DNA of 64,000 nucleotides from Kiritimatiellia bacterium. Its GTDB lineage: Bacteria; Verrucomicrobiota; Kiritimatiellia; RFP12; UBA1067. Numbering within the stretch: the stretch's first letter is position 1; every line of letters begins with the position of its first letter. The notes below the pieces were generated by a model. The model was given only the letters and a program-made list of their open reading frames with translations, was not told where the DNA came from and made no database searches. Made by a program: the position numbers and the translations under genes. The stretch spans positions 31,684-95,683 of the forward strand of contig JAFQYM010000030.1 in NCBI GenBank assembly GCA_017406465.1, read 5' to 3'. Positions 1-64,000 of the stretch are shown here, piece by piece.

Positions 1-1
1 C

Positions 2-1153
2 GACGCCACTCCTGTCGCGAGGGAGAAGCCGTTCCTCTTTTTCGAGGATGGCGCGTTCAAGGTGTTCGTGCCGGCGATTCGCCGCGGAGCGAAGGGCGTA
101 AGCTGGGGCGAAGGACGCGCCAACGGCGGCATGGGCGAGGGGAAGATACTCGACCTCGCGCGCGACTTCCATGTGGCGAAGGAAGGCAAGGACACGGCGA
201 AGACGATAAACGCCGCGCTTGCCGCAGGAAAGAACGTCCTCTTCACTCCTGGCATCTACCGCGTCGCCGAACCCATAAAGGTGGCGAAGCCAGGCACAAT
301 CGTCCTTGGCATTGGCGAGGCGACGATAGTCCCGGAGAGCGGCGATGCGGCGCTTAAATGCGCGGACGCTGACGGAATCGTGATCGCGGGGCTCATCTTC
401 GATGCGGAGCGTGCGTCGAAGCGCTTTGTCGTCGTTGGGGGGAAGAAGTCCGAACGGCGTCATGTCGACGATCCGATCTTCCTCGTCGATCTCGTCTACC
501 GCGTAGGCGGGACTGGCAAACCCGGCAAGACGGATGTCTGCCTCGAGGTCAATGCGAACGACGTCGTCGTTGACCACACGTGGATATGGCGCGCCGATCA
601 CGGAGACCACACCGGCTGGACGGCCAACACGTCGAAAAACGGGATTGTCGTGAACGGCGACGGCGTGTCATGCTATGGGCTTTTCGTCGAGCACTTCCAG
701 GAGCATGACGTCCTCTGGAACGGCGAGGACGGCAAAGTTTTCTTCCTGCAGAACGAGAAATGCTACGATCCGCCGGGCAATGCGACGTGGATGTCGCACG
801 GTGGGAAGAAGAAGGGATATGCGGCCTACAAGGTCTCGGACGGAGTGAAGCGCCACTATGCCGTGGGCTTAGGTGTCTACGACGTTTTCATCAACACTAA
901 CGGGAACAGCGTCTTCCTCGACGATGCGGTCGAGGTTCCCGATTCGCCCGGCGTCGTGATCGAGAACGCCTGCACCGTAGAGATCGCGAACGGAGACGGG
1001 CCGCTCGTCGGCATCAACGCAATCGTCAACGGCCAGGGCCACGCCATCAAGACCGGGAAGGGCTCTGGCGGCGGCTATGCCATCCAGCGCGTCTACCGCT
1101 ACTCTGACGGCAAGGCCGACGTTGCGCCGAACTACTACAAGAAGCGTCGTTGA
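2..1153 (+). CDS. GH55-family exo-beta-1,3-glucanase-like protein, 5' truncated by the window edge
   Basis: Frame is open from base 2 (DATPVAREKPFLFF...). Motifs NVLFTPGIY, DHTWIWRADHG and GLFVEHFQEHDVLWNGE match bacterial GH55 beta-helix enzymes. Confidence 0.8.
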   Translation, partial: DATPVAREKPFLFFEDGAFKVFVPAIRRGAKGVSWGEGRANGGMGEGKILDLARDFHVAKEGKDTAKTINAALAAGKNVLFTPGIYRVAEPIKVAKPGTIVLGIGEATIVPESGDAALKCADADGIVIAGLIFDAERASKRFVVVGGKKSERRHVDDPIFLVDLVYRVGGTGKPGKTDVCLEVNANDVVVDHTWIWRADHGDHTGWTANTSKNGIVVNGDGVSCYGLFVEHFQEHDVLWNGEDGKVFFLQNEKCYDPPGNATWMSHGGKKKGYAAYKVSDGVKRHYAVGLGVYDVFINTNGNSVFLDDAVEVPDSPGVVIENACTVEIANGDGPLVGINAIVNGQGHAIKTGKGSGGGYAIQRVYRYSDGKADVAPNYYKKRR

Positions 1154-1184
1154 ACAGGTGGGCGGCATCTGCTTGCCGCCCTGT
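1154..1184 (+). terminator. GC-rich hairpin after the GH55 stop; possible terminator or REP-like element
   Basis: GGGCGGCA (1160-1167) pairs with TGCCGCCC (1174-1181). No clear U tract. Confidence 0.35.
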
Positions 1185-1205
1185 GGCGCCGGCCTCGCAA
1201 AAAAG

Positions 1206-1214
1206 TGATATAAT
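1206..1214 (+). promoter_or_regulatory. Extended -10 promoter element for the GH3 gene
   Basis: TGATATAAT 21 nt upstream of ATG 1236; SD-like AAGGA in between. Confidence 0.65.
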
Positions 1215-1235
1215 CTACAGCGAAAGGATAGACAG

Positions 1236-3827
1236 ATGAAAATTGAAGTTCTTGTTTGTGCGATATCTCTCGCCGCAGTGGTGTTTGCGGACACCGTCTC
1301 AGACGATGCGGCGCTTGACGAGGCGAGGAAGATTCTTGCCACTCTCACGATAGAGGAGAAGGCGATGCTGACAGGCGGGAGCGGCACGATGTCGATGGCC
1401 GTTCCGAAGTGCGACCGCGAATGGATATTCTCCGATTCTTCGCACACTGTCCGCACGGACATGGAGCGCTGGACGTGGGACTACACGCGCAAGAGATATC
1501 CGGCGACCGTCCTTCCGACGCTCTCCGCGCTCGCGGCGACTTGGAACCGCGACCTTGCCGCCGCTTTCGGCCATGTCATCGGCGAAGAGGCGCGTGCGCG
1601 CGGCAAAGACCAGATGCTCGGGCCCGGCGTCAACATCATGCGTGATCCGCGCTGTGGCCGCAACTGGGAATACCTCACCGAGGACCCGTGCCTCGCGGCA
1701 AAGCTGATCGTTCCCGAGATCAGGGCGATCCAGAGCCACGGCGTCGCCGCGACCGTCAAGCATTTCTGCCTCAACAACCAGGAACTCGACCGAAACAACG
1801 TCGACACCATCTGCGACGAACGGACGCTGAACGAAATCTATCTCCCCGCCTTCGAGGCCGCCGTCGTGGACGCCGGCGCCTGGTGCGTGATGACGGCGTA
1901 CAACAAGGTGGACGGCGACTGGTGCAGCGAGAACGCTTTTCTCCAGCGCGGCATCCTGCGCGACCGCTGGCATTTCCCGGGAATGATCGTCACGGACTGG
2001 GGCGGGGCGCACACGACCGTGAAGAGCGCGTTGAACGGCGGAGGCGTCGAGATGAACCGCGGCCAGGACATCCGCTACTTCACGAACCCCAAGGCCAAGA
2101 CGTACCCACTTGCCGACGCGGTGCGCAAGGGCGAGGTGCCGGAGGCGGTGCTTGACGAAATGGCGCTGCATACGCTGTGGACGATGGCGAAGACGAAGTT
2201 CTTCAGTCCGGAGGAGCGCGAGAAGGGAAGCTGCAACACGCCGGAGCACCAGAAGACAGCTCGCGAGATCGGCGAAGAGGCGATTGTCCTCCTCAAGAAC
2301 GACAATGGCGTGCTGCCGCTCGATCCAAACAAGACAGCGAAGATCGTCGTCGTCGGGAAGCTTGCCGACACGCGCGCCACGCTGAAGGGCTGGAGCGCCG
2401 AGGGCAATCCACCCTACGAGATTACGCCGCTCGGCGGGCTCAAGGAGTATTTCGCGAAGGGGCGGGGCGTCGAGATCGTCCAGCTTCCACTTGTCGCCGC
2501 GGACAACGCGAACCGCGTGCATGACGTGATCGAGTCGTCGATAGGCACATTCGACACTTCCGCTAAGGACGCCGGGATGAGTGTCCGCGCGTGGGAAGTC
2601 TCCTATTTCGACAATACGAAGTCGACCGACGGCACGCCCGTCAAGACGGGCTTTGCGCGGCAGCCGGGTCTCGACATAGGCGAAGCGGCCCCCCTTGCGG
2701 GAATGAACGCCGCCAACTTCGCCGTCCGCTGGCATACGCGCCTCGCGGCGCCCGAGTCGGGCGACTACACGTTCTCCGTCGACATGGACCATCGTGGCGG
2801 AACGACGATTGTCCTCGACGGCGAAGTGCTTGGAAAGGCGAGCGAGTGCGACACCGTGACGGCGCAGAAGCGCCTCGAGGCGGGCAAAGTCTACGATTTC
2901 TCTGTTACGTACGAGGGCGATACCGGCGTGCACCGCATGAAGTTCGGCTGGCGCCTCCCAAGCGAATCCGGAAGTCTTGAGGATGTGCGCGAGGCGGCGA
3001 AGACAGCCGATGCCGTTCTCGTCTTCACCGGCACCGAAGTCGGCCACGGCCAGGCGCTTGAATGCGAGGGCGGCGACAGGCCTAACCTCAAGCTGCCCGA
3101 GGGACATGACGCGGCGATTGCTACGCTCCTCTCGTGGAACATTCCCAACCTCGTCGTCATCACGCACTCCGGCGCTCCGCTCGAGTTGCCGTGGGCGGAC
3201 GCCGCCGCGACGATCCTCCACCAGCCGTATCTCGGACAGGAAGCGGGAAGGGCGTTTGCCAGAGTTCTTTTCGGCGACGTTAACCCGTCGGGCCGCCTTC
3301 CCTGCACTTGGCCGCGCAAGCTTGCTGATACGCCTGTCGAACAGCGCGGCACATACACCGCGGCGCGCTCCGTGTACAACGAGGGCGTGTTCGTCGGCTA
3401 CCGCTGGTACGACGCGAAGGGCATAAAGCCCCTCTTTCCGTTCGGCTACGGCCTCTCGTATACGACGTTCGCGTATGACAAGGCCGAGGTCTCGGTGTTG
3501 GAGTGCGCGGACGGCCCCTCGGTGAAGGTGCACGTCGGAATCGCCAACACCGGCAAGAGGGCCGGCAAGGAGACGGTGCAGCTCTATGTCGCTCCAGTGA
3601 ACCCGAAGATCGTGCGCCCCGTCAAGGAGCTCAAGGATTTTGCCAAGGTCGCTCTCGCTCCCGGCGAGGCGGCGACGATCGAGTTTGAGCTCGGTCCCCG
3701 CGACTTCGCCTATTGGGATGTCGTGACGCACTCGTGGCGCGTCGACGCTGGCGAATACGAAATCATCGTCGGCAATCTGGTCTCCAGGATCCTCGTCAAG
3801 AACTCGGTTTACGTTCTAGACTGTTAG
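1236..3827 (+). CDS. GH3 beta-glucosidase with PA14 insertion and C-terminal Fn3-like domain; signal peptide
   Basis: GPGVNIMRDPRCGRNWEY, KHF, nucleophile motif VTDW, YNEGVFVGYRWY, PLFPFGYGLSYTTF; PA14-like segment NFAVRWHTRL...YTFSV. Confidence 0.92.
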   Translation: MKIEVLVCAISLAAVVFADTVSDDAALDEARKILATLTIEEKAMLTGGSGTMSMAVPKCDREWIFSDSSHTVRTDMERWTWDYTRKRYPATVLPTLSALAATWNRDLAAAFGHVIGEEARARGKDQMLGPGVNIMRDPRCGRNWEYLTEDPCLAAKLIVPEIRAIQSHGVAATVKHFCLNNQELDRNNVDTICDERTLNEIYLPAFEAAVVDAGAWCVMTAYNKVDGDWCSENAFLQRGILRDRWHFPGMIVTDWGGAHTTVKSALNGGGVEMNRGQDIRYFTNPKAKTYPLADAVRKGEVPEAVLDEMALHTLWTMAKTKFFSPEEREKGSCNTPEHQKTAREIGEEAIVLLKNDNGVLPLDPNKTAKIVVVGKLADTRATLKGWSAEGNPPYEITPLGGLKEYFAKGRGVEIVQLPLVAADNANRVHDVIESSIGTFDTSAKDAGMSVRAWEVSYFDNTKSTDGTPVKTGFARQPGLDIGEAAPLAGMNAANFAVRWHTRLAAPESGDYTFSVDMDHRGGTTIVLDGEVLGKASECDTVTAQKRLEAGKVYDFSVTYEGDTGVHRMKFGWRLPSESGSLEDVREAAKTADAVLVFTGTEVGHGQALECEGGDRPNLKLPEGHDAAIATLLSWNIPNLVVITHSGAPLELPWADAAATILHQPYLGQEAGRAFARVLFGDVNPSGRLPCTWPRKLADTPVEQRGTYTAARSVYNEGVFVGYRWYDAKGIKPLFPFGYGLSYTTFAYDKAEVSVLECADGPSVKVHVGIANTGKRAGKETVQLYVAPVNPKIVRPVKELKDFAKVALAPGEAATIEFELGPRDFAYWDVVTHSWRVDAGEYEIIVGNLVSRILVKNSVYVLDC

Positions 3828-3842
3828 CGGGCGGCGTCTTTT

Positions 3843-3851
3843 TGGTATAAT
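3843..3851 (+). promoter_or_regulatory. Extended -10 promoter element
   Basis: TGGTATAAT upstream of ATG 3882. Confidence 0.65.
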
Positions 3852-3881
3852 AACCCTTGTCAATCGAAAGAGGACGAGGGC

Positions 3882-4418
3882 ATGAAGAAACTCTGGCATT
3901 GTCTTGGCGCGCTCGCCATGTGCGTGGCGTTGCTGTCGGTGGACGGCTGCGGGCCGTTCTGGGTGAATCCCTATATCACGGTTGAGCAGAGCAATCTCAA
4001 CTGGATGGAGATTCATTACTACAACACGAACCGCAAGCCGATTCGTCGCGTGTCGCTGTCGCTTGCGGGTTCGGGGCATGTCGAGATCAAGAAGGGGACG
4101 AGCCCGCAGATATCCGACGACTTCGCGAAGAAGTATAAGGACGACGAGTGGGCCGACATCCATACGCAGCGCATGGACATCGATCCCAATCACATCAACG
4201 ACATCTTCCAGGATCTTGTTAACCGCGGCGTCCTCGACCGCGAGAAGTGGGGTAAGTCCGAGAAGAACAAGAAGGAATACAAGCGCTTCATAGCGGTTAA
4301 GGCGAACATCAACAACGTCACCTATTCCGAGAGAGACAATATTTTTGAGGTAGATCCCGACCTTGCCGAGTATCTCCTCGACACAATCAGGCAATTCGAG
4401 AGGCCCACGCGCAAATGA
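3882..4418 (+). CDS. Hypothetical protein, probable lipoprotein
   Basis: Signal peptide ending LLSVDGC (lipobox-like). Own promoter and SD; stop overlaps the proA start (ATGA). Confidence 0.7.
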   Translation: MKKLWHCLGALAMCVALLSVDGCGPFWVNPYITVEQSNLNWMEIHYYNTNRKPIRRVSLSLAGSGHVEIKKGTSPQISDDFAKKYKDDEWADIHTQRMDIDPNHINDIFQDLVNRGVLDREKWGKSEKNKKEYKRFIAVKANINNVTYSERDNIFEVDPDLAEYLLDTIRQFERPTRK

Positions 4419-5608
4419 ACGTACACGACACCATACTTGAAATGGCGACGAAGGCCCGTGCGGCCGCCGCCGGACTTGCGAAGAAGACGACAGACGAAAA
4501 AAACGCCGCGCTTCTCGCCATAGCGGATTCCCTTGAGAAGAACCGCGCGGCGATTGTCGCCGCGAACGACATCGACTTGGCGCATGCGAAGGAAGCGGGC
4601 ATCTCTCCCGCGATGCTCGACCGCCTTACCCTCACGCCCGCGCGCTTCGACGCGATGGTCGCCGGTGTCCGGCATGTCTCGACCTTGCCCGATCCCGTAG
4701 GCGAGACGATCTGGACGCGCAAGCGCCCGAGCGGGATAAATATCCGCAAGGTGCGCGTGCCGCTTGGCGTGATCGCGGTCGTCTTCGAGTCGCGCCCGAA
4801 CGTCTTCATCGACACGGCCGCGCTTTGCCTCAAGACTGGCAACGCCGTGATCTTGCGCGGCGGCAAGGAGGCGATAGAGTCGAACAAGGCGCTCGCCGCC
4901 GCCGTCCTCGAAGCTGGCGTAGGCGATGCCGTGCAACTTGTTGAGACGCTTGACCACTCGGCGGTAACCGAGCTCGTCCGCGCCGTCGGGCTTATCGACG
5001 TCGCGATTCCGCGCGGCGGAGAACGGCTCATCCGCGCTATGTGCGAGGCAGCGCTTGTTCCCGTCCTCAAGCATTACAAGGGCGTATGCCACATCTATGT
5101 CGACGACAAGGCCGATCTTTCGATGGCGCTCTCGATCCTCGACAACGCAAAGACCCAACGTCCTGGTGTCTGCAACGCCGCCGAGTGTCTTCTCGTCCAC
5201 GAGAAGCTTGCGCCGCTCTTTATGCCGATGGTGCAGGCATGGGCGAAGGACAAGGGTGTGACGCTCCACGAAAACGAGGCGGGAACGGAGTATCTTTCGC
5301 TCGACATCAACGTCGCGACGGTCGCCGACTACCGCGCCGCAATCGACTTCATCAATGCAAACTCCTCTCACCACTCCGACTGCATCGTGACGAACGACGA
5401 GGCGAGGGCTGCGGAGTTTCTGCGCGATGTCGATTCTGCTGCGGTCTATCACAATGTCTCTACGCGCTTCACCGACGGCGGCGAGTTCGGCATGGGTGCT
5501 GAGATCGGCATCTCGACCGACAAGCTCCACGCCCGTGGCCCGATGGGACTTGAGGAGCTCACGACCTACAAGTACACGGTAACCGGCGATGGAGTGATTA
5601 GGGGATAA
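4415..5608 (+). CDS. proA: Gamma-glutamyl phosphate reductase
   Basis: PLGVIAVVFESRPNV, ILRGGKEA, CNAAECLLVH, STRFTDGGEFGMGAEIGIST.KLHARGPMGL. Confidence 0.96.
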   Translation: MNVHDTILEMATKARAAAAGLAKKTTDEKNAALLAIADSLEKNRAAIVAANDIDLAHAKEAGISPAMLDRLTLTPARFDAMVAGVRHVSTLPDPVGETIWTRKRPSGINIRKVRVPLGVIAVVFESRPNVFIDTAALCLKTGNAVILRGGKEAIESNKALAAAVLEAGVGDAVQLVETLDHSAVTELVRAVGLIDVAIPRGGERLIRAMCEAALVPVLKHYKGVCHIYVDDKADLSMALSILDNAKTQRPGVCNAAECLLVHEKLAPLFMPMVQAWAKDKGVTLHENEAGTEYLSLDINVATVADYRAAIDFINANSSHHSDCIVTNDEARAAEFLRDVDSAAVYHNVSTRFTDGGEFGMGAEIGISTDKLHARGPMGLEELTTYKYTVTGDGVIRG

Positions 5609-5609
5609 T

Positions 5610-6287
5610 GTGAAAGTTGGCGACATACCAGAAGTCGACCGTGCGCTGAAGAAGGAATTCAAGGCGCATTCTGCGCCGATCATCGAACTTGTCGAGGCGC
5701 AGACTCACGATCCTTTCTGTGTCCTCGTCGGGACTATTCTCTCCGCCCGCACGAAGGACGCTTGTACCGCAGGTGCTGTGCGGCGGCTCTTCGCAAAGGC
5801 GAAGGGCGCTTGCTTCGCCCCGGAAGACCTTGAGCGGCTGACGGCAAAGGAAATAGAAAAGCTGATCTTCCCCGTCGGCTTCTACCACGACAAGGCAAGG
5901 CATTTGAAGGCGCTTCCGAAAGTTCTCAAGGAGAAATTCGGCGGTGTCCTGCCGAATACCGTCGAGGAACTTTGCGAGCTCCCCGGCGTCGGACGCAAGA
6001 CCGCGAACCTCACCGTCGCAGTCGGCTTTGACCTTCCCGCCATTTGCGTCGACGTCCATGTACACCGTATCTGCAATCGACTCAGGCTTATCAAGACAAA
6101 GACTCCGCTCGAGACGGAGATGACGCTTCGCAAGATCCTTCCTGTAAAATACTGGAAGACGTGGAACAGCCATCTCGTCTCGTTCGGGCAGACGCGCTGC
6201 GCGCCATTGCGCCCGAAGTGCGACGGCTGCCCGATAGCGCGCTTCTGCGGTGTTCCGAACGCGCAGGGCGGAAAGGCCGCGAAGTGA
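5610..6287 (+). CDS. nth: Endonuclease III
   Basis: HhH motif LPGVGRKTAN, VDVHVHRI, 4Fe-4S motif C-x6-C-x2-C-x5-C at the C-terminus; GTG start. Confidence 0.93.
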   Translation: MKVGDIPEVDRALKKEFKAHSAPIIELVEAQTHDPFCVLVGTILSARTKDACTAGAVRRLFAKAKGACFAPEDLERLTAKEIEKLIFPVGFYHDKARHLKALPKVLKEKFGGVLPNTVEELCELPGVGRKTANLTVAVGFDLPAICVDVHVHRICNRLRLIKTKTPLETEMTLRKILPVKYWKTWNSHLVSFGQTRCAPLRPKCDGCPIARFCGVPNAQGGKAAK

Positions 6288-6739
6288 AGCCGAGGGTTGC
6301 GATAGACGGCCGTCTTCCGAAGGCGTTCGGCCTTTCGCGGCAGGAGCTCAAACGCGCGGCCGAGAACTTCGTCGCCCGTTCGTTGGCTCGCAGCGGAATC
6401 CCGTTTCGCGAGGTCACGGTTATACTTCAGGACGACGCATCGTCCGCAGAGGTGCATCTCGCCGTCAACGGTGCAGAAGGACCTACAGACGCGATTACGC
6501 AGGGCTACGATCCGATGCCGGGCGAGGCGCCTGGCGTCTACGGCGAAGTCTATGTAAACTGCGACCGTGCGCTGAAGGCGGCGCCGAAACGCAGGGGGTG
6601 GTCGCCCGCGAAGGAGCTTCTTCTCTACATCGCCCACGGCATAGACCATCTTTCCGGCGCCGACGATTTTTCGTCTCGCGACTATGCGCGGATGCGCCGC
6701 CGTGAGCTTTCGTGGATCTCCGCACTCGATGGCATGTGA
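6284..6739 (+). CDS. ybeY: rRNA maturation RNase YbeY (variant metal motif)
   Basis: GTG at 6284 overlaps the nth stop. PTDAIT, GEVYVN, ELLLYIAHGIDHLSGADD, MRRRE. Confidence 0.8.
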   Translation: MKPRVAIDGRLPKAFGLSRQELKRAAENFVARSLARSGIPFREVTVILQDDASSAEVHLAVNGAEGPTDAITQGYDPMPGEAPGVYGEVYVNCDRALKAAPKRRGWSPAKELLLYIAHGIDHLSGADDFSSRDYARMRRRELSWISALDGM

Positions 6740-6740
6740 C

Positions 6741-8108
6741 ATGGATACGACATCGGGTATGGAGGCGGTGCGCGAAGTCGCGCAGATCGTGAAGGCGGCG
6801 GGTGGCCGCGCGCTTCTCGTCGGCGGCTGCGTTCGCGACTCCATTCTCGGCAGAGACCCAAAGGACTTTGACGTCGAGTGTTTTGGAATCGCGCCTGCCG
6901 ACCTCAAGGCCGCGCTCGCAAAGAAATTCGACCTCGATCTCGTTGGCGCGAGCTTTGGCGTCATAAAGCTCGCGCATCTCGACGTCGACGTGGCGATTCC
7001 GCGCCGCGAGACGAAGCTTGGCCTCGGGCATCGCGCGTTCGAGATGGAGTACGACCCGACGCTGACCGTCCGCGACGCGTCCGCAAGGCGCGACTTCACC
7101 GTCAACGCCATATACCGCGATCCGCTTACGGACGAAATCGTCGACCCGTGGAATGGACGCGCCGACCTCGAGAAGCGCATCCTCCGCCACGTCTCCGACC
7201 ATTTCTGCGAAGACCCGCTGCGCGTCCTCCGAGGAATGCAGTTCGTCGCCCGATTTGATCTTGATCCCGCTCCAGAGACGATCGAGGTCTGCCGCGCCAT
7301 GACGCCGGAGGGCCTTGCGAGCGAGCGTCTTTTCGGCGAGTGGTCGAAGCTTATCCTGAAGGGCGTCAAGATTTCCAAGGGTCTTGAGTTCCTTCGCGCC
7401 GTCGGCTGGACGAAGTACTATCCGGAACTCGAGCGCCTCATCGGCTGCAAGCAGGATCCAAAGTGGCATCCCGAGGGCGATGTGTGGAACCACACGCTCT
7501 GCTGCCTTGACGCGTTTGCCGCGTCTCGTATCGGCGACGATGCAGAGGATTTGCTTGTGGGGCTTGCCGTCCTCTGCCACGACTTTGGCAAGCCCGACTG
7601 CACCTTCTACGATCCAGTGAAGAAGCGCATCCGCTCGCTCGGCCACGACGAACGCGGTGTTGAGCCGACGCTGACGTTCCTGAAGCGTCTAACGAACGAA
7701 GAGCGACTTCTCAAGGAGATTCCTCCGCTTGTGCGGCTTCACATGCGGCCTTTCGCGATGTGGAAGGACAAGTCTTCGGATGGCGCGATAAGGCGCCTTG
7801 CTGCAAAAGTCGTTCGCATCGATCGGCTTCTGCGCGTCGCAGCGGCTGACGATGCTGGCAGGCCGCCTTTCCCGTCGGAACCAGAGCCGCTTAAATGGCT
7901 TGCAGAGCAGACGAAGCGCCTTGCCGTTGAGGATTCTGCGCCGAAGCCGATAGTGAGGGGGCGTGATTTGATTGCCCATGGCATAAAGCCGGGACCCGCG
8001 ATGGGCAAGATTCTCGCTGCGCTATACGACGCGCAGCTCGATGGCGCCTTTTCCGACCTTGACTCAGGATTGAAATACGCCAATCTCCAACTGACTCCTG
8101 GCCCCTAA
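6741..8108 (+). CDS. cca: CCA tRNA nucleotidyltransferase with HD domain
   Basis: VGGCVRD, KDFDVE, RRDFTVNAI, EDPLRVLR, HPEGDVWNHT and LCHDFGKP (HD). Start could also be 6729 or 6759. Confidence 0.88.
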   Translation: MDTTSGMEAVREVAQIVKAAGGRALLVGGCVRDSILGRDPKDFDVECFGIAPADLKAALAKKFDLDLVGASFGVIKLAHLDVDVAIPRRETKLGLGHRAFEMEYDPTLTVRDASARRDFTVNAIYRDPLTDEIVDPWNGRADLEKRILRHVSDHFCEDPLRVLRGMQFVARFDLDPAPETIEVCRAMTPEGLASERLFGEWSKLILKGVKISKGLEFLRAVGWTKYYPELERLIGCKQDPKWHPEGDVWNHTLCCLDAFAASRIGDDAEDLLVGLAVLCHDFGKPDCTFYDPVKKRIRSLGHDERGVEPTLTFLKRLTNEERLLKEIPPLVRLHMRPFAMWKDKSSDGAIRRLAAKVVRIDRLLRVAAADDAGRPPFPSEPEPLKWLAEQTKRLAVEDSAPKPIVRGRDLIAHGIKPGPAMGKILAALYDAQLDGAFSDLDSGLKYANLQLTPGP

Positions 8109-8125
8109 CCCCTGACCCCTGAAAA
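8091..8125 (+). repeat. Degenerate 7-nt tandem repeat spanning the cca stop
   Basis: ctgactc-ctggccc-ctaaccc-ctgaccc-ctgaaaa. Confidence 0.7.
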
Positions 8126-8127
8126 CC

Positions 8128-8820
8128 ATGCAGCGTCCAAAACCTTACATTTTATGGGATTGGAACGGAACGCTCCTCGATGATACCGAGGCGGCGCTTG
8201 CGACGCTCAACGAGATGATTACGGTGCGCGGCGGGCAGCCGATAGGGATGGAGTTCTATCGCGACCATTTTGCGTTTCCAGTGAGGCCTTTCTACGACAA
8301 GATAGGAATTGTCGCGCACGACGAGGATGAGTGGAACGGAATAGCGCACGAATACCATGAAGTGTACGGGCGGCAGCCGAAGAAACTCAACCCCCTCGCA
8401 GTCACCGCGCTTGAGATGGCGAAGGAGGCGGGGTGCCGCCAGTCGATAGTTTCTGCGCTCAGGCAGGATCTCCTCGACGCGCAGACGAAGGAGTACGGCA
8501 TCGACGGATACTTCAAGCGCATCTGCGGCTCAAACAACCTGCACGGCGCGTCGAAGGTCGTCCGCGCACGCGCATTTCTCGCCGAGCTGCGATCGCGCGA
8601 CGCGGAGGCGAAATTCGTCATGATAGGCGACGCGCTGCACGACAAGGAAGTAGCCGACGCCCTTGGAATAGACTGCATCCTCTGCGCACAGGGGAGCCAT
8701 GCCGCCTGGCGGCTTCGCGCCGTCGCGCCTACCGGCGATACGCTCGTAGACGCACTTAAACTCGCTTTGAACGCGCCTGTGAGTCCGCGCTTCGCCAGCG
8801 AGCGCGGCGTTTTGGTATAA
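8128..8820 (+). CDS. HAD-family hydrolase (phosphoglycolate phosphatase-like)
   Basis: Motif I WDWNGTLLD; motif IV MIGDALHDKEVA. Confidence 0.88.
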   Translation: MQRPKPYILWDWNGTLLDDTEAALATLNEMITVRGGQPIGMEFYRDHFAFPVRPFYDKIGIVAHDEDEWNGIAHEYHEVYGRQPKKLNPLAVTALEMAKEAGCRQSIVSALRQDLLDAQTKEYGIDGYFKRICGSNNLHGASKVVRARAFLAELRSRDAEAKFVMIGDALHDKEVADALGIDCILCAQGSHAAWRLRAVAPTGDTLVDALKLALNAPVSPRFASERGVLV

Positions 8821-8821
8821 T
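8813..8821 (+). promoter_or_regulatory. Extended -10 for argS, overlapping the upstream stop codon
   Basis: TGGTATAAT contains the TAA stop at 8818-8820. ATG follows 10 nt later with no SD. Confidence 0.65.
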
Positions 8822-8831
8822 ATCAAAACTT

Positions 8832-10535
8832 ATGGAACTCAGCGATATAGTGAAGGCGGCCTTTGAGAAGGCGTATCCCGGCGAGGACTTCGGCGGCGTC
8901 AGGGTGTTGCCCGCGACCGATCCGAAGTTTGGCGACTACCAGTGCAACGACGCGCTCAAGTTCGCGAAGAAGGCGCACACCAACCCGCGCGAGGTCGGCG
9001 CGAAAGTGGCCGAGGCGCTCAAGGGCAACGACGTGTTCGAGAAGGTCGAGATCGCTGGCCCCGGGTTCCTCAACCTGACGGTTTCCGGCGGCTGGCTCAA
9101 CTCTCAGCTTTCGACTCTGGATTCCAAGTCGGCTTGCGGCATCCCTCAGAAGGGCGCGGGCAAGAAGATCGTCATCGACTACTCCTCGCCCAACGCGGCG
9201 AAGCAGATGCACATCGGCCACATTCGCTCTACCGTCATCGGCTGCGCGATAGACAGGATCTTCCGCTCGCTCGGCTACGACGTGATAGCCGACAACCACC
9301 TCGGCGACTGGGGCACGCAGTTCGGCATCCTCATCAAGGGCTACCGCGAGCTCCTCACCGACGAAGAGCGCGAGAACCTCACCGTCGCCAACCTCGAGAA
9401 GTGCTATGTCCTCTCCGCCGCGAAGGCAAAGGAAGAAGACGGTGTCTGGAAGGACGCCTGCCGTGCCGAGCTCGTGAAGCTCCAGCAGGGCGACAAGGAC
9501 AACCTCGCGCTCTGGAAGCGCTTCATCGACATCTCCATCGGCGAGTTTGACCGCATGTACGCGAAGCTTGGCGTGAAGTTTGACACGTATCGCGGTGAGT
9601 CGTACTACAATGACACCATGCCCGGCGTCGTCGCAAAGCTCCAGGAGATGGGGCTCGCTGTCGAGTCGGAGGGCGCTCTCGTGGTCAACCTCGAAGCCGA
9701 GAAGCTTGGCGTCGCGATCGTCCGCAAGTCCGACGGTGGCTACAACTATACGACGAGCGACCTCGCCTGCGTAAAGACTCGCGTCGAGGAATACGATCCC
9801 GAGCGCATCATCTACGTGACCGACGCCCGCCAGCAGCTCCACTTCAAGCAGTGGTTTTCGATTGCTGCGAAGATGGGCTACACGACGAAGCTCGTCCATG
9901 TTCCCTTTGGGCTCATGTCCTATCAGGGAAAGGCGATTTCCACGCGCGAGGGCAACCTTATCAAGCTCGACGAATTGCTTGCAGAGGCGAAGCGCCGCGC
10001 CTACGACATTGTGAAGGAGCGCGGCGGCGATGAGACTCTTGCCGAGCAGATCGGCTATGGCGCGGTCAAGTATTCCGACCTCTCCCACGACCCGATTACC
10101 GACATCGACTTCAGCTGGGACAAGGCGCTGGCGCTCGAGGGCAATTCTGGCCCTTATCTCCAGTATGCCTACGCCCGCGTCTGCTCGCTTCTTGAAAAGG
10201 CTGGTGGTGGAACGGACGGGATCTCGGGCGGTCCCGCACCCTTGCCCATGGAGGGTAACTTCCTAGTCGAGACTCCCGCCGAGAAGCGGCTTGCGCTCCA
10301 GCTCCTCGAGTTTCCTGGTGCAGTCGTCCGAGCGGCGGAGGCCTACAAGCCGAGCGTCCTCGCAGACTATCTCTTCCAGACGGCGCAGCTCTACTCGAGC
10401 TTCTACCAGAGTTCCCCGATACTCAAGAGCGAGCCGTCCGTCCGCGCGGCGCGTCTGAAACTCTGCTCGCTGTTCGGGAAGGTGCTCTCGACTGGGCTCG
10501 GGCTCCTGGGCATTGACACGCCACGCCACATTTGA
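8832..10535 (+). CDS. argS: Arginine--tRNA ligase
   Basis: FGDYQCN, DYSSPN, HIGH motif (MHIGHIRST), NHLGDWGTQFG, GNSGPYLQYAYAR. Confidence 0.97.
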   Translation: MELSDIVKAAFEKAYPGEDFGGVRVLPATDPKFGDYQCNDALKFAKKAHTNPREVGAKVAEALKGNDVFEKVEIAGPGFLNLTVSGGWLNSQLSTLDSKSACGIPQKGAGKKIVIDYSSPNAAKQMHIGHIRSTVIGCAIDRIFRSLGYDVIADNHLGDWGTQFGILIKGYRELLTDEERENLTVANLEKCYVLSAAKAKEEDGVWKDACRAELVKLQQGDKDNLALWKRFIDISIGEFDRMYAKLGVKFDTYRGESYYNDTMPGVVAKLQEMGLAVESEGALVVNLEAEKLGVAIVRKSDGGYNYTTSDLACVKTRVEEYDPERIIYVTDARQQLHFKQWFSIAAKMGYTTKLVHVPFGLMSYQGKAISTREGNLIKLDELLAEAKRRAYDIVKERGGDETLAEQIGYGAVKYSDLSHDPITDIDFSWDKALALEGNSGPYLQYAYARVCSLLEKAGGGTDGISGGPAPLPMEGNFLVETPAEKRLALQLLEFPGAVVRAAEAYKPSVLADYLFQTAQLYSSFYQSSPILKSEPSVRAARLKLCSLFGKVLSTGLGLLGIDTPRHI

Positions 10536-10541
10536 TACCAT
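10513..10541 (+). promoter_or_regulatory. Sigma70-type promoter for tRNA-Ser, embedded in the argS 3' end
   Basis: TTGACA (10513-10518), 17-nt spacer, TACCAT (10536-10541). Confidence 0.7.
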
Positions 10542-10556
10542 ATCCACCCACTTGCA

Positions 10557-10648
10557 GGAGAGATGGCAGAGCCTGGTTGAATGCACATGACTCGAAATCA
10601 TGCATACCCGCAAGGGTATCGGGGGTTCGAATCCCTCTCTCTCCGCCA
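10557..10648 (+). tRNA. tRNA-Ser(CGA)
   Basis: Acceptor GGAGAGA/TCTCTCC, anticodon arm CATGA-ctCGAaa-TCATG, long variable arm, GGTTCGAATCC T-loop, encoded CCA. Confidence 0.96.
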
Positions 10649-10688
10649 ACCACATTCCCCCAACCAACAATAAAACAACACCCTCGCC

Positions 10689-11222
10689 ATGGAACTTAAA
10701 GGAAGCAAGACTGAAAAGAACCTGATGACGGCCTTTGCGGGCGAGTCTCAGGCGCGCAACAAGTACGACTACTTCGCCTCTCGCGCGAAGAAGGACGGCT
10801 ACGAGCAGATTGCGGCTATCTTCCAGGAGACCGCGCTCAACGAGAAGGAGCACGCCAAGATGTGGTTCAAGGAGCTCGGCGGCATCGGCGATACGCCCGC
10901 CAATCTCCTTGCTGCCGCCGCCGGTGAGCACGAGGAATGGACCGACATGTACAAGCGCTTCTCCGAGGAGGCGAAGGCCGAGGGTTTTGACCGTCTCGCC
11001 TTCCTCTTCGCCAAGGTCGCGGAGATCGAGAAGCACCACGAAGAGCGCTACCGCAAGCTCGCCAAGAACATCGAAACTGGCGAAGTCTGGGTTCGCATCG
11101 GGCCAAACCGCTGGCAGTGCCGCAATTGCGGCGCGATCGTCGAGGGCGAGAAGGCCCCGGAGATCTGCCCTGTCTGCGCTCATCCGAAGGCCTACTTCCA
11201 GATAGAGCCGCAGAACTACTGA
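10689..11222 (+). CDS. rbr: Rubrerythrin
   Basis: [25 protein letters not shown]; rubredoxin-like WQCRNCG...CPVC. Confidence 0.95.
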
Positions 11223-11228
11223 GCCGTT

Positions 11229-11807
11229 ATGCCGTCCGGCAAGGACGAGATTCGGTGCGAGATGCGCGCTCGGCGAAAGGCATTGTCCGCTGCCGAGCGC
11301 GCCGAGTTGTCTGCCATCATCTGCGCGAAGCTCGCACGGCGCGCGGATCTCTTTGGCGTAACAGACCCGCTCGATTTCGGCTTTCCCATCGCCGTCTATC
11401 TCGCCTCTCCAGACGAAATCGACATTCGCGCCTACATTGAGAGGTTGCTGTGGTATCGCTGCAAGGTCGTTGCCCCTCGCTGGAACGGTGAGACCTACGA
11501 ACTTGCCTTCTTGAAAGGGCTCGATGCGCGGCACTTGCGCCGCGGTCCGATGGGGATTATGGAGCCTGTCGACGCTGAGATCGTGCCGGCGAAGGAAGTA
11601 TACGGCTGGATTGTGCCAGGGCTTGCCTTTACGCGAGATGGGCGACGGCTTGGCTATGGCGGCGGTTGGTACGACCGACTTCTTGCCGATGCGCCTAAGG
11701 ACGCCGTGAAACTCGGCGTCGCCCATTCGTTCCAGATTGTCGAAGATCTTCCCACTGAACCGCATGACATCCGGCTCGCCGCCGTTGTCGACGATTCACT
11801 CGTTTAG
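11229..11807 (+). CDS. 5-formyltetrahydrofolate cyclo-ligase
   Basis: K-x-x-x-R-x-x-M-R-x-R-R N-terminus, VPGLAFTRDGRRLGYGGGWYDR, PTEPHDIRL. Confidence 0.92.
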   Translation: MPSGKDEIRCEMRARRKALSAAERAELSAIICAKLARRADLFGVTDPLDFGFPIAVYLASPDEIDIRAYIERLLWYRCKVVAPRWNGETYELAFLKGLDARHLRRGPMGIMEPVDAEIVPAKEVYGWIVPGLAFTRDGRRLGYGGGWYDRLLADAPKDAVKLGVAHSFQIVEDLPTEPHDIRLAAVVDDSLV

Positions 11808-11856
11808 ACTTTGATTTTTCTTGTCAGATTTTCCCGTTGGCGGCGAGTAGGGGTGT

Positions 11857-14800
11857 ATGAAACTCAAAAAACTCGTCGTAATTGGGGCGTTTGTTGCCCT
11901 CGCAGTCGCGCTTTGCGCCACTGCATCGTCATTGTTCTGGGTCTGCCGCAAGGTTCGCGCCTTCGAAGCCGAGCATGGAGGTAGCGTCTACGCCAACTTG
12001 AGCAAGGCGCAGATGGACGAAATCATCAAGGCCAAGATAAAGGAAGCTGCGACTAACGCGGCTCCCGCCTCCGCCTCGGCTGTCGTGCAGCAGAGCCCCG
12101 AGCCCGCCGCCGATAAGCCGAAGGGCCCGCCTCCTCCGCCAAAGCCGATGGTGAGGTTCGCCGCCCCAGGTCGCTATCTCCCGCCCGGCGGCGCGCGGGC
12201 GATTGGCGTAGAGTCCGTCAACGTGACGAACATCCACGCCGAGATTCGCCGCGTGGTGCCGGAAAATGTCGTCCAGCTTCTCGCCCGTGAGGAGCGCGAG
12301 TACAGCCGCTATCGTTGGGGTGGCTCCGCAGACAACGAGGAGACCGAGGAGCTTTCTGGCGAAATTGAGGAACACGACTTCGCCTGCGTGAACAGGCCTA
12401 ATGAAAAGGAGACAGTTGCCGTGCCAGTCAAGATGAACGACGGCGGCAGCGCCAACGGAATCTTCCTCGTCGCCGTTAGAAGCGCCGACCGTCCGCGCGC
12501 AGACGGCTGGTGGGTCGACGAACCAAAGCAGAACCCCAACCGCTACCGCCTCGTCTGCCTTTCCGACCTCGGGCTTTCCGTTCGCCTTAACGGGACCGAG
12601 TCGCCCGGCGTCTGGGTGACTTCGCTTATGAAGGGCACGCCTCTCGACGGCGCAAAGGTGACGGTATATTCCAAGGCGAATATCAAGGTGATGGAAGGCG
12701 AGACCGACGAGAACGGCTGGAGCCGCCTCGTGCGCGTCGCGAAGGGCGAGCCGTTTGCCGTCGTCGCCACAAGCGCCGATGGCGCCGACAGCACGTTCCT
12801 CGCTCTCCGCGACTCAATGGAAGTCGACGAGACGTATCCAGACGGATGCCGCCCAGAATACCTCGCGGACGACGGCGTGGAGGCGTTCCTCTGGACCGAC
12901 CGCGGCATCTACCGCCACGACGAGAAGATTATGGTTCACGCGCTTCTGAGGAACGGCCGCCGCCAAGCGCCGAGTCCAATGCCAGTTGAGCTGCGTCTCG
13001 TGAGCCCGAAAGGCGACATATACTTCCGCCTCACGATGACGACCGACGCCGAGGGCTCGCTTTTGTGCGATACATTTACCGTTCCCGCAGACCAGCCGAG
13101 CGGCGCGTGGAAGTTCCAGGCGAAGATTCCCGGCAAGGACGGCCGCATACTCGGGACGGCGGGGATAAAGGTCGAGGAGTTTGCGCCGCCGCAAATACGC
13201 GTCAAGGTCGAGGCAGACGCCTCGGCGCACCCGTCGAACTTCGCGTTCTTCGTCTCCGCGGAACACCTTTTCGGTGGTCCTGCCCACGCGCTCGCCTGCG
13301 AGGGTGCAGTCGTGTTCGAGGATTACTCTTTCGCGCCGCCACAATGGAAGGGGTGGTCTTTCGGGAACTGCGACCTCGGCCTCAAGCCGAATTTCCGGAC
13401 ACTATTGAAGACTTCGCTCGACCGCGAAGGCAAATGCGTCATGTCCGCGCCGCTCTGGGCCGATTCGGGGCTGCCGAAGGCCGCAGTACGCGCAACGGCA
13501 CAGGGAACAGTGTTCGAGGACGGCGGTCGTCCTGCGACGGCGCGCGCTTCCGCAGTTCTCCACTACTACCCATACTACATTGGCTCAACGCTTGAGTCGT
13601 GGATGCGGCTCGATAACGGGCTCGCGCCGAAGATCCGCTTTGCCTGCGTGAAGCCGGACGGCTCGCGTCACGGGGAAACCCGCACTCTCTCCGCGACATT
13701 GGAGCGCATCGATTCCGTATACTCCTATCGCCGCCAGTCGAACGGATGGGAGACGTGGGATTGCGAGCGCATTCGCAAGATCGTCGCGTCGTCCGTAAAG
13801 ATCGTCGTTCCTGCAGGCGAGGACGCGACATTCGAGATCCCCGCTGGCACCTGCGGAGACTACGCGCTGACAGTGACGGATTCCGAGACGGGCGTTTCGT
13901 TTGCAAAGACCTTCTACTTGAGCGACTGGGGCGACTCGGCGGTTCGTGCGCCGCTCTCCGACCCGACGGCGGTCACGCTCACTACCGACAAGCCGTTCTA
14001 CCGCGTAGGCGAAACGCCGCGCCTGATGGTTCGCGCACCGTTCGCCGGCTATGCACTCGTGTCGGTGCTGCGTGACAAGGACGCATACACTGACATCGTC
14101 GCACTCACAAACGCGACAAGCGAAATTGCGCTTAGATCGGTCACGCTAGAGAACGCGCCGAACCTCGATGTTTATGTGTCTGTTGTGCAGAGCGTTGAGG
14201 CTAATGCAAAGCACATGGCTGCTCGCGCCCACGGTCAGGCGACGATATCGGTGCGCCCGGTCGAGGATGAGATCGCCGTCAAGGTTGAAAAATGCGATGT
14301 TGTCGTCGGCAGCGAGAAGGGCTCGTCCGCGACCGTCACCTTCGAGGCGCGCGGCGCATCTGCCGCGCTCGTCACGATCGTGGACGAGGGGATCAACATC
14401 CTTACGGACGAGCAGGTGCCTGATCCTGTGGCGCATTTTGCCGCGCCGCGCTACGCGAGCCATCCGCTCTACGACATCTACCACCGCATGCTTCCCGTGC
14501 TTGGCGAGGACCTTCTCCGCGCGAGCGGCGTCAAGACGGGCGGCGGCGCGGGAGCGGAGATGCTCGGGCGTGTAAGCCCCGTGCCGACGCGCAGGTTCAA
14601 GCCGCTTTCGCGTTGGAGCGGCCGCGTGAAAGTCGGCGAAGACGGGAAGGGCGTGTGCGAGTTTCCGCTTGGCGAGTTCGTCGGCGAGATTCGCGCGACA
14701 GTCGTAGCGTGGAGCGCGTCTGCGTCTGGCTCTGACGCAATTCAGGCGAAGGTCACGCCGAAGATTGTCATGATGCCGGATGCGCCGCGCTTCGTCGCGC

Positions 14801-16467
14801 CGGGAGATGTTTTCGAGGCGACGCTGCCGATATACAGGAGAGATGGGAATAGCCGTGTAGAACATGTAGAACGTGTAGATGGGGTGATCGAGTATTCAAT
14901 CAGCGTAGGACGGAATGTCGTCGTTGCTGAGGGCAAGGTCATGCTTGAGAATGATGGCCACACAAACATCGTCGTGAGGTTGACTGCTCCGGAAGAGCCG
15001 GGGGAGATGGGCGTCGCATATTCCGTGAAGGGTTTGGGTGAGGCGCATCATGAGAGAATAATCCTGCCCGTTCGCCCTGCCGTCGCCTGGGTAGAGACTT
15101 CCGGCATAACGGCGAGCGAGAAATTGGCAGACACGGTCGGCAAGGTCGGGCGTCTCGAGAAGTTGTTTACGAAGGAATACGACACTCCGCTCGGTGGGTA
15201 CGAGGCGGCGCTACGCTGGCTCGCGGAATATCCGCATGGTTGCCTTGAGCAGACTTCCTCGCGCATGTTCCCGCTTATCGGCGCAGGAGGAATTCTTGCC
15301 TCAGTCTCGCCTGCGGGGCCTGATGTCGTATCTTCTGGCGTCAGGCGCGTCGAATCGATGGTGAGGTCTACCGACTTCGTGATGTGGCCAGACTGCAACT
15401 ATGCGCCATGGGACCCAGAAGTGTCGCTCTACGCCGCGCACTTCCTCGTCGAAGCGGAGAAGAACGGCTATGCGCTCAACCGCCTTGCGCGCGACCGCGT
15501 CTTCAGCTTCCTGAAGCGCTGGGCGATGTCGACGAACGACACTGTGTCGGCCTACGCCTGCCACACGCTCGCGCTCGCCGGCAAGCCGGAGAAGGACCGC
15601 ATGCTGCGGCTCTACGACGCGTCGACCAACCTGACGCTTCTTTCGCGCTCCCGCCTCGCACGCGCATTCGCCCTGACAGGCGACAGGCGCCGCGCCGAGA
15701 CGCTGCTTGCGGCAAATGTCGCGCCGTCGTCGGTGAAGGACGCTTCGTTCGCCGTCCTCGCGCTTCTCGATGTCGATCCTGACGATTCGCGCATACTTCC
15801 GCTCGTCTCCTATCTCGACAGGCAGCGCGACCGCGAGCGGTTTTCGTGGGGGACTACGGGCGACAACGCGCATGCGCTTCTTGCGATAGGCGCATACTAC
15901 CGCCATCATCCCGCGAAGACAGGCGAGAAGTTCGTCGTTTGGCACAAGCTCTCGCTACCCAAGCCAAGAGACGTAAGGGACGAGTCGCGCGGCATTTCCA
16001 TTGTGCGGCGCTACCTTACGCCCGAAGGCGGAGAGGCGGATCTCTCGAAACTTTCGCTCGGCGAGATGCTCATAGCCGAGCTTGCGATCAAGGTCGACGA
16101 CACGCGCGAGCTTTCCGATCTCGTTCTCGAAGACCTCCTCCCGGCTTGTTTTGAGCCAGTGCATGGTGGTCTCGTCCCGAAGCGAGCGAGTGCGGATCCA
16201 TCGGATCCGCGCGGAGCGAACGAAGGGGCGAGCGCCCATGCACTAGATCAGGGGAAATGGGTGATGAGGTCGGACGCTCGCGACGACAGGATGCTCGTCT
16301 TCTCGAAGAAATTCACGCTTGCTAAGGGCGAAGAGGCGACCTTCCGCTATCCGGTGCGCGTTGTCTCGGCTGGAGACTACATTCTCCCCGGCCCGAGCGT
16401 CGAGGCGATGTACCATCCAGACCTCCACGCTCGCCGCGCCCCCAGTCGCATTTCCGTCAGGCGGTAA
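11857..16467 (+). CDS. Bacterial alpha-2-macroglobulin family protein with thioester motif
   Basis: MG2-type WTDRGIYR, VEEFAPP, TTDKPFYRVGE, VDEGI; thioester YPHGCLEQTSS; C-terminal RDDR...YPVRVVSAGDYILPG..VEAMY. Confidence 0.9.
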   Translation: MKLKKLVVIGAFVALAVALCATASSLFWVCRKVRAFEAEHGGSVYANLSKAQMDEIIKAKIKEAATNAAPASASAVVQQSPEPAADKPKGPPPPPKPMVRFAAPGRYLPPGGARAIGVESVNVTNIHAEIRRVVPENVVQLLAREEREYSRYRWGGSADNEETEELSGEIEEHDFACVNRPNEKETVAVPVKMNDGGSANGIFLVAVRSADRPRADGWWVDEPKQNPNRYRLVCLSDLGLSVRLNGTESPGVWVTSLMKGTPLDGAKVTVYSKANIKVMEGETDENGWSRLVRVAKGEPFAVVATSADGADSTFLALRDSMEVDETYPDGCRPEYLADDGVEAFLWTDRGIYRHDEKIMVHALLRNGRRQAPSPMPVELRLVSPKGDIYFRLTMTTDAEGSLLCDTFTVPADQPSGAWKFQAKIPGKDGRILGTAGIKVEEFAPPQIRVKVEADASAHPSNFAFFVSAEHLFGGPAHALACEGAVVFEDYSFAPPQWKGWSFGNCDLGLKPNFRTLLKTSLDREGKCVMSAPLWADSGLPKAAVRATAQGTVFEDGGRPATARASAVLHYYPYYIGSTLESWMRLDNGLAPKIRFACVKPDGSRHGETRTLSATLERIDSVYSYRRQSNGWETWDCERIRKIVASSVKIVVPAGEDATFEIPAGTCGDYALTVTDSETGVSFAKTFYLSDWGDSAVRAPLSDPTAVTLTTDKPFYRVGETPRLMVRAPFAGYALVSVLRDKDAYTDIVALTNATSEIALRSVTLENAPNLDVYVSVVQSVEANAKHMAARAHGQATISVRPVEDEIAVKVEKCDVVVGSEKGSSATVTFEARGASAALVTIVDEGINILTDEQVPDPVAHFAAPRYASHPLYDIYHRMLPVLGEDLLRASGVKTGGGAGAEMLGRVSPVPTRRFKPLSRWSGRVKVGEDGKGVCEFPLGEFVGEIRATVVAWSASASGSDAIQAKVTPKIVMMPDAPRFVAPGDVFEATLPIYRRDGNSRVEHVERVDGVIEYSISVGRNVVVAEGKVMLENDGHTNIVVRLTAPEEPGEMGVAYSVKGLGEAHHERIILPVRPAVAWVETSGITASEKLADTVGKVGRLEKLFTKEYDTPLGGYEAALRWLAEYPHGCLEQTSSRMFPLIGAGGILASVSPAGPDVVSSGVRRVESMVRSTDFVMWPDCNYAPWDPEVSLYAAHFLVEAEKNGYALNRLARDRVFSFLKRWAMSTNDTVSAYACHTLALAGKPEKDRMLRLYDASTNLTLLSRSRLARAFALTGDRRRAETLLAANVAPSSVKDASFAVLALLDVDPDDSRILPLVSYLDRQRDRERFSWGTTGDNAHALLAIGAYYRHHPAKTGEKFVVWHKLSLPKPRDVRDESRGISIVRRYLTPEGGEADLSKLSLGEMLIAELAIKVDDTRELSDLVLEDLLPACFEPVHGGLVPKRASADPSDPRGANEGASAHALDQGKWVMRSDARDDRMLVFSKKFTLAKGEEATFRYPVRVVSAGDYILPGPSVEAMYHPDLHARRAPSRISVRR
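14855..14881 (+). repeat. In-frame 9-nt tandem repeat (VEHVERVD) inside the A2M gene
   Basis: gtgtagaac-atgtagaac-gtgtagatg. Confidence 0.7.
16176..16228 (+). repeat. REP-like palindromic element inside the A2M gene
   Basis: CCCGAAGCGAGCGAG, then hairpin GCGGATCC-atc-GGATCCGC (16192-16210), then GGAGCGAACGAAGGGG. Confidence 0.55.
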
Positions 16468-16469
16468 TT

Positions 16470-16478
16470 TGCTATAAT
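16470..16478 (+). promoter_or_regulatory. Extended -10 upstream of rmuC
   Basis: TGCTATAAT. Confidence 0.65.
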
Positions 16479-16516
16479 ATCGGCATGAAGATCAATCTTA
16501 CTACGGGAGACAGACA

Positions 16517-17671
16517 ATGACAGTTCTCGTTAGCGTTGGCGTTGGCGCGGCGCTTGTGGCGGCGGTGGTTGTCTATGCCCTGATGCGCGGCGCAATTGCC
16601 GCGGCAAGAGCAGAGGCCCGTGCGACGGACAGGAGCGTGGAAGGTCTTCGCGCCGAGTTCGCGTCTCTTGCGGCGGCGACTCTCGAAGGCAAGGCCAAGT
16701 CTCTTGCCGAGCAGAACGCCGCGCAGGTGCGTCCGCTCTTTGAACAGCTCACCACGCGCTTCGGCGAGCTTCGCCAGGCGTCGGAGCAGGCGCGAGAGGC
16801 GAACCTGCGTCTCGGGGAAAGTCTCAAGGTCAAGCTCGACGAAGTTGGTCTCAAGGCGCAGTCGCTCGGTCGCCAGGCGGACGAATTTGTCGCCGCGCTT
16901 AAGGGCGGCAACAAGAGCCAGGGCAACTGGGGCGAGGGAATCGTGAGAAATGTCCTCGAAAGCGCGGGCCTTAGGCCTGGCACCGACTTCATCGAGCAGC
17001 AGGGTGCAAACGACGCGTTGCCCGACTTTACCGTCCTCGACGGGATCCACCGCAAGATACTCATCGACTCGAAGGTGAACATCGACGCCTTTCTCGCCGC
17101 TGACGAGGCGGAGAGGGAGAATCGCCCAGAGGACGCGGCGAAGTGCCGCGCCGAGCATGCGAAGAGGGTGCGGGCGCAGGTCGTTAACTTGTCCGACAAG
17201 AAGTACCCAGAACGGCTCAAGTCGCACGATGCCGACGCCGAAGCGGAGTATTCGCCCGTCGTAATCATGGCCATGCCGAGCGAGGCGACGTATTCGGCGG
17301 CCATCTCCGCAGACCCGCAGCTCGTGGCATTTGCCAACGAACGCGCCGTGGTGCTCGCCTCGCCGCAGATGCTCTTTGGTTATCTCGTCCTCTTCAAGAT
17401 CGGCATGGACCGGCTGAAGGTTGACCGCAACAACCAGGAAATCGCCAACCGCGCGAGACAGCTCTTGGAGCGCATGGACGCCGCGTTCGCCGCTCTTGAA
17501 AAGGTCGGAAAGTCGCTTGGAGTCGCGCAGGACCAGTATCACGAGGCCATGCGTAAGCTCGGGGGCGAAGAAGGCGGGCAGAACATCCTTGCTCCTGCAC
17601 GTGCGCTCGCGAAGTTTGCCACGACGACAAGGAAGTGCGCGTCGCTCGCAATGCAGCAGCCACAGGAATGA
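16517..17671 (+). CDS. rmuC: DNA recombination protein RmuC
   Basis: N-terminal TM and coiled coil; QGNWGE, PD-(D/E)xK-type LPDF...IDSKV, MAMPSE, LASPQML. Confidence 0.88.
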   Translation: MTVLVSVGVGAALVAAVVVYALMRGAIAAARAEARATDRSVEGLRAEFASLAAATLEGKAKSLAEQNAAQVRPLFEQLTTRFGELRQASEQAREANLRLGESLKVKLDEVGLKAQSLGRQADEFVAALKGGNKSQGNWGEGIVRNVLESAGLRPGTDFIEQQGANDALPDFTVLDGIHRKILIDSKVNIDAFLAADEAERENRPEDAAKCRAEHAKRVRAQVVNLSDKKYPERLKSHDADAEAEYSPVVIMAMPSEATYSAAISADPQLVAFANERAVVLASPQMLFGYLVLFKIGMDRLKVDRNNQEIANRARQLLERMDAAFAALEKVGKSLGVAQDQYHEAMRKLGGEEGGQNILAPARALAKFATTTRKCASLAMQQPQE

Positions 17672-17713
17672 CGGCACCGTTCCGCTTGAGAGGCGAAAAG
17701 TTGCGCTGCCTTC

Positions 17714-17743
17714 TTGCCGTAAAAGGGCATTAAATGGTATAAT
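17714..17743 (+). promoter_or_regulatory. Sigma70-type promoter for the rnfG-like gene
   Basis: TTGCCG, 18-nt spacer, TATAAT preceded by TGG. Confidence 0.6.
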
Positions 17744-17770
17744 TGCTCTTACTTACCGGAGCTTTAGCAA

Positions 17771-18226
17771 ATGAAAAAAATCATCGGCCTTGTAATCAGC
17801 TTAACAATCATCAGCGGCGCATGTGCCGCAGTGCTTGCGTACGTCAATTCCATCACGAAAGAGCCGATCGCGGCGACGGCCGAGAAGGCGAAGGAGGCGG
17901 CGAAGCTCGCCGTCCTCTGCGGCGAGGAGGGATACACCGCGGAGGGGCGCTCCAGCGAAGGGTACGGCGGCGACATAGTCCTCATGGTCGGTTTCAAGAA
18001 GGACAAGAAGACCGTCATTTCATACAAGGTGCTTCAGGCGACTGAGACCCCCGGTCTCGGCATGAAGCTCAAGACGCCCGAATTCGCAGGCCAGTTCGCC
18101 GGCAAGGACGGCACCTCGCTCAAGGTGAAGAAAGACGGCGGAGAGATCGAGGCGATCACTTCCGCCACCATCACCTCCCGCGCCGTCTGCAAGGCGATTG
18201 CCGACGCGCAGAAGAAGCTTCAGTAG
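17771..18226 (+). CDS. rnfG: RnfG-like FMN-binding membrane protein
   Basis: N-terminal TM, GYGGDI, ETPGLG, flavinylation motif ITSATITS. Confidence 0.75.
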   Translation: MKKIIGLVISLTIISGACAAVLAYVNSITKEPIAATAEKAKEAAKLAVLCGEEGYTAEGRSSEGYGGDIVLMVGFKKDKKTVISYKVLQATETPGLGMKLKTPEFAGQFAGKDGTSLKVKKDGGEIEAITSATITSRAVCKAIADAQKKLQ

Positions 18227-18280
18227 CAGGGCGGCCCGCCCGAAGAGGGCCTGTCGCGACATCACGAAAGGACAAGGTCA

Positions 18281-19696
18281 ATGGCCTCGAAAAAGACGTT
18301 CATAAACGACGACTTCCTTCTCACGACAAAGGCGGCTAAGGAACTCTACCACCGCCATGCGGAGAAGATGCCCATCATCGACTACCACTGCCATCTCCCG
18401 CCGGTGGAGATCGCGGAGGACAAGCGCTGGACCGACATCGCGCAGGTCTGGCTTGGCGGTGACCACTACAAGTGGCGCCAGATGCGCTCCAACGGAGTCG
18501 AGGAGCGCTTCTGCACCGGCGACGCGTCCTGGCACGACAAGTTCGTTAAGTTCGCCGAGACGATGGAGCGCCTCGTCCGCAACCCGCTCTTCGACTGGTC
18601 GCACCTCGAGCTCGCCCGCTATTTCGGCGTCACGGAGATATTGAACGCGAAGAGCGCGGAGCGCATCTGGAAGAAGTGCAACGCGAAGCTTGCGGGGAAG
18701 GGCTTTTCCGCGCGCGGACTCATGAAGAAGTCCAACGTCAAGGTCGTGTGCACGACCGACGATCCCGTCGACTCGCTGGAGCACCACCTCGCGATAGCGA
18801 AAAAGCCGTTCTGGACGCAGATCCGCCCCGCGTGGCGCAGCGACAAGGCGTCCAAGATCGAGAACGTCAAGGCGTGGAACGCGTGGATGGACAAGCTCGC
18901 CGCGGCCGCGAAGTCTCCGGTCAAGACGATGGACGACTTCCGCGACGCGATGGCGAAGAGGCATACGTTCTTCGAGAAGGCGGGGTGCGTCGTTTCCGAC
19001 TACGGCATAACCGAGATCTTCGCCGCGCCCTACACCGAGGCGGAGCTCAAGGCGATCTTCAAAAAGGCGCGTGCGGGCAAGTCGGTCACCGCGGCGGAGG
19101 CGCTCAAGTTCAAGAGCGCGTGGCTCTACGAGGGGCTAAAGGCCGACGCCAAGTCGAACTGGACGACCCAGCTCCACTACAACTGCCTGAGGGACAACAA
19201 CACGGCGATGTTCGAGAAGCTCGGGCCCGACACCGGCTTCGACTGCATCGGCGACTGGTCCGTGACCGAGAGCCTCTCGAAGCTCTTCGACCGCCTCGAG
19301 CGTGAAGATTCGCTCCCGCGCTGCATCCTCTACTCTCTCAACCCCAAGGACAACGAGATGCTCGCGACCTTGATGGGATGCTTCCAGAAGGCCCCTGTGC
19401 GCGGGAAGATCCAGCTCGGCGCGGCGTGGTGGTTCCTCGACCAGAAGGACGGGATGCGCCGCCAGCTCGATGTCCTCTCGACGCTCGGCTGCCTTGGCAA
19501 TTTCATCGGGATGCTCACCGACTCGCGCTCGTTCCTCAGCTACACGCGCCACGAGTACTTCCGCCGCCTCCTCTGCCAGAAGCTCGGCGAGGAAGTCAAG
19601 AAGGGTGAGATCCCGAACGACCTGAAGTGGCTCGGCGGCATCGTAGAGGACATCGCGTTCAATAACGCGAACCGCTACTTTGGATTCGGCGCATGA
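18281..19696 (+). CDS. uxaC: Glucuronate isomerase
   Basis: PIIDYHCHL, WLGGDHYKWRQMR, TTDDPVD, GAAWWFLD, GMLTDSRSFLSYTRHEYFRR. Confidence 0.97.
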   Translation: MASKKTFINDDFLLTTKAAKELYHRHAEKMPIIDYHCHLPPVEIAEDKRWTDIAQVWLGGDHYKWRQMRSNGVEERFCTGDASWHDKFVKFAETMERLVRNPLFDWSHLELARYFGVTEILNAKSAERIWKKCNAKLAGKGFSARGLMKKSNVKVVCTTDDPVDSLEHHLAIAKKPFWTQIRPAWRSDKASKIENVKAWNAWMDKLAAAAKSPVKTMDDFRDAMAKRHTFFEKAGCVVSDYGITEIFAAPYTEAELKAIFKKARAGKSVTAAEALKFKSAWLYEGLKADAKSNWTTQLHYNCLRDNNTAMFEKLGPDTGFDCIGDWSVTESLSKLFDRLEREDSLPRCILYSLNPKDNEMLATLMGCFQKAPVRGKIQLGAAWWFLDQKDGMRRQLDVLSTLGCLGNFIGMLTDSRSFLSYTRHEYFRRLLCQKLGEEVKKGEIPNDLKWLGGIVEDIAFNNANRYFGFGA

Positions 19697-21054
19697 TAAT
19701 CAACCCGAGCGACAACGTCGAGATACGGGAGGATGGGCACAAGTACGCACTGCGCGACATTGCGGAGGGCGAGAACGTCATCAAGTACGGCATGCCCATC
19801 GGCCACGCGACCAAGCCCATCGCGAAGGGCGAGCATGTCCACGTCCATAACGTGAAGACGAACCTTGGCGAAGTCCTCGAATACAAATACGAGCCGGACG
19901 AGGCCGCGATCAACGGCTGGAAGACGGTCGAGCCGAAGGAGACTTTCCTCGGCTACCGACATGCCGACGGTTGCGTCGGTATTCGCAACGACATCTGGGT
20001 GATCCCTCTCGTCGGCTGCGTGAACCGCCTCGCCGAGCGCCTCGCGCAGTCGTGCGGCGGTCTTGCGCTGACGCACCCCTACGGCTGCTCGCAGATGGGC
20101 AAGGACCACGAGACGACGGCGAACATGCTCGCGCAGTTCTGCCACCACCCGAACGCGGGCGGAGTCCTGGTCGTCTCTCTCGGCTGCGAGAACAACACGC
20201 TTGAGTCGTTCAAGGCGCGACTTGGCGACTACTCGTCGCTCAACATCCGCTTTATGAGGGCTCAGGACCCTGGCGACGAATATGAGCGCGGGCTTGAGCT
20301 TCTAAAGGAGCTCGACGCGGCGCGTCCGAAGGAACGCGTCGAAGTCTCGGTGCGGGAGCTTGTGGTGGGTCTTAAGTGCGGCGGGTCCGACGGTTTTTCG
20401 GGCCTTACCGCAAATCCGCTCGTCGGGCGTTTTTCTGACTGGCTTGCCGCGCGCGGCGGAGCAACGGTGCTCACCGAGGTGCCGGAGATGTTTGGCGCGG
20501 AGACGCTTTTGATGAAGCGCTGCCGCACGAGGGCGGTCTTCGACAAGTGCGTCAAGATGATCAATGGCTTCAAGGACTACTACGCTTCGCACAACCAGGT
20601 GTGCTACGAGAACCCGAGCCCAGGCAACAAGGCGGGCGGAATCACCACCCTCGAGGACAAGTCGCTCGGCTGCGTCCAGAAGGGCGGCTCGTCGCCGGTC
20701 GAGGACGTCTTGCTCTACGGCGAGAGCGTTAAGGCGCACGGCCTTTCGCTGATGACGGGGCCGGGGAACGACCTTGTCGCGTCTACGGTGCTCGCCGCGG
20801 CTGGCTGCCACCTGATTCTATTCACGACGGGGCGCGGCACTCCCTTCGGGTGTGTCATTCCCACGATGAAGGTGGCGACTAACGACACGCTTGCAAAGAA
20901 CAAGCCCAACTGGATCGACTGGAACGCCATGTCGAACCCCGATGTCGAGGAGTTCGCGAAGAAAGTCCTCGCCGTCGCCTCGGGCGAGAAGGCGAAGAAC
21001 GAGCTTTCCGGTGCCCAAGGCATCGCAATCTTCAAGGACGGCGTTACGCTGTAG
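19693..21054 (+). CDS. uxaA: Altronate dehydratase (UxaA family)
   Basis: SAF domain GHKYA..I..GE.VIKYG; HPNAGG, LGCENN, KCGGSDG.SG.TANP, ENPSPGNKAGG.TTLEDKSLG. Confidence 0.93.
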   Translation: MIINPSDNVEIREDGHKYALRDIAEGENVIKYGMPIGHATKPIAKGEHVHVHNVKTNLGEVLEYKYEPDEAAINGWKTVEPKETFLGYRHADGCVGIRNDIWVIPLVGCVNRLAERLAQSCGGLALTHPYGCSQMGKDHETTANMLAQFCHHPNAGGVLVVSLGCENNTLESFKARLGDYSSLNIRFMRAQDPGDEYERGLELLKELDAARPKERVEVSVRELVVGLKCGGSDGFSGLTANPLVGRFSDWLAARGGATVLTEVPEMFGAETLLMKRCRTRAVFDKCVKMINGFKDYYASHNQVCYENPSPGNKAGGITTLEDKSLGCVQKGGSSPVEDVLLYGESVKAHGLSLMTGPGNDLVASTVLAAAGCHLILFTTGRGTPFGCVIPTMKVATNDTLAKNKPNWIDWNAMSNPDVEEFAKKVLAVASGEKAKNELSGAQGIAIFKDGVTL

Positions 21055-21064
21055 GTGGAATGGG

Positions 21065-22102
21065 ATGAGGGTCTTCGCGCTTCTCTTCCTGGCGTTTTTG
21101 GCGAGTGGCGCATCGGCCATCGACTTTTCCAATCGCTACAGAAGCCCCCGCAACGCCGAGCGGAGAGTGCGAAAGAGCACCGAGCTCATAGTCCTCCACA
21201 CGACCGAGGCGCCGGCCAGAAGCTCGCTCAACAAGCTTTGCGAGCGCGGCGAGGCGCACTACTGCGTGACAGAGGACGGCACGGTCTACCGTATAGTCGA
21301 CCGTGACCGCGTAGCGTTCCACGCGGGCCGCTCGATGTGGAACGGAAAGGAGGACGCAGACGAATTCTCGATAGGCATAGAATGCGTCGGCTATCACGAC
21401 AAGGCGATGGGAATTGTGCAGATCAGGGCGATACGCGATCTCGTCAAGGAGCTGCAGAGGATGTACAGGATTCCCGACGAGCGCGTCGTGTGCCACAGCC
21501 ACGTCGCCTACGGCGCGCCGAACAGGTGGCAGAAGAAGAACCACCGCGGGCGGAAGCGCTGCGGGATGCTCTTCGCAATGCCGTCGGTGCGCGCGCAGCT
21601 CAATCTCGCGAGGCGTCCTGCGAGTGACGCCGACGTGCGCGCGAAGCGGCTCGTCGTGGGAGATGACTACTTGAGGCGAGTCCTCTACGGGAACGTCGAC
21701 ACGATGAAGTCCTCCTACCCGAAGACCCCTTCGCCGTCGCGGGGGCAGGAAGGCGGCGGGCTGCTTGCATGGCTGCGCGGTGATGCGAAGAAGCCAGATA
21801 CGAAAAAGCCCGACGCAGGGAAGACGCAGATATCGGCGAAGGACCCGCCGGAGCAGAAGAAGCTTGTCCCTGCGCCAGTCGCGCCGGTGCCACCGCAAGC
21901 GCCGCCGAAGTCAATAGCCGAGCTCAAGTCCAGGGGCTATGTGTTCAAGGGGTCGGTCACGAAGGGCGTCACTGCGAGCAAAATAGCGGGTGGCCGCTGG
22001 AATTCGAAAGACACTTACTACACCATCCGCAACAAGGTGATACCGGGCGACGCCATCGATCCGGCGCACATCGAGAACGGAATGGGCGTTTGGATGAAGT
22101 GA
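21065..22102 (+). CDS. Secreted N-acetylmuramoyl-L-alanine amidase (Amidase_2) with low-complexity linker and LysM-like C-terminus
   Basis: Signal peptide MRVFALLFLAFLASGASA; VLHTTE, AFHAG, SIGIE, CHSHV...RKRCG. Confidence 0.82.
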   Translation: MRVFALLFLAFLASGASAIDFSNRYRSPRNAERRVRKSTELIVLHTTEAPARSSLNKLCERGEAHYCVTEDGTVYRIVDRDRVAFHAGRSMWNGKEDADEFSIGIECVGYHDKAMGIVQIRAIRDLVKELQRMYRIPDERVVCHSHVAYGAPNRWQKKNHRGRKRCGMLFAMPSVRAQLNLARRPASDADVRAKRLVVGDDYLRRVLYGNVDTMKSSYPKTPSPSRGQEGGGLLAWLRGDAKKPDTKKPDAGKTQISAKDPPEQKKLVPAPVAPVPPQAPPKSIAELKSRGYVFKGSVTKGVTASKIAGGRWNSKDTYYTIRNKVIPGDAIDPAHIENGMGVWMK

Positions 22103-22109
22103 CGCCCCC

Positions 22110-22138
22110 TTGACCTCGCCTGCGTTTTTTAGGATAAT
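22110..22138 (+). promoter_or_regulatory. Sigma70-type promoter for hisS (apparently leaderless)
   Basis: TTGACC, 17-nt spacer, GATAAT; ATG follows 7 nt later. Confidence 0.65.
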
Positions 22139-22145
22139 ACCATAC

Positions 22146-23381
22146 ATGGCAGACAAGATCAGTTTTGAGCCTCCTCGCGGGATGCGCGACTTCTATCCCG
22201 AGGACATGGCTTGGCGCAATCGCGTGTTCGACGCGTTTCGCGCCGCCGGCGAGGCGGCGGGCTTCAGTCAGTATGACGCGTGTGTCGTGGAGAGCTACGA
22301 ACTTCTCGCGCGCAAGGCGGGCGAGGAGGTCGGCGAGCAGATTTACCACTTCCTTGACAAGTCCGAGCGCCATCTTGCCCTTAGGGCCGAGATGACGCCG
22401 ACGCTCGCGCGCATGGTCGCGCAGCGCCAGAAGGAGCTTTCCTTCCCACTCAAGTGGACGACGATCGCGCAGTGCTTCCGCTACGAGCGCATGACGAAGG
22501 GCCGCAAGCGCGAGCACTACCAGTGGAATCTCGACATCATAGGCGAGGATTCGGTGCTTGCCGAGGTCGAGGTCATCGGCGCCGCCTGCGACGCTCTTCG
22601 CCGCATGGGGCTTTCGTCCGCTGATTTCAAGGTACATGTCTCGTCCCGGAAGTTCCTCGGCGAGCTTCTCGCGAAGAGCGGAATCGCCGCGGACCGCCAT
22701 GCTCAGGTGTTCCTCGCTCTCGACAAGCGCGGCAAGATGCCGGACGCCGAAATCGCCGCCATGCTGAAGGACGGCGGCCTTTCCGACGGCGAGATCGAGG
22801 CGACCTTCGCCATCATGGAGACAAAGGACTACTCTGCCTGCCCCGAACTCGTCGAGCTCTTCCGTCTCGCCGGGATCGCCGGCTTCGCGGACTGCCTTGA
22901 ATTTGACATTTCCGTTATCCGCGGCCTTAGCTACTACACTGGCGTCGTCTTTGAGTGCTTTGACACTAAAGGCGAGTTCCGCGCGATCTTCGGTGGCGGT
23001 CGGTACGACAATCTCCTGACGACGATCGGCGGCGAGCCCGCGACTGCGGTGGGCCTCGGGTTCGGCGACGTCGTCGTGACCGAGCTCCTGAAGGCGCGTC
23101 TCGGCGAGGGTGCCGCGACTGCGCGGAAATGGGTCGCCGTCGGCTTCATGTTCCCCGAGCAGCGCGACGCGGCCGTGGCCTTTGCGGCGAAGTTGCGCAA
23201 GGCGGGCGAGAGCGTGAACCTGTCGCTCAGGAGCCAGAAGCCGAAGAAGTTCTTTTCGCATGCGTCCGAGTCTGGTGCCGCCGAGGCCGTGTTCCTCGGG
23301 CCAGACGACGTCGTGCGCGGCATCGTGCGCGTAAAGGATCTTTCGACGCGCGAAGAAAAGGAGGTCTCGCTCGCGCCATGA
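22146..23381 (+). CDS. hisS: Histidine--tRNA ligase
   Basis: PRGMRDFYP, LALRAEMTPTLAR, FRYER..KGRKRE, IRGLSYYTG, GGGRYDNL, AVGLGFG. Start placed at ATG 22146. Confidence 0.96.
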   Translation: MADKISFEPPRGMRDFYPEDMAWRNRVFDAFRAAGEAAGFSQYDACVVESYELLARKAGEEVGEQIYHFLDKSERHLALRAEMTPTLARMVAQRQKELSFPLKWTTIAQCFRYERMTKGRKREHYQWNLDIIGEDSVLAEVEVIGAACDALRRMGLSSADFKVHVSSRKFLGELLAKSGIAADRHAQVFLALDKRGKMPDAEIAAMLKDGGLSDGEIEATFAIMETKDYSACPELVELFRLAGIAGFADCLEFDISVIRGLSYYTGVVFECFDTKGEFRAIFGGGRYDNLLTTIGGEPATAVGLGFGDVVVTELLKARLGEGAATARKWVAVGFMFPEQRDAAVAFAAKLRKAGESVNLSLRSQKPKKFFSHASESGAAEAVFLGPDDVVRGIVRVKDLSTREEKEVSLAP

Positions 23382-24484
23382 AGAAGATGTTTTTAGCGAT
23401 GCTTTGCGCATTCTCGCTTGTCTGCGCCTCTACGGCGGCGGACAAGGCGTCCGAGGCGATAGTGACGCTTCTCAACTCGCGCGCGTCCGGCAGCCGCAGC
23501 GAATTCAAGGAGGCCGCGAAGATTGTCGCCGCGAGCGCGAAGGAGGGGCGTCCGCTGCAGCAGTACGTCATTGCGCTTGTCACCAACGACAGGGACCTTC
23601 CGCGCAAGCTTCGGCTCAAGCCCGAGACGCGCAAGGAGTATCTCGACCAGGCGAGGGACAAGATACGTCGCCTCGCAGAGGAGAAGAACAACGCGCTCGC
23701 ATGGTATCTCCTTTCGCTCGAGACAAACGACATGTCGTTTCTGAAGCGCGCAGCCGACGGCGACAACGTGCAGGCGCTGAACGCGTGGGGCACCATCACA
23801 CTCACGAGCGCGCTTAGGGATCCGTCGATGGAGACGAACGAAGTCGCGCGCACGCTCGTGAAGTGTTTCGGACTTTTCAAGAAAGCGGCAGACAAGGGCG
23901 ATGCGAACGGGCTTTACAACCTCGGCATGTGCTACATGCAGGGATACGGCTGCATGCCAGACGAAGACCTTGCCTACAAATGCTTCCGCACGAGCGCGGA
24001 GGCGGGCCATCCCGAGGCGATAAACAACATTGGCGGGTTCTACCGCGACGGCATAGTCGTCAGGGCCAATCCCGAGACCGCGGCAAAGTGGTTTTCGAAG
24101 AGCGCCGAGCTTGGCAACGCGTACGGCATGTTTAACTACGCTCTTGCGCTGCAGCGCGGCGAGGGTGTGGAGAAGGACGTCGCGAAGGCAATCGAGCTCC
24201 TGAAGGAGGCCTCCGAGCTCGGAAATGCCGAGGCGATGAATGCATACGGCATGTGTTTTTACACTGGTGACGGCGTAGAAAAGAATCCGGCGGAGGCCGT
24301 CAAGTGGTACCGCGCTTCCGCTGCCCGCGGCTTCGCGCCTGCGATGGACAACCTCTCGTCGTGTTATAGCCTCGGCACTGGCGTCAGGAAGGACGAAAAA
24401 GAGAGCCTTGCCTGGAAGGTCCGCGGCATGGCCGCGCGCGGCGACCGCAACGCCGCGGCATGGCTCCAGCAGAACGGCTATTGA
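23378..24484 (+). CDS. Secreted Sel1-repeat protein
   Basis: Signal peptide from ATG 23378 (overlaps the hisS stop). About six Sel1 repeats, e.g. A..NLG.CY..G.G....A..W...A..G. Confidence 0.88.
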   Translation: MKKMFLAMLCAFSLVCASTAADKASEAIVTLLNSRASGSRSEFKEAAKIVAASAKEGRPLQQYVIALVTNDRDLPRKLRLKPETRKEYLDQARDKIRRLAEEKNNALAWYLLSLETNDMSFLKRAADGDNVQALNAWGTITLTSALRDPSMETNEVARTLVKCFGLFKKAADKGDANGLYNLGMCYMQGYGCMPDEDLAYKCFRTSAEAGHPEAINNIGGFYRDGIVVRANPETAAKWFSKSAELGNAYGMFNYALALQRGEGVEKDVAKAIELLKEASELGNAEAMNAYGMCFYTGDGVEKNPAEAVKWYRASAARGFAPAMDNLSSCYSLGTGVRKDEKESLAWKVRGMAARGDRNAAAWLQQNGY

Positions 24485-24490
24485 TCCGGA

Positions 24491-25264
24491 ATGAAGATCT
24501 TGATGATAGGCGATGTCGTCGGCAGCCCCGGCCGGCGGATTCTCGCGAAGGAGCTCAAGCGCCTTAGGCGCGAGCTTTCCCTTGCCGCCGTCGTCGTGAA
24601 CGCCGAGAACTGCGCGGCGGGCTCGGGCCTTACCGCGGCGCTCGCGAAGGAGATTCTCGATTCCGGCGCCGATGCGATCACGCTAGGCGACCACACCTGG
24701 GGGCAGAAGGAGTTTGCCGGGCAGGTCGGCTCTCTTGAGCGCGTCGTAAGACCTGCGAACTTCGCGCCCGAATGTCCTGGCCGCGGATGGACGCTCGTAA
24801 CCGCGCCGACGTTCCAGTTTGCCGTCGTCAACGTGCAGGGGCGTGTCTTCATGCAGGCCGTCGACTGTCCGTTCAAGGCGATCGACCGAGTCCTCGCCGA
24901 GATTCCGAAGAACGTTTCCGTGTTCGTCGACTTCCACGCCGAGGCGACGAGCGAGAAGATGACGATGGCGCACTACGTCGACGGACGTGTGACTGCGCTC
25001 GTCGGCACGCACACGCATGTCCAGACGTCGGACGCGCGGCTTCTCCCGAAGGGGACGGCGTACATCACCGACCTCGGCATGACGGGTCCCTATATTTCTT
25101 CGATAGGGCGCGACCTCGCTCCCGTCACGAAGAAGTTCATAACGGGGATTCCCGCGCGCTTCGAAGTCGCGGAAGGCCCTTGCGTCCTCGAAGGCGCGAT
25201 AGTCGACTTCGATCCGGCGACTAAGAAGGCCGCATCGATAGAGGCATTCAGGATTCGCGAGTGA
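24491..25264 (+). CDS. YmdB/TIGR00282 metallophosphoesterase
   Basis: IGDVVGSPG, VNAEN, TLGDH, RPANF, DFHAEATSEK, VGTHTHVQT, TDLGMTGP. Confidence 0.93.
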   Translation: MKILMIGDVVGSPGRRILAKELKRLRRELSLAAVVVNAENCAAGSGLTAALAKEILDSGADAITLGDHTWGQKEFAGQVGSLERVVRPANFAPECPGRGWTLVTAPTFQFAVVNVQGRVFMQAVDCPFKAIDRVLAEIPKNVSVFVDFHAEATSEKMTMAHYVDGRVTALVGTHTHVQTSDARLLPKGTAYITDLGMTGPYISSIGRDLAPVTKKFITGIPARFEVAEGPCVLEGAIVDFDPATKKAASIEAFRIRE

Positions 25265-25265
25265 G

Positions 25266-26099
25266 ATGGGCGGCCTCGTCGAGAACCTGAAGCGCCGAGC
25301 GGAGATCATTCGAGCCGTCCGCGCGTTCTTCGACAATCGCGGCTTCACGGAAGTATCGACGCCTGTCTTGATTTCCGCGCCCGCGCCCGAGCCGCACATC
25401 GACTGTCCGCCGTGCGGCAGGGGGTATCTCCGCGCGTCGCCAGAGCTCCAGATGAAGAAGCTTCTTGCAGCGGGGATGGCCAGGATATACCAGATCGGGC
25501 CGTGCTTCCGCGACGGCGAGCTCGGCGCGAGGCACAACCCAGAGTTCACGATGATAGAGTGGTATCGCCTCGGCGCGACTTATCTCGATATCGCCGCCGA
25601 CGCGGAATCGCTGTTTCGCGAGATTATGCCCGGATGCGGCAAGGTGGAGCGGATTACGGTGCGCGAGGCGTACTTGAATTTGGCGGGATGGGATCCATGG
25701 GTTGAATGGGACCAGGACCGTTTCGACTGCGACATGGCGACGAAGATAGAGCCGAATCTGCCTAAGGGGCTTGTGTTCCTCATGGACTATCCGAAGGAGG
25801 CGGCATCGCTCGCGCGGCTTCGCGGCGATGTCGCAGAACGATGGGAGCTTTATTTCGGCGGCGTCGAACTCGCGAACTGCTTCACGGAACTTTGCGACGG
25901 AGAGGAGCAGAAGAAACGCTTTCTCGCGGCGAAGGACGAGAGGAGGCGTCTCGGGGAAAGCGACTACCCGATAGACGGAGAGTTCCTTGATCTGCTGCCG
26001 CTCGTCGTAAGCGCGGCTGGCGTTGCGCTTGGCATCGATCGGCTTGTCGCGCTTGCGCTCGGCGAGACCGACATCCACGCCGTCATGTGCGGCGAGTGA
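25266..26099 (+). CDS. epmA: EF-P lysine aminoacylase EpmA (GenX/PoxA)
   Basis: LRASPELQMKKLL, FRDGE.G.RHNPEFTMIEWY, ERWELY..GVELAN.F.EL, GVALGIDRL; lacks an anticodon-binding domain. Confidence 0.9.
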   Translation: MGGLVENLKRRAEIIRAVRAFFDNRGFTEVSTPVLISAPAPEPHIDCPPCGRGYLRASPELQMKKLLAAGMARIYQIGPCFRDGELGARHNPEFTMIEWYRLGATYLDIAADAESLFREIMPGCGKVERITVREAYLNLAGWDPWVEWDQDRFDCDMATKIEPNLPKGLVFLMDYPKEAASLARLRGDVAERWELYFGGVELANCFTELCDGEEQKKRFLAAKDERRRLGESDYPIDGEFLDLLPLVVSAAGVALGIDRLVALALGETDIHAVMCGE

Positions 26100-26102
26100 A
26101 TA

Positions 26103-26111
26103 TGATATAAT
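26103..26111 (+). promoter_or_regulatory. Extended -10 for proB
   Basis: TGATATAAT; ATG follows 10 nt later with no SD. Confidence 0.65.
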
Positions 26112-26121
26112 ATCGCAACTT

Positions 26122-26880
26122 ATGAGAATCGTAGTGAAAGTTGGCACGCATGCGATTGCGAACAAGGCCGGGAAGCCCGACCACGCGGCGCTTAAGCGTC
26201 TTGTCGCGCAGTTGAGCTCCCTTAGGAAGTCCGGGCACGAGGTGTTCTTCGTTTCGTCGGGCGCAGTCGCCGCAGGCGTCGAAGCTCTCGGGCTCAAGTC
26301 TAGGCCTGCGGACGTGAACGATGTCCAGATGTGCGCGGCCGTCGGGCAGGCGCGGTTCATCTACGAGTACGAGCGGCTTTTCGCCAGCCACGGCGTGAAG
26401 ATCGGCCAGGTGCTTCTCACGCATTTCGACTTCGAGAACCACCACCGCGCGCAGAACGTCAGGAAGTCTCTCGACCACCTCGTGCGCTCGGGGATCGTGC
26501 CGATCATAAACGAGAACGACGTCGTCGCGGACGAGGAACTCAAGGGAAAGACCTTCGGCGACAACGACTGGCTGTCGTTCCTCATTGCGCGGCTCGTCAA
26601 GGCCGATGCGCTTGTCCTTCTTACGACCGTCGACGGTCTTCTCGACGCGCAGGGCAAGAAGATCCCGCGAGTCGATAGCTTCCGCAACATCGCGCGGCTT
26701 GTGCGTGCCGGCGAGAAGGGCTCGCTTTCCAAGGGCGGCATGGACTCCAAGCTCAAGGCGGTCAAGGCCGCAGTCTCGTCCGGGATCGACACTTACGTCG
26801 CAAACGGGCGCAAGAGCGTGCTTGCGCCGCTTCTCGCGGGGAAGCCCGTAGGGACATTCTTCCCCGGCTCGGCATTGTAA
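26122..26880 (+). CDS. proB: Glutamate 5-kinase (no PUA domain)
   Basis: IVVKVGT, VSSGAVAAG, AAVGQ, VPIINEND, FGDNDWLS, GGMDSKLKA. Confidence 0.93.
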   Translation: MRIVVKVGTHAIANKAGKPDHAALKRLVAQLSSLRKSGHEVFFVSSGAVAAGVEALGLKSRPADVNDVQMCAAVGQARFIYEYERLFASHGVKIGQVLLTHFDFENHHRAQNVRKSLDHLVRSGIVPIINENDVVADEELKGKTFGDNDWLSFLIARLVKADALVLLTTVDGLLDAQGKKIPRVDSFRNIARLVRAGEKGSLSKGGMDSKLKAVKAAVSSGIDTYVANGRKSVLAPLLAGKPVGTFFPGSAL

Positions 26881-26899
26881 TCCGCTTCGAGGTGTCGAC

Positions 26900-27232
26900 A
26901 TGACGCTCAGGCTCAACGGAATAGACGTCGACTGCGTTATCGGGGAACGCCCCGACGAGCGCACCCGGCTTCAGACGCTTCGCGTCGACGTAGAGCTTGA
27001 GATCCCAGACGACGCGGCAGAGACAGATTTGCTCGCCGACACCGTGGACTATGCGGCGCTGACGGAGAGGATCCGCGCCGCGCTTGCGTCTGCGAAGTGC
27101 CGCATGATCGAGCGCGCGGCGAAGATTGTGAAGGACGTCTGTCTCTCCGACGCGAAAGTGCGCGCGGCGAAGGTCTCTATCACGAAATCCGGCGCGGTTC
27201 CGCATCTCGAGTCGGCTCAGGCGGTCCTGTGA
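26900..27232 (+). CDS. folB: Dihydroneopterin aldolase
   Basis: CVIG..P.ER...Q.L.VDVEL, D.LADTVDY, MIE..A, V.ITK. Confidence 0.85.
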   Translation: MTLRLNGIDVDCVIGERPDERTRLQTLRVDVELEIPDDAAETDLLADTVDYAALTERIRAALASAKCRMIERAAKIVKDVCLSDAKVRAAKVSITKSGAVPHLESAQAVL

Positions 27233-27251
27233 ACTTGGCTGGAGGACGACG

Positions 27252-27866
27252 ATGAAGATCAGTGCAGTGGTCTTTGACTTTGGCGGCGTGATGACGACTT
27301 CGACGATGCCGCAGCGCGTGATCGCGCTGGCGAAGGAGAAGGGCATCGACTGGAACGTGTTTGTCGACGGGTTCAACGCGCACCGCCTCGACTACGACGC
27401 CGGGCACATCACGCTTGGCGAGATGTATGCGCTTATCTGGGGCGACGCGGGGCTTTCCGTCCCGGACGAGACGACTGCCGCGTTCATGAAGGCGGACGAC
27501 GAAAGCTGGTGCTACCGCAACGAGAGGACGCTTGAGTGGATGAAGGCGCTTAAAGGGCGCGGCTTCAAGATCGGCATCCTCACGAACATGGCACCCAAGT
27601 TCGCTCGCGAGCATTTCAGGTCACGCTTCGCGGACTTCATCGCGCTTGCCGACGCGATGGTAATCTCGGGCGACGAGGGGATCGTGAAGCCGCAGAGGGA
27701 GATCTACGATCTCCTTCGCTCGCGCATTGGCCTTCCCGCCGAGGAGCTTTGCTTCATCGACGACGTCGAGAAGAACGTCAACGGCTCTCGCGCGGCCGGC
27801 TGGAACGCCATCCGCTTCGCCACAAACGACCAGGTCGAGGCAGACTTCGAAAAGTTCATCCTCTAA
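27252..27866 (+). CDS. HAD-IA family phosphatase (YihX-like)
   Basis: VVFDFGGV, ILTN, SGDEGIVKP..EIY, FIDD...NV. Confidence 0.88.
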   Translation: MKISAVVFDFGGVMTTSTMPQRVIALAKEKGIDWNVFVDGFNAHRLDYDAGHITLGEMYALIWGDAGLSVPDETTAAFMKADDESWCYRNERTLEWMKALKGRGFKIGILTNMAPKFAREHFRSRFADFIALADAMVISGDEGIVKPQREIYDLLRSRIGLPAEELCFIDDVEKNVNGSRAAGWNAIRFATNDQVEADFEKFIL

Positions 27867-27996
27867 TCCCATTCATGCCGTCGTCCCATTGGCGTTAGCT
27901 TTAGGGGCTTGATGGCTTTGCTGTGGTGAACTGCTGTGGACCGACTCCGCGAAAGCCTTGTGTCAAGGTGAAAACGCGCGGAAACGGCGGTGGATA

Positions 27997-28005
27997 TGGT
28001 ATAAT
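27997..28005 (+). promoter_or_regulatory. Extended -10 for the GspG-GH2 fusion gene
   Basis: TGGTATAAT, then SD AGGAGG, then ATG 28031. Confidence 0.65.
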
Positions 28006-28030
28006 ACCTACATCACAAGGAGGAGATTGT

Positions 28031-30922
28031 ATGGTCGACTACAATGCGTTGAAGAAGAAGTTCCCGACGAAGGATCCCCAGAAGAAAAAGAAGGTCGCCG
28101 CCATCAAGGCGATAAAGCGCGAGTATGCCGCGAAGCGCGCGGCGCTCGGCGGCGGCGCGCCGACGATGAAGAAGGGCGTCGTCTTCTACGCCGTCGTCAT
28201 CCTCGGCCTCATGATCCTCGGCTCGCTCATCCTCTCCGTCACCGGGAAGGGCGGCCCCAAGGAGATATCGCGCGCGCAGATCCTCGTCAGGAAATCGGTC
28301 GATTCCGTCGCAGTGGCGCTCGGCCGCTACCGCTACCACGTCGGCAGCTATCCGTCGACGGAGGAGGGCCTTGAGGCGCTCGCGGCAATTACGCCGCGGA
28401 AGAAGGGCTGGAACGGCCCCTACGTCAACCATGTCGTGAAAGACCCGTGGGGGCACGACTACGTGTACGTCAACAACGGCGAGAACGAATATCCGACGCT
28501 CTACTCGAAGGGTCCCGACGGCAAGGCGGGAACGACTGACGACGTTCTTCCCGACCGCGCGCTCTACGACGCTCCTTTCAAGGACACTTCGTGGACGAAG
28601 GGCTGGATGCCGTACTACCTGCGCGGCTACGTTCTCGCTCCCGACAAGCGCACGAAAGGCGCCATCGAAGAGGAGGTCAAGGCCGTGCTCGCGGCAGAGC
28701 AGGGTCCGGCGGAAGGCGAGTTCGTGCTGCACGACGGCTGGGAGTTCTCGCGCGACCAGAAGACGTGGGCCGCCGTTCGCGTGCCGCACGACTGGGCGAT
28801 CGCGGGGCCGTTCGACGAGAAGCTCGACCACGGCACGGGGATGCTCCCCTGGCAGGGCGTCGGATACTACCGCCGCACGATAGAGCTCCCCGCGGACTCC
28901 GCAGGCAAGTTCGTCGCGCTCAGGTTCGGTGGCGTGATGGCGCGCCCGGAGGTGTTCCTGAACGGCGAGAAGGTGGGCAGCTGGGACTATGGCTACATGT
29001 CGTTCGAGGTCGACATCTCGGCAAAGATCAAGTTCGGCGAGAAGAACGAACTTCTCGTGAAGGTTGACACGACTAAGATGAGGAGCCGCTGGTACCCGGG
29101 CGCAGGCATCTACCGCGACGTCAAGCTCGTCGTCGAAGATGCAGAAGACCGCGCGATATGGGGGTCGGTCAAGATCACGACTCCCGAGATAACGCCCGAG
29201 CGCGCGAAAGTGCGCGTCGAATACCTTACGCCAGTGAGCGCGAGCCCGATTGTCAACGAGTTCGAGGTCGAGCGTCCCGTTCTCTGGGATGTCGCGAACC
29301 CGAAGCTCTACGAGACGACGATCTGCGGGAAGAAGTACAAATACGGCATCCGCACCGCCAAGTTCACCGCGAACGACGGCTTCATCCTGAACGGTCGGCG
29401 CGTGCAGCTCAAGGGCGTGAACCTCCATTCCGACCTCGGGCCGCTTGGCATGGCGTTCGACAAGGGCGCGATGCGTCGCCAGCTCGAGGTGATGAAGGAC
29501 ATGGGCGTGAACGCCCTCAGGACGTCGCACAATGCGCCTGCGGAGGAAGTTCTCGACCTCTGCGACGAGATGGGCATCCTCGTGTGGGACGAATGCTTCG
29601 ACAAGTGGGACGGGACTGCAGGCATCACTGAGGGCGACACGCTCGAGGAATATGTCTCGCGCAACCTAAAGCAGTTTGTGCGCCGCGACCGCAACCATCC
29701 ATGCGTCGTGTGCTGGTCGATCGGAAACGAGATCTCGCCGCGTCGCGAGGACTACCCGGCGGGAGTGTACGAGGAGCGCTGCAAGCTCTTCCGTGAAGTC
29801 GTCCTTTCCGAAGACACAACGCGTCCCGTCGGCATCGGCTGCTGCCACACGGAGTCTGCGGGCCGCGGCGATTACGCCGCGCTTGACCTGACCGGGTGGA
29901 ACTACAGCGAGCGCTACATGCCGATGAGGGAGAAGTTCCCGGATAAGCCGATCGTGTACTCCGAGTCGGCATCTGCGTTCTCGAGCTGGGGGTGCTTCCC
30001 TCCGACCCCGTCTGCGAACCCGACGAACTACGATTGGGAGACGGTAGTGGAGATCGACGCCTACGACCGCTGCGCGGCGAAATGGGCGGACATACCCGAC
30101 ATGGAGTTTGCGAGAATGGAACGCGACAAGTTTGTCGCCGGAGAGTTCGTTTGGACCGGCATTGACTACCTTGGCGAGCCTACTCCCGGCTACAAGCGCT
30201 GCCGCAGCTCGTTTTTCGGAATCTGCGACCTCTGCGCGATGCCGAAGGACCGCTACTGGCTCTACCGATCGTACTGGAACGATAGGAAGGACACGGTCCA
30301 TCTCCTGCCGCACTGGAACTGGGATGGTCGCGAAGGCGAGAAGGTCACTGTCGTGTGCTACACGAGCGGCGACGAGGCGGAGCTTTTCGTCAACGGTGAG
30401 AGTGCGGGCCGCAGGAAGAAGGTCAAGGATGCCGGTTCCATTGTCAAAAAGGGCGATCCGAACTACTACAAGGTGACGGAGCGCTATCGCCTCGTCTGGG
30501 AAGTTCCATACGAGCCGGGCGAAATCAAGGTCATAGCGTTTAGGAATGGACGCCCCATCGGCGAGGACTTCCGCAAGACGGCGTACAAGGCGGCGGCGGT
30601 GAAGCTTACGCCAGAGCAGACCGAGCTCGCGGACGGCGAGCTCGGCTTCGTGAAGGTCGAGCTCGAGGATGACGACGGGACGGTCCTGCCTCTCGCGAAG
30701 GACCGCGTGAACTTCAAACTTGAAGGACCCGGCGAGATCGTCGCCGTCGGCAACGGCTCGCACAACGGGCTTGATTCGTTCACGGACACCTCTTCGCATC
30801 CGCTCTACTACGGGCGAGCGCTCGTGATTGTTCGCAGGACCGGCGGCTCGGGTCTTCCGCTCAAGCTCACGGCGTCGGCTCCGTCGGTGAGATCTGCGGT
30901 CGTGACCTTCAGCCGCAAGTAG
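28031..30922 (+). CDS. Fusion: N-terminal TM + GspG-like pseudopilin domain + GH2 beta-galactosidase-type hydrolase
   Basis: ALGRYRYHVGSYPSTEEGLEAL...WNGPY...KDPWG.DY.Y...YSKGPDGKAGTTDD (T2SSG-like). Then VPHDW, FGGV, RWYPGAGIYR, RTSHN, WSIGNE, YSESAS, WTGIDYLGEP. One uninterrupted ORF. Confidence 0.88.
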   Translation: MVDYNALKKKFPTKDPQKKKKVAAIKAIKREYAAKRAALGGGAPTMKKGVVFYAVVILGLMILGSLILSVTGKGGPKEISRAQILVRKSVDSVAVALGRYRYHVGSYPSTEEGLEALAAITPRKKGWNGPYVNHVVKDPWGHDYVYVNNGENEYPTLYSKGPDGKAGTTDDVLPDRALYDAPFKDTSWTKGWMPYYLRGYVLAPDKRTKGAIEEEVKAVLAAEQGPAEGEFVLHDGWEFSRDQKTWAAVRVPHDWAIAGPFDEKLDHGTGMLPWQGVGYYRRTIELPADSAGKFVALRFGGVMARPEVFLNGEKVGSWDYGYMSFEVDISAKIKFGEKNELLVKVDTTKMRSRWYPGAGIYRDVKLVVEDAEDRAIWGSVKITTPEITPERAKVRVEYLTPVSASPIVNEFEVERPVLWDVANPKLYETTICGKKYKYGIRTAKFTANDGFILNGRRVQLKGVNLHSDLGPLGMAFDKGAMRRQLEVMKDMGVNALRTSHNAPAEEVLDLCDEMGILVWDECFDKWDGTAGITEGDTLEEYVSRNLKQFVRRDRNHPCVVCWSIGNEISPRREDYPAGVYEERCKLFREVVLSEDTTRPVGIGCCHTESAGRGDYAALDLTGWNYSERYMPMREKFPDKPIVYSESASAFSSWGCFPPTPSANPTNYDWETVVEIDAYDRCAAKWADIPDMEFARMERDKFVAGEFVWTGIDYLGEPTPGYKRCRSSFFGICDLCAMPKDRYWLYRSYWNDRKDTVHLLPHWNWDGREGEKVTVVCYTSGDEAELFVNGESAGRRKKVKDAGSIVKKGDPNYYKVTERYRLVWEVPYEPGEIKVIAFRNGRPIGEDFRKTAYKAAAVKLTPEQTELADGELGFVKVELEDDDGTVLPLAKDRVNFKLEGPGEIVAVGNGSHNGLDSFTDTSSHPLYYGRALVIVRRTGGSGLPLKLTASAPSVRSAVVTFSRK

Positions 30923-30930
30923 GGCATTTA

Positions 30931-30939
30931 TGGTATAAT
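30931..30939 (+). promoter_or_regulatory. Extended -10 for tadC-FHA-PEGA
   Basis: TGGTATAAT 8 nt after the upstream stop. Confidence 0.65.
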
Positions 30940-30989
30940 ACAAAAAACGCGTTTCTGCATCGTCGCGGGGCGCGTTGGAGCAAGTCGAC

Positions 30990-31907
30990 ATGGAATCGGT
31001 CTTCAGCATGGCGGCGATAACGTTCTGGGCGCTCTGCGCGGCCGGAATAGCGTGGTACGCCTCAGAGGTCGCGAAGGACGTGACCTACGTCACGCTCGCC
31101 GACGGTCGTCGCCAGGAGCGGTCGATACCGATGGTGTTCAAGATGCTTCTTCCTTTCGTGGGGAACCTCGACAGGCTCGTCTCTCGCCCAATGTTCGCAA
31201 AGCAGGTCGAGACGGCTGACTGGATGCTTGTAGCAGCGGGGTTTGAGGGGCTTCTCTCGGGTCGCGAGTTCGTGGCACTCAAGATTCTCTGTCCGATAGT
31301 CCTCGGCGCGGCGTGGACCATTCTAATTGCGCTTCTCGGCGCGGCGCTTCCCGACTCTCCGTTTTCGTCGGGTTTCGTGCCGATATCTCTCCTCGGCATC
31401 GCGCTTTTCTACCTCCAGCCGATGATGTGGCTCAGGGGCGCGCTCAAGAAGCGCCATCTCGCGATAATGAAGGCGCTGCCGTTCGTCCTCGACATCCTCA
31501 CGCTCTCCGTCGAGGCCGGAATGGATTTCATAAGCGCGCTCCAGCGCAACTGCCAGTCGCGCAAGCTCGACGCGCTCAACGAGGAGCTTCTCCGGATGAC
31601 GAAGGAGATTCAGGTCGGCTCGTCCCGCAAGGAGGCGCTCAGGAACATGGCCGAACGCGTCCGCCAGAGCGACTTGAGGTCGGTCGCGTTCGCGCTCATC
31701 CAGGCCGACGAGCTGGGCGTGTCGATAGGCGCGATATTGCGCATACAGTCCGAGCAGCTGCGAAGCCGCCGCTTCGACCGCGCCGAGAAGCTGGCCCACG
31801 AGGCGCCGACGAAGATGCTCGGGCCCCTGATGCTCTGCATTTTCCCCGCAGTGTTCATAATCCTGCTCGGGCCAGTCCTGTCGCAGGCGATGAAGGGGAT
31901 GCTGTAA
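30990..31907 (+). CDS. tadC: TadC-like type II secretion F-family membrane protein
   Basis: LP..LDILTLSVEAG, GSSRKEALRNMAER, LIQADELG.SI...LR.Q, AEKLA..AP.KM..PLMLCIFPA. Confidence 0.88.
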   Translation: MESVFSMAAITFWALCAAGIAWYASEVAKDVTYVTLADGRRQERSIPMVFKMLLPFVGNLDRLVSRPMFAKQVETADWMLVAAGFEGLLSGREFVALKILCPIVLGAAWTILIALLGAALPDSPFSSGFVPISLLGIALFYLQPMMWLRGALKKRHLAIMKALPFVLDILTLSVEAGMDFISALQRNCQSRKLDALNEELLRMTKEIQVGSSRKEALRNMAERVRQSDLRSVAFALIQADELGVSIGAILRIQSEQLRSRRFDRAEKLAHEAPTKMLGPLMLCIFPAVFIILLGPVLSQAMKGML

Positions 31908-31925
31908 AAAGAGGAAAGGCAAGAA

Positions 31926-33302
31926 ATGGCGAAACGTCCAGAACTGCTGATAACGTCAGGGCCCATGGCCGGCACGCGATTCGAGGTCGGCGCCGGCGGC
32001 GTGCGCCTCGGCCGCTCGTCCTCTAACGACGTGTGCATACCCGACGAGGAGCTTTCCCGCAACCACTGCCTCTTCGAGCAGTCTGGCGAAGCGGGCATAC
32101 GCGTGACGGACCTCGCGAGCGCGAACGGCACGTTCGTCAATGGCGAGCAGCTTGGCTCTGATTCATGCGAGCTCAAGGCGGGCGACTCAATCGAGGTCGG
32201 CTCGACTGCGATCAGCGTCATCGGCGAAGAGCCGCCTCCAGCGCAGCACCATGCCACGCCTGTCGCCAGGGGCGCGTCGATAGACCTCGGCCTCGGCACG
32301 ACCCCGGCCGCCGCTTCGCAGGACGTGGCGGCGTCTCGGCCTTCCGCGAGGAAGCCGAGCGGCCATCCTCGCGCGATGCTGGCCAATGTGCTGTGGGTCG
32401 TCGCCGCGCTGATCGTGGCGGCCGCGATAGCCGTCGTCCTCTGCGCGCCGCGCGACTCCGAAAAGCCCGTCATCTCCCCCGTGGCGGACGAGAAGCCCGA
32501 TAAGAAGCTAATCTCGCTTTGCTACGAGAAGGTCGAGGCCGACGTCGCGCGTGTGTTCAGCTACAGGATGGACGTCGACAGCTCCGGCATCCTTCATGTC
32601 GCGTTCGACGACGTGCCCGGCGAGAATCGCCACGTCGACAAGAAGGCCAAGCTCTCGGAAAAGGCGATGAAGAGGATTCTCGAGGTTTTAGACAGGCCCG
32701 GGTTCGCCGCGCTCGACGACGCGTACACGGGTGCCTCCGTCGAGGACGAGAACGAGCTCAAGAGCTTCAGGATCCGCGTCGTCCGCTGGAACAGCATAAA
32801 GGACGTCCTCGTCGAGAACACCCAGGAGCCCGACGCGTTTCGCGAGGTGCGGGAGGCGCTCGAGGCGTTCTCTCGAAACGAACTTGGCATTTGGGCGATA
32901 CAGTACTCTAAGGAAAAGCTGATCGAGCTCAGCGAAGAGAGCGCGAAGGTCGGCGACACCAAGTGGGAGGACCGCGAAGTGGAGTACGGCAACCTCAGCG
33001 CCTCCGTCAAGGCCTACAAGGACGCTCTCTTCTACCTTGAGACTGTAAATCCCAAGCCGGAGAGCTTCGCGACCGTGAAGGAAAGTCTCGCGCGCTCCGA
33101 GGCGGAGCTCAAGCAGCGCTACGAGGACCAGCGCTTCCTCGTCGACAAGGCGATCAACCTCGGCGACTGGGAGGTTGCGCAGTCCGAGCTCAAGATACTG
33201 TGCGAGCTCGTTCCCGAGAGAGACGACCCGCGCCATGCCGAGGCAAACGCGCGTCTCGTCGACGTTGAAAACCGCATGAAGAAGGCGAGGGGTGGAAAAT
33301 GA
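31926..33302 (+). CDS. FHA-domain single-pass membrane protein
   Basis: FHA motifs LGRSS.ND, LSRNH, DLASANGTFVNG; TM segment VLWVVAALIVAAAIAVVL; helical C-terminal ectodomain. Confidence 0.85.
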   Translation: MAKRPELLITSGPMAGTRFEVGAGGVRLGRSSSNDVCIPDEELSRNHCLFEQSGEAGIRVTDLASANGTFVNGEQLGSDSCELKAGDSIEVGSTAISVIGEEPPPAQHHATPVARGASIDLGLGTTPAAASQDVAASRPSARKPSGHPRAMLANVLWVVAALIVAAAIAVVLCAPRDSEKPVISPVADEKPDKKLISLCYEKVEADVARVFSYRMDVDSSGILHVAFDDVPGENRHVDKKAKLSEKAMKRILEVLDRPGFAALDDAYTGASVEDENELKSFRIRVVRWNSIKDVLVENTQEPDAFREVREALEAFSRNELGIWAIQYSKEKLIELSEESAKVGDTKWEDREVEYGNLSASVKAYKDALFYLETVNPKPESFATVKESLARSEAELKQRYEDQRFLVDKAINLGDWEVAQSELKILCELVPERDDPRHAEANARLVDVENRMKKARGGK

Positions 33303-34600
33303 GGGGAATCATTCTTTCGATTGCGCTCGCCGCGCTCACCGCGTTCGCGGACGAGTCGAAGGCGATACGCTGCGACTTCACGAGCCAGCCCGAAGGCGCC
33401 ACCGTGATTGTCGATGGCATGACGCGCGGCGTCACGCCGCTTACGCTCTATGATCTTGCCCCCGGGCCGCGCTACGTCAGGTTCGAGCTGGCAAGCTACG
33501 AAGGCATAGACGAGTTCATGTTCCTCCGCGAAGGCGGGGCCGTAAGCAAGAATGCCGTGCTGAGCCCCGTGAAGGGGATACTGCTCCTTTTGACCGAGCC
33601 AACGGGCTGCGACGTCTCTCTTGACGGCGTTTCGTTCGGCAAGACGCCGCGTCTCATCACGTCTCTCGACGCAAAGGACACGTATCGGCTTCTCGTGCAG
33701 AAGCCCGGCTACCAGCCGCGTACTGTCGAAGTGAAGTTCAACGGGCGTACGCCGCTCGTGAAGAACGAATCCCTCGTCATCGATTCCGGCATTATTGAGG
33801 TGACGAGCGAGCCGGCCGGTGCGGAAGTAACGGTGAACGGGCATCCGCGCGGCAGTACGCCCATGAAGGTCGAGGGTGTTCCCAAGGGGCGCGCGACGGT
33901 CGAGATCAAGAAGAAGGGGTTTGAAGACGAATCGCGCGAGCTTGCGATCGTTGCCGGCGAGAGCCAGACGCTGTTCGTGAAGCTCACCGGGCTTCCGGGC
34001 ACGATGTCGCTCTCGTCCGTTCCCGACGGGGCGAGGTTCTACGTCAACGACAGGCCCGAGGGCAAGGGGCCGATATCGCTTACGGGTCTCAAGCCGGGCT
34101 CCTACACGATCCGCGTCGAGAAGGAAGGCTTTGCCACGGCGACGAAGACCGTCACGCTCGAGAACGGCGGCGTGATCGTCGAGGAGTTTCGGCTTGACAA
34201 CGTTATGGGTCGCATAGAGGTGAGGACGATTCCTTCTGACGTCGAAGTTCTGCTTGACGGCAGCCGCGTCGGCACGACGAAGTCGAAGGGCGACGATGGC
34301 GACGCAAGCGAGGTGTTCGCGATAGAGAACGTGCGCGAGGGCGAGCATACCCTCGTGCTGAAGCGCGAAGGGTACGCGGACGCGACGAAGCACCCAGTCG
34401 TCGAAAACCGCAAGACGCAGACCGTCAACGTCCGGCTCAAGCGTGTCTTCACGCCGAACGTCGAGATCACGACAGACGGCGGCGTGCACCGCGGCGTTTT
34501 GATTTCCAACACGGCGAACGGCGTGGAGGTGGAAGTCTCGCTCGGCATAAACCGCACGTTCCCGCATAACGAGATCAGGAAGATCGAGTTCATCAAGTAG
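33299..34600 (+). CDS. Secreted PEGA-repeat protein
   Basis: Signal peptide; about five repeats of S.P.GA.V.VDG...G.TP...L.PG...V...K.GY. Confidence 0.88.
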   Translation: MRGIILSIALAALTAFADESKAIRCDFTSQPEGATVIVDGMTRGVTPLTLYDLAPGPRYVRFELASYEGIDEFMFLREGGAVSKNAVLSPVKGILLLLTEPTGCDVSLDGVSFGKTPRLITSLDAKDTYRLLVQKPGYQPRTVEVKFNGRTPLVKNESLVIDSGIIEVTSEPAGAEVTVNGHPRGSTPMKVEGVPKGRATVEIKKKGFEDESRELAIVAGESQTLFVKLTGLPGTMSLSSVPDGARFYVNDRPEGKGPISLTGLKPGSYTIRVEKEGFATATKTVTLENGGVIVEEFRLDNVMGRIEVRTIPSDVEVLLDGSRVGTTKSKGDDGDASEVFAIENVREGEHTLVLKREGYADATKHPVVENRKTQTVNVRLKRVFTPNVEITTDGGVHRGVLISNTANGVEVEVSLGINRTFPHNEIRKIEFIK

Positions 34601-35443
34601 GTGAAACGCCGTCTCGACATCCTTCTTGTGGAGCGCGGCCTTGCCGAGAGCCGCACGCGGGCGCAGGCGCTCGTTATGGAGGGCAAGGTCCGCGTCGCGG
34701 GGCAGACCGAATACAAGCCCTCGCGCCAGGTAGACGACGAAACGCCGGTCGAGATAGAGTCTCCGCCGCGTTTCGTTTCGCGCGGAGGCGAGAAGCTTGA
34801 GGGCGCGTTCGAGCTGTGGGGGGCGTATCCCCCGAGCGAAGCGAGTCGCCGAAGGCGATGCCCTAGCAGGGGTGGGAATGGGGAATCCTCCTCCGCCAAG
34901 GCTACGGAGGACAAGCGGGGAATGGATTTGAGCGCCGAGGGGAAGACATGCCTCGACGTTGGCTCTTCCACGGGAGGGTTCACCGACTGCCTTCTCCAGC
35001 ATGGCGCAAGGCGCGTAATGTCAGTCGACGTCGGCACGAACCAGCTCGCCTACAAGCTCAGGACCGATTCCCGCGTGTGGGTCAGGGAGAACTTCAACGC
35101 CCGCTACATGAAGCCCGAGGACCTGCCTGAAGTCCCGGCGCTCGCGGTCACGGACGTCTCCTTCATTTCGCTCAAGCTCATTCTCCCGCCGATATGCGGC
35201 GTACTCGCACCCGGTAGCGAAATCGTCGCGCTTATAAAGCCGCAGTTCGAGGTCGGAAAGGGCAACGCCCCCGGAGGGCTCGTCCGTGACGAGAACCTTC
35301 GGCTCGCCGCGCGCGACGAAATCATCCGCTTTGCGAAGGAGGAACTGGGACTCGAGCTCCTCGGCCTTGCCGAATCTCCAATCAAAGGGCGCGAGATGGG
35401 GAACGTCGAGTATCTCTCCTGGTGGCGCAAGCCCATTTCATGA
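34601..35443 (+). CDS. tlyA: TlyA-family rRNA 2'-O-methyltransferase with ~30-aa in-frame insertion
   Basis: KRRLDILLVERGL (S4-like), FVSRGGEKL, LDVGSSTGGFTDCLLQ.GA, DVSFISL, LIKPQFE, GNVEYL; GTG start. Confidence 0.9.
   Translation: MKRRLDILLVERGLAESRTRAQALVMEGKVRVAGQTEYKPSRQVDDETPVEIESPPRFVSRGGEKLEGAFELWGAYPPSEASRRRRCPSRGGNGESSSAKATEDKRGMDLSAEGKTCLDVGSSTGGFTDCLLQHGARRVMSVDVGTNQLAYKLRTDSRVWVRENFNARYMKPEDLPEVPALAVTDVSFISLKLILPPICGVLAPGSEIVALIKPQFEVGKGNAPGGLVRDENLRLAARDEIIRFAKEELGLELLGLAESPIKGREMGNVEYLSWWRKPIS
34824..34925 (+). repeat. Composite REP-like element inserted in tlyA
   Basis: CGTATCCCCCGAGCGAAGCGAG + hairpin TCGCC-GAA-GGCGA + CTAGCAGGGGTGGGAATGGGGAAT + second hairpin TCCTCCG-CCAAGGCTA-CGGAGGA. 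Confidence 0.75.
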
Positions 35444-35455
35444 AAGCCCGATTTT

Positions 35456-35464
35456 TGATATACT
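35456..35464 (+). promoter_or_regulatory. Extended -10 for efp
   Basis: TGATATACT; SD AGGAG before ATG 35505. Confidence 0.55.
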
Positions 35465-35504
35465 ATTCTCGTTTTTAACCATTAAAGGAAACAGGAGTCA
35501 AGAA

Positions 35505-36080
35505 ATGGGCGAAGTCATCGGAGCCGGAGAGCTGCACAAGGGTGTGAAGCTTCTTATCGACGGAGAGCCGTGGGAAATCACGGAGTTCTCGTTCTCTAAG
35601 CCGGGCAAGGGCCAGGCGATATACAACTGCAAGCTGCGCAACATGATGACAGGCGGCGGCTGCACAAAGAGCTACCGTTCGGGCGACAAGTTCGAGAAGC
35701 CCGAGCTCGTGCAGATGAGTGTGACCTACTCCTACGACGACGGCACGGCGTTCGTCTTCACTGACGACAACTTCGAGGAGATCCGCGTCAGCTACGACGT
35801 CATGGGCGACAAGAAGTACTTCCTCATGGACGAGATGGAAGTCAAGGCGCTGTTCTTCAACGACAAGGTCATCGGCGTGGACCTCCCGCAGCTCGTCGAG
35901 CGCAAGGTCGTCAAGGTCGAGCCCGGCGTCAAGGGCAACACCGCGTCCGGCAAGGTGACGAAGCCGGCGACCGTCGAGGGCGGTTATACGCTGGCCGTCC
36001 CGCTCTTCATCAACGAGGGCGACGTGATTCGCATCAATACGGAGACGGGCGAGTACAACGACCGCACTTCGACGAAGTAA
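35505..36080 (+). CDS. efp: Translation elongation factor P
   Basis: KPGKGQA loop, YSYDDG, EPGVKGNTA, KPATVEGG, VPLFINEGD.IRINT.TGEY..R. Confidence 0.96.
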   Translation: MGEVIGAGELHKGVKLLIDGEPWEITEFSFSKPGKGQAIYNCKLRNMMTGGGCTKSYRSGDKFEKPELVQMSVTYSYDDGTAFVFTDDNFEEIRVSYDVMGDKKYFLMDEMEVKALFFNDKVIGVDLPQLVERKVVKVEPGVKGNTASGKVTKPATVEGGYTLAVPLFINEGDVIRINTETGEYNDRTSTK

Positions 36081-36109
36081 GGCCGCCTTTTAAGGGCCGG
36101 AGACCAGCC

Positions 36110-38230
36110 ATGCCGGAAAAGAAGAGACGCATAGTCGTTACGAGCGCGCTTCCATACGCCAACGGTGACATCCACCTCGGGCACCTTGTGGAATACATCC
36201 AGACCGACTTCTGGGTGCGATTCCAGAAGCTGCGCGGGAACGATTGCGTCTATGTCTGCGCGGACGACACGCATGGCACGCCCGTGATGATCCGCGCCCG
36301 CAAGGAGGGAATCTCGCCAGAAGACCTCATCGCGCGCACGCACGCGATACATCTCAAGGACTTCACCGACTTCCAGGTCTCTTTCGACAACTACTACTCG
36401 ACGAACTCGCCAGAGAACAGGGAGTTTTCCGAGCAGTTCTTCGCTGCGATGGAGAAGTCGGGCGGCATCACGCGCAAGACCTCGCCCCAGCTCTACTGCG
36501 AGCATTGCAAGATGTTCCTCCCCGACCGCTTCGTCAAGGGCGCGTGCCCTAAGTGCGGCGCAGAGGGGCAGTATGGCGACAGCTGCGACAAGTGCGGCTC
36601 TACCTATGGCGCCGAGGAGCTTGGGAATCCAAAGTGCACGACCTGCGGCGGAACGCCCGTCGTGAAGGAGTCTGAGCACCTCTACTTCGAGCTCGAGCCG
36701 CAGCACGACTTCCTCGAGAAGTGGATTCCGGGACATACGACGAGCGACGTCTCGAACAAGCTCCTCGAGTGGTTCAAGGAGCCGCTTCGCGGCTGGTGCA
36801 TCTCGCGCGACGCTCCGTACTTCGGCTTCGAGATCCCCGGCTACAAGGACAAGTTCTTCTATGTCTGGGTCGATGCGCCGATCGGCTATCTTGCCTCGCT
36901 TAGGAATTGGTGCGAGAAGAACGGCGAGAAGTTCGAGGACTGGTGGCAGAACTCGGACGCCGAGCGCTATCATTTCATCGGCAAGGACATCATTAGGTTC
37001 CACTGCCTCTTCTGGCCTGGGATGCTGAACGTTGCCGGCTTCCAGCAGCCGAACAAGATCTTCGTCCACGGCTTTCTCACCGTCAACGGCGAGAAGATGT
37101 CGAAGTCGAAGGGCACTTTCGTCAACGCGAGGACATACCTCGACCATCTCCCGCCCGAGGCGCTTAGGTACTACTACGCGGCAAAGCTCGGCGGCACGAC
37201 CGACGACATGGACTTGAATCTCGCGGATTTTGTCCAGCGCGTGAACTCCGATCTCGTCGGCAAGATCACTAACATCGCCTCTCGCTCTGCGCAGATGCTC
37301 CAGAAGAAGCTCGACGGCACGCTTGCGAGTCTCGCGGGGCACGACGAGGAGCTGGCGCTTTTGAAGAAGCTCCGCGACGGCGGAGAGACGATTGCACGCT
37401 ACTACGAGGATCGCCGCTTCAACCTGGCGGTCGTCGAAATCTGCCGCCTCGCTGACGCGGCGAACGAGTATTTTGACCGTAAGGAACCGTGGAAGACGGT
37501 CAAGACAGATGCAGAGGCGACTCGCGTCGTCCTCACGGCCGCGCTCAACGCGTTCCGCATCCTGGCGATTTACCTAAAGCCCATTCTTCCAGTCTATGCC
37601 GACAAGGCGATGAAGCTCTTTGGCGAGACGGAGTGGACATGGGATTCCCGCGACACGGCCATTGAAGGCATCGCGCTTGGGCCATACGAATATCTCGCGA
37701 GCCGCATCGACTCAAAACAGGTTGACGCGATGATTGCCGCGGCTACGGTGAAGCCCGCCGACTCTGGCGAAGTCGCCCACGAGTCGAGGGCGAGCAAGAA
37801 CAAGGGGAACGGGGAACGTATCCCCCGAGCGAAGCGAGCCGCGCAAGAGGTCGCTAGAGGGGTGGGAACGGGGAACAAGGAGGTCTCGCCGCTCAAGGCA
37901 GAGGTCGCGTTCCCGGACTTCGAGAAGCTCGACCTCCGGGTCGGCGTCGTCGAGAGCTGCGAGATAGTGCCGAAGAGCTCGAAGCTGCTCAAGTTTGTTC
38001 TCGATGCGGGCTCGCTCGGAAAGCGCACCATCTTCTCGGGAATCCGCGGAGCGTATCCCGACCCAGCTGCGCTCGTCGGGAAGGAAGTCGTCTTCGTCGC
38101 GAACCTCGCGCCGAGGAAGATGTCGGTCGGCGTCAGCGAAGGCATGATTCTCTTCGCAGGCGAACCGGGTGTCTGCGGAGGAGTTGTCTCGCCCGCATCA
38201 TGCGCGGGCGGCGGAACAAGCGTAACCTGA
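36110..38230 (+). CDS. metG: Methionine--tRNA ligase with C-terminal tRNA-binding domain
   Basis: ALPYANGDIHLGH, CADDTHG, Zn-knuckle CxxC pairs, KMSKSKG, F.DFEKLDLRVG, NLAPRKM. Confidence 0.97.
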   Translation: MPEKKRRIVVTSALPYANGDIHLGHLVEYIQTDFWVRFQKLRGNDCVYVCADDTHGTPVMIRARKEGISPEDLIARTHAIHLKDFTDFQVSFDNYYSTNSPENREFSEQFFAAMEKSGGITRKTSPQLYCEHCKMFLPDRFVKGACPKCGAEGQYGDSCDKCGSTYGAEELGNPKCTTCGGTPVVKESEHLYFELEPQHDFLEKWIPGHTTSDVSNKLLEWFKEPLRGWCISRDAPYFGFEIPGYKDKFFYVWVDAPIGYLASLRNWCEKNGEKFEDWWQNSDAERYHFIGKDIIRFHCLFWPGMLNVAGFQQPNKIFVHGFLTVNGEKMSKSKGTFVNARTYLDHLPPEALRYYYAAKLGGTTDDMDLNLADFVQRVNSDLVGKITNIASRSAQMLQKKLDGTLASLAGHDEELALLKKLRDGGETIARYYEDRRFNLAVVEICRLADAANEYFDRKEPWKTVKTDAEATRVVLTAALNAFRILAIYLKPILPVYADKAMKLFGETEWTWDSRDTAIEGIALGPYEYLASRIDSKQVDAMIAAATVKPADSGEVAHESRASKNKGNGERIPRAKRAAQEVARGVGTGNKEVSPLKAEVAFPDFEKLDLRVGVVESCEIVPKSSKLLKFVLDAGSLGKRTIFSGIRGAYPDPAALVGKEVVFVANLAPRKMSVGVSEGMILFAGEPGVCGGVVSPASCAGGGTSVT
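37804..37876 (+). repeat. REP-like element inserted in the metG interdomain linker
   Basis: GGGGAAC x2, then CGTATCCCCCGAGCGAAGCGAG (37817-37838, identical to tlyA 34824-34845), then CTAGAGGGGTGGGAACGGGGAAC. Confidence 0.75.
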
Positions 38231-38233
38231 ACG

Positions 38234-39328
38234 ATGATTGACTTCACCGACAGCCAGAAGAAGACGATAGCGGCGGGAATTACGGTCCTGTCTTTGTCGC
38301 TTGTGTTCGCCTTTACTGCCTTTGTGCTGTGGGTTGTCTTCAAGGTGCTTTCGTTCGCGTCGTCCGCGATAATCCCCGTAGTGCTGGGCTTTTTCCTGTC
38401 GCTCTTTTTCAAACCCTACTACGAATGGTGGCAGAAGCAGGTAAGGAACCCGACGCTTGCGCTTGCCGCGATGCTGCTGACGATATTCGTTCCGCTTGGG
38501 TTCTTCCTCTGGTATGCTGGCGCTGTCACGATCGACCAGATATCGAATCTTATACGGCAGGGACCGACGATGGCCAACCATGTCGTCGAGTGGTTCAAGG
38601 CGACGTTCCCGAAGTCGGTGTCGCTTCTCGACCAGCTCGGCGTGCGCTATGAGAACTTAGGAGATTTCTACACGAACTACGGCGGCGCTGCGCTTAAGGC
38701 GGGTTCTGGCGTGCTCAAGTTCGTCGGAGGCATTCTTTCCGCGCTTGTGACGCTGATCTTTTTCGTCTTCTTCCTGACGTCCAAACCGCGGCGCGGCAGC
38801 GACATCGTCTCGCAGCTCACGTTCCTAAAGCCCGAGACGCGCGACTTCGCCGCCGAGCAGATCGACGCGTTCGTCGAGATTCTCGTCAGCTTCTTCCAGC
38901 GCCAGACGGTCATCTGCCTCATTGAGGGCGTGTACTACGGACTCGGCTTTGCGCTCGTCGGTCTTCCCTACGGCTTTCTCATTGGCTTCATGCTCGGCGT
39001 CCTCAATCTCGTTCCGCTCTTCGGCACTGTCGTGTGTCTTCCCGTTGCGATGCCGCTCGCCTATTTTGGCGTCGGCGGGTCGATGACGCGGCTCATCCTC
39101 GTCCTCGTCGTGTGGGCGATCGGCCAGGTCCTCGACGGCTATCTCATCACGCCGAAGATCCAGGGCAACAAGACCGGGCTCGGCTACGCGGGCGTCATCT
39201 TCTCGTTTTTCTTCTGGGGGATCGTCCTCGGTCCTGTCCTCGGGCTTCTCCTTGCGATTCCGCTTTCGGCGTTCTGCGTCGTGCTGTGGCGCGCGTTAAA
39301 GTCTAAGTACATCCGTCCCGTCGTCTGA
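38234..39328 (+). CDS. AI-2E (PerM) family transporter
   Basis: About 8 hydrophobic segments; LNLVPLFG, QVLDGYLITPKIQG, G..GLLLAIP. Confidence 0.88.
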   Translation: MIDFTDSQKKTIAAGITVLSLSLVFAFTAFVLWVVFKVLSFASSAIIPVVLGFFLSLFFKPYYEWWQKQVRNPTLALAAMLLTIFVPLGFFLWYAGAVTIDQISNLIRQGPTMANHVVEWFKATFPKSVSLLDQLGVRYENLGDFYTNYGGAALKAGSGVLKFVGGILSALVTLIFFVFFLTSKPRRGSDIVSQLTFLKPETRDFAAEQIDAFVEILVSFFQRQTVICLIEGVYYGLGFALVGLPYGFLIGFMLGVLNLVPLFGTVVCLPVAMPLAYFGVGGSMTRLILVLVVWAIGQVLDGYLITPKIQGNKTGLGYAGVIFSFFFWGIVLGPVLGLLLAIPLSAFCVVLWRALKSKYIRPVV

Positions 39329-39343
39329 CGGTTCCCGGCCGCC

Positions 39344-40744
39344 ATGAAGAAGAATCGCGCCAGCTGGTCCGGATCGGTTGCATTCGTGCTCGCGGCGGCG
39401 GCGTCTGCCATAGGGCTTGGCAACCTTTGGCGCTTTCCCTATCTCGCGGCTCGCTATGGCGGCGGCGTGTTCATCGCGGTCTACCTTGCGCTTTCGCTCA
39501 CGCTCGGCTTTGTCCTGCTCGTCACCGAGATCGCGATCGGGCGCTACGCTCGGCAGAGCCAGCTTACGGCGTTTGGCGTCCTCGGACATCCGAAGTGGAA
39601 TTTCCTCGGCGTCCTCGCGACTCTCGTGCCGCTCTTCATCCTGCCGTATTACAACGTCATCGGCGGGTGGGTAGTCCGCTACTTCGCGGCGTATGCGGGA
39701 ACGGCCTTCGCGGGAATTGCGCCGGCCGCAGACCCAAAGGCGTTCTTCGACGTGTTCGTCGCCGCGCCGTGGATGCCGTTCGTGACGATGTGCGTCTTTA
39801 CGGCGGCAGCCCTTGTCGTGATCGTCTTTGGCGTCAAGAACGGCATCGAAAAGGCGAACCTCGTCCTCGTGCCGGCACTTCTTGCGATGGCCATCGCGCT
39901 TTCCGTGTATGTTGCGACGCGCCCGGGCGCAGGCGCGGGAATCAGGTACTATCTCGTTCCCGACTTCTCGTCATGCGACAACGTCGGCAAGGTCGTGCTC
40001 GGCGCGATGGGGCAGATGTTCTACTCGCTTTCGCTTGCGATGGGGATCATGATCACCTACGGCAGCTACATGCGGCGGCGCGACTCCGTGCCAAAGGCGG
40101 CGGTGAGGATCGTCGCTGCGGATACCTTTGTCGCAATCCTTTCCGGCTTCATGATAATCCCAGTCGTTGTCGCGTTCGCCTCGGCTGGTGCGGCTGAAGG
40201 AGGCCGCGTAGTGATCGACGCAGGCCCCGGGCTCATGTTCGAGACGCTTCCGAAGGTCTTTCTCTCGCTTGGCGCGGCAGGGCCGTGGATTGGGCTCGTC
40301 TTCTTCACGCTTGTCCTCTTCGCGGCGCTTACGAGCGCCATCTCGATGACGGAGGCGCTCGTCGCCGCGGTCTGCGACTTCTTCAAGACGAGCCGAGGCA
40401 AATCCGTCGCGGTGATCGGCGCGTGGTCCATCGCGGTTGGCGCGCTCTCTGCGTTCGGGTACGGACGGTGGAGCTCGCTCAAGTTCTTCTCTCTTCCGCC
40501 GCTCGACTTCTTCGACACGTCGATGAACATCTTGACGCCCATAGTCGCCGCGCTTATTTGCGTGTTCGTCGGCTGGATCTTAAGCCCCAAGCGCATTCTC
40601 GCCGAGTGCCAGCGCAGCGGCGAGCGCGTCGGCTTCCGGCTTTTCTACGTCGTCATGGTGCGCTTTGTCGCGCCGATCCTGATTGTGGCGATCCTCGTCT
40701 CCGAGGTCTGCCGGTGTCTCAAGATCGGCGGCTGGAGCATCTGA
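39344..40744 (+). CDS. Sodium-dependent transporter (NSS/SNF family)
   Basis: AAASAIGLGNLWRFPY, GIEKAN, AMGQMFYSLSL..G.MITYGSY, GPGLMF, AALTSAISM.E. Confidence 0.93.
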   Translation: MKKNRASWSGSVAFVLAAAASAIGLGNLWRFPYLAARYGGGVFIAVYLALSLTLGFVLLVTEIAIGRYARQSQLTAFGVLGHPKWNFLGVLATLVPLFILPYYNVIGGWVVRYFAAYAGTAFAGIAPAADPKAFFDVFVAAPWMPFVTMCVFTAAALVVIVFGVKNGIEKANLVLVPALLAMAIALSVYVATRPGAGAGIRYYLVPDFSSCDNVGKVVLGAMGQMFYSLSLAMGIMITYGSYMRRRDSVPKAAVRIVAADTFVAILSGFMIIPVVVAFASAGAAEGGRVVIDAGPGLMFETLPKVFLSLGAAGPWIGLVFFTLVLFAALTSAISMTEALVAAVCDFFKTSRGKSVAVIGAWSIAVGALSAFGYGRWSSLKFFSLPPLDFFDTSMNILTPIVAALICVFVGWILSPKRILAECQRSGERVGFRLFYVVMVRFVAPILIVAILVSEVCRCLKIGGWSI

Positions 40745-42820
40745 CTACACGACAATCGCGCCGTTTTTCGCCGTGACCTTGATCTCGGCTCCCGGGAGAT
40801 ACTTCCCCGCGATGATGTTCTTCGCAATCGGGTTCTCGAGCTCGCGCTGGATCGCGCGCTTCACAGGGCGCGCGCCGAACGCTGGGTCGTAGCCGTCCTT
40901 CGCGAGCTGTGCAAGCGCCTTGTCATCGACAACGAGCTTGAAGTCCTGCTCCGCGAGACGCTTTGCGAAGTCCTTCAGCTGGAGCTTCACGATTTCGGCT
41001 ATTTGCGTTTCGTTCAGCGAGTCGAACTCGAGGATCTCGTCGAGGCGGTTCAGGAACTCCGGGCGGAAGATGTCCTTGAGCGCGTCCTTCGGCGCGTTCG
41101 AAGTCATGATTATCACCGTGTTCTTGAACGACACCGTGCGGCCGTGGCTGTCGGTGAGCCGTCCGTCGTCGAGCACCTGAAGAAGCACGTTGAAGACGTC
41201 GGGGTGCGCCTTCTCGATCTCGTCGAGAAGGACGACCGAGAACTGCTTTCTGCGCACGGCTTCGGTGAGCTGACCGCCTTCGTCGAAACCGACGTATCCG
41301 GGCGGCGCGCCGACGAGGCGAGAGACGGCGAACTTCTCCATGTACTCCGACATGTCGAGCCGGACCATCGCGTTCTCGTCGTCGAAGAGTTCCTGGGCGA
41401 GCGCCTTTGCGAGTTCCGTCTTGCCGACGCCAGTGGGCCCGAGAAAGAGGAACGCGCCGACTGGCCGGTTGCGGTTCTTGATGCCGGCGCGAGACCTGAG
41501 TACAGCGTCTGCAACAGCGTCGACCGCCTTGTCCTGGCCGATCACGCGTTCGTGCAAGATCGCGCCGAGACGCATAAGCTTCTCGCGCTCGCCCTCCACG
41601 AGTTTCGTTACCGGAATGCCGCTCCAACGCGAGACGACCTCGGCGATTTCGTCGGCCGTCACCTCCTCACGAAGAAGCGTCGCGCCTGACTTGGACTTTA
41701 GTGCGTCCTCGTGTTCCTTGAGGCGCTTTTCGAGCGCGGGGATGTCGCCGTACTTCAGTCGCGCGGCCTCGTTGTAGTTGCCCTCCGTCTCGGCACGCTC
41801 GGCTCGCGACTTGAGTTCCTGCAACTGGGTGCGCACCTTGCGGACTTCCTCAAGGTCGGCCTTTTCGCGCTTCCACTGCGCCGTCATTGCGTTGGATTTC
41901 TCCTTGAGCCCCTTGAGCTCAGACTGCAGTTCCTCTAGCCGCTTCTTGGAGTTCTCGTCCTTTTCCTTCTTTAGCGCGATTTCCTCGATCTCGAGACGGC
42001 GAACGTGGCGTGAAATCTCGTCGAGCTCTTGAGGGCACGAGTCCATCTCGGTTCGGATTCTTGCGCACGCCTCGTCGAGAAGGTCAATCGCCTTGTCGGG
42101 GAGGAATCGGTCTTGGATATAGCGTGAAGAGAGAACGACCGCGCTTACGAGCGCTTCGTCTCGTATGTGGACGTTGTGGTACTTCTCGAAGCGCTCCTTG
42201 ATTCCGCGCAGGATAGAGATTGCGTCTTCCTCGCTGGGCGCGGCGACCTGCACCGGCTGGAAGCGGCGCTCGAGCGCCTTGTCGGACTCCATGTACTTGC
42301 GGTACTCGTCGAGCGTGGTCGCGCCGACGCAGTGAAGTTCGCCGCGGGCGAGAAGGGGCTTCAGCATATTGCCTGCGTCGGACGATCCTTCGGTCTTGCC
42401 TGCGCCGACGATGGTGTGGATTTCGTCGATGAAGAGGATGATCTTTCCTTCAGATTCCTTTATCTTCTTTAATACGGCCTTTAATCGTTCCTCGAATTGG
42501 CCGCGGTACATTGCGCCTGCCATGAGGGCCGTCATGTCGAGGGCGAAGACCGTGCGGTCCTTGAGTCCTTCCGGCACGTCGCCTCGGACGATGCGCTGCG
42601 CGAGTCCCTCGACGATGGCTGTCTTGCCAACGCCCGGTTCGCCGATGAGCACGGGGTTGTTCTTCGTCTTGCGCGAGAGTATGCGGATGACGTCGCGAAT
42701 CTCGGTATCGCGACCGATGACTGGATCGAGCTTGCCAGTCCGTGCGAGCGCGGTCAAGTCGGAGCCGTACTTCTCAAGGCACTTCTCGTTGTCTTCTGCT
42801 GGTTCAAAATTTGCGTTCAT
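40745..42820 (-). CDS. clpB: ClpB disaggregase lacking the N-terminal domain
   Basis: KLDPVIGRD, Walker A GEPGVGKT and [18 protein letters not shown], coiled-coil M domain, [16 protein letters not shown] and a -10 lie directly upstream. Confidence 0.9.
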
Positions 42821-42844
42821 AGTTTTGTCTCCTTATTTCCTTAT

Positions 42845-42850
42845 ATTATA
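42845..42850 (-). promoter_or_regulatory. -10 element for clpB
   Basis: TATAAT on the minus strand, 24 nt before the ATG. Confidence 0.55.
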
Positions 42851-42899
42851 GAGCAATCGGAGTGCCATATAGGAAAACTGGGTTTATGTGGTAAAAATG

Positions 42900-42933
42900 G
42901 CGACATATTGTCTCTTGTGTGTCAATATGTCGC
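42900..42933. promoter_or_regulatory. Perfect 11-bp inverted repeat, candidate operator
   Basis: GCGACATATTG-N12-CAATATGTCGC. Confidence 0.45.
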
Positions 42934-42949
42934 AATTTTAAGGTTTTTC

Positions 42950-43049
42950 AAAAAAGTTTGTCATCGGCTGTCACTGGGTGCATACATTCACTTGGTTAAA
43001 CTTGTTGCTCGAACCGAAGCGTCATCTTCAACGCTTCGGTTTCGTGTTT
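42950..43049 (+). repeat. 100-bp direct repeat, copy 1
   Basis: Aligns without gaps to 47771-47870 with 4 mismatches (42974, 42975, 42979, 43031). Confidence 0.95.
42957..42984 (+). promoter_or_regulatory. Candidate ECF/alternative-sigma promoter, copy 1
   Basis: A-tract, TTTGTCATCG, N11, GTGCATA. Confidence 0.5.
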
Positions 43050-43050
43050 T
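42990..43050 (+). ncRNA. Candidate ~60-nt sRNA, copy 1
   Basis: Follows the promoter-like motif. Unstructured 5' part, then hairpin AACCGAAGCG-N10-CGCTTCGGTT and a T-rich tail. Confidence 0.4.
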
Positions 43051-43055
43051 TATGA

Positions 43056-43082
43056 AAAAGAGGTATTTGTAAAACCTCTTTT
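43056..43082 (-). terminator. Intrinsic (bidirectional-type) terminator of the C10 peptidase gene
   Basis: AAAAGAGGT-N9-ACCTCTTTT, 12 nt downstream of the minus-strand stop. Confidence 0.75.
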
Positions 43083-43094
43083 ATGCTGCGAGGG

Positions 43095-46000
43095 CTAAAG
43101 GTCTACAGGGAAAGCTTCGCATTCGGTGACGGAATTCTGTTCGTCCACCTTTATCCCAACAGAAAACATCCTATGCAAACCGTCAGATCCAACCTTTGGC
43201 GGAGCGAATGTCATTACCTGATATCCCTTGCCAGTCTTTACGAGTTGCGAAGTTCCGCTGACTTTCGTTGCGCCGTTGGCGAAGGAAACGACGCCATCTT
43301 TCTTAAAGGTCAGGACAAGACCGTCTTCCTGTTCCACTTTGAAATCCCTCTTGAATACCGGCATCGATGTCTTGGTATCCGCACGCTTCCAGAGATTCTG
43401 CCACGCAGACCACTCGTCGCACGACACTTCGCCTATCGCCGGAAGGTCGGTGTCGACAATGCTCGATGCGACCGTGATCACATTGGTTATCATGGCTTTG
43501 CCGTTTTTGCCGATGACGGTCGCGAGGAAAATGCCGTCCTCGGTGCTGTCATAGGAGCTCGCCGTGAGCGCCCATGTAAGGTTGTCGACAAGCATCTTGC
43601 CGCTTATCTTGCCTGCCGGCGACACCGTCAGCGCCTGGATGGCGCCGACTGCGTTGGCATCCGCGTCCCATGCCGTGCCGTAAAAGTTTCCAACCGCCCA
43701 TGCGGGAAGGGAATTGACTTGGAAGTCAAACGAGAATGTCTCTGATGACTTGCCTGCCGTCGTCACCGTGAATACTACCTTTGACGGCGTTACGGCGCCG
43801 GTCTTGGCATCGACCTTGGATGCCGTCGTCGGAACGCCCGTAACCGAATATTCCCCAGTCGTCTTGTTCTGGACGAGTTTTAGCCCGGCTGGAAGCCCCG
43901 CGACCTTCACCGTTGTCTTTGAAAGCCCGTCCGGCACAATCGGCCAGTCAAGGGCGACGCCGCAATAGCGGTTGACGGGCGCGTTTGCCGTGCCGCTCGC
44001 CGCGCCGTTCAGATTTGAGCTGTCCACTTCGAGGCCAATCGCGTCTTTGTCTTCCTGCGCAGTAACGAACTGTGCCGTGATGAATATGTCGTTCATGCCG
44101 TCCATTCTCAGCTTGATTGTCGCGGCGAAGGGATCCGGTATTTTGGCGTCTCCGCCGGTGATGACCCAGCGGCTGAAGACAAAGCCCTTGTCCGCCTTTG
44201 CCGTCAGCGAAACGTCCTTGCCTGCCGCGACCTGCCCGTACTTTGGGGTCATAGAAATCTTGCCTGTGGCGCCAGAGTCCTGCGTCAGCGATTCGATGGT
44301 GGCGACAATGCCGGGATCGCGGTAGACGTTGTCGCCGTAGTTCTCTCCATGGTGTGCGACGAGATTGACGTCCTTGAACACGGCAGGATATCCTTTTTTC
44401 GCGTCAGGGGGAATCGCAACTACTACGTGCAGTCCTGTTGGCTCTGCGAGCGCATTTGCCGAGAACGACGCTTTGCGCGACTTCGCGCCGTCGGGGATGT
44501 CGGCCGAACCTTTTACGGCGCCTTTCTCGTCAAGAGCAAAGGCAATCTCGCAGGAGGCATTGCCGTAGCCTGCGGAGAAGGAATAGGCGCCCGCGTATGT
44601 GGCGACAAGACCTGCGGCAAATGCATCGGATTTGTCCGACCAGATGATGCGGTAGAGCGTCGTGTCGTCGCTGCCGAACGAACCGGCGGCCGCGCCAGTT
44701 GCGGAGTCGACGGACAGGTATTCCGCCTTGAAGTCCGTGAGCGCCAGCGCCAGATCGCGAGTTATTTTGCCGGCGGTCGCCGACAGCCCGATCAGCAGGT
44801 TCGTTGTCCCCGTCGTTTCGCTTTCAATGGTGAAGGAATCGGCTTTGAACGTCCAGTTCGTGCCGTCCAGTGCGATTTTGCCCGATATCTTGCCTGCCGC
44901 CGTGATGCTCATCGTTGCCACGCCGCGCGAGGCGACGGATCCCTCGAAGTTTCCGACGGCCCATGAGGGAAGGGGGTCGACCGTTATCCTGACAACATAG
45001 GTCTTAGTCGACTTGCCTGCCGTCGTCACCGTGATCTTGACCTCCGACGGAGTGATGTGTCCCGTCTTTGCGTCGACCTTAGACGCAGCGGACGGAGCGC
45101 CGTAGATCGTATTTGCTGGGACAAGCACTTCCTTGGTCTTTGAATCGACAACGTCCTTTGCCGCAAACTTGAGCCCCGAGGGAAGCCCCGCCACTTTCAC
45201 CGTTGTCGCCGAGAGCGCCGTCGCGGCGACTGGCCACTGGAGCGAGATGCCGCACATTACATTTGTCAAGAGCGTGTCGGAGGGGTTTTCGAAGGAATGG
45301 CCGTCCATTTCAAGCGCAATCGCCTTTGCGTCATCGGCGAGCGTCGCAAAACGCGCTTCGAGCGCCAGGTCTTCTGCCGGCATCTCGAGTGAAAGCGCCG
45401 CATTTCGGGATTCATCCACCAGTTCCCCGTCCAGATAATAGCCGCAGAACGCGAAACCGGCGTTAGCCGTTGCCTTCAGCGCGACTTTCTTGCCGTATGG
45501 ATAGGAACCGGCGCCCGTGACCTTGCCCATTTGCGGAGCAGAAGCTCCGTCGCAGTCGACGACGTCGGCTGACAATTTCGGGAACAGCACGTTGAATCCG
45601 GCGGTAACGACCTTCTTTTTGCCGTCCTTTCTCGCGGTGAATGTTACGGTCGTGCGCCCCTCTTTCGCGGCAATGCCGCTCAGTCGCCTATTTGGGGCGT
45701 CGTATGCAATTCCCTGCGGCAACCCCGAAACGGTCAACGTCCAGCCATTCTCCGCGACGGTCGCAATAATGTCCGACAGGTCGGGCGCGAGCCCCGCCCA
45801 GAGTGTGTAGGGGCTGCCGAGTCCGAATCCAATAAAGGCATCGCGTTCAAACGTGGCTTCTGATATGATTGAGCAGTTAAGATCCTCCTTGAAGGCACGG
45901 GCCTTCACCGTTACGCTCGAAGAGATCTCGAACGGTCCGCAATACTCTTCGCTTTCTTCCGTCGGATCCGTTCCGTCCGTCGTATACTTTATGACGGCAC

Positions 46001-47696
46001 CGTCCGTGGCGCACGAAATCGTCACAAGTGTGTTTGGATAGAAGATTCCCCCGTTGGGCGAAATCATCGGCGGCGCGGCAGACTTGACGTTTATGACCAT
46101 GTCGCATCCCCAGGAGTTTCCACAGGCCACGCTTTTCCCCGCGTCATTGATCCAGCACATGCCAACGTCAAGAGTCACACTCGAGCTAGCGCTCCTTGTT
46201 GTCGTTGCCTTGGCCGACACACTGTAACCAGTCGCTTTCACGGTGTACGACTTGTCCGCGTCGACTACAAACGCATATATTCCCGATTCGCTTGTCGCCG
46301 TGCTGGCGATCGGCTCGTCGGAATCGGCAGAGAAGATCGCGACATCCACGTTGGGAAGGGGAGTGCCCTCTTCATCGGTAACGCGCCCGGACACTATTTC
46401 CCCGTTTGTCTCGGGGAATATATTGTATATGACCGATTCCACCATCGTAGACTCGTATTGGCCGTCGGCCGTCGTGATGTACGGCAAGGCATACCATACG
46501 TTGTCTTCACCTGACCACCCGAGGTTGACATGCGTATAGAGGGTCCCGTCTGAATAGCCGTAGCCGTCGGCGAAGGCGATGTGCCCGACAAATCCAAGGA
46601 TCACTGGCAGTCCTGCGTCAAGATTCGAGCAGACGATGCGATTGCGGAAACTCTCGTCCTTTAGATCCTTCTCGCATGCGCATACTATGGCGTTTTTGTA
46701 TCCAAAGTCTTCTATCAGCACCGATGCCGAGCCTGCTCCGCCTGAAGAACTGGCCTCCTCGTCCCACCACATCCTCATTGCGACACCGCAGTCGTATGTC
46801 AGTTTCCCGATGGCGGCCAGCTGGGTCTCGGTCGCCCCTCCTGCGTACCAAGGCACATATTCGTATGCCTCGGGAATAAGTGGCATGCTGTCATAGTCGT
46901 ATTCTCCGCCAAACATCGTCATGAACGCGTTTTTAGTCCGAACCTTGCAGCCCTTGGTCTTTGCCTTGACGGACTTTGGGTACTCGTGATAACGCATGAT
47001 TTGCGCAAGAGTCGTCGCAACGCATCCGCACGGATAGTTGCTTGGGGTGTAGTAGTTGTAGCAATTGGTGCCCATGTTGATGTATATGGAGTTGTTCTCT
47101 TGCCCCCACATTGACTTTACAAACGGCTCGACACGGACGTCGGAAACAGATTCGGCCGGGTCGGTGGCCGATTTCAGCATGTTCCTTGATCCCTTGGCCG
47201 AAGATGACGTTCTTGCGCCTTCCGAAAGGAGCCGATCCCACTGCCTTTGGGTGGCCGTGCGCTGCTGTTCCTCGGCCGTCGAAGTCAGGAGCCGGACCTT
47301 GCGAGCGGGAGTCGCGGGTTCGTTTGCGCGGGTGCGCATTGCGATATCGGCCTTGAGGATGTCCAAGAGCGGGCTGTTGCAGTCGCCCTTGCGCAGATTG
47401 CCTGTCGGCGAGAATGCAATGACCGGCTGGACAAGATCGTCTGCGCCCATGACGACGAAACCGCCGCCGTCAAGCGAGACGACGTGCATTTTCGCGTTGT
47501 CCGCCTCTAAGGTCTCGCCGTCCGCGGCGGATCTGCCGCGGAGACCATCCATGGAGTAGCCGAGGTTTATCCACGCCTGCGCTGCCGTCTTCGCGGACTC
47601 AAGCGAGACTTCTGCGGCATTTGAGATGGCCGGCGGGAAAAACAGTGCTGCGACTGCAATGGCCGAGGATGTCCAAGAAATGGATATCTTCTTCAT
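43095..47696 (-). CDS. Large secreted C10 (streptopain-like) peptidase with Spi/I69 prodomain, CHB_HEX_C-like, putative Ig and B-repeat domains
   Basis: GGFVVMGADD..QPVIAFS (I69-like), PCGCVATTLAQIMRY, GHIAFADGY, HVNLGWSG, YTTDGTDPT, repeated SGLP.G, G.VTGAGSY.YGKKV.LKATANAGF.F. Confidence 0.85.
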   Translation of the reverse strand: MKKISISWTSSAIAVAALFFPPAISNAAEVSLESAKTAAQAWINLGYSMDGLRGRSAADGETLEADNAKMHVVSLDGGGFVVMGADDLVQPVIAFSPTGNLRKGDCNSPLLDILKADIAMRTRANEPATPARKVRLLTSTAEEQQRTATQRQWDRLLSEGARTSSSAKGSRNMLKSATDPAESVSDVRVEPFVKSMWGQENNSIYINMGTNCYNYYTPSNYPCGCVATTLAQIMRYHEYPKSVKAKTKGCKVRTKNAFMTMFGGEYDYDSMPLIPEAYEYVPWYAGGATETQLAAIGKLTYDCGVAMRMWWDEEASSSGGAGSASVLIEDFGYKNAIVCACEKDLKDESFRNRIVCSNLDAGLPVILGFVGHIAFADGYGYSDGTLYTHVNLGWSGEDNVWYALPYITTADGQYESTMVESVIYNIFPETNGEIVSGRVTDEEGTPLPNVDVAIFSADSDEPIASTATSESGIYAFVVDADKSYTVKATGYSVSAKATTTRSASSSVTLDVGMCWINDAGKSVACGNSWGCDMVINVKSAAPPMISPNGGIFYPNTLVTISCATDGAVIKYTTDGTDPTEESEEYCGPFEISSSVTVKARAFKEDLNCSIISEATFERDAFIGFGLGSPYTLWAGLAPDLSDIIATVAENGWTLTVSGLPQGIAYDAPNRRLSGIAAKEGRTTVTFTARKDGKKKVVTAGFNVLFPKLSADVVDCDGASAPQMGKVTGAGSYPYGKKVALKATANAGFAFCGYYLDGELVDESRNAALSLEMPAEDLALEARFATLADDAKAIALEMDGHSFENPSDTLLTNVMCGISLQWPVAATALSATTVKVAGLPSGLKFAAKDVVDSKTKEVLVPANTIYGAPSAASKVDAKTGHITPSEVKITVTTAGKSTKTYVVRITVDPLPSWAVGNFEGSVASRGVATMSITAAGKISGKIALDGTNWTFKADSFTIESETTGTTNLLIGLSATAGKITRDLALALTDFKAEYLSVDSATGAAAGSFGSDDTTLYRIIWSDKSDAFAAGLVATYAGAYSFSAGYGNASCEIAFALDEKGAVKGSADIPDGAKSRKASFSANALAEPTGLHVVVAIPPDAKKGYPAVFKDVNLVAHHGENYGDNVYRDPGIVATIESLTQDSGATGKISMTPKYGQVAAGKDVSLTAKADKGFVFSRWVITGGDAKIPDPFAATIKLRMDGMNDIFITAQFVTAQEDKDAIGLEVDSSNLNGAASGTANAPVNRYCGVALDWPIVPDGLSKTTVKVAGLPAGLKLVQNKTTGEYSVTGVPTTASKVDAKTGAVTPSKVVFTVTTAGKSSETFSFDFQVNSLPAWAVGNFYGTAWDADANAVGAIQALTVSPAGKISGKMLVDNLTWALTASSYDSTEDGIFLATVIGKNGKAMITNVITVASSIVDTDLPAIGEVSCDEWSAWQNLWKRADTKTSMPVFKRDFKVEQEDGLVLTFKKDGVVSFANGATKVSGTSQLVKTGKGYQVMTFAPPKVGSDGLHRMFSVGIKVDEQNSVTECEAFPVDL

Positions 47697-47702
47697 GCGC
47701 GC

Positions 47703-47711
47703 ATTATATCA
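47703..47711 (-). promoter_or_regulatory. Extended -10 for the C10 gene (leaderless)
   Basis: TGATATAAT on the minus strand, 6 nt before the ATG. Confidence 0.65.
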
Positions 47712-47770
47712 AATTTTCCGCGTTTTGCCACTAGGGATCCTTGTGTAAAATAAGGATACGTAAAAAATCA

Positions 47771-47870
47771 AAAAAAGTTTGTCATCGGCTGTCATCGGGC
47801 GCATACATTCACTTGGTTAAACTTGTTGCTCGAACCGAAGCGTCATCTTCAGCGCTTCGGTTTCGTGTTT
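47771..47870 (+). repeat. 100-bp direct repeat, copy 2
   Basis: Offset 4821 bp from copy 1; 96 of 100 positions identical. Confidence 0.95.
47778..47805 (+). promoter_or_regulatory. Candidate ECF/alternative-sigma promoter, copy 2
   Basis: A-tract, TTTGTCATCG, N11, GCGCATA. Confidence 0.5.
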
Positions 47871-47871
47871 C
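47811..47871 (+). ncRNA. Candidate ~60-nt sRNA, copy 2
   Basis: Identical to copy 1 except one change at the loop edge (47852). Confidence 0.4.
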
Positions 47872-47930
47872 TAGGGTATGTCGCCTTTTGCGATTTTAGC
47901 CACAAAGAGCAGGAGAAACAGAAGGAGAGT

Positions 47931-48048
47931 CAGTAGTTGGAGTCCAGAGTTGGAGTTGGGGAGTGGAGTTGGCGGCGGAGCGAAGGCCTGGGCGAGGGGA
48001 TGCGGCGTGTTCGCCGAGGGCCCCTGAGGAGGAGCCTTCGGACGTCGC
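47931..48048 (+). repeat. GAGTTG-type tandem repeats followed by a nested REP-like palindrome
   Basis: agttgg/gagttg units at 47935-47972; CGAAGGC (47981) pairs with GCCTTCG (48034); GGCGA (47991) pairs with TCGCC (48011). Confidence 0.5.
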
Positions 48049-48071
48049 TAGACAAAAAAATTAAAAAATTT

Positions 48072-48099
48072 TTTGTCATCGCCAGCGTCGGCGTGCATA
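48072..48099 (+). promoter_or_regulatory. Candidate ECF/alternative-sigma promoter, copy 3 (outside the direct repeat)
   Basis: A-tract, TTTGTCATCG, N11 (a different spacer sequence), GTGCATA. Confidence 0.5.
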
Positions 48100-48186
48100 T
48101 TGCTTATTAGCAGACCCAATAAAATCAAGGGTTTTGCGCGTTTTTGCGGGGTAATTTTACCCACGAAATTTTTTTTGTATACCCCC

Positions 48187-48216
48187 TTGCGCACAGCACA
48201 CAAGATATGCTATAAT
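48187..48216 (+). promoter_or_regulatory. Sigma70 promoter of the surface-protein operon
   Basis: TTGCGC, 18-nt spacer, TATAAT preceded by TGC. Confidence 0.7.
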
Positions 48217-48222
48217 GTCCGC

Positions 48223-48441
48223 GTTCTCGAACAACAAGGAGGATTCGGACGATGTGTCCGGGCCTTGGTTAACAGACCGGGGCACAACGAAAGTTGACTC
48301 TGAAGTTGCGAGAGGACAACAAGTTAACCACCTGAAGTGGACTTGAGTGAAGGCGGTCGGGTGATCGCAAGAGCTCTGGAAAGCGGAAGGTACCGGAGAA
48401 GGGTCCAACAAGCCCGACTCCAAAAAAAGGAAAAAAACAAA
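48223..48441 (+). ncRNA. Structured ~220-nt 5' leader (candidate cis-regulatory RNA)
   Basis: Hairpins with GNRA loops (CAAC-GAAA-GTTG, C-GAGA-G, TC-GCAA-GA, CT-GGAA-AG); long-range GTCGGG/CCCGAC; three CAACAAG motifs. Confidence 0.5.
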
Positions 48442-49203
48442 ATGAAGAAGCTCATGATTGCTTGCGCTGTTGCGGCTACGACCGTCGGCGCTTTCGCGGG
48501 TGGCTGCGGTGACGACGATCCCGTCGTTGTTCAGGATCCTGTCAACCAGGTCTATCGTCTCTCCTTCACGGGCAAGACGACTGACGGCGTTCCGGGCAAG
48601 GATATTGTCACGCCCGTCTTCTGCGGCGATGACGACGTTCAGGACGGCTGCGTTGTTCGCGTCCCGGCGAACCTCAAGATCGAGGGCTGGGTTGTTCTCT
48701 GCGACATCACCTGCGGCACGATCCTCGACGTGTTCAACGCTCCGAAGAGCCAGGCCTACTGGACCACGAAGCCCTACAAGGCTGACATTCCGGATGGCGC
48801 TGCTACGTTCGATCTCATCAACGTGATCGGCAAGAAGGGCAAGGATGCTGAGGCTGCTGGTAAGTTCACTGGTACCGTTACGTACGCTGCGGACTATACG
48901 TGGTCGCTTGGCGACGGCCTTGTTTTCGCGGGCCTTGGAAAGACCGCGGTCAAGAACGGCAGCTGGGCGTACTTCCCGTCCTTCTCGGGCAACTTCGCTG
49001 GCTCGCCTGTCGCGTCCTGGTACATCAAGGGCAACGTCTGCGAGCAGACGCATGTCTGGGAGCCCTGCACGATGGCCGTCAACTGCGACGAGACCCCGAA
49101 CACGGTTGCGTTCGGCAAGTGGGCGATGAAGTATGATGCCGCGGCCACGAAGAAGGTTGCGACGACGAATCCTAGCAAGCCGTCTTACGCGACGATCCAC
49201 TAA
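48442..49203 (+). CDS. Secreted Cys-rich hypothetical protein, probably highly expressed
   Basis: Signal peptide MKKLMIACAVAATTVGAFA; 8 Cys in the mature part; many GCT/GTT/GGT codons, unlike neighbours; SD AAGGA. Confidence 0.85.
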   Translation: MKKLMIACAVAATTVGAFAGGCGDDDPVVVQDPVNQVYRLSFTGKTTDGVPGKDIVTPVFCGDDDVQDGCVVRVPANLKIEGWVVLCDITCGTILDVFNAPKSQAYWTTKPYKADIPDGAATFDLINVIGKKGKDAEAAGKFTGTVTYAADYTWSLGDGLVFAGLGKTAVKNGSWAYFPSFSGNFAGSPVASWYIKGNVCEQTHVWEPCTMAVNCDETPNTVAFGKWAMKYDAAATKKVATTNPSKPSYATIH

Positions 49204-49228
49204 GGTTCGAAAGCAGTAGAAATGCTGC

Positions 49229-49275
49229 GACAACAGCAGGGGGTATCTCAAGACGCCTCCTGCTGTTGTCCTCTT
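49229..49275 (+). terminator. Long hairpin, terminator or processing/stabilising stem
   Basis: GACAACAGCAGG...CCTGCTGTTGTC (12-bp perfect outer stem) followed by ctctt. Confidence 0.6.
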
Positions 49276-49291
49276 AAAGGGTTATAAGTTG

Positions 49292-50440
49292 ATGAAATTT
49301 AGCGTGAGGGTTTGTTTCTCGTCTATTTTGTTCGCGGCGTTGCTTGTTGGCTGCGGACGGAATGAGCATTCAAGGGCACCTGGCGAGTATGTTGGCGGCG
49401 TCCCTCTTCTTATGGATGAGTTGTCGAATGGCGATGTGGTTTTCATCGTAAATGGCGAGAAGTACACCAAGCGCGATTTTCGGACGGCTGTTTCGCTGGC
49501 GGACAAGATGCGTCGGATGTGTGCGGGCGATCCTTTGACGGGCCCGAACAAGCCGGCTCAGGAGTATTCAAGATGGGCGCGGCCCCGCACGCTGAGCGAT
49601 GCCTTTCGCCGGGTGCTGATGCGCCAGTATACGAAGAAGAATGGCATCACGCCGACGCAGGAAGAGATCGACGAGTCCGCGATGCGCGTTCTCATGAATC
49701 TCAAGCGTGGGAAGTCGACGCTCGATGCTGTCGAGAAGGAGTTTGGCAAGGCGGACGGGAAGCTTTTCCGCCAGTATGTTCTTGATGACGCGACCGAGCA
49801 GGCGGCGCGGCGGTTTGTGGACGACAAGGGAACTTTGAACATCACGGACGACGACGTGATCAACATTTCAAACAGGATTGCCAGGTTTCAGGCCCGCGCG
49901 GCGGCGTCGAACGCGGTCGAGAAGGCGATTCTCGAGAAGGCAATCGCCGAAATCGCTGCGGGCAAGGATTTCGCGGAGGTCGCGAAGGCGTATTCGCGAG
50001 ATCCGGAGCAGGGTGCGCTGTGGGAGACGAGCTACCTCGACGAGATGGAGTCGAGCCCTGCGTTGATGAAGTGGGCTTCGAGCGCCAAGGCCGGCGATGT
50101 CTCGGGCATTCTCGAGCTTGATGATGGTTGGGCGATCGTAAAAGTCGTTTCGAGGCGCGACGAGGACATTCCGCCCGGAGTCATTAAGATACCACGGGAA
50201 ATATGGGAACTTGTGCGCGTCTCGAGAAACCTTTTCGAGTCTCCGCCCGACATGGATCGCGAGGAAATCGTCGCGAAGCTTCGTGAGTTCAGGAATAAGG
50301 ACCTCCAGAAGAAGATCGGCGACCTGATCATGAAGGAGGCCGTCATCGAATGGCCGAACGGCACGAACCTCTTTGTAAAGGCGGCGGCTCCGGCGGTCAA
50401 GAAGGATCCGCCGGAGGCGAAGTCCGCGGAGGACAAGTGA
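49292..50440 (+). CDS. PrsA/SurA-like parvulin PPIase lipoprotein
   Basis: Lipobox LLVGC; SurA-N-like helical region; rotamase-like GKDFAEVAKAYSRD...GDVSGILELDDGWAIVKV. Confidence 0.75.
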   Translation: MKFSVRVCFSSILFAALLVGCGRNEHSRAPGEYVGGVPLLMDELSNGDVVFIVNGEKYTKRDFRTAVSLADKMRRMCAGDPLTGPNKPAQEYSRWARPRTLSDAFRRVLMRQYTKKNGITPTQEEIDESAMRVLMNLKRGKSTLDAVEKEFGKADGKLFRQYVLDDATEQAARRFVDDKGTLNITDDDVINISNRIARFQARAAASNAVEKAILEKAIAEIAAGKDFAEVAKAYSRDPEQGALWETSYLDEMESSPALMKWASSAKAGDVSGILELDDGWAIVKVVSRRDEDIPPGVIKIPREIWELVRVSRNLFESPPDMDREEIVAKLREFRNKDLQKKIGDLIMKEAVIEWPNGTNLFVKAAAPAVKKDPPEAKSAEDK

Positions 50441-50483
50441 CTTTCAAGAAACGGAACACATGCAGAGAAGGAAGGAGAACAAC

Positions 50484-53400
50484 ATGAAAATCAAGGGACA
50501 ACTTGTACTATCCGCCCTCGCCGCAGCCGCGACGTTGCTGGCGGTCGCCGATTCGCGAGTCGAGTCGTCGTCCGACGCGCAGCTTTTCGAATTCTTCACG
50601 GCCGACCGCGCGCCAGTCGGTTCGGAAATCCAATTGGGCGTCTGGAACTCCGACATCGACGCCTGCATCGAACTTGCCAAGGAGACGGGCATCCCGATGA
50701 TCGGCGTCTGGAGCCGCGAGGGTTGCGCGCACTGCAAGATCCTCGAGCACGCGATCATGTCCGACGTGTTCCGCGAGTGGATTAAGAAGAGCGGGCTCAT
50801 CCTCGGCTTTTCGACCTCTCTCGACTCGGCGACCTTGAGCGGAGCGGATCAGGCGACGCGCGCCAAGCACTATCCGGGCGTCGTCTTCGACGAGGGCGGC
50901 GGACGTCAGCAGGCGGCGAATCCTGCGTCTGGCACGCCGACGGGCTATACGGGCGACGGACGCTACTGGAAGTGGTGCAAGGGGCCGGAAAACCTCTCGA
51001 ACTACCCGGAAGTCCGCTTCTTCTGGTACGAGGACGGAAAGAAGAAAGTCGACTTCGCCGTTCTCGGCGACAAGGTCGACGGCCAGCAGGGAATCTACAT
51101 GGGTTCGTACGACAAGGCCGGCCAGAACTGCATCAACTACATCACGAACAAGACGGGTTTCAAGCCCTATCTCGATAATCCGAAGTCGCTGTCGTCCTAT
51201 ATGGGCGGCACGTTTGAGGACGGCTACACGGACGGCAACCGCCTCGAGGCAGAAGAGGGCACTGGCGAGATTTCGTTCGACATGGTGCGCGGCGAAGCCG
51301 CCGCGGCCGTCGCGACGAACAACACCGTGAAGGTAGTCGGTCCCGACAAGCAGGTTGCCGAGACGGTCGTCGTCGAGTGGGAGGAGGGCGAGGACCAGAA
51401 GACCGTGACGGTCGACATGTCGAAGGTGAATTTCTCGAAGAACGGCGACAAGGCGCTTCTCATCGCTGTCGACGCCGATGGCAACGAGCAGGCGACGAAC
51501 ACCGTCACCTACGTTACGGGTTCTGGCGAGAGTTCGGGCAATCCGCTTTGGATTGGCGAGCGCAAGGCGACAACGGCGGATGGCGACATCCCTGTTCTCC
51601 AGTTCGGCGAATGGACGATGGACCTCGACGTCGCGAAGGCCAAGGTTGCGGACGCCGACGGCGACGCCTTTACGCTCGTCTCCGTCCAGGGTGCGCTCTG
51701 GTGCCCGGACTGCGCCAACACCGAGCGCAACTTCACGGACGTGGAGGATGGATCCGGAAATAATAGGTTCGCCGCCTGGGCGGCTGCAAATCAGGTTGCG
51801 CTTGTCGCAATCGACGTGCCCTCGTTCGCCACGAACAACATCGACAACATCTCGCGTCCGACGCTTCTTTCGCGCAAGGCGATTTCCACGACGCTGGCGC
51901 GCGCGAGGGAGTATCCGGCGTCTGGCGCAGAAGCCTCGCTTACGAACGCGATGGTTCGGAGCGGACTTGGGTATCTCACGCGCAAAGGCGTTTCGGATGA
52001 AGTTGCGGCGGACTATCTTGAACGCAATCGGCAGCTCGTAACGACTGACTTCTCCGAGGGTGGTTTTCATAGTGTGGCGGACAGTTCGCCGTTCCGCACC
52101 GGCGTTCCGATCTTCGTGGTCCTCGACAAGGAAGGAATCGTCAAGGCGCGCCTGACGCGCTTCGCGAGCGTGAGCCCGATGTCCGACCTTGACTGGGACA
52201 GCGCCATCAAGCGCTTCGACGAGCTGCTGGCGATTGCGCGGGACGGCAGCGCGCATGCCGACGGCGGCGTTCTCGAGAACGACTTCCCGTCGGCTGACCT
52301 CGAGGGCTTCACGGCGAACGGTGGAAGGGTTTCCGGGGAGATTTCGCACTGCGACTTCAGGGATGTCTACAAGCTGCAGAACTTCGGCGGCAACGCCGTG
52401 CTGCAGGTCGACGCCGTGGGCGAGTCCGACGCGGAGGTCTCGCTGGCCTTCGTGACGCTCGATGCCGCGGGCAGGAAGACGACGGTCACGAACGCGGTCG
52501 GCCGGCTCTCGGACGGCGTTTCGCTGCGGAACATGTTCGCGAGCGCGGGCGAGTATTACGTCGAGATCTCTGGCGCGAGCTACGATGCAGCGGACTTTGC
52601 CGTTGCGAATCCGACCGCTCTCGCCTTCCATACCTACACTCTCTCCGGTGCGGTCGTCCTCGTTCCTGGCGAGGTGCGCTCCACGGCGTCCGCTCCCGAA
52701 GGGCAGACGACCGTCACGATGGAGCTCGTAGAGGGGACACGCTACCGCATCGAGGGACTTGCGGACGATCCTGGAGACTCGCTCGAGAAGTCCGGCGAAG
52801 ACTTCTATGTCGCGAAGACCACTGGCAGCGCCCAGCTTTCCGTCGCGACGGCGGGCGGCGAGGTCGTGTACCAGATTTGGAATCCTGGCTCCGTCGGCTT
52901 TGTTGCGGCCGCCAAGAAGGTGAAGGAGAGCGTCGGCGACGTCGAGGTGGCGATTGCGCGCACGGAGGGGACGTCCGGCGCCGTGACGGTGAAGGTCGCG
53001 CTTGATGAGGACGCGACGACGCTGTACGACAGCGATGGGAAGGCGCGCTTTGCGTTCGCGGAGACCGAGATCACATGGGCGGAGGGCGCGAACTTCACGA
53101 CGAACTTGACGATTTCCGTTTACGACGACACCCGGTTCGACGGAAACGGCGACGTGGCGCTCAAGCTCGCGCTCGTCGCGGACGAGAACGGCGACACGAC
53201 GCTCGGGCTGACGAACTACGTGCTGACGGTGACGGAGGACGACAAGCAGTCCGCCGGCAAGGCCGCGTTCACGGGGGCCGAACCGTTCTTCTCGAAGAAG
53301 GCCACGGTGTACGCCCGCGAGAGCGAGGGCGCGACGGTTTACGCCGAGCGCATCGAGGCCTCCGACGGCTTCGTGACGGTGAAGGTGAACGCGACGAACG

Positions 53401-55136
53401 GCGCGAAGACCGAGATTGGCGGCGTCGAGACGAACGTTGTCGTCTGGGCGAACCACAAGTCCGAGTTCCAGGCGGTCAAGGTGACGGGAATCGCCGCCGG
53501 AAAGTCCGCGAAGCTGACGCTCGTCAACCCGACCGACGGGCTCAAAGTCCTCTCGGCCTCCAACGCGGTGACGGTCGTCGCGGTGGCGGACGATGCGCCG
53601 GCGTTTGACAGCCTCGAGGAGGGTGCGACGCTCTATCGCTATGCAGAATTCGCCGCCTCCTATCCCGTCGTTGGCGCGGCCGAGGGTGCGAAGCTGACGT
53701 TCACGAAGCTCTCGGGGACGCTTCCCGCGGGGCTTAAGGTTGCTGCGGACGGCCAGGCGATGTCCGTTTCGGGCATCCCGTCGGCGAAGCCGGGAACCTA
53801 TGTGGCGGTCTACCAGGTTTCCCAGAAGGTCGGCACGAAGACCACGCCCGGTCTCACGATCGAGCTTGAGTACGAGATTGTCGACCCGACGGACGCATCT
53901 GCGGGCGGGACGGCCTACAACGAGGCGGTTGCGTCCGTGAACTCGCGTACGATCAAGGACATCGCCATGATTGCGCTAAACAAGGACATCGACGCGGCGG
54001 ACACGAACCGCCTGGCCGGACTCCTCCAGGTGACGATTCCGAAGACCGGCAAGCTCAGCGCGAAGCTGGCCTGTTCGGACGGGACTGTCGCCTTCTCTGC
54101 GAAGGGCTGGAGCGAATTCAACGAAGTCTCCCGCTCGCTCGTCGCCGACCTGACGTCGAACAAGGCCGGCTACTCCATGACGCTCGTCGCGGAGAATGAC
54201 GGCCCCGTCACCGTCTCCGTGACGACTCCCACGGGCGTCCAGCTATCCGGCATCACGAAGGGGAAAGTCTGGAGCAAGACGAATCCTGCGAGCGACTGGA
54301 TGGGCTACTACACAATCCAGCTAATCAACAATTCCGTGTCCGAAAGCTCCGAAGGTGTCGCGCCGCGCGGTAACGGCTACCTGACGCTCAAGATGAACAC
54401 GGCCGCGGCGGTGAATTCCGGTAAGGTGACGTGGGCGGGAATGCTTCCGAACGGCACGGCCGTTTCCGGTTCCGTCGTCCTCAACGCGGACGACGAGTGC
54501 GGGGCGCAGGTCTTCGTCTACAAGCGCTCCTCCACGGACGAGATTTCGAGCATCCTCGAGATCCCCGACTGCGAGTCGGTTGCGGGCGATCTCGACACGG
54601 GTGCCTTCTGGAAGCATACCGAGAAGTCCTTTGCGTACGAGGTCGGCTTCAACGCTTACGGTGCGCTGTACGTCGCGACGACCAACCTTGCCGAGGCCTG
54701 CGAAATCGGGTACGAGACGACGACGCCGACGCTGTACTTCGACATCGAAGGGCTCTGCGGCGCGCTTGCCGGCGGGACGCCGTCCGCGGTCGACGGCGTG
54801 AAGGTTTCCGTCGGCGAGAAGACTGTCACGGTTGAGAAGGGCAACGCGGCGGGCGCGACAATCTCGCTCAACCGCTCGACGGGCGTCGCGACTGGGTCGT
54901 TCAAGATTCCGTATACGGACGCTAAGGGTGCGGCGAAGACGATGACGGCGAACTTCAAGGGCGTCGTGGTGATCGGATGGGGTCCGGGCTGCGGCTGCGG
55001 CGACGATGATCCTAGCAGACCTGTGGCGCTTCCGTTCGTGAATGGTGCATTCTTCGTCTCCGACAAGGTTGGCGTGGCCGGCGGCACCAAGACGGCGACG
55101 GTCAAGCGCGGCGGAGCCATCTTCATTGACAAGTAA
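50484..55136 (+). CDS. Giant secreted protein: two thioredoxin-like CxxC domains, Calx-beta, putative Ig, conserved C-terminal module
   Basis: SD AAGGAG before ATG 50484; signal peptide; WSREGCAHC and ALWCPDC; Calx-beta-like VGF......V.E.....V.I.R..G..G.V.V; SGTLPAGL. Confidence 0.8.
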   Translation: MKIKGQLVLSALAAAATLLAVADSRVESSSDAQLFEFFTADRAPVGSEIQLGVWNSDIDACIELAKETGIPMIGVWSREGCAHCKILEHAIMSDVFREWIKKSGLILGFSTSLDSATLSGADQATRAKHYPGVVFDEGGGRQQAANPASGTPTGYTGDGRYWKWCKGPENLSNYPEVRFFWYEDGKKKVDFAVLGDKVDGQQGIYMGSYDKAGQNCINYITNKTGFKPYLDNPKSLSSYMGGTFEDGYTDGNRLEAEEGTGEISFDMVRGEAAAAVATNNTVKVVGPDKQVAETVVVEWEEGEDQKTVTVDMSKVNFSKNGDKALLIAVDADGNEQATNTVTYVTGSGESSGNPLWIGERKATTADGDIPVLQFGEWTMDLDVAKAKVADADGDAFTLVSVQGALWCPDCANTERNFTDVEDGSGNNRFAAWAAANQVALVAIDVPSFATNNIDNISRPTLLSRKAISTTLARAREYPASGAEASLTNAMVRSGLGYLTRKGVSDEVAADYLERNRQLVTTDFSEGGFHSVADSSPFRTGVPIFVVLDKEGIVKARLTRFASVSPMSDLDWDSAIKRFDELLAIARDGSAHADGGVLENDFPSADLEGFTANGGRVSGEISHCDFRDVYKLQNFGGNAVLQVDAVGESDAEVSLAFVTLDAAGRKTTVTNAVGRLSDGVSLRNMFASAGEYYVEISGASYDAADFAVANPTALAFHTYTLSGAVVLVPGEVRSTASAPEGQTTVTMELVEGTRYRIEGLADDPGDSLEKSGEDFYVAKTTGSAQLSVATAGGEVVYQIWNPGSVGFVAAAKKVKESVGDVEVAIARTEGTSGAVTVKVALDEDATTLYDSDGKARFAFAETEITWAEGANFTTNLTISVYDDTRFDGNGDVALKLALVADENGDTTLGLTNYVLTVTEDDKQSAGKAAFTGAEPFFSKKATVYARESEGATVYAERIEASDGFVTVKVNATNGAKTEIGGVETNVVVWANHKSEFQAVKVTGIAAGKSAKLTLVNPTDGLKVLSASNAVTVVAVADDAPAFDSLEEGATLYRYAEFAASYPVVGAAEGAKLTFTKLSGTLPAGLKVAADGQAMSVSGIPSAKPGTYVAVYQVSQKVGTKTTPGLTIELEYEIVDPTDASAGGTAYNEAVASVNSRTIKDIAMIALNKDIDAADTNRLAGLLQVTIPKTGKLSAKLACSDGTVAFSAKGWSEFNEVSRSLVADLTSNKAGYSMTLVAENDGPVTVSVTTPTGVQLSGITKGKVWSKTNPASDWMGYYTIQLINNSVSESSEGVAPRGNGYLTLKMNTAAAVNSGKVTWAGMLPNGTAVSGSVVLNADDECGAQVFVYKRSSTDEISSILEIPDCESVAGDLDTGAFWKHTEKSFAYEVGFNAYGALYVATTNLAEACEIGYETTTPTLYFDIEGLCGALAGGTPSAVDGVKVSVGEKTVTVEKGNAAGATISLNRSTGVATGSFKIPYTDAKGAAKTMTANFKGVVVIGWGPGCGCGDDDPSRPVALPFVNGAFFVSDKVGVAGGTKTATVKRGGAIFIDK

Positions 55137-55153
55137 AACGACAAGGGGGTAAA

Positions 55154-58100
55154 ATGGTCTCAAAATTTTCGATTGTCGCGATTGCGGCGACCTTGGCGGT
55201 CGGCACGGTGTTTGGCGCCGCGAAGACGGGCAGCTACGAGGGGTCGGCCGCGGCCCTCAAGGGTTCGCAGAGGGTGACGCTCGTCGGCGAGTACGATCCG
55301 GACGACAAGACGTATTCCGACTATTCGGGCGTCTACTACATGAAGGTCACGATCTCGAAGGGGTCGTCCTACTCGATTTGGACGGACCCGAACGAAGACA
55401 TCTCGCTCGACGTCTACACGAACAACGAGGACGCGTGGGTGTATTTCGACAGTGACTTCCTCGACGACGGTACCCAGTACGCCCGTCTCTCGGCTGCGGA
55501 TTGGTATGAAGACGATCCCTCGAAGGTGGTGTTCTACGTTCTGGTCTCGGGCGACATCGGGACGAGCGTGGGGGTCTATTCGCAGAGCTCCTGGCGGTCG
55601 TTCGTGCCTCCGGGCGATGAGGACAACAAGTACCACCTGTCGTTCTCGGAATCCGCGAAGACGTTCTCGTCGTCGTTCCTCGACGACGATTCGTACTGGA
55701 TGTCGGCGACGCTTTCGAAGGGGCGCATGTATCGCATCCGCACCGAGGGCGGCACTGTGGCGGATCCAACCGAGTTCATCATCGAGTCGGACGCCGACAC
55801 GTACGAGGTCTATCCCGATCCCGAATACGCCGCCGACACGAACAACTCGGCGTTTGTCTTCCGCCCGATCATCACGTCGAGTTCGGCCACGTACCAGTTC
55901 CGCGTGGTGGGTACCGCGGGGAAGGATTTCGTGCTCCACTACCAGCTCCTGAAGTCCCGCAAGATCGCCGACCATCCATCCATCGCCCTTGACGCCGTCG
56001 GCTATGAGGCGACATTTGCTCCCGGCCGCGAGATTGCGAGTTGGGACTACGCCGACTCGATAATCGACGAGCAGCTGTTCTCCATCAACCTTGCGAAGGG
56101 CGAACGCTGGGTCTTCGAGACGGAGGGTGCGGCTGTTCCGCTCAAGATGGTGGTCTACGATTCCAAGGAGAACATCCTTGCCGAGAACCAGACGCTTGAC
56201 GGCGTCGGCTACGATGTCCGCGCGGCTGTCGAGGCCACTGCGGCCGGCAAGTACTATGTGGGCGTCTGCGAATCTGAAGTGGGTCCGGGAGAGGCGACGA
56301 GTGGTGGTGTCGTAACGATCCGCGCCCGTGCGGTCTCCGCGCTTGAGGGCGATCCCGACGAGTTTGACTCGCTCGATGACACGGTCGAGGGCGCGACTGG
56401 GCTCGAGGTGCTTCCCGGCAACGAGGAATCGCATCCTGCCGAAGCCGGCTTGCAGCATGGCCCGCACCGCCTTTCTGCGACCGACTGGGCCGATACATTC
56501 GTCATTGCTGCGCGCAAGGGCATCACCTACCGCGTCGGAATGAGCTTCGTCGACATCGAGGACATGTCTCCTCTTCCTCTTCGGTGCGAGGTGTTCACTG
56601 TCGCCGGGACGAAGGAGACTTCCGTCGCACAGGATGAGCTCGGGGGCGTGTTCGGAGGCTACGTAGAGTTCACTGCGTCCGCGAACGCAGCCTACTACGT
56701 GCGTTTCACGGTCGCTGGCGGAAAGAGCCTCGACTATCCCGCCTACAATGTGAGTTCGGTCGCCTATCAAGCGGGCGGCGGCCTCGGCATCTTGACCGTC
56801 GACATGCCTGGATCTTCGGGGGCGACCTGGTCCCTCGGTTCTGAGTCGGTCAAGTATCCCGCCGGGTCGTCTGTTCTTGTGAGTGGCACGCAGTTGGTCA
56901 AGTTCACCGCTCCAAGCGGCTACAAGGTCTCCGACGTCATCGTCGGTGGAGTGTCGTATGGCGCGGTTGCATCGGTCTCCGCGAAGGTTGATCCGGGGAC
57001 TGCCCCGACTGTCGTTAGTGCGAAGTGCTCCGACACGTTCGACCCGAAGGATGACGTCGCCGCGGGCGCGACGGCGCTCTCGGTCAAGAACGTTGATACA
57101 GTGTACGCTAAGCGCACGCTCTGGGAGGAGGACAAGGCGGACTACTTCTCGCTCACGGGAACTGACGGCTACCTCTACGACTTTGCGCTGCGCGGCGTCG
57201 AGGGCGACGCGGTGTTCTCGATTGTCAACGACGATCTCGGCGTGCTCGTCGAGGACGTGACAAGCGTCAGCCAGTTTGAGATGCCGAAGACGAAGTCGAA
57301 GTACTTCATCGTCGTGTCCCATGGCACGGAGGCGGCGACGGGCGGTGCGTATTCGCTCGTCGGCAAGTTCGCGAACGTCGGCGCCATCAAGTTCGCGAAG
57401 ACCGCCGTGAGCGCGAAGGAAAGCGCCGCGTCCGTGGCCATCACCGTCAACCGCACTGCGAAAGACGGCTATGTCCGCGTCAAGTACGGCACCGTGGCGG
57501 GCACCGCGAAGCCCGGCATCGACTATATCGCGCAGAACGGCGTCCTCGAGTGGGCGAATGGCGACAACAAGGCGAAGACGATCACCGTCAGCCTGCTTCC
57601 CGACCTCGTGCCGGTCTATGAGGGCAACAAGGCCTTCTCCGTCCAGCTGGAGCCGATGCCTGAAGACGAGCGCGTCGCGGGCGAGTATCCTGCGTTGGTC
57701 GTAGGCGGCGACGTCTGCGCAGTCACCTTGACGGAGGTCTCCAAGGCCGGCACCACGGCGGCGGATGCTTATGCGAAGCTGGCGCCGAAGCTCGCGACGG
57801 TGAAAACTGAGATGGTTCCGCTTGAGACCGGCACGTTCTACGGCGTACTCGAAGAGGACGGCTCTTCCCTCACGAATGGCCTGCCAGCGCTGGCATCTGT
57901 CACCCTGACCGCGTCCACGGCGAAACCGTCCGCGCTGTCCGCAAAGGTCGCGCTCGCCGGCAAGACCTACACCTTCTCCGCGAAGGGCTGGGATGACGGC
58001 GACGACGAGGGGACGGTCAGGAAGGAGTTCATCCTCGCGCGGAAGGTGAACAGCATTGACGAGGAGACTGGCAAGACCGTGTCCGTGACCGTCACCAACA

Positions 58101-59260
58101 CGCTCGTCGTGACTGTCGCCTCTGGCGCGACCGACACGGATGGCGACTGGCTTAGGGCTGGAGGATCCGCAGAGCTCGTAATGAATGTCCCGGACGCGAA
58201 CAACAAGGGCTATCAGGAGGAGATCGTCTACCGTGGCGAGATCTTCCGCAACAACGCGAAGATTCAGGACTATCTCACGGCGGTGACGAACTTCACCGGG
58301 TACTACACGGTGGCGCTAGCCCCCGAGTGCGTCTCCTCCGCGGACGGCATCCCTGCAGGAAACGGCTACATCACTCTCACGATCGACAACAAGGGCACCG
58401 TCAAGGCGGCGGGCATGCTGGCTGATGGGACGACGAAGCCGTCGATCTCCGCGACAGCGTGCGCCCTTGTCGAGGATAAGTTCTCCGCCAATGGCTGGTC
58501 CATGCTCGTGCCCTTGTTCATGGCGAAGTCGCCGCTTGTGTTTGGCGGCACGCTCCGCCTCTACGCAGACGAGTCCGGGCAGGTTGTCGTCGACTCGACG
58601 CGGCCGCTAGTCTGGAACAATGACAACGCCAAGCTCACCTACGTCGGCGAGGAAGGGTACCGCATCCTTCTCGACCCGGTCGGCGGTTGGTATGACAAGG
58701 TCGTGAACCTTCAGGCCTACTACCTGAACTACGCGTTCGAAGTGTCGACGGCCGAGATCACCGAGTTCCCGTCCGAAGCGCTGACTGCCGGCTACAGGTT
58801 CGTGACGGATGTCGAGCCGAACGGGACGGCGGTCGACCTTGCGGGCGACGCGTTCTCGGTCGCAAAGAAGGTTCTCGCAAAGAACGGAGGTCTTTACGAC
58901 CTCGTGGGCGGCGTCAATCCCTGCAATGTCCAGGTGAAACTTGCCCGTGCTACCGGTCTCGTCACTGGTTCCTTCTCGCTTTGGAGCGAGACCGAAGACG
59001 GGGCGAAGCAGAAGGAAATAACCGGAATCAAGCACAACGGAGTGCTCCTGCTTGCCCGCGACGCCTTTTCGTCGCTCTCCGACGAAGTCCTTGCCGCTGG
59101 GTTCTGCACGAAGGCCGTCAAGGTCTTTGACTACAACGAGTCGACTAAGAAGACCACGACGCGCAGCTGGACTTTCTCGCTGCCGTTCAACTTGGTCGGC
59201 GTCGACCAGGGCGAAATCGACTGGTGGGCAGACGACTGGGGCGAACAGCCGATCGACTGA
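55154..59260 (+). CDS. Giant secreted protein with PPC-like beta-sandwich repeats, Calx-beta and conserved C-terminal module
   Basis: Signal peptide; repeated D.FD..DD...GAT.L; D.AD.F; Calx-beta KYGTVAGTAKPGIDY.A.NG.LEW..GD...KTI.V. Confidence 0.78.
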   Translation: MVSKFSIVAIAATLAVGTVFGAAKTGSYEGSAAALKGSQRVTLVGEYDPDDKTYSDYSGVYYMKVTISKGSSYSIWTDPNEDISLDVYTNNEDAWVYFDSDFLDDGTQYARLSAADWYEDDPSKVVFYVLVSGDIGTSVGVYSQSSWRSFVPPGDEDNKYHLSFSESAKTFSSSFLDDDSYWMSATLSKGRMYRIRTEGGTVADPTEFIIESDADTYEVYPDPEYAADTNNSAFVFRPIITSSSATYQFRVVGTAGKDFVLHYQLLKSRKIADHPSIALDAVGYEATFAPGREIASWDYADSIIDEQLFSINLAKGERWVFETEGAAVPLKMVVYDSKENILAENQTLDGVGYDVRAAVEATAAGKYYVGVCESEVGPGEATSGGVVTIRARAVSALEGDPDEFDSLDDTVEGATGLEVLPGNEESHPAEAGLQHGPHRLSATDWADTFVIAARKGITYRVGMSFVDIEDMSPLPLRCEVFTVAGTKETSVAQDELGGVFGGYVEFTASANAAYYVRFTVAGGKSLDYPAYNVSSVAYQAGGGLGILTVDMPGSSGATWSLGSESVKYPAGSSVLVSGTQLVKFTAPSGYKVSDVIVGGVSYGAVASVSAKVDPGTAPTVVSAKCSDTFDPKDDVAAGATALSVKNVDTVYAKRTLWEEDKADYFSLTGTDGYLYDFALRGVEGDAVFSIVNDDLGVLVEDVTSVSQFEMPKTKSKYFIVVSHGTEAATGGAYSLVGKFANVGAIKFAKTAVSAKESAASVAITVNRTAKDGYVRVKYGTVAGTAKPGIDYIAQNGVLEWANGDNKAKTITVSLLPDLVPVYEGNKAFSVQLEPMPEDERVAGEYPALVVGGDVCAVTLTEVSKAGTTAADAYAKLAPKLATVKTEMVPLETGTFYGVLEEDGSSLTNGLPALASVTLTASTAKPSALSAKVALAGKTYTFSAKGWDDGDDEGTVRKEFILARKVNSIDEETGKTVSVTVTNTLVVTVASGATDTDGDWLRAGGSAELVMNVPDANNKGYQEEIVYRGEIFRNNAKIQDYLTAVTNFTGYYTVALAPECVSSADGIPAGNGYITLTIDNKGTVKAAGMLADGTTKPSISATACALVEDKFSANGWSMLVPLFMAKSPLVFGGTLRLYADESGQVVVDSTRPLVWNNDNAKLTYVGEEGYRILLDPVGGWYDKVVNLQAYYLNYAFEVSTAEITEFPSEALTAGYRFVTDVEPNGTAVDLAGDAFSVAKKVLAKNGGLYDLVGGVNPCNVQVKLARATGLVTGSFSLWSETEDGAKQKEITGIKHNGVLLLARDAFSSLSDEVLAAGFCTKAVKVFDYNESTKKTTTRSWTFSLPFNLVGVDQGEIDWWADDWGEQPID

Positions 59261-59286
59261 CGCGGTGGCTTCGTGCGTCAAAAGGG

Positions 59287-59322
59287 GATTCGGCCCGCCT
59301 CGGCGGACCGAATCTCTTTTTT
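59287..59322 (+). terminator. Intrinsic terminator
   Basis: GATTCGG-c-CCGCC-tc-GGCGG-a-CCGAATC followed by TCTTTTTT. Confidence 0.8.
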
Positions 59323-59333
59323 ACGGTTCGAAT

Positions 59334-59361
59334 TGTGTCATGGCGCAAAATGCGGTATAAT
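59334..59361 (+). promoter_or_regulatory. Sigma70-type promoter (near-leaderless)
   Basis: TTGTGT, 17-nt spacer, TATAAT (59356-59361); ATG follows 8 nt later. Confidence 0.6.
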
Positions 59362-59369
59362 ATCCGACA

Positions 59370-60254
59370 ATGGAACTATCCAAAAAGTCGATTGCCCTCT
59401 CGGGCGCCGTCTTGCTTGTCGTCGGTGTCGTGTTGTGGCTTGTGTTTGCATTGGGTGCGAGCGTGCCAGACGACGGCGTGTCCAATGCTGGCGGCGCTTC
59501 TGCGGCTGGAGCCGTTGGCGGAAGGACTCGAAAGCATGTTTCGCAACGCATTCACGAGAAGGGGCGTCGGCATCGCGACGGCGTTGCAGCCGAAAGGAGG
59601 AGGCCAGACCTGTTGTCGGAGTTCTCAAGGGACGAGATCGACGGCTTGCCCGAGGAGTTCAGGAAGATATTTGAGGAACTTCAGGCGGCGCTGGACGCAG
59701 ACGACTGGAAGAGGACTGTCAAGATAGTGCAGCGGATGCAGAATTCCGCCGAGTGGCCGGACGGGATCCCCTCTGCGCTTCACCATGCGGCGATAGAAAT
59801 GCTGAAGTGGTTCGGTTCGCACGCCGCGCCTGAACTTGTAGGCTATCTCGGTTCAACTGATTCCGAGGTGGTCGAGAGCGCGACAGAGGCCATGCTTGAC
59901 GTGCTTGGCGACTTTTCGCTTAGCGACCGCGACCGCAGCGCGCTGCTGCTGGGCTACATAAAGGTGATTCGCGATGCCGACATGCTTGACATGATGATGT
60001 TCGAGCTGAACAACATGCGTCCGACTGTGCGGGCCGAGACCGCTCTTGGCATCTGGGGAAGCGAAAACGACGCGGCGCGCTCGGTTCTTCAGGAGGGGCT
60101 CGACTTCTTTTTCGGCGATGCCGACGGCTATGAGGTCAAGGGGCAGGAGGACATCCAGCGGTATCTTGACGATGCCGAGCGAACGTATGCCAATGATCCT
60201 GACCTGGCCGAGAGCGACGAAGATTTCTATGGTGGGGACAAAGATGCGGAATGA
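59370..60254 (+). CDS. Membrane-anchored hypothetical protein with HEAT-like helical repeats
   Basis: N-terminal TM; A.IEML.WFG..AAPELVGYL.S.D.EV.E.A.EA (HEAT-like); acidic C-terminus. Confidence 0.7.
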   Translation: MELSKKSIALSGAVLLVVGVVLWLVFALGASVPDDGVSNAGGASAAGAVGGRTRKHVSQRIHEKGRRHRDGVAAERRRPDLLSEFSRDEIDGLPEEFRKIFEELQAALDADDWKRTVKIVQRMQNSAEWPDGIPSALHHAAIEMLKWFGSHAAPELVGYLGSTDSEVVESATEAMLDVLGDFSLSDRDRSALLLGYIKVIRDADMLDMMMFELNNMRPTVRAETALGIWGSENDAARSVLQEGLDFFFGDADGYEVKGQEDIQRYLDDAERTYANDPDLAESDEDFYGGDKDAE

Positions 60255-60273
60255 AAGCAAGGAGGTGCATGTC

Positions 60274-63200
60274 ATGAATCGAATCCGACTCGTCATAATG
60301 GCCTTTGCCGCGCTTGTCGCGGCTTCTGCGACTGCCGTGACAGTCGCGGTGGACGACTCCTGTGTCGGCATGGGATCGGTTTCCTGGAAGCAGACGGCGG
60401 TTGATGGCGGCACTGCTACGTTGACGCTTGCGGCCGAAGCCGCCGACGGATGTGCGTTCTCCGGCTGGACGGTGGGCGGCAAGGATCCTGAATGGGATTT
60501 CGACTTGCGGAATCCTTCGGTGTCCAACGTGGTCGTCCCGACCAATGCCTCAGTGACGGCGATGTTCGTCGCCGCATGGGAGGACACTCTCTACTTCGAC
60601 TTTGCAGACGACCTTTCGGACCTTGAATGCGGGAAGGCCGTAGACGTGCAGCTTTTCGTAGATTCGGCGTCGTATCCGACACTGAAGTTTTCTGGGCTTC
60701 CGGCGGGGCTTTACTATGATGCGCGGACATTGTCGATACGCGGCACGCCGACGACGCCGTGTTCGAAAACGCTTGTCGTCACCGGCAGCAACGGGTCTGG
60801 GTACAAGTTTTCGCAGACATTTGACACGTCTGTTTCCGACATCTCCGGCGAAAGACTCGTTGGGCAGGATGTCGAACTCTCCTTGGGCGAGTACTATCAT
60901 GCTTCCTTTGAAGAAGTCTTTACATGCTATGCCGAGCGTGTCTCGACGAAGCTAACTGGTTTTCCCCCTGGCCTCGAGTGGAGGGATTCTTGGGATCTCC
61001 TGTTTGGGACCCCGTCAGTCTCCGGCACCTTTGTCCTGCAGGCAACGGTAAAGTTTCCCGACGGAACGTCCGAGACGGCGACAGCGAGAATGGTGGTTGT
61101 GGCTCCCAGCCCTTCCGACTACGACGTGGATTTGTCGGGCATTGAGGACCTTGCCGTCGGTGACAGCCTGATCTCTGGCGAGTGCGAAATCGGCAGATAC
61201 GAAGACGGCATCGGCATCGTTTCCGTGAAAGGGTTGCCGAGGGGACTTTCCATCGAGACGTGGACTGACGACTCGGCGAAGGTCTATGGCATTGTGGGGC
61301 TTGTCCGCGAGCCGGGCAGGTTTTCCATCCACGTCGTGGTCAAGGCCATGGATGGCGACGATGTCAAGACGATCGATACAGAATCCGTGGTTTTTGTCTC
61401 CGATTCGCCGGGGCGCTATCTCAAGGTTTCCGTCGACGCCGATTCGCCGGATGGGAGCGGATCGGTTTCCGGGGGAGGCGTAGTCTCTGCGGCATCTGGC
61501 GCTACTATCAAGGCGACTGCGGCGAAGGGGAATGTCTTTGCGGGATGGTTTGACGCCGACGGTGAGATTGCCGAGATGGACGACGGTGTTGACTATCGTT
61601 CTCCGTCTGTGAGTTTCGGGCCCGATGCCGAATTCGAGTTCATGGACCTAAAAGGGCGTTTCGTGCCGCAGGGCGAGGACGATACGGTCGAGTTTGAAGG
61701 ACTTTCCGACGAGACGTTCTCGTTCGCCGCCGACGACAGTCTTGCCGAGAGCTTTACAGTCAGTTCACTGTCGCTTCCTGTCTTGAGCGCGACGGGGCTT
61801 CCGACGGGCGTGTCGATTGTGCCAGGGGAAGATGGCGAATACAGACTGGTCTACGACGGCGAGACGATTGCCAGGCGTCCGAGCCCTGGTCGCTACGCCG
61901 TGACGATTACGGCCGTCAACCAGTCGAAAGCGAAGGCCACAGCAACGTTTTTGCTTGTCGTCGAGAATGTCTACAGCGACAGGATCGCCGTAGAAGACGA
62001 CTACGGAGAGTTTGTTCCCGACGAGGCAATTGAGCCTATCGACCTGTCCGGGGCCGTCGATTTCGCTTCCGGCGAGACGCTCTCCGTCTCGGGACTTCCG
62101 CGTGGCCTCGTCTGGAACGCTTCGAAGAATGCAAAGACTGGAGCTGCTGCGCATACGATTACGGGAATTCCGACGCAGCCCGGCTACTACACGCTGACAT
62201 TCACGGCCAAGGTTGTATCTTCTGTGACGACAAACGGGCAGGGAAGGGTGGTGTCGACTTTTGAGACGGCAACTGCGACGGCCTTCCTGACGGTCCTGCC
62301 GTATCCGGAGCTTTCCATCGAAGTCTACGACGATGCCGCGGCCGCTGGATGCAAAGTTTCCGGCGGCGGACACTACAAGGTCGGCACGAAGGCGACACTC
62401 AAGGCGACTGCGGCGAAGGGCTGGGTCTTCGCCGGGTGGGACGGGGTTGGAGAGACGGTGCCGTTCGCGTCCCTTGCGCCGACCCTGTCCATCGAGACTG
62501 GACAGGACGACCTTTATGTCGGGGCTTTGTTCGTGCAGGTCGAGGACGATTCTCTCGAATTGCTTGAACCATACGATACGGAGAACGGCTTTGCCGCGGA
62601 GCTCGAACTTGGAGTCGACGTCGAAGAGACCGAATACGCCTATCTTGTCGCCGATCTCGTGGATACGGTGTCGCTGCCGGCTGTTTCGGTTTCCGGACTT
62701 CCCGCGGGCGTCAAGTTCAATGCGAAGACCTTTGCTCTTTTCGGCAAGCCGACGAAGTCCGGCGTCTACTACGCAACAGTCACCGCCAAGAACGCAGGCG
62801 GCTACTCGTTTGTCCGCGTGTTGAGAATTGCCGTTCTCGACGCCGACGGGGAATTGCCGCAGGAGGCGGGTCTCCAGAATGACGCCGGTATCGACTTCTC
62901 TCCGCTCGACACCTTGACCACAGGTGTGCTTTGTCAAGAGGGTGATGTCGTTCTCGAGGTTGGGGCACGCCCTGAAGTAGGAACGGCGGTTAAGAAGGTG
63001 TCGGTCTCGGGTGTTCCTTCTGGGCTAAAGGCGGCTACAGTCGTGGTAGAGGGCCTTGGGAGCATAGAACTTACAGGCACTCCGTCCAAGCCGGGGCGCT
63101 TGACGATGGTTGTCACGGTCACCTATGAGGACGGCAAGACTGCAAAATCGCAATACGCATTCAATGTCGAGGACGGAGGGTCTTACTATCTTTCCGTGCT

Positions 63201-64000
63201 GAGTGTCGATGATGAGATGGGTACGGTCTCTGGCTCTGGCGTCTATCCTTCTGGCGCCACTGTGAAGATTTCGGCAAAGGCAGCGAAAAAGTGTGTCTTC
63301 GCCGGATGGCTGGACGATGTGGACGGCTACCTGTTCGAGCCGATGGCCGAGACAGACGGTATCGACTGCCGCACGGCGACGGCGTCGTTTCCTTTCCGTC
63401 CGGACGACTTCCCCAGTAGATGTGCAGTCTATGCGGACTTCGCGTTGTCAGAGGATGACGGCCAGCCGTTTGAGATTGCCTTCGAGGACGGTGTCTGGGA
63501 AATTGACCCCGAGGCCCCGTCGCATTTCTGGTTCTACGTCGGCTCGCTGTCCCTGCCGAAGCTGACTGTCAAGAATCTGCCGAAGGGCGTTACAGTCGAT
63601 CTCGCCCGCGGATACTTATCGTATGTGCCGTCCGCGTCCGTTCAGCCTGGCATCTACTCCGTGTCGGTAACGGCGCAAAACCAGTCCAAGGCAAAGGCCA
63701 CGGACACCTTCGAGATACACGTCGCCAACCGCGAGACCGACATGATTTCTGGCCTCGACCCGTCGATGGATGCCTATCCGCTGTCTGTCGGCGTTGCGCT
63801 TGACCCATCTATCCTTGTTCCCGAGATTGCCGACGGCGCTTCGCTGTCGGTGAAGGGCCTTCCCGCAGGGCTTTCGTTCAAGAACGGCATTGTTTCCGGT
63901 GTGCCGACCAAGGCCGGCGACTACACGGTGACGTTCACGGCTGTCGAAGGCACTGGCAAGGCGAAGAAGACGGGCGTTGCCACGATTACTCTCCGTATCG
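60274..64000 (+). CDS. Giant secreted protein with putative Ig (He_PIG-like) and InlB B-like repeats, 3' truncated; absent from the supplied ORF track
   Basis: SD AGGAGG, ATG 60274 (MNRIRLVIMAFAALVAASATA). In frame at every point I checked up to ...ATITLRI at the window end. About ten (S/K)GLP.G units; G.VSGGG.Y..G....LKA.A.KG.VFAGW. Confidence 0.85.
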   Translation, partial: MNRIRLVIMAFAALVAASATAVTVAVDDSCVGMGSVSWKQTAVDGGTATLTLAAEAADGCAFSGWTVGGKDPEWDFDLRNPSVSNVVVPTNASVTAMFVAAWEDTLYFDFADDLSDLECGKAVDVQLFVDSASYPTLKFSGLPAGLYYDARTLSIRGTPTTPCSKTLVVTGSNGSGYKFSQTFDTSVSDISGERLVGQDVELSLGEYYHASFEEVFTCYAERVSTKLTGFPPGLEWRDSWDLLFGTPSVSGTFVLQATVKFPDGTSETATARMVVVAPSPSDYDVDLSGIEDLAVGDSLISGECEIGRYEDGIGIVSVKGLPRGLSIETWTDDSAKVYGIVGLVREPGRFSIHVVVKAMDGDDVKTIDTESVVFVSDSPGRYLKVSVDADSPDGSGSVSGGGVVSAASGATIKATAAKGNVFAGWFDADGEIAEMDDGVDYRSPSVSFGPDAEFEFMDLKGRFVPQGEDDTVEFEGLSDETFSFAADDSLAESFTVSSLSLPVLSATGLPTGVSIVPGEDGEYRLVYDGETIARRPSPGRYAVTITAVNQSKAKATATFLLVVENVYSDRIAVEDDYGEFVPDEAIEPIDLSGAVDFASGETLSVSGLPRGLVWNASKNAKTGAAAHTITGIPTQPGYYTLTFTAKVVSSVTTNGQGRVVSTFETATATAFLTVLPYPELSIEVYDDAAAAGCKVSGGGHYKVGTKATLKATAAKGWVFAGWDGVGETVPFASLAPTLSIETGQDDLYVGALFVQVEDDSLELLEPYDTENGFAAELELGVDVEETEYAYLVADLVDTVSLPAVSVSGLPAGVKFNAKTFALFGKPTKSGVYYATVTAKNAGGYSFVRVLRIAVLDADGELPQEAGLQNDAGIDFSPLDTLTTGVLCQEGDVVLEVGARPEVGTAVKKVSVSGVPSGLKAATVVVEGLGSIELTGTPSKPGRLTMVVTVTYEDGKTAKSQYAFNVEDGGSYYLSVLSVDDEMGTVSGSGVYPSGATVKISAKAAKKCVFAGWLDDVDGYLFEPMAETDGIDCRTATASFPFRPDDFPSRCAVYADFALSEDDGQPFEIAFEDGVWEIDPEAPSHFWFYVGSLSLPKLTVKNLPKGVTVDLARGYLSYVPSASVQPGIYSVSVTAQNQSKAKATDTFEIHVANRETDMISGLDPSMDAYPLSVGVALDPSILVPEIADGASLSVKGLPAGLSFKNGIVSGVPTKAGDYTVTFTAVEGTGKAKKTGVATITLRI

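Follow-up and report, generated by a model that had tools for sequence, protein, structure and literature searches.

A GspG-derived membrane module fused to a GH2 glycoside hydrolase in Kiritimatiellia, a probable anchor for a periplasmic enzyme

A single gene of a Kiritimatiellia bacterium (assembly GCA_017406465.1, contig JAFQYM010000030.1) joins a part resembling the pseudopilin GspG to a complete glycoside hydrolase of family GH2. Does this enzyme ride on a pilus, or has a pilin fold been put to another use? The gene was analyzed within a 64,000-nt stretch of DNA, the window, whose numbering applies to positions without a contig name; the features described in it lie on the + strand. The original prediction had allowed two readings: either a pseudopilus or Tad pilus bears or exports the CAZyme, or a pilin domain serves anew as a stalk in the membrane. 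Our analysis favors the stalk: a pseudopilin-derived, uncleaved anchor probably tethers an exo-beta-galactosidase at the periplasmic face of the inner membrane.

Architecture of the fusion gene

The fusion ORF (28031-30922) lies in a single open frame (27923-30922) and encodes a tail, one transmembrane helix, a GspG-fold domain and a complete GH2. ORF analysis, Pfam and an AF2 model bear out the predicted succession of Lys-rich N-terminus, hydrophobic helix, GspG domain and GH2 within one ORF. The ATG at 28031 is supported as the start codon by a Shine-Dalgarno sequence, AGGAGG (28018..28023), which lies 7 nt upstream, and by an N-terminus, MVDY and following residues, that is kept in homologues. 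Starting at Met46 instead would leave the protein with an ordinary signal peptide; this was rejected, since Met46 is replaced by L, F or V in close relatives and the 45 residues upstream of it are conserved. Located 25 nt 5' of the start codon, TGGTATAAT (27997..28005) reads as an extended -10-like element. A consensus scan found no -35/-10 pair, so that this possible promoter is a lead only.

Residues 81-172 (28271..28546) form a globular domain with the GspG fold. Pfam T2SSG (PF08334) matches aa 87-170 (E 4.6e-22; 78.6 bits against a gathering cut-off of 21), equivalent to nt ~28271-28546 and thus to the region of about 28270-28545 in which a GspG-like domain had been predicted. The domain keeps the hallmark motifs LGRYRYHVGxYP, GWNGPY, DPWG and GPDGxxGTxDD, and its sequence matches the PDB entries 2KEP, 5WDA, 3G20 and 1T92 (E 6e-13 to 2e-9). 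A Foldseek search with the AF2 model of aa 1-230 returned 16 GspG/PulG/EpsG/XcpT chains, each with a probability of 1.00 and 15 of them at E <= 0.001, and no significant match beyond chains of the GspG family. The similarity to GspG therefore stands at the level of Pfam profile, PDB sequence and fold. The model also shows the pilin arrangement, in which a long N-terminal helix packs against an antiparallel beta-sheet (alpha1C at 81-104 plus strands). The TIGR01710 equivalog level is not reached (72.2 bits against a cut-off of 88.85), and this match begins at HMM position 12.

A family-specific extension follows (aa 173-228, 28547..28714). It consists of an invariant aromatic motif, F183-D185-W188-W192-P194-R198, and a linker helix (206-223) which the AF2 model shows unbroken and leading into GH2. 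The fusion junction is marked by the end of the stand-alone relatives, at about aa 219. Most invariant columns of the fused family (26 of 37) fall in aa 53-198.

The remainder of the protein (aa 229-963, 28715..30919) is, according to Pfam, PDB alignment and the AF2 model, a complete five-domain GH2 exo-beta-galactosidase. Pfam recognizes GH2_N (PF02837; aa 242-367, 28754-29131), the TIM barrel (PF02836; match at aa 449-601, domain at 29375-30310), DUF4982 (PF16355; aa 769-843, 30335-30559) and GH2_C5 (PF18565; aa 858-959, 30602-30907), as well as a weak match to PF00703. The protein has the domain set of GH2 beta-galactosidases: a sugar-binding N domain, an Ig-like domain, a (beta/alpha)8 barrel and beta-sandwich domains at the C-terminus. 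The two catalytic Glu residues that had been read from the motifs WSIGNE and YSES, namely Glu567 (codon 29729..29731; predicted acid/base) and Glu645 (codon 29963..29965; predicted nucleophile), line up with their catalytic counterparts in PDB 9BEY. The AF2 model has a pLDDT of 88 and TM scores of 0.83 to 9BEY and 0.84 to 5T99, with a range of 0.83-0.85 over 9BEY and 5T98. The cut-off of the NCBIfam GalB equivalog is not reached (671 bits against 900), and we therefore leave the specificity of the enzyme unassigned.

Distribution and evolution of the two parts

The fused architecture is not unique to the window's assembly. Independent assemblies (ENA, JGI, NCBI, Logan) supply 87 protein clusters, at 90% identity, with the same architecture; it is also found in at least nine species-representative genomes, and the sequence of the junction is conserved in the fused family. 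The bacteria that carry it are gut/sediment-type Kiritimatiellae. The claim that no example has been described holds for the literature we searched, in which we found nothing relevant on pseudopilins in Kiritimatiellae or on fusions of pseudopilins with glycoside hydrolases, but the databases already contain hundreds of members, named GspG or beta-galactosidase.

The N-terminal ~220 residues represent an older, class-wide and single-copy protein that descends from the major pseudopilin GspG. Exactly one copy of this module is present in 203 of the 221 species of the family and in 113 of the 116 species of the window's genus, and alignments that include the tail extend to many other families of the class. 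Its usual form is a stand-alone protein of 220-240 aa (430 clusters). Stand-alone and fused genes share their position, downstream of thymidine phosphorylase.

GH2 was fused once to the C-terminus of this module, at the base of the window's genus, and decayed repeatedly thereafter. The evidence for this succession comes from the tree of the N-terminal module, the relationships of the remnants and the distribution of the catalytic residues. Stand-alone forms of other genera are basal in the tree, and the node uniting them with the fused clade has a support of 0.987; active forms are mixed in with dead ones, as shown by sister pairs with a support of 0.92-0.985. Those stand-alone forms that belong to the window's genus fall inside the fused clade (0.98) and were therefore rejected as the ancestral state. 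The catalytic residues N566-E567 and E645 are kept in 34 of 88 forms and missing in the other 54, and every dead remnant is nearer to its active neighbors than to the remaining remnants. The stretch missing from all dead forms is roughly aa 531-730, with differing boundaries, and in some lineages GH2 is reduced to stubs or gone.

Three other scenarios for this pattern were rejected. One ancient "dead cassette" shuffled by recombination does not agree with the differing boundaries or with the closeness of the remnants to their active neighbors, and since each genome has a single copy, active and dead forms cannot be paralogues of one another. With only 45% identity, the closest GH2 paralogue in the genome (C87) contradicts recent gene conversion from such a gene. 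The original prediction had missed how differently the two parts behave: the pseudopilin-like part is an old, conserved core and GH2 a labile add-on.

Membrane topology and role of the N-terminal module

The first 49 residues (28031..28177) form a basic tail with 15 Lys/Arg against 3 Asp/Glu and a predicted helix at 16-38. By the positive-inside rule, this excess of positive charge ahead of the membrane helix would place the N-terminus in the cytoplasm. The sequence of the tail is kept across hundreds of homologues, including a conserved motif, KKF...AIKAIxREYExK[KR]AEL, and its residues K10, F11, I28, R30, E31, Y32, K35 and A37 are near-invariant in fused and stand-alone forms alike. Orthologues at loci L010-L012 have a CxxC...CxxC zinc ribbon added ahead of it. 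Together with the lack of a conserved cleavage Gly in the deeper family, these features suggest that the tail is a functional part of the protein and not a discarded leader. The zinc ribbon is a weak Zn_ribbon_3 match, confined to some orthologues; an anti-sigma-like ZAS domain in the tail is unsupported.

A single transmembrane helix follows (aa 50-70, 28178..28240; 50-70/72 in the AF2 model). It is homologous to the pseudopilin alpha1N, as the alignments to TIGR01710 and PDB 5WDA run through aa 55-80, and lacks the G|FxxxE motif. The subsequent Gly-rich hinge, TGKGGPKEIS (28241..28270), has conserved glycines at positions 74 and 75 and low model confidence, and breaks up alpha1 in the AF2 model.

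With an uncleaved anchor of this kind, the fusion protein would be a bitopic inner-membrane protein and not a pilus subunit. Its Lys/Arg-rich 49-residue N-terminus would remain in the cytoplasm, while helix 50-70 would act as an uncleaved signal anchor in N-in/C-out orientation. The Gly-rich hinge, the GspG-fold domain, the aromatic motif and the 18-residue helix would then make up a periplasmic stalk, which would present the GH2, predicted to be catalytically competent through Glu567 and Glu645, at the outer face of the inner membrane. In this position, near sugar transporters, the enzyme could trim terminal beta-galactose off imported oligosaccharides. Since the fusion, GH2 has stayed intact in some species, including that of the window, and elsewhere has been gutted in frame to a non-catalytic remnant, reduced to a stub or lost. 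A diderm envelope is indicated by LptF/G, LpxA and TonB-receptor genes in syntenic loci. The second of the two original readings, with the pilin domain as a stalk in the membrane, thus fits the evidence.

The genomic surroundings offer another reading. Downstream of the fusion gene lie an orphan single-domain T2SSF (TadC-like), an FHA-TM protein and a PEGA protein (30975..34600), and no terminator-like site was found between the fusion gene and these downstream same-strand genes. The T2SSF-FHA-PEGA set adjoins or lies near the orthologue at six loci of the window's genus, and the linkage of the orphan T2SSF survives a rearrangement within the genus. This linkage hints at a type IV filament-like machine and counts against a plain anchor. 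The protein could be a component of that machine, a membrane-locked pseudopilin mimic docked in a type IV filament-type platform (T2SS or the orphan T2SSF-FHA-PEGA) with GH2 positioned there. By analogy with the uncleaved, archaellin-like ArlF/ArlG, it might serve as an anchor, primer or terminator subunit which cannot be extracted from the membrane. Such a role, which we hold to be unlikely, would agree with the homology of both transmembrane helix and head to GspG (aa 55-172), with the retention of all fold motifs including the DGxxGTxDD loop, and with the single-copy core character of the N-terminal module; moreover, the surface-type aromatic motif (183-199) and the cytoplasmic helix resemble partner-binding elements.

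The linkage is, however, restricted to the window's genus. Near orthologues of other genera the T2SSF-FHA-PEGA set is absent; the gene is found there among the housekeeping genes thymidine phosphorylase, HisI, RuvB and AspRS/NusA, and T2SS and T4P genes are missing from its neighborhood. Within the genus the linkage also takes in TlyA and thymidine phosphorylase and may be plain synteny. Relatives own three two-domain GspF/PilC genes elsewhere in the genome, which makes it unlikely that the orphan T2SSF is a missing T2SS platform. Extended to the whole class, the machine reading would make the N-terminal module an unrecognized core part of the Kiritimatiellia envelope: a pseudopilin unable to leave the membrane, plugged by its GspG-like helix and head into a type IV filament-type platform, with its conserved basic helix reaching a cytoplasmic partner and, in one genus, a glycosidase stationed there. 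We give this broader proposal a small chance. If true, hundreds of database entries named "GspG" would stand for a distinct protein that does something else.

The protein could also be a true modular pseudopilin. Pseudopilins without Glu5 exist, for example GspK, and the fusion protein would be a subunit of this type, cut after Gly49 and loaded first like GspK, so that a T2SS pseudopilus or Tad pilus would bear GH2 at its tip. Gly49 is near-invariant in the window's genus and its nearest relatives, where two basic residues precede it ([KR][KR]G) and a hydrophobic helix follows, and prepilin-peptidase cleavage after this residue may occur. Some deep members read RRG|FPYYM, which is prepilin-site-like, and the genome contains two prepilin peptidase genes; like the basic residues ahead of Gly49, these observations count against the anchor. 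The genome furthermore encodes GspE, a Tad locus and, on the separate contig C94, a gspG-H-I-J-K-like operon. Modular pilins with C-terminal functional modules are widespread (PMC8179133).

A modular pseudopilin nevertheless appears quite improbable, as the class III signal is absent. PF07963 (N_methyl) gave no match in aa 1-235 even at E <= 10, and TIGR02532 none in the fusion protein, while the genome's own GspG (C94:47023-47454, MRAG|FTLIEIL), our positive control, reached 30.3 bits with PF07963 against a cut-off of 21.2. The absence of Glu5, already noted in the original prediction, extends to the whole set: neither Glu nor any other acidic residue occurs at +5 after G49 in the 88 sequences, that is, the fusion protein and 87 relatives. 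In the HMM alignment to PulG, Phe52 falls at the Glu5 position, and Gly49 is not paired with Gly-1. Deeper orthologues do not keep the Gly: ahead of their helix stands N, S or A and then P (RNPKFYF, HSPKVLL). The putative leader, 49 aa in the fusion protein and 45-55 aa in the family, is conserved and has gained a zinc ribbon in some orthologues, alpha1 is broken by the hinge, and it is the GH2 appendage that proves dispensable, not the N-terminal module. Nor is the gene encoded with other (pseudo)pilins or assembly machinery; in none of ~25 loci does it belong to a T2SS or pseudopilin operon. Docking of the enzyme on a pseudopilus or Tad pilus, or its export with one, does not fit these data.

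The anchor could, alternatively, be a long Sec signal, with tail and helix removed by signal peptidase I near SVTG|KGG to release a soluble periplasmic GspG-like-GH2 protein, possibly exported by the T2SS. Small residues do follow the helix (VTG in the fusion protein, AAG|KGG at loci L008 and L009), but no AXA-type site is consistent across the family (FKRGG, TATDK, INKVS, AFNRP), and the conserved cytoplasmic sequence would be needless in a discarded n-region, so that we judge this reading very unlikely. An assembly chimera or a frame-shift-joined gene pair can be dismissed, given the same conserved junction in 87 clusters and at least nine species-representative genomes and the continuous AF2 helix 206-223.

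Known systems and implications

ArlF and ArlG (FlaF/FlaG) of the archaellum are filament-subunit-like proteins whose N-terminal membrane helix is uncleaved and which stay in the membrane without polymerizing. They belong to another fold family and domain of life than the fusion protein, are encoded in the operon of their machine and have no enzyme fused to them. The likeness to the uncleaved anchor would be one of principle only, an analogous case of the same kind of exaptation.

From GspG/PulG/EpsG/XcpT of the type II secretion system (PF08334; PDB 3G20, 4LW9, 5WDA, 2KEP, 1T92), with which it shares the fold, the hallmark motifs and homology into alpha1N, the fusion protein differs in several respects. 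It has neither the G|FxxxE class III signal nor N_methyl, and its family possesses the conserved cytoplasmic tail of 45-55 aa where GspG has a leader of 6-8 aa. The Gly-rich hinge after the transmembrane helix and the C-terminal aromatic motif and helix are additional to GspG, and the fusion gene stands away from the gspG-K operon, which the genome has separately. The class-wide, single-copy family annotated as "type II secretion system protein GspG" is thus without the pilin signal, and its members probably do not serve as filament subunits.

Modular type IV pilins, such as S. sanguinis PilB/PilC, ETEC CofB and Thermus ComZ (Raynaud et al. 2021, PMC8179133), likewise combine a small pilin-fold module, a short linker and a bulky C-terminal module. 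More than 1,200 such proteins in 264 architectures have been recorded, with carbohydrate-related and enzymatic modules among them; the main text of that survey contains no GH2 module and neither "glycoside" nor "hydrolase" (PMC8179133). By its definition of a modular pilin, an IPR012902 module plus an extra module, the fusion protein has the extra module, GH2, and is devoid of an IPR012902-type motif. Modular pilins carry the IPR012902 class III signal and polymerize, whereas the fusion protein, to judge from its sequence, is most likely retained in the membrane. "Enzyme on a pilus" is therefore not what it provides; it rather exemplifies the reuse of a pilin fold as membrane anchor or stalk.

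The GH2 exo-beta-galactosidases BuGH2A, lambda-carrageenan GH2A, BgaA and BgaD (PDB 5T98, 9BEY, 4CU6, 4YPJ) have the same five domains (TM 0.8-0.85, 30-35% identity) and share the acid/base and nucleophile Glu with the fusion protein. These enzymes are equipped with an ordinary signal peptide, a lipoprotein signal or a cell-wall anchor, in contrast to the 228-aa pseudopilin-derived membrane module described here. The anchor suggests how polysaccharide specialists may station an exo-galactosidase on the periplasmic side of the inner membrane. For the study of fusions and pseudoenzymes, the window's genus offers a dense natural series, in which an enzyme fused once is found active, as an in-frame pseudoenzyme, as stubs and lost.

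Fusion gene, GspG-like domain and GH2 enzyme

The fusion gene is real and recurrent. It occupies a single uninterrupted open frame (27923-30922, + strand) and starts at the ATG at 28031, which is preceded 7 nt upstream by AGGAGG and encodes an N-terminus, MVDYxxLKKKFP, that is kept among homologues. The internal Met46 (MKKG...) was rejected as a start, since close relatives carry L, F or V there. A candidate promoter signal, the perfect extended -10-like element TGGTATAAT (27997-28005, 25 nt 5' of the start codon), and a weak terminator-like hairpin 3' of the upstream HAD gene (27879-27894) together suggest that the fusion gene may begin its own transcription unit. Searching long proteins with aa 1-235 yielded 87 clusters from ENA, JGI, NCBI and Logan assemblies, all with T2SSG and GH2 domains and, where named, from Kiritimatiellae MAGs. 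Within the genus, nine or more species-representative genomes have the full-length fused form. This recurrence rules out an artefact and agrees with the architecture of the original prediction, a pseudopilin (GspG)-GH2 fusion.

The similarity to GspG is solid. T2SSG covers aa 87-170 (Pfam, E 4.6e-22), and GspG/PulG/XcpT were matched among PDB sequences by phmmer at E 6e-13 to 2e-9, with the 5WDA alignment spanning aa 55, in the hydrophobic helix, to aa 172. The AF2 model of aa 1-230 matched 16 major-pseudopilin chains (probability 1.00 each, 15 at E <= 0.001) and had no significant structural match beyond these; the NCBIfam GspG model TIGR01710 reached 72 bits, under its cut-off. The GH2 part is likewise complete. 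C-terminal to T2SSG follow GH2_N, the GH2 TIM barrel, DUF4982 and GH2_C5 (Pfam), and a GalB-like GH2 match scores 671 bits, under the equivalog cut-off (NCBIfam). The full-length AF2 model (pLDDT 88, pTM 0.84) is structurally closest to the lambda-carrageenan-active GH2A 9BEY and to BuGH2A (5T98/5T99; TM 0.83-0.85), with whose catalytic residues E567 (WSIGNE) and E645 (YSES) align. The predicted GspG block with its coordinates and the GH2 with both catalytic Glu motifs were thus confirmed. The enzyme is the same as in BuGH2A/BgaA-type GH2 proteins, but its anchoring differs. Within the window genome, the nearest GH2 paralogue is only 45% identical.

An old N-module and a decaying enzyme

The pseudopilin-like part is the old, conserved core of the fusion protein. 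The N-terminal 220 aa are the most conserved part in distant members, with 26 of the 37 invariant columns falling in aa 53-198, while the GH2 part is highly variable. A search of species genomes with aa 1-235 found the N-module to be strictly single-copy in 203 of the family's 221 species and in 113 of the genus's 116, and matches aligned through the cytoplasmic tail occur in many further families of the class. Most of these genes encode just ~200-270 aa. Such stand-alone proteins (n=430 clusters, named 'type II secretion system protein GspG' in databases) terminate at ...EEMKxYD, aa ~219 of the window protein. Their genes lie directly 3' of thymidine phosphorylase, as do the fused genes at four loci in relatives (L001, L002, L005, L030), and the two forms are therefore positional orthologues. 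The N-module probably has an older role of its own.

The N-module tree indicates that the GH2 was gained once and decayed repeatedly afterwards. Stand-alone forms from other genera branch at the base and all GH2-bearing forms constitute one clade, in which catalytically intact and gutted forms interleave (supported sister pairs, 0.92-0.985). Nested inside this clade are the stand-alone forms of the genus itself and 'stubs', which retain DUF4982 and C5 (about 454 aa) or C5 only (379 aa). N566-E567 and E645 are kept in 34 of 88 sequences (934-997 aa) and not in the other 54 (578-798 aa). In every dead form the catalytic half of the barrel (approximately aa 531-730) is missing, but deletion boundaries vary and each remnant is nearer its active neighbours than other dead forms, which argues for independent in-frame decays and against one old dead cassette. 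Each genome carries a single copy, so the active and dead forms are orthologous. The dead protein P0007 (747 aa) has an N-module 97% identical to that of the window protein and occupies the same locus, upstream of T2SSF-FHA-PEGA-TlyA; P0008 (777 aa) is intermediate.

Membrane anchor or pilin

The window genome encodes a canonical pseudopilin operon (contig C94; GspG MRAG/FTLIEIL, then H/I/J/K-like genes), GspE, a Tad locus and two prepilin peptidases. Its canonical GspG matches N_methyl at 30.3 bits, whereas in the same Pfam run the window protein gave no match even at E<=10. No family sequence has an acidic residue at +5. The 45-55 aa before the helix are conserved ([KR][KR]Ixx Ix R[ED]xEx[KR][KR]AEL), predicted to be helical and rich in K/R (15 vs 3 D/E). 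Deeper orthologues have N, S or A just before the helix, then P, and a GKGG hinge after the helix is conserved. Three stand-alone orthologues (L010, L011 and L012; genomes G234, G276 and G011) carry an extra cytoplasmic CxxC...CxxC zinc ribbon (YRCPYCK...HCPKCGKIM) ahead of the pre-helix region. Because of these features, the pre-helix region and helix bear the signature of what is probably a retained cytoplasmic domain plus signal anchor, not a discarded leader. With GspG the protein shares the fold, but not the signal, leader, operon or equivalog score.

As the most likely reading, held with moderate confidence, we propose that the protein inserts N-in/C-out without cleavage. The GspG-fold domain, aromatic motif and helix 206-223 would form a periplasmic stalk, holding a predicted active exo-beta-galactosidase on the periplasmic side of the inner membrane; there the enzyme could trim imported galacto-oligosaccharides, the putative substrate.

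That the N-module acts at a type IV filament-type machine seems unlikely, although its GspG mimicry, invariant aromatic motif and conserved cytoplasmic helix would fit. Genes for an orphan, single-domain, TadC-like T2SSF, an FHA-TM and a PEGA-repeat protein follow the fusion gene (30975-34600) with no terminator-like site between in the window. A common arrangement in the genus is T2SSF-FHA-PEGA-TlyA-ThyPase-[N-module +/- GH2] (L005, L019, L025, L030), permuted in the window's clade to [fusion]-T2SSF-FHA-PEGA-TlyA. This linkage is weak evidence of a functional tie, because orthologues outside the genus have housekeeping neighbours and no T2SS or T4P gene nearby, and in more complete relatives three two-domain GspF/PilC genes are present at other sites.

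Cleavage at Gly49, followed by display at a tip as a Glu5-less modular pseudopilin, is improbable: this Gly is conserved in the genus, but N_methyl is absent, the tail is conserved and deeper orthologues lack a consistent pre-helix Gly, having N/S/A-P instead. The design idea resembles that of modular pilins, whose defining IPR012902 motif (PMC8179133) the window protein lacks. The suggested CAZyme on a pilus is not upheld, and the interest lies rather in a mis-annotated core family and its fusion-and-decay series. Cleavage as a long Sec signal is more doubtful still. A literature search found no paper on the N-module family or a pseudopilin-GH fusion.

Surroundings of the locus

The T2SSF-FHA-TM-PEGA cluster is conserved in the genus (window, L003, L005, L019, L025, L030). 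It includes neither an ATPase nor a pilin gene, and tlyA invariably comes after it. A separate, complete Tad locus is found on contig C88 (TadV-like 21826, two T2SSF at 26911/27901, TadA-like 28714), and on contig C43 the gene after GspE (56124-57812) is rpoN-like instead of gspF. The window's assembly (83% complete) has only three T2SSF-domain matches and no two-domain GspF/PilC gene was found in it, which may reflect assembly gaps or real loss; two genomes of the same genus (G395, G407) have eight matches each, three of them two-domain genes.

Upstream synteny between L003 (5797-7947) and the window (26900-27866) ends exactly at the fusion gene, which indicates a recent rearrangement at this edge: in L003 the gene ahead of the 97%-identical orthologue encodes a TonB-dependent receptor, while FolB and a HAD hydrolase are encoded ahead of the window gene. 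A dead-GH2 orthologue in a distant relative (L002, 11178-17842) has, a few genes further 3', genes for a C10 peptidase, a GH36 alpha-galactosidase, a sulfatase and a GH20, which look like a glycan-degradation neighbourhood.

Follow-up and report, generated by a model that had tools for sequence, protein, structure and literature searches.

It is a textbook rarity for a selfish repeat to endure within an essential gene, and the Rickettsia palindromic elements (RPEs) are the usual example. RPEs are 100-150 bp long, confined to Rickettsia and endowed with one conserved peptide each (Ogata et al. 2000, reviewed in PMC10969869); some REPs are intragenic as well, notably in repair genes, and one end of the REP bears a tag, GTAG or CGTC, that is conserved and unpaired (Di Nocera et al. 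2013, PMC3733652). Here we describe a hairpin unit in two genes of a Kiritimatiellia bacterium, located in a 64,000-nucleotide stretch of its genome (the window). Like RPEs, it behaves as a small hairpin-forming selfish repeat that sits in frame at tolerant positions of unrelated housekeeping genes and also occurs between genes. Unlike RPEs, it measures 45 or 48 nt (15-16 codons), uses all three frames, lies in heptamer runs, creates no target duplication and resides in free-living gut Kiritimatiellae. We understand the resemblance as shared behaviour, not homology, and claim no sequence relationship: membership of the RPE family is implausible because of the size (45 versus 100-150 nt) and the host phylum.

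The preliminary description of the window started from an identical 22-mer, CGTATCCCCCGAGCGAAGCGAG, which was confirmed as an exact match on the + strand at 34824-34845 and 37817-37838, with 0 matches in 100 dinucleotide-preserving shuffles (chance expectation 0). Each copy is part of a long ORF, tlyA (34601-35443) or metG (36110-38230), and the two are read in different frames, as ...WGAYPPSEASRRRRCPSRGGNGE... (YPPSEAS) in TlyA and ...GNGERIPRAKRAAQEVARGVGTGN... (RIPRAKR) in MetG. The central segments are unlike (TCGCCGAAGGCGA followed by TGCCCTAGCA in tlyA, CCGCGCAAGAGG followed by TCGCTAGA in metG), and the two copies share the terminal GGGGTGGGAA(T/C)GGGGAA. This GGGGAA tail had been counted as part of the element, a view that we had to abandon: GGGGAAC heptamer runs, which are separate inserts, account for the trailing GGGAAYGGGGAAY and, in metG, for the leading GGGGAACGGGGAACG, and the repeated unit proper spans 34826-34873 (48 nt, tlyA) and 37819-37863 (45 nt, metG). 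The proposed domain or loop positions of the inserts were borne out by the Pfam domains, with TlyA interrupted between S4 and FtsJ and MetG between the anticodon and tRNA_bind domains. The features of the two host genes are:

34601..35443, + strand: tlyA, host gene 1, TlyA-family rRNA 2'-O-methyltransferase (ORF; TIGR00478, E = 9e-66, match split around the insert)
TlyA residues 3-46 and 110-275: S4 and FtsJ domains, respectively (Pfam)
34817..34825, + strand: degenerate G-run TGGGGGGCG, left side of the tlyA landing site; the empty-site relative G003 has TGGGGGACGGGGAAGGGGGATT, a decayed heptamer run
34826..34873, + strand: 48-nt mobile unit of tlyA (boundaries from filled/empty pairs)
34874..34886, + strand: heptamer run GGGAAT GGGGAAT, right side of the tlyA landing site (sequence; flank logo)
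34887..34923, + strand: second nested module of tlyA, hairpin TCCTCCG-CCAAGGCTA-CGGAGGA followed by GGGGAAT
36110..38230, + strand: metG, host gene 2, methionine--tRNA ligase (ORF; NF001100, E = 4.7e-261)
MetG residues 412-515 and 609-685: Anticodon_3 and tRNA_bind domains, respectively (Pfam)
37804..37818, + strand: heptamer run GGGGAAC GGGGAAC G, left side of the metG landing site; the G003 empty allele is AAGGGGAAC|GGGAC
37819..37863, + strand: 45-nt mobile unit of metG (boundaries from filled/empty pairs; identical in the L082 allele)
37864..37876, + strand: heptamer run GGGAAC GGGGAAC, right side of the metG landing site (sequence; flank logo)

Read 5' to 3', the unit comprises T, ATCCCC, a mini-hairpin (C-GA-GC-GNA-GC-GA-G), a variable hairpin of 4-6 bp, a joiner and GGGG T. 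The tlyA copy is composed of T-ATCCCC, the mini-hairpin CGAGCGAAGCGAG, the hairpin TCGCC-GAA-GGCGA, TGCCCTAGCA and GGGG-T (read as YPPSEASRRRRCPSRG), a 48-nt variant found in identical form at 10 distinct sites, and the metG copy of T-ATCCCC, CGAGCGAAGCGAG, the hairpin CCGC-GCAA-GAGG with one mismatch, TCGCTAGA and GGGG-T (read as IPRAKRAAQEVARGV). L082, a near-conspecific metagenome-assembled genome (MAG), has a filled tlyA allele that lacks this gene's second module, and a similar module occurs at C25:-:59371. The length of the unit is 45 or 48 nt in 77 of 79 copies, and a sister family of 9 copies, each of 66 nt, uses the same landing site. Joiners are 8-10 nt long (CTCAATGC, TCGCTAGA and TGCCCTAGCA among the variants) and contain CTAC, CTAG, CTAT or CAAT, the CTAC subtype alone giving GTAG on the opposite strand. 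In the GCGNAGC mini-hairpin the loop base N is freely variable, and the variant GAACGAAGT keeps a G-C pair as A-T. While the unit's 19-mer is nearly invariant, hairpin 2 shows compensatory changes, with ten different stems that are all perfectly complementary; these stems were counted directly because the MAFFT alignment of the units is not structure-consistent across loops of 3 and 4 nt. Single-sequence folds of the unit were not more stable than those of shuffles (z -0.7 to +0.3), so the argument for structure draws on covariation only. The element, previously called palindromic, is thus indeed hairpin-forming but only loosely palindromic, with two unequal hairpins and a CCCC/GGGG closing.

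The results support the view of a DNA repeat, dispersed and confined to one lineage, and not of a conserved peptide. The source genome (G000) holds 13 copies within 3 mismatches, against 0 for a control pattern, so that the genome-wide check of the 22-mer revealed more than just two copies; across hosts all three frames are used (YPPSEAS, RIPRAKR, VSPERSE), as expected from the proposed conservation at the DNA level. Copy numbers per genome are modest (0-24), G021 having up to 24. Of the 25 genomes of the genus that were sampled, 16 contain the unit core and at least 9 do not, and no convincing match was obtained in 16 other genomes of the order. In all, approximately 80 copies were gathered from Kiritimatiellae MAGs of gut and rumen origin, which several studies had produced; all compared genomes are MAGs. 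Seven matches were obtained in viral contigs, two of them ordinary naked copies and the others chance matches or other hairpins.

Comparison of orthologous sites indicates recent insertions of the element into essential genes, tlyA and metG among them. The empty alleles predicted for relatives were found: of 29 genus relatives, 28 lack the tlyA insert, and the metG insert is missing in the closest relative (92% amino-acid identity), with metG alleles that are empty in G003 and extended by 66 nt in L082 and by 54 nt in G000. In proS, the G003 allele (run and unit) is longer than that of G000 (run only) by exactly 45 nt; this extra TATCCCC...GGGGT stands between GGGGAACG and GGGAAT, in an alignment that cannot be shifted. 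Exact unit boundaries were likewise obtained for uvrA (L121/L173 versus contig C55 of G000), metG and tlyA, and none of these exact filled/empty pairs, proS included, shows a target-site duplication. In a nested case (C51:33342), one unit lies within the hairpin loop of another with its T...T ends kept. The suggestion of an undescribed REP/MITE-like family holds as far as the element is dispersed, an Rfam covariance-model search of 34500-38300 (E <= 10) gave no relevant match and a literature search, by sequences and for Kiritimatiellae repeats, retrieved no description of the hairpin unit, but strictly the MITE label does not apply, since the element has neither terminal inverted repeats nor a target-site duplication.

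The favoured landing site is GGGGAACG^GGGAAY within short tandem GGGGAAC runs, where the polarity of the unit relative to the G-rich strand is 28:0, and 44 distinct non-run flanks have only C-R^...^G in common. The runs are themselves dispersed inserts, with about 36 blocks in G000, of which about 28 are in frame within genes and have the G-rich strand as the sense strand (proS, uvrA, a GH2 gene and a UDP-glucose dehydrogenase gene among them). They take the place of ancestral residues in variable surface loops, the same loop having been struck independently in G000 and G021, and their length differs by 21 nt among close relatives. Runs without a unit exist (34 run matches and 0 units in G022), and 10 of 31 genus genomes are entirely without runs. 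When replication strands were compared by GC skew, only 12 runs qualified; of the 10 whose |skew| exceeded 0.02, 8 were co-oriented, like genes generally (85-89%), which leaves the comparison confounded and uninformative. The cyanobacterial STRR heptanucleotide repeats, reportedly described by Mazel and colleagues in 1990, are said to be tandem, dispersed, restricted to a lineage and mostly intergenic. The GGGGAAC runs are similar in being tandem G/C-rich heptamers at many loci of a restricted lineage, but differ in that about three quarters lie within genes, in frame and oriented so that the G-rich strand is the sense strand, and in that the runs act as landing pads for hairpin units. As a separate observation, short units of 7-8 nt form inverted terminal arrays around GxxExxY/PDDEXK_3 nuclease genes; a link of these genes to GGGGAAC was rejected, as 12 of 14 inspected loci had inverted short-unit arrays and 0 used GGGGAAC.

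We interpret the tlyA and metG inserts as copies of a small non-autonomous mobile DNA element, a reading to which we assign a probability of roughly 0.78. The unit inserts in one polarity, without target duplication, after C-purine and before G, and copies that land stop-free in a tolerant loop survive and would be read as an added loop peptide; the heptamer runs have replaced variable surface loops and inter-domain linkers in many housekeeping proteins of the genus. With REPs, BIMEs and REPINs the unit shares the short imperfect palindrome, dispersal, insertion without target duplication, a defined polarity and the presence of RAYT-like genes in the same genomes. It is slightly longer (45/48 nt) and less symmetric than a classical REP (20-40 nt), has two unequal hairpins instead of one and no clear GTAG/CGTC tag, and, in contrast to the mainly extragenic REPs, its run-embedded copies are almost all inside ORFs, the naked copies being mostly intergenic. 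RAYT genes, moreover, are neither flanked by the unit nor near it: the four RAYT-like genes of G000 (NF047646, 57-68 bits, below the cut-off of 80) are flanked by other hairpins, AGAAGGGTCTGACCCTTCTGTAG or GGGGACAGACCCCACGAAAGC, and no RAYT-like gene was found in 115 unit-bearing 8-kb loci. Across the genus, the presence of Y1 genes is uncorrelated with that of the unit and Y1 matches are unlinked to it, so the RAYT/IS200-type transposase sought on the basis of the preliminary description has no linked candidate. The IS200/IS605-derived PATEs are comparable in their asymmetric ends, sub-terminal hairpins and strand-specific insertion beside a short sequence without target-site duplication. The apparent target of the unit, however, is only C-R^G plus the run context, and our search for an autonomous parent detected neither split left and right unit halves around any gene nor a cognate TnpA/TnpB-carrying parent; known PATEs are also far longer than the 45/48-nt unit. 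Movement in trans by an HUH/Y1 enzyme (RAYT or IS200/IS605-like), through single-strand cut-and-paste or copy, might account for the insertions, a proposal that we make tentatively. The earlier reading of the inserts as a REP-like family that colonises housekeeping genes, in the manner of RPEs, is supported.

Roughly half of the unit copies are intragenic, mostly in sense orientation, with antisense in-frame copies in purF of G021 and uvrA of G003. Every intact host gene keeps its frame, 0 in-gene copies lie in the unit's own TAG-containing frame and the heptamer run is stop-free in all frames. Since lengths of 45, 48 and 66 nt are multiples of three and the heptamer is stop-free, the host frame is never shifted. 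On the basis that intact hosts keep the frame and avoid the stop-containing one, the inserts are, judging from sequence, most likely translated as 15-35 extra hydrophilic loop residues and neither spliced nor bypassed. A candidate frame break or bypass at C66:27894 was dismissed, because it marks the join left by a deletion of ~650 nt in a DUF4091-like paralogue present in several copies.

Programmed bypass is known from T4 gene 60 and the mitochondrial byps of Magnusiomyces, which have take-off and landing sites and a hairpin, an arrangement that a hairpin between direct heptamer repeats may by analogy resemble. That the inserts are excised like a tiny intron, or skipped by ribosomes in a programmed bypass from one matching GGGGAAC codon to the other, nevertheless strikes us as scarcely credible: unlike bypass elements, the units neither break the frame nor hold in-frame stops, the host frame stays open through every in-gene copy, no stop follows the putative take-off codon in tlyA or metG, the sole frame break is the deletion pseudogene, and removal would make both the multiple-of-three lengths and the open frames needless. 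Alternatively, the unit could be a host-selected structured RNA or ssDNA element (a pause site at domain boundaries, an mRNA stability element or terminator, or a protein-binding site) and not selfish DNA, as the covariation in hairpin 2 beside a nearly invariant 19-mer, the prevailing sense orientation, the domain-junction positions and the naked copies between genes might suggest. We consider this improbable, because presence at orthologous sites varies between near-identical species, antisense in-frame copies occur, folds are only as stable as shuffles, no Rfam family matches, and runs or core are missing from many genomes of the genus.

A further explanation dispenses with a transposase and lets the unit be spread and lost through exchange between GGGGAAC runs (homologous or microhomology-mediated recombination, gene conversion or template switching), with the run as vehicle and the unit as passenger. 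In-run filled/empty pairs that differ by exactly the unit between identical heptamers, without duplication, fit such exchange, as do the fixed polarity, the unit-free runs, the 21-nt variation in run length and the failure of our searches to turn up a linked transposase. Yet in the 44 distinct non-run contexts the exact T...T ends are kept with only C-R^G shared, one unit is nested in the hairpin loop of another, and neither kind of site offers conversion any flanking homology; the arrival of runs in new genes is also left unexplained. We judge this explanation unlikely. The mobile-element reading can also be extended, speculatively and with rather low confidence, to two tiers, in which an array-writing or break-repair process would seed tandem arrays of 7-8-nt units in surface loops of housekeeping genes and hairpin mini-transposons of 45, 48 and 66 nt would home to a fixed array phase without duplicating their target, the enzyme being one so far overlooked as a transposase, with the small PD-(D/E)XK nuclease or a divergent HUH protein as candidates, and the lengths and stop-free composition an adaptation to coding DNA and not a survivorship filter. 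If this were true, it would amount to a selfish-DNA system adapted to life inside proteins, and the hairpin units would be among the smallest mobile units known.

Regarded as copies of a small non-autonomous mobile element, the inserts place RPE-like behaviour in a free-living gut and rumen lineage. For phylogenomics with MAGs, they mean that marker-gene alignments are inflated and fragmented, and the G-rich runs on the sense strand could expose essential genes to G-quadruplex formation and slippage. They also open to testing whether "codon neutrality" is a trait that mobile DNA can evolve, by what route conserved enzymes (MetRS, ProRS, UvrA, TlyA) gain new loop peptides and what enzyme is responsible for moving REP-like hairpins that lack their own RAYT; these questions are testable because the unit has 15-16 codons, three independent multiple-of-three length classes, no target duplication and a landing site of defined run phase.

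The preliminary description had proposed that one DNA repeat, read in different frames, is inserted in tlyA and metG. The 22-mer CGTATCCCCCGAGCGAAGCGAG is indeed exact at positions 34824 and 37817 of the window, both on the + strand, and was matched in 0 of 100 dinucleotide-preserving shuffles. Its two copies lie in long ORFs whose identities were confirmed by NCBIfam and Pfam:

34601-35443: long ORF hosting copy 1, tlyA
36110-38230: long ORF hosting copy 2, metG

The reading frames differ (...WGAYPPSEASRRRRCPSRGGNGE... in tlyA versus ...KGNGERIPRAKRAAQEVARGVGTGNKE... in metG) and, as had been claimed, both inserts occupy domain or loop positions by NCBIfam and Pfam, in TlyA between S4 (residues 3-46) and FtsJ (110-275), at a break in the TIGR00478 match, and in MetG in the linker joining the anticodon-binding (412-515) and C-terminal tRNA-binding (609-685) domains. 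Two long minus-strand ORFs that overlap the real genes (33119-35002 and 35984-37342; 627 and 452 aa) were rejected as spurious (codon scores 0.05-0.07 versus 0.24-0.35); antisense ORFs of such length are typical at the G+C content of the source genome (G000).

Genome-wide searching of G000, a MAG of 102 contigs that is 83% complete and in which the window spans C58:31684-95683, revealed 13 copies at ≤3 mismatches, 9 of them exact, and none for a reversed control pattern. Among 25 genomes sampled from the genus, 16 contain the 19-nt core, and 16 genomes of the order's other families yielded 2 weak two-mismatch matches, both in one genome. When one genome was screened for each prokaryote species, ~80 bona fide copies were recovered, every one in a Kiritimatiellae-type MAG from the gut or rumen of cattle, yak, goat, sheep or Hadza people; a few of these bins are labelled Lentisphaerae, Verrucomicrobia or otherwise. 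Chance matches and an apparently unrelated Rokubacteria repeat were also recovered. Specifically, the 19-mer ATCCCCCGAGCGGAGCGAG is identical in tandem ~60-66-nt GAGCG-rich repeats of Candidatus Rokubacteria MAGs (loci L081, L088, L095, L106, L110, L122, L137, L145 and L157), and the minimal ATCCCC-CGAGCGNAGCGAG-GGGGTG hairpin that it forms was found in Halococcus (L104) and in Actinomycetota MAGs (L092 and L135). Empty alleles exist, as predicted: the tlyA insert is absent in 28 of 29 relatives, and the metG site of G003, the closest relative (92% amino-acid identity), is AAGGGGAAC|GGGACGCTCGAG; here G000 has an additional 54 nt and a near-conspecific MAG (L082) an additional 66 nt. On the basis of the 13 copies and the empty orthologous sites, the repeat is neither confined to two copies nor a set of peptides shared among homologues.

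Alignment of the ~80 copies defined a layout of an invariant ATCCCCCGAGCGNAGCGAG, a variable hairpin, an 8-10-nt joiner and GGGGTG. The decisive comparison for the boundaries of this unit is proS, in which G000 has a plain run of tandem GGGGAAC heptamers and G003 that run with exactly 45 nt added (TATCCCCCGAG...GAGGGGT, flanked by GGGGAACG and GGGAAT), in an alignment that permits no one-base shift and contains no duplication. The same boundaries fit uvrA (filled in JAZSLQ contigs L121 and L173, empty in contig C55 of G000), the metG and tlyA filled/empty pairs and a unit nested within the hairpin loop of another (C51:33342). The GGGGTGGGAAYGGGGAA tail, previously assigned to the element, falls mostly outside the unit and opens a GGGGAAC run. 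The unit begins and ends with T, is always followed by G and in most copies is preceded by C-purine; among 79 copies, 50 measure 45 nt, 27 measure 48 nt and one each 44 and 49 nt. Hairpin 2 occurs with ten different stems, each perfectly complementary (CCGC/GCGG, CGCC/GGCG, TCGCC/GGCGA, CTGC/GCAG, CATTGC/GCAATG, TCCGC/GCGGA, CTCC/GGAG, CACC/GGTG, CGCT/AGCG and TCGC/GCGA), all four bases are found at N of GCGNAGC, and the mini-hairpin pair G-C is replaced by A-T in a widespread subfamily (GAACGAAGT). Such compensating stem variation argues that the structure is under selection, at the DNA or RNA level. Thermodynamic folding by itself was unremarkable and Rfam gave no match.

The mini-hairpin GAGCGAAGCGAG is common to the unit and to a sister module, TAACCGCCCC...GCCGAGCGAAGCGAGTGCCGA (also given as TAACCGCCCCTTG...GCCGAGCGAAGCGAGTGCCGA), which has nine copies in G000, each exactly 66 nt and all outside the window:

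C14:-:96777, C21:-:30934, C57:-:1056, C94:-:22372 and C94:-:61059: 66-nt module
C32, C55, C100 and C10: other 66-nt module copies

Its landing site is that of the unit (GGGGAACG^...^GGGAAC); five of the nine copies lie in GGGGAAC runs, in the phase G^GGGAAC, and two of the three frames are open in these run-borne copies. In the C55:83497 region, (GGGGTCA)n and (GGGGTTA)n runs flank a 66-nt module that lies ~2 kb upstream from a GxxExxY gene.

Half of the phenomenon lies in the heptamer runs themselves. G000 contains ~36 run blocks of 2-7 heptamers, most of them devoid of the hairpin unit, and permuted control heptamers gave 10-21 loose matches in the same scan. According to a self-trained codon model, ~28 blocks lie in frame within coding sequence whose sense strand is the G-rich one, and only 1-2 are antisense; among the proteins that carry runs are ProRS, UvrA, a GH2 beta-galactosidase, UDP-glucose 6-dehydrogenase, a fucosidase, an ABC-F ATPase and a hydrogenase subunit. 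Within the genus, 10 of 31 genomes have no run match and G021 has as many as 151, and G022 has 34 with no hairpin unit; when 120 further genomes of the phylum were scanned, several runs were found only in G096, which belongs to a different genus of this family, and two more genomes had one or two two-mismatch matches. Ortholog alignments revealed that runs replace ancestral loop residues. The UDP-glucose dehydrogenase loop is ILNDRAKHRF in G003, ILNGGTGNGERGIRF in G000 and ILNDERGTGSGELGTGPKF in G021, by independent events in one loop; the GH2 segment KKNADGTMI became KKGNGEPGTGNGLI in three species, and runs have taken the place of the ProRS and UvrA linkers as well. Other heptamer runs, (GGGGCCA)n and (GGGAAGA)n, occupy the metG linker of G011, G021 and G001 (loci L013, L026 and L027), and a different array, (TCAAACN)5, lies in the same tlyA loop of G046 (L040). 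These metG and tlyA loops are recurrent hot spots for heptamer runs.

Are the inserts translated? Each of the three independent length classes (45, 48 and 66 nt) is divisible by three, the GGGGAAC heptamer is stop-free in every frame of both strands, and the frame is kept in all intact host genes. All three frames are used, namely YPPSEAS (tlyA, C83, C91 and C92), RIPRAKR (metG and C73) and VSPERSE (G003 proS), antisense in-frame copies in G021 purF and G003 uvrA read ...LLGHRLRRLASLGGY..., and no in-gene copy uses the TAG-containing frame of its own subtype. Such frame and stop constraints would have no purpose for an insert that is excised from the mRNA or that the ribosome skips; the best reading of these sequences is therefore that inserts are translated, not spliced or bypassed. 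A candidate frame change at C66:27894 was rejected, as it marks the join left by a ~650-nt deletion in one DUF4091-like paralogue of a large family, a pseudogene. At this locus (C66:27454-28085) ~650 nt were lost exactly at a run-plus-unit insert, leaving the 3' part out of frame, and G022 has only a heptamer remnant there. Such repeats seem to favour deletions.

As to how copies move, four features of the unit fit true transposition of the single-strand HUH/Y1 type, as in the established REP/RAYT and IS200/IS605 families: its ends are exact, its target is not duplicated, its polarity is fixed (28:0 with respect to the run's G-rich strand) and it inserts into hairpin loops and G-rich runs. Copies that lie in runs could alternatively have moved by recombination between runs, without a transposase, a viable reading that leaves 44 distinct non-run contexts and the nested copy at C51:33342 unaccounted for. 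Four RAYT-like genes of G000 (270-375 aa) have HUH and Y motifs and match NF047646 at 57-68 bits, below the cut-off:

C54:11158, C92:1211, C18:2523 and C14:79758: RAYT-like HUH/Y1 genes

Each is flanked by its own inverted hairpins (e.g. GTAG-tagged AGAAGGGTCTGACCCTTCTGTAG) unrelated to the unit, none lies within 8 kb of 115 unit loci, and Y1 presence does not correspond to unit presence across the genus. The RAYT/IS200-type transposase sought on the preliminary description's suggestion thus did not emerge as a cognate enzyme. GxxExxY/PDDEXK_3 nuclease genes were also inspected:

C55:85741-86076 and C91:6997-7317 (G000), and loci L244-L261: GxxExxY/PDDEXK_3 nuclease genes

Inverted arrays of 7-8-nt units (e.g. 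CACGGATT, ACAGGATT, CAGGAGA, CGCAGAG and CACGAAAA) bracket 12 of 14 inspected loci, and many naked units, i.e. those outside GGGGAAC runs, are flanked by the same unit families. Because GGGGAAC arrays are found at none of the 14 loci, the link between these genes and the runs is suggestive only. The gene with its inverted arrays may be an undescribed selfish gene cassette.

The MITE-like label of the preliminary description does not hold, as the unit has neither the terminal inverted repeats nor the target duplication that are defining tests. It also departs from a classical REP/RAYT system, in that no RAYT proved cognate to it and a tag consensus is not clear: the joiner has CTAC, CTAG, CTAT or CAAT, and GTAG appears on the opposite strand only in the CTAC subtype. 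A literature search on the unit and run sequences found no report of them. Closest in behaviour are Rickettsia palindromic elements (reviewed in PMC10969869) and intragenic REPs, which PMC3733652 covers along with other REPs. What sets the present family apart from known cases is a very small, codon-multiple unit that lands in a fixed phase within heptamer runs, and runs that themselves replace loops in dozens of housekeeping genes, in frame and with a sense bias.

Follow-up and report, generated by a model that had tools for sequence, protein, structure and literature searches.

The window, the whole 64,000-nucleotide stretch of DNA that was analyzed, comes from the genome of a Kiritimatiellia bacterium. 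The features between clpB and a surface-protein operon are the following, in order of position:

40745–42820, minus strand: clpB (691 aa, no N-terminal domain), whose upstream region abuts the first repeat copy.
42950–43052, plus strand: repeat copy 1, candidate small-RNA (sRNA) gene A (repeat search, fold, covariance model, and covariation).
43053–47770, minus strand: strain-variable 4.7-kb segment with the C10 gene (comparison with alleles L118 and L178).
43095–47696, minus strand: gene for a predicted C10 (streptopain-family) cysteine peptidase of 1533 aa (Pfam, alignment with streptopain 6ukd, and internal repeat).
47771–47873, plus strand: repeat copy 2, candidate sRNA gene B, laid out as copy 1 (repeat search, fold, and covariance model).
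47874–48064, no strand: spacer after copy 2.
48065–48101, plus strand: P3, a third promoter-like unit, related through its promoter alone (48065–48099) to the first 35 nt of the repeat.
48187–48441, plus strand: promoter-like site and conserved leader (~220 nt) of the surface-protein operon.
48442–49203, plus strand: first gene of the operon, for a secreted protein of 253 aa with no Pfam domain.

The repeat search showed that the two copies are 103 nt each, lie 4821 bp apart (start to start), and are 95% identical with 5 differences; the preliminary description of this DNA had given 96%. It had also called for a search for further copies, and the whole genome holds just these two (E 1.8e-48 and 1.5e-41). 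As had been described, they enclose exactly one gene, a single long open reading frame on the minus strand. This gene has a predicted promoter (GTGGCA-17-TATAAT, minus strand, 47731–47703) and a terminator-like hairpin at about 43057–43081, read straight from the sequence. The description had reported no integrase or transposase; the gene and Pfam tables likewise listed no recombinase or integrase among the genes called within about 10 kb. Misassembly, which it had raised as a possible source of the repeats, is excluded because contigs from independent samples span both copies with unique flanks. At least nine independent assemblies do so: five contigs from different samples (L113–L117), 99.4–100% identical over 13.9–15.8 kb, three similar loci, and JGI contig L178.

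The predicted product of the enclosed gene belongs to the Peptidase C10 family, with a PF01640 score of 113 bits against a cut-off of 26. Its Pfam domains are Inhibitor_I69, Peptidase_C10 (E 2.5e-32), CarboxypepD_reg, CHB_HEX_C_1/Fn3_assoc, and Flg_new_2. The protein has a signal peptide, I69 propeptide, catalytic domain, and Ig-like/InlB-B-repeat modules that are duplicated internally. The motifs with the catalytic Cys (GCVAT) and His (GHIAF), as well as NLGWSG, align with streptopain 6ukd (E 2e-15). The protein thus resembles streptopain SpeB and interpain A in its Pfam-recognized propeptide and catalytic domain and in Cys and His motifs that align with streptopain structures, but it is much longer at 1533 aa and carries the duplicated modules.

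This genome has at least four C10 paralogues, and the peptidase belongs to a large, fast-diverging family of the Kiritimatiellae. No orthologue was found in 117 genomes of the genus and none above 60% identity among 5.8 billion proteins, where the best homologues were 60% identical over 40% of the length; the same two sets yielded no donor locus for the segment. The gene has 55–59% GC against about 60% in the flanks, and base composition gave no sign of a foreign origin. The non-coding ends of the 4.7-kb segment are unique in the genome.

Each repeat unit has the layout of a small RNA gene. In copy 1, an A-tract precedes a promoter-like arrangement, TTGTCA-N17-CATACA, with the −35-like hexamer at 42958–42963 and the −10-like hexamer at 42981–42986. 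The predicted RNA of about 60 nt (~42993–43052) consists of the 5′ sequence UGGUUAAACUUGUUGCUC, a hairpin of 12 pairs at 43011–43042 that is terminator-like on the plus strand, and a U-rich tail; the fold has a z score of −4.7. In copy 2, the −35 lies at 47779–47784, the −10 at 47802–47807, and the hairpin at 47832–47863. The covariance model matched both copies with similar scores (42989–43054, 87.9 bits; 47810–47875, 88.1 bits), and the 5 positions that differ between them fall in the promoter spacer, the loop (A/G), and the tail. The match of the −10 hexamer (CATACA/CATATA) is weak. An ECF-type promoter was also considered; the loose motif occurs 4 times in the genome, compared with about 3.7 expected from shuffles, and resembles the local housekeeping pattern TTGTCA/TATACT.

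An alignment of 41 copies from two genera revealed conservation of the −35 and −10 hexamers and of the RNA body, with variation in the promoter spacer and the hairpin loop. The unpaired 5′ end of the unit, UGGUUAAACUUGUUGC, is almost invariant; GGTTA..CTTGTTGC shows little or no variation between the two genera and is unpaired in the folds, as a conserved single-stranded seed would be. In the hairpin, 96.6% of the cells were paired and 7 of the 15 pairs had compensatory changes, a level reached by 0 of 500 shuffles and by none of the slid controls (at most 51%). The terminator-type hairpin is therefore maintained by compensatory changes. Some copies may read through, because several lack a good U-tract. 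Rfam gave chance-level matches only, both when the whole window was searched at gathering thresholds and when the two repeat regions and the leader were searched at permissive E-values. We consider the unit a well-supported candidate for a small-RNA gene family that is absent from Rfam, and its sequence layout suggests that it would be transcribed as a discrete RNA.

The candidate sRNA was found in 17 of the 117 genomes of the genus and in six genomes of a sister genus, with no real matches elsewhere among 185,579 species. Its hosts are thus two genera of rumen and gut Kiritimatiellae, with one to three copies per genome. A frequent arrangement is a tandem pair, 136–323 bp apart, with nothing in between. 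Ten such pairs were free of cargo (G016, G088, G126, L118, L179, L184, L185, G248, G240, and G264); the only other pair enclosing genes was that of G097, 3.9 kb apart, with four genes in between, two of them for an ECF sigma factor and a kinase. The preliminary description had suggested that the element may be a shared landing pad and that related genomes be compared for different cargo genes; this idea did not hold in general: ten other pairs are empty, the contigs of the best C10 homologues (at most 60% identical) had no sRNA copy, and no alternative cargo was found at this exact site.

Could the repeat be a selfish non-coding element of the MITE or REP type, or a protein-binding DNA site, that flanks the gene by chance? 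The region is rich in dispersed repeats, and the spacer after copy 2 holds one of about 72 nt (47971–48044) with at least 35 copies in the genome. Our repeat, however, has only two copies here and one to three in other genomes, lacks terminal inverted repeats and target duplications, and keeps a syntenic position across species. Its conservation is strand-specific and the covariation supports an RNA hairpin, and we regard a mobile or binding element as highly improbable.

The sRNA, single or in tandem, usually lies just upstream of a surface-protein operon leader and is codirectional with it. Elsewhere, copies lie 60–600 nt upstream of giant secreted proteins (an S8 subtilase with LRR, a transglutaminase-like protein, and a Flg_new giant). 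In the window, the operon promoter-like site is TTGCGC-N18-TATAAT (48187–48216), and P3 has the same A-tract/TTTGTCATCG...GTGCATA signature as the repeats, followed by different sequence; P3 is conserved in G088, G131, and L118. The first operon gene is followed by a SurA-like PPIase and then a 1558-aa protein, and other haplotypes have unrelated or highly diverged versions in place of its 253-aa product.

These positions would also be expected if the unit were not a free-standing sRNA but a portable promoter and 5′ leader module that drives or regulates any downstream gene through read-through of its hairpin, with tandem copies acting as stacked operon promoters between two of which the C10 gene landed. 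The many genomes with copies in this orientation upstream of the operon leader, the copies ahead of giant secreted proteins, the poor U-tracts of many copies, and the signature common to P3 all fit such a module. It would have nothing to drive, however, in copy 1 and in the copies of G021 (contig 69) and G012 (contig 46), because these point toward a convergent gene and its 3′ end. The unpaired 16 nt at the 5′ end are conserved beyond the need of any leader, and the hairpin and U-rich tail of the window copies fit a terminator. A promoter and leader module is, in our opinion, unlikely.

As a regulatory RNA, the unit could act on its neighbor. The leader contains ACAACAAGTTAACCA (48314–48328) and CAACAAG (48406–48412), both complementary to the 5′ end of the sRNA, and the leader module with the complementary site (module 2) accompanies the sRNA in 12 of 12 genomes. 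The duplex with the site at 48314–48328 has 13–15 bp and −19.9 kcal/mol, which about 50 other sites in the genome equal or beat. Since this site was not exceptional in energy in the genome-wide duplex search, the neighboring leader is possibly a target and stays a lead. No covariation between seed and target was seen, and neither this leader nor the longer conserved leaders of relatives had an Rfam match. No Hfq gene was found in 31 genomes of the genus, and we infer that the sRNA would act by base-pairing without Hfq, possibly on the adjoining CAACAAG-containing leader.

The comparison of alleles revealed three haplotypes: H1 (the window), H2 (L118, without C10 and with a different operon), and H3 (L178). 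The preliminary description had predicted strain-level variation and had named invariance across strains as the evidence that would speak against it; the haplotypes differ, and C10 is present or absent within the species. In the conspecific L118, ClpB is identical in amino acid sequence, the left flank DNA is 97.9% identical, and C10 is lacking at exactly this site. This empty allele has two sRNA copies 229 bp apart with a spacer of about 125 nt in place of the 4.7-kb segment; the copy 1 markers are in A and the copy 2 markers in B. In G131, the closest sister species, this site holds one copy and no C10. The two marker-bearing copies of L118, together with the single copy of G131, indicate that both copies are older than the insertion, and this speaks against a target-site duplication and a simple Campbell event.

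A Campbell-type arrival had been proposed in the preliminary description. In such an event, a circle with the C10 gene and one element copy would have entered a single resident copy by a single crossover, and could be excised again through the repeats. Direct repeats without an integrase, an inserted length equal to the cargo plus one repeat, and the single copy of the sister species agree with this proposal. The empty allele of the conspecific strain does not, as it already has two copies with their specific bases, and in two genera the pair is commonly tandem and empty. Hybrid copies were not observed, the assemblies searched contained neither a circle nor a single-copy junction, and the exact left-junction pattern had 0 matches in JGI metagenomes. 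A Logan contig of 4813 bp (L122) has both ends within the repeats, as expected of a break in a de Bruijn graph, and these ends do not overlap. Rather than an integration element, the repeats are older sister sRNA-like genes, tandem in relatives and in L118; a single Campbell crossover is thus insufficient, and a double crossover or two steps are needed. We find the Campbell origin quite unlikely. The repeats were also considered as att sites or a target-site duplication, and this was rejected since both copies, with their own markers, are already present in L118 and relatives.

In L178, which has a diverged background, the block of copy 1, C10, and copy 2 is 99.3% identical to the window, compared with 95.4% on the clpB side. 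There were 37 differences in the 800 bp left of copy 1 and 33 in the 4920 bp of the block (Fisher p = 1e-14 in this single comparison). The divergence steps between 42879, the last difference on the left, and 43158, and resumes at 47871, at the end of copy 2. A block of low divergence that ends at the repeats suggests that it was exchanged by homologous recombination, with the sRNA genes as the sites. The one diverged background and the one empty allele of L118 thus point to integrase-free exchange of the C10 gene, by recombination in or beside the repeats. The locus fits a variable site exchanged by recombination, with presence or absence of C10 within the species and a divergence step at the flanks. 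The cassette interpretation is retained in its strain variation and its integrase-free exchange at the repeats, and loses the Campbell event and the landing pad.

Sister sRNA genes, a C10 segment in their spacer, and block exchange between strains are probably the best explanation of these observations. The repeats would be paralogous copies of a lineage-specific sRNA gene, each with a sigma-70-like promoter and an RNA of about 60 nt made of the unpaired 5′ end and a terminator-type hairpin. In one lineage of the species, a self-contained 4.7-kb segment with the secreted C10 peptidase would have replaced the short spacer between the sister genes. Later, RecA-type homologous recombination, presumably as a double crossover in or at the sRNA genes, may have carried the block sRNA-C10-sRNA from one diverged strain to another, and the outcome would be presence/absence variation of the protease.

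A wider reading, which we hold to be doubtful, is that the sRNA genes, P3, and the operon leader serve rumen Kiritimatiellae as short non-coding "homology handles" for swapping genes of surface and secreted proteins, with the sRNA regulating the adjoining cargo or operon. The cargo proposed for such handles comprises C10, S8, and transglutaminase-like peptidases and giant adhesin-like proteins, swapped between strains and loci with no dedicated recombinase. If true, regulatory RNA genes would form the basis of a cassette system that works without an integrase.

Integrase-free variable loci, such as those of the capsule and O-antigen type and chromosomal hotspots, are exchanged by homologous recombination in conserved flanks. 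Like the present locus, they combine conserved flanks around unrelated cargo with sharp divergence steps at the flanks and a mosaic of haplotypes within species. Their flanks are housekeeping protein genes, whereas those described here are non-coding genes of about 100 bp and a leader, and just one kind of cargo was seen at this exact site.

Tandem "sibling" sRNA genes include OmrA/OmrB of E. coli, PrrF1/PrrF2 of Pseudomonas aeruginosa, and AbcR1/2 (PMC4211561). Our pair likewise consists of two near-identical candidate genes for short RNAs, each with a predicted promoter and a terminator-like hairpin of its own, head to tail in one intergenic region; some species have them in tandem, and others have single or dispersed copies. 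It differs in sequence and phylum and in having neither an Rfam match nor an Hfq gene in the 31 genomes of the genus. In one E. coli strain, an insertion element separates omrA and omrB (PMC4211561); in our pair, a protease gene stands in that place and no transposase accompanies it. In Salmonella, the ryeA/ryeB locus is described as an insertion hot spot for acquired DNA (Balbontin et al., 2008, as given in PMC7380047), and a phage integrase uses a 23-bp att site inside ryeB. Both sRNA loci bound strain-variable, horizontally acquired DNA; ours has no integrase, short att-type core, or phage, and homologous recombination over sRNA genes of about 100 bp is indicated.

The candidate sRNA family described here is apparently Hfq-independent and tied by position to surface-protein operons. 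To our knowledge, no regulatory RNA has been described so far in Kiritimatiellota, a mostly uncultured phylum that is abundant in the rumen and gut. For the scanning of genomes, the locus is a caution that direct repeats on either side of a gene may be paralogous RNA genes that were there before it, and not footprints of a mobile element. It also offers an actual example of a strain-variable secreted protease whose recombination boundaries coincide with sister sRNA genes, which is relevant to strain-level differences in rumen protein degradation and in host or glycoprotein interaction.

As the preliminary description had stated, exactly one gene is bracketed by direct repeats in this region. 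The two repeats (95% identity) are 4821 bp apart, with clpB to the left of the block and genes for a 253-aa secreted protein, a SurA-like PPIase, and a 1558-aa protein to the right.

Features of the locus (window positions)
39344-40744, plus strand: SNF-family transporter gene; neighbours are the AI-2E transporter gene and clpB
40745-42820, minus strand: clpB (ClpB, 691 aa)
42950-43052, plus strand: repeat copy 1, 103 nt (repeat search of the window)
About 43057-43081: hairpin 3' of the C10 stop codon (sequence reading)
43095-47696, minus strand: C10 gene, the single long ORF between the copies (1533 aa)
43738-43838 and 45001-45101: internal direct repeat of the C10 gene, 101 nt, 73% identity
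47731-47703, minus strand: C10 promoter-like site (sequence motif)
47771-47873, plus strand: repeat copy 2, 103 nt (repeat search of the window)
47971-48044: dispersed element in the spacer past copy 2, about 72 nt, GC-rich and hairpin-prone
48065-48190: region of P3, a third promoter-like unit, with the A-tract/TTTGTCATCG...GTGCATA signature common to the sRNA genes
48224-48441: operon leader, member of a wider leader family of the genus (also loci L049-L062)

The Pfam domains of the C10 protein are an I69 propeptide and Peptidase_C10, then CarboxypepD_reg, CHB_HEX_C_1, and Flg_new_2. Its catalytic Cys (GCVAT), catalytic His (GHIAF), and NLGWSG motifs could be aligned to streptopain structures. 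The internal repeat stems from duplication of a C-terminal module (about 420 aa, AGKISGK...W motifs); the module bears a weak resemblance (E 9e-4) to the tail of the adjacent 1558-aa protein. The promoter-like site and the 3' hairpin agree with the claim that the gene has its own promoter and terminator. Five long contigs from different samples, three more, and one JGI contig span both copies, and therefore the misassembly that had been considered is excluded. As had been noted, no recombinase gene was found near the repeats in the gene and Pfam tables. The proposed search for extra copies returned only these two in the genome itself (a 3.5-Mb MAG, 83% complete).

The repeat unit bears the signature of a small-RNA gene, with a predicted transcript. 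On the plus strand, an A-tract is followed by a promoter-like site (TTGTCA-N17-CATACA), an unpaired segment of about 20 nt (UGGUUAAACUUGUUGCUC), a 12-bp hairpin, and a U-rich tail. Among 41 aligned copies the promoter hexamers and the 5' segment were almost invariant; the promoter spacer and the hairpin loop varied. The hairpin was paired in 96.6% of the cells, and compensatory changes occurred in 7 of 15 pairs (e.g., GAAGCG/CGCTTC to GAGACG/CGTCTC). None of 500 shuffles matched the observed pairing, and slid controls paired at 51% at most. No Rfam family matched the unit, and the repeats represent a new candidate sRNA family. A search for an Hfq gene in 31 genomes of the genus, of which 19 are 90% complete or more, found none.

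Homologues were sought by BLAST and then with a covariance model (R1). Of the 117 species genomes of the genus, 17 carried the unit, as did six genomes of one sister genus; no copy was found in the remaining 46 genera of the order. When 185,579 species genomes were scanned with a sequence pattern, every hit apart from eight chance matches in unrelated taxa came from a MAG labelled Kiritimatiellae, Verrucomicrobia, Lentisphaerae, or simply "uncultured bacterium"; many of these MAGs bear rumen RUG isolate names.

Normally the unit occurs singly or as an empty tandem pair. Start-to-start distances in the empty pairs were 270 bp (G016), 323 bp (G088), 233 bp (G126), 245 bp (L179), 243 bp (L184), and 218 bp (L185), and in the sister genus 197 bp (G248), 136 bp (G240), and 232 bp (G264). 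The pairs of G088 and G126 are flanked by clpB on one side and, on the other, by the operon leader that the window also has. The closest species representative, G131, whose flanking proteins are about 85-95% identical to those of the window, is without the C10 gene: its clpB is followed by one unit copy, P3, the leader, and the operon. Comparison of related MAGs had been proposed as a way to find single copies or other cargo; single copies and empty pairs were found, and other cargo occurred in one pair only. This pair (L107, contig 13 of G097, 8463-12393) consists of two diverged sRNA copies in direct orientation, 3861 bp apart, enclosing an ECF sigma factor, a Ser/Thr-kinase-like gene, and two opposite-strand genes. 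No C10 orthologue was found in the 117 genomes of the genus (best match 57% identity over part of the protein), and a search of 5.8 billion proteins gave, beyond the protein's own cluster, at best 60% identity over 40% of the length.

Strains were compared through contigs encoding a ClpB identical to that of the window. Eight of them repeat the window arrangement and one, L118, whose left flank shares 97.9% identity with the window, lacks the C10 gene; the strain-level variation that had been predicted is therefore observed. The order in L118 is clpB, copy A, a 125-nt spacer, copy B, a spacer, P3, the leader, an unrelated 296-aa protein, and a 2083-aa protein. At the copy-specific bases, its copy A matches window copy 1 (CACTGGGTG, loop A) and its copy B matches copy 2 (CATCGGGCG, loop G), which indicates that both sister genes are older than the C10 insertion. 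The C10 segment (43053-47770) replaces the short spacer from the terminator of A to the A-tract of B. A target-site duplication is ruled out, since both copies, each with its own markers, are already in the empty L118; for the same reason the proposed Campbell-type integration, a single crossover into one resident copy, is unlikely.

A JGI rumen-type contig, L178, has the same C10 arrangement in a different background. On the clpB side it showed 37 differences from the window in 800 bp (95.4% identity), and across copy 1, the C10 gene, and copy 2 only 33 in 4920 positions (99.3%; Fisher p = 1e-14). On the left, position 42879 is the last to differ; copy 2 shows no differences, divergence returns abruptly at 47871, and the downstream operon is only about 70-80% identical. 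In the left flank, the C10-less L118 is nearer to the window than the C10-bearing L178, so the presence of C10 does not track the background. Compared with the window, L118 has 97-99% identity in copy B, the spacer, and P3 and 87% in the leader; its coding sequence past the leader cannot be aligned. In the simplest reading, which we infer from few haplotypes, short conserved non-coding units would serve as crossover points and the sRNA-C10-sRNA block would have moved by double crossover. The earlier interpretation was right on strain variability, the lack of a recombinase, and recombination at the repeats, here suggested by the divergence steps of L178. It was wrong on Campbell integration and on the nature and origin of the repeats, which are sRNA-like genes and not products of an insertion.

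Tandem sibling sRNAs, among them OmrA/B and PrrF1/2, have the same layout as the window pair; tandem, single, and dispersed arrangements of them are on record, as is an insertion element between a sibling pair in one E. coli strain (PMC4211561). Other sRNA loci are insertion hot spots via phage integrases, as in ryeB/PhiW104 (PMC7380047). Unlike that case, the window locus has no phage-integrase insertion, and its exchange pattern is like that of integrase-free variable loci with conserved flanks.

The window ClpB begins at the linker ahead of nucleotide-binding domain 1 and lacks the entire N-terminal domain. The sequence upstream is intergenic, so this is not a truncated call; the length is kept in G088, G126, and G131. 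The SNF-family transporter gene is in G131 and missing from G088 and G126, where its neighbours abut, and is a further small presence/absence difference. The 72-nt element has at least 35 genomic copies (83-92% identity) and also occurs in the inter-sRNA spacer of G088.

In P3 the signature is followed by a different conserved sequence (AGCAGACCCAATAAAATCAAGGG...), unlike in the sRNA genes; P3 could mark another short RNA or else act as an upstream promoter of the operon. A similar motif, the fourth of its kind, lies about 620 nt past the window end (same genome, contig 58, 96306). The leader family has the pattern CCCCCTTGNNN-N17-TATAAT, then GGATTCGGAC..GTGTCCGGGCCTAGG..CCGGGC..AATGAAAGTTGAC. 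Where a genome lacks the sRNA, this pattern leads into another RNA-like stretch, about 300 nt long and strongly conserved. Neither part is represented in Rfam. In G012 and G013, leader copies are at contig ends (L046, L048, L064, L066, L068), which suggests that the leader and MKKLM signal-peptide start are multi-copy there and break the assemblies.

The seed, the unpaired 5' segment of the predicted sRNA, has two complementary sites in the conserved leader (about 220 nt) of the adjacent operon: ACAACAAGTTAACCA at 48314-48328 and a second CAACAAG at 48406-48412. Each of the 12 genomes in which the leader module holding these sites was found also has the sRNA. About 50 other genomic sites pair equally well, and no seed/target covariation was seen; by complementarity, the adjacent leader is a lead as a possible sRNA target and not a finding. 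In other genomes, giant secreted proteins (an S8 subtilase with LRR repeats, a transglutaminase-like protein, and a Flg_new protein) are encoded a short distance downstream of dispersed unit copies, and one such copy precedes an ECF sigma factor. Such placement is compatible with co-regulation with surface proteins, or else with the unit serving as a promoter-leader.
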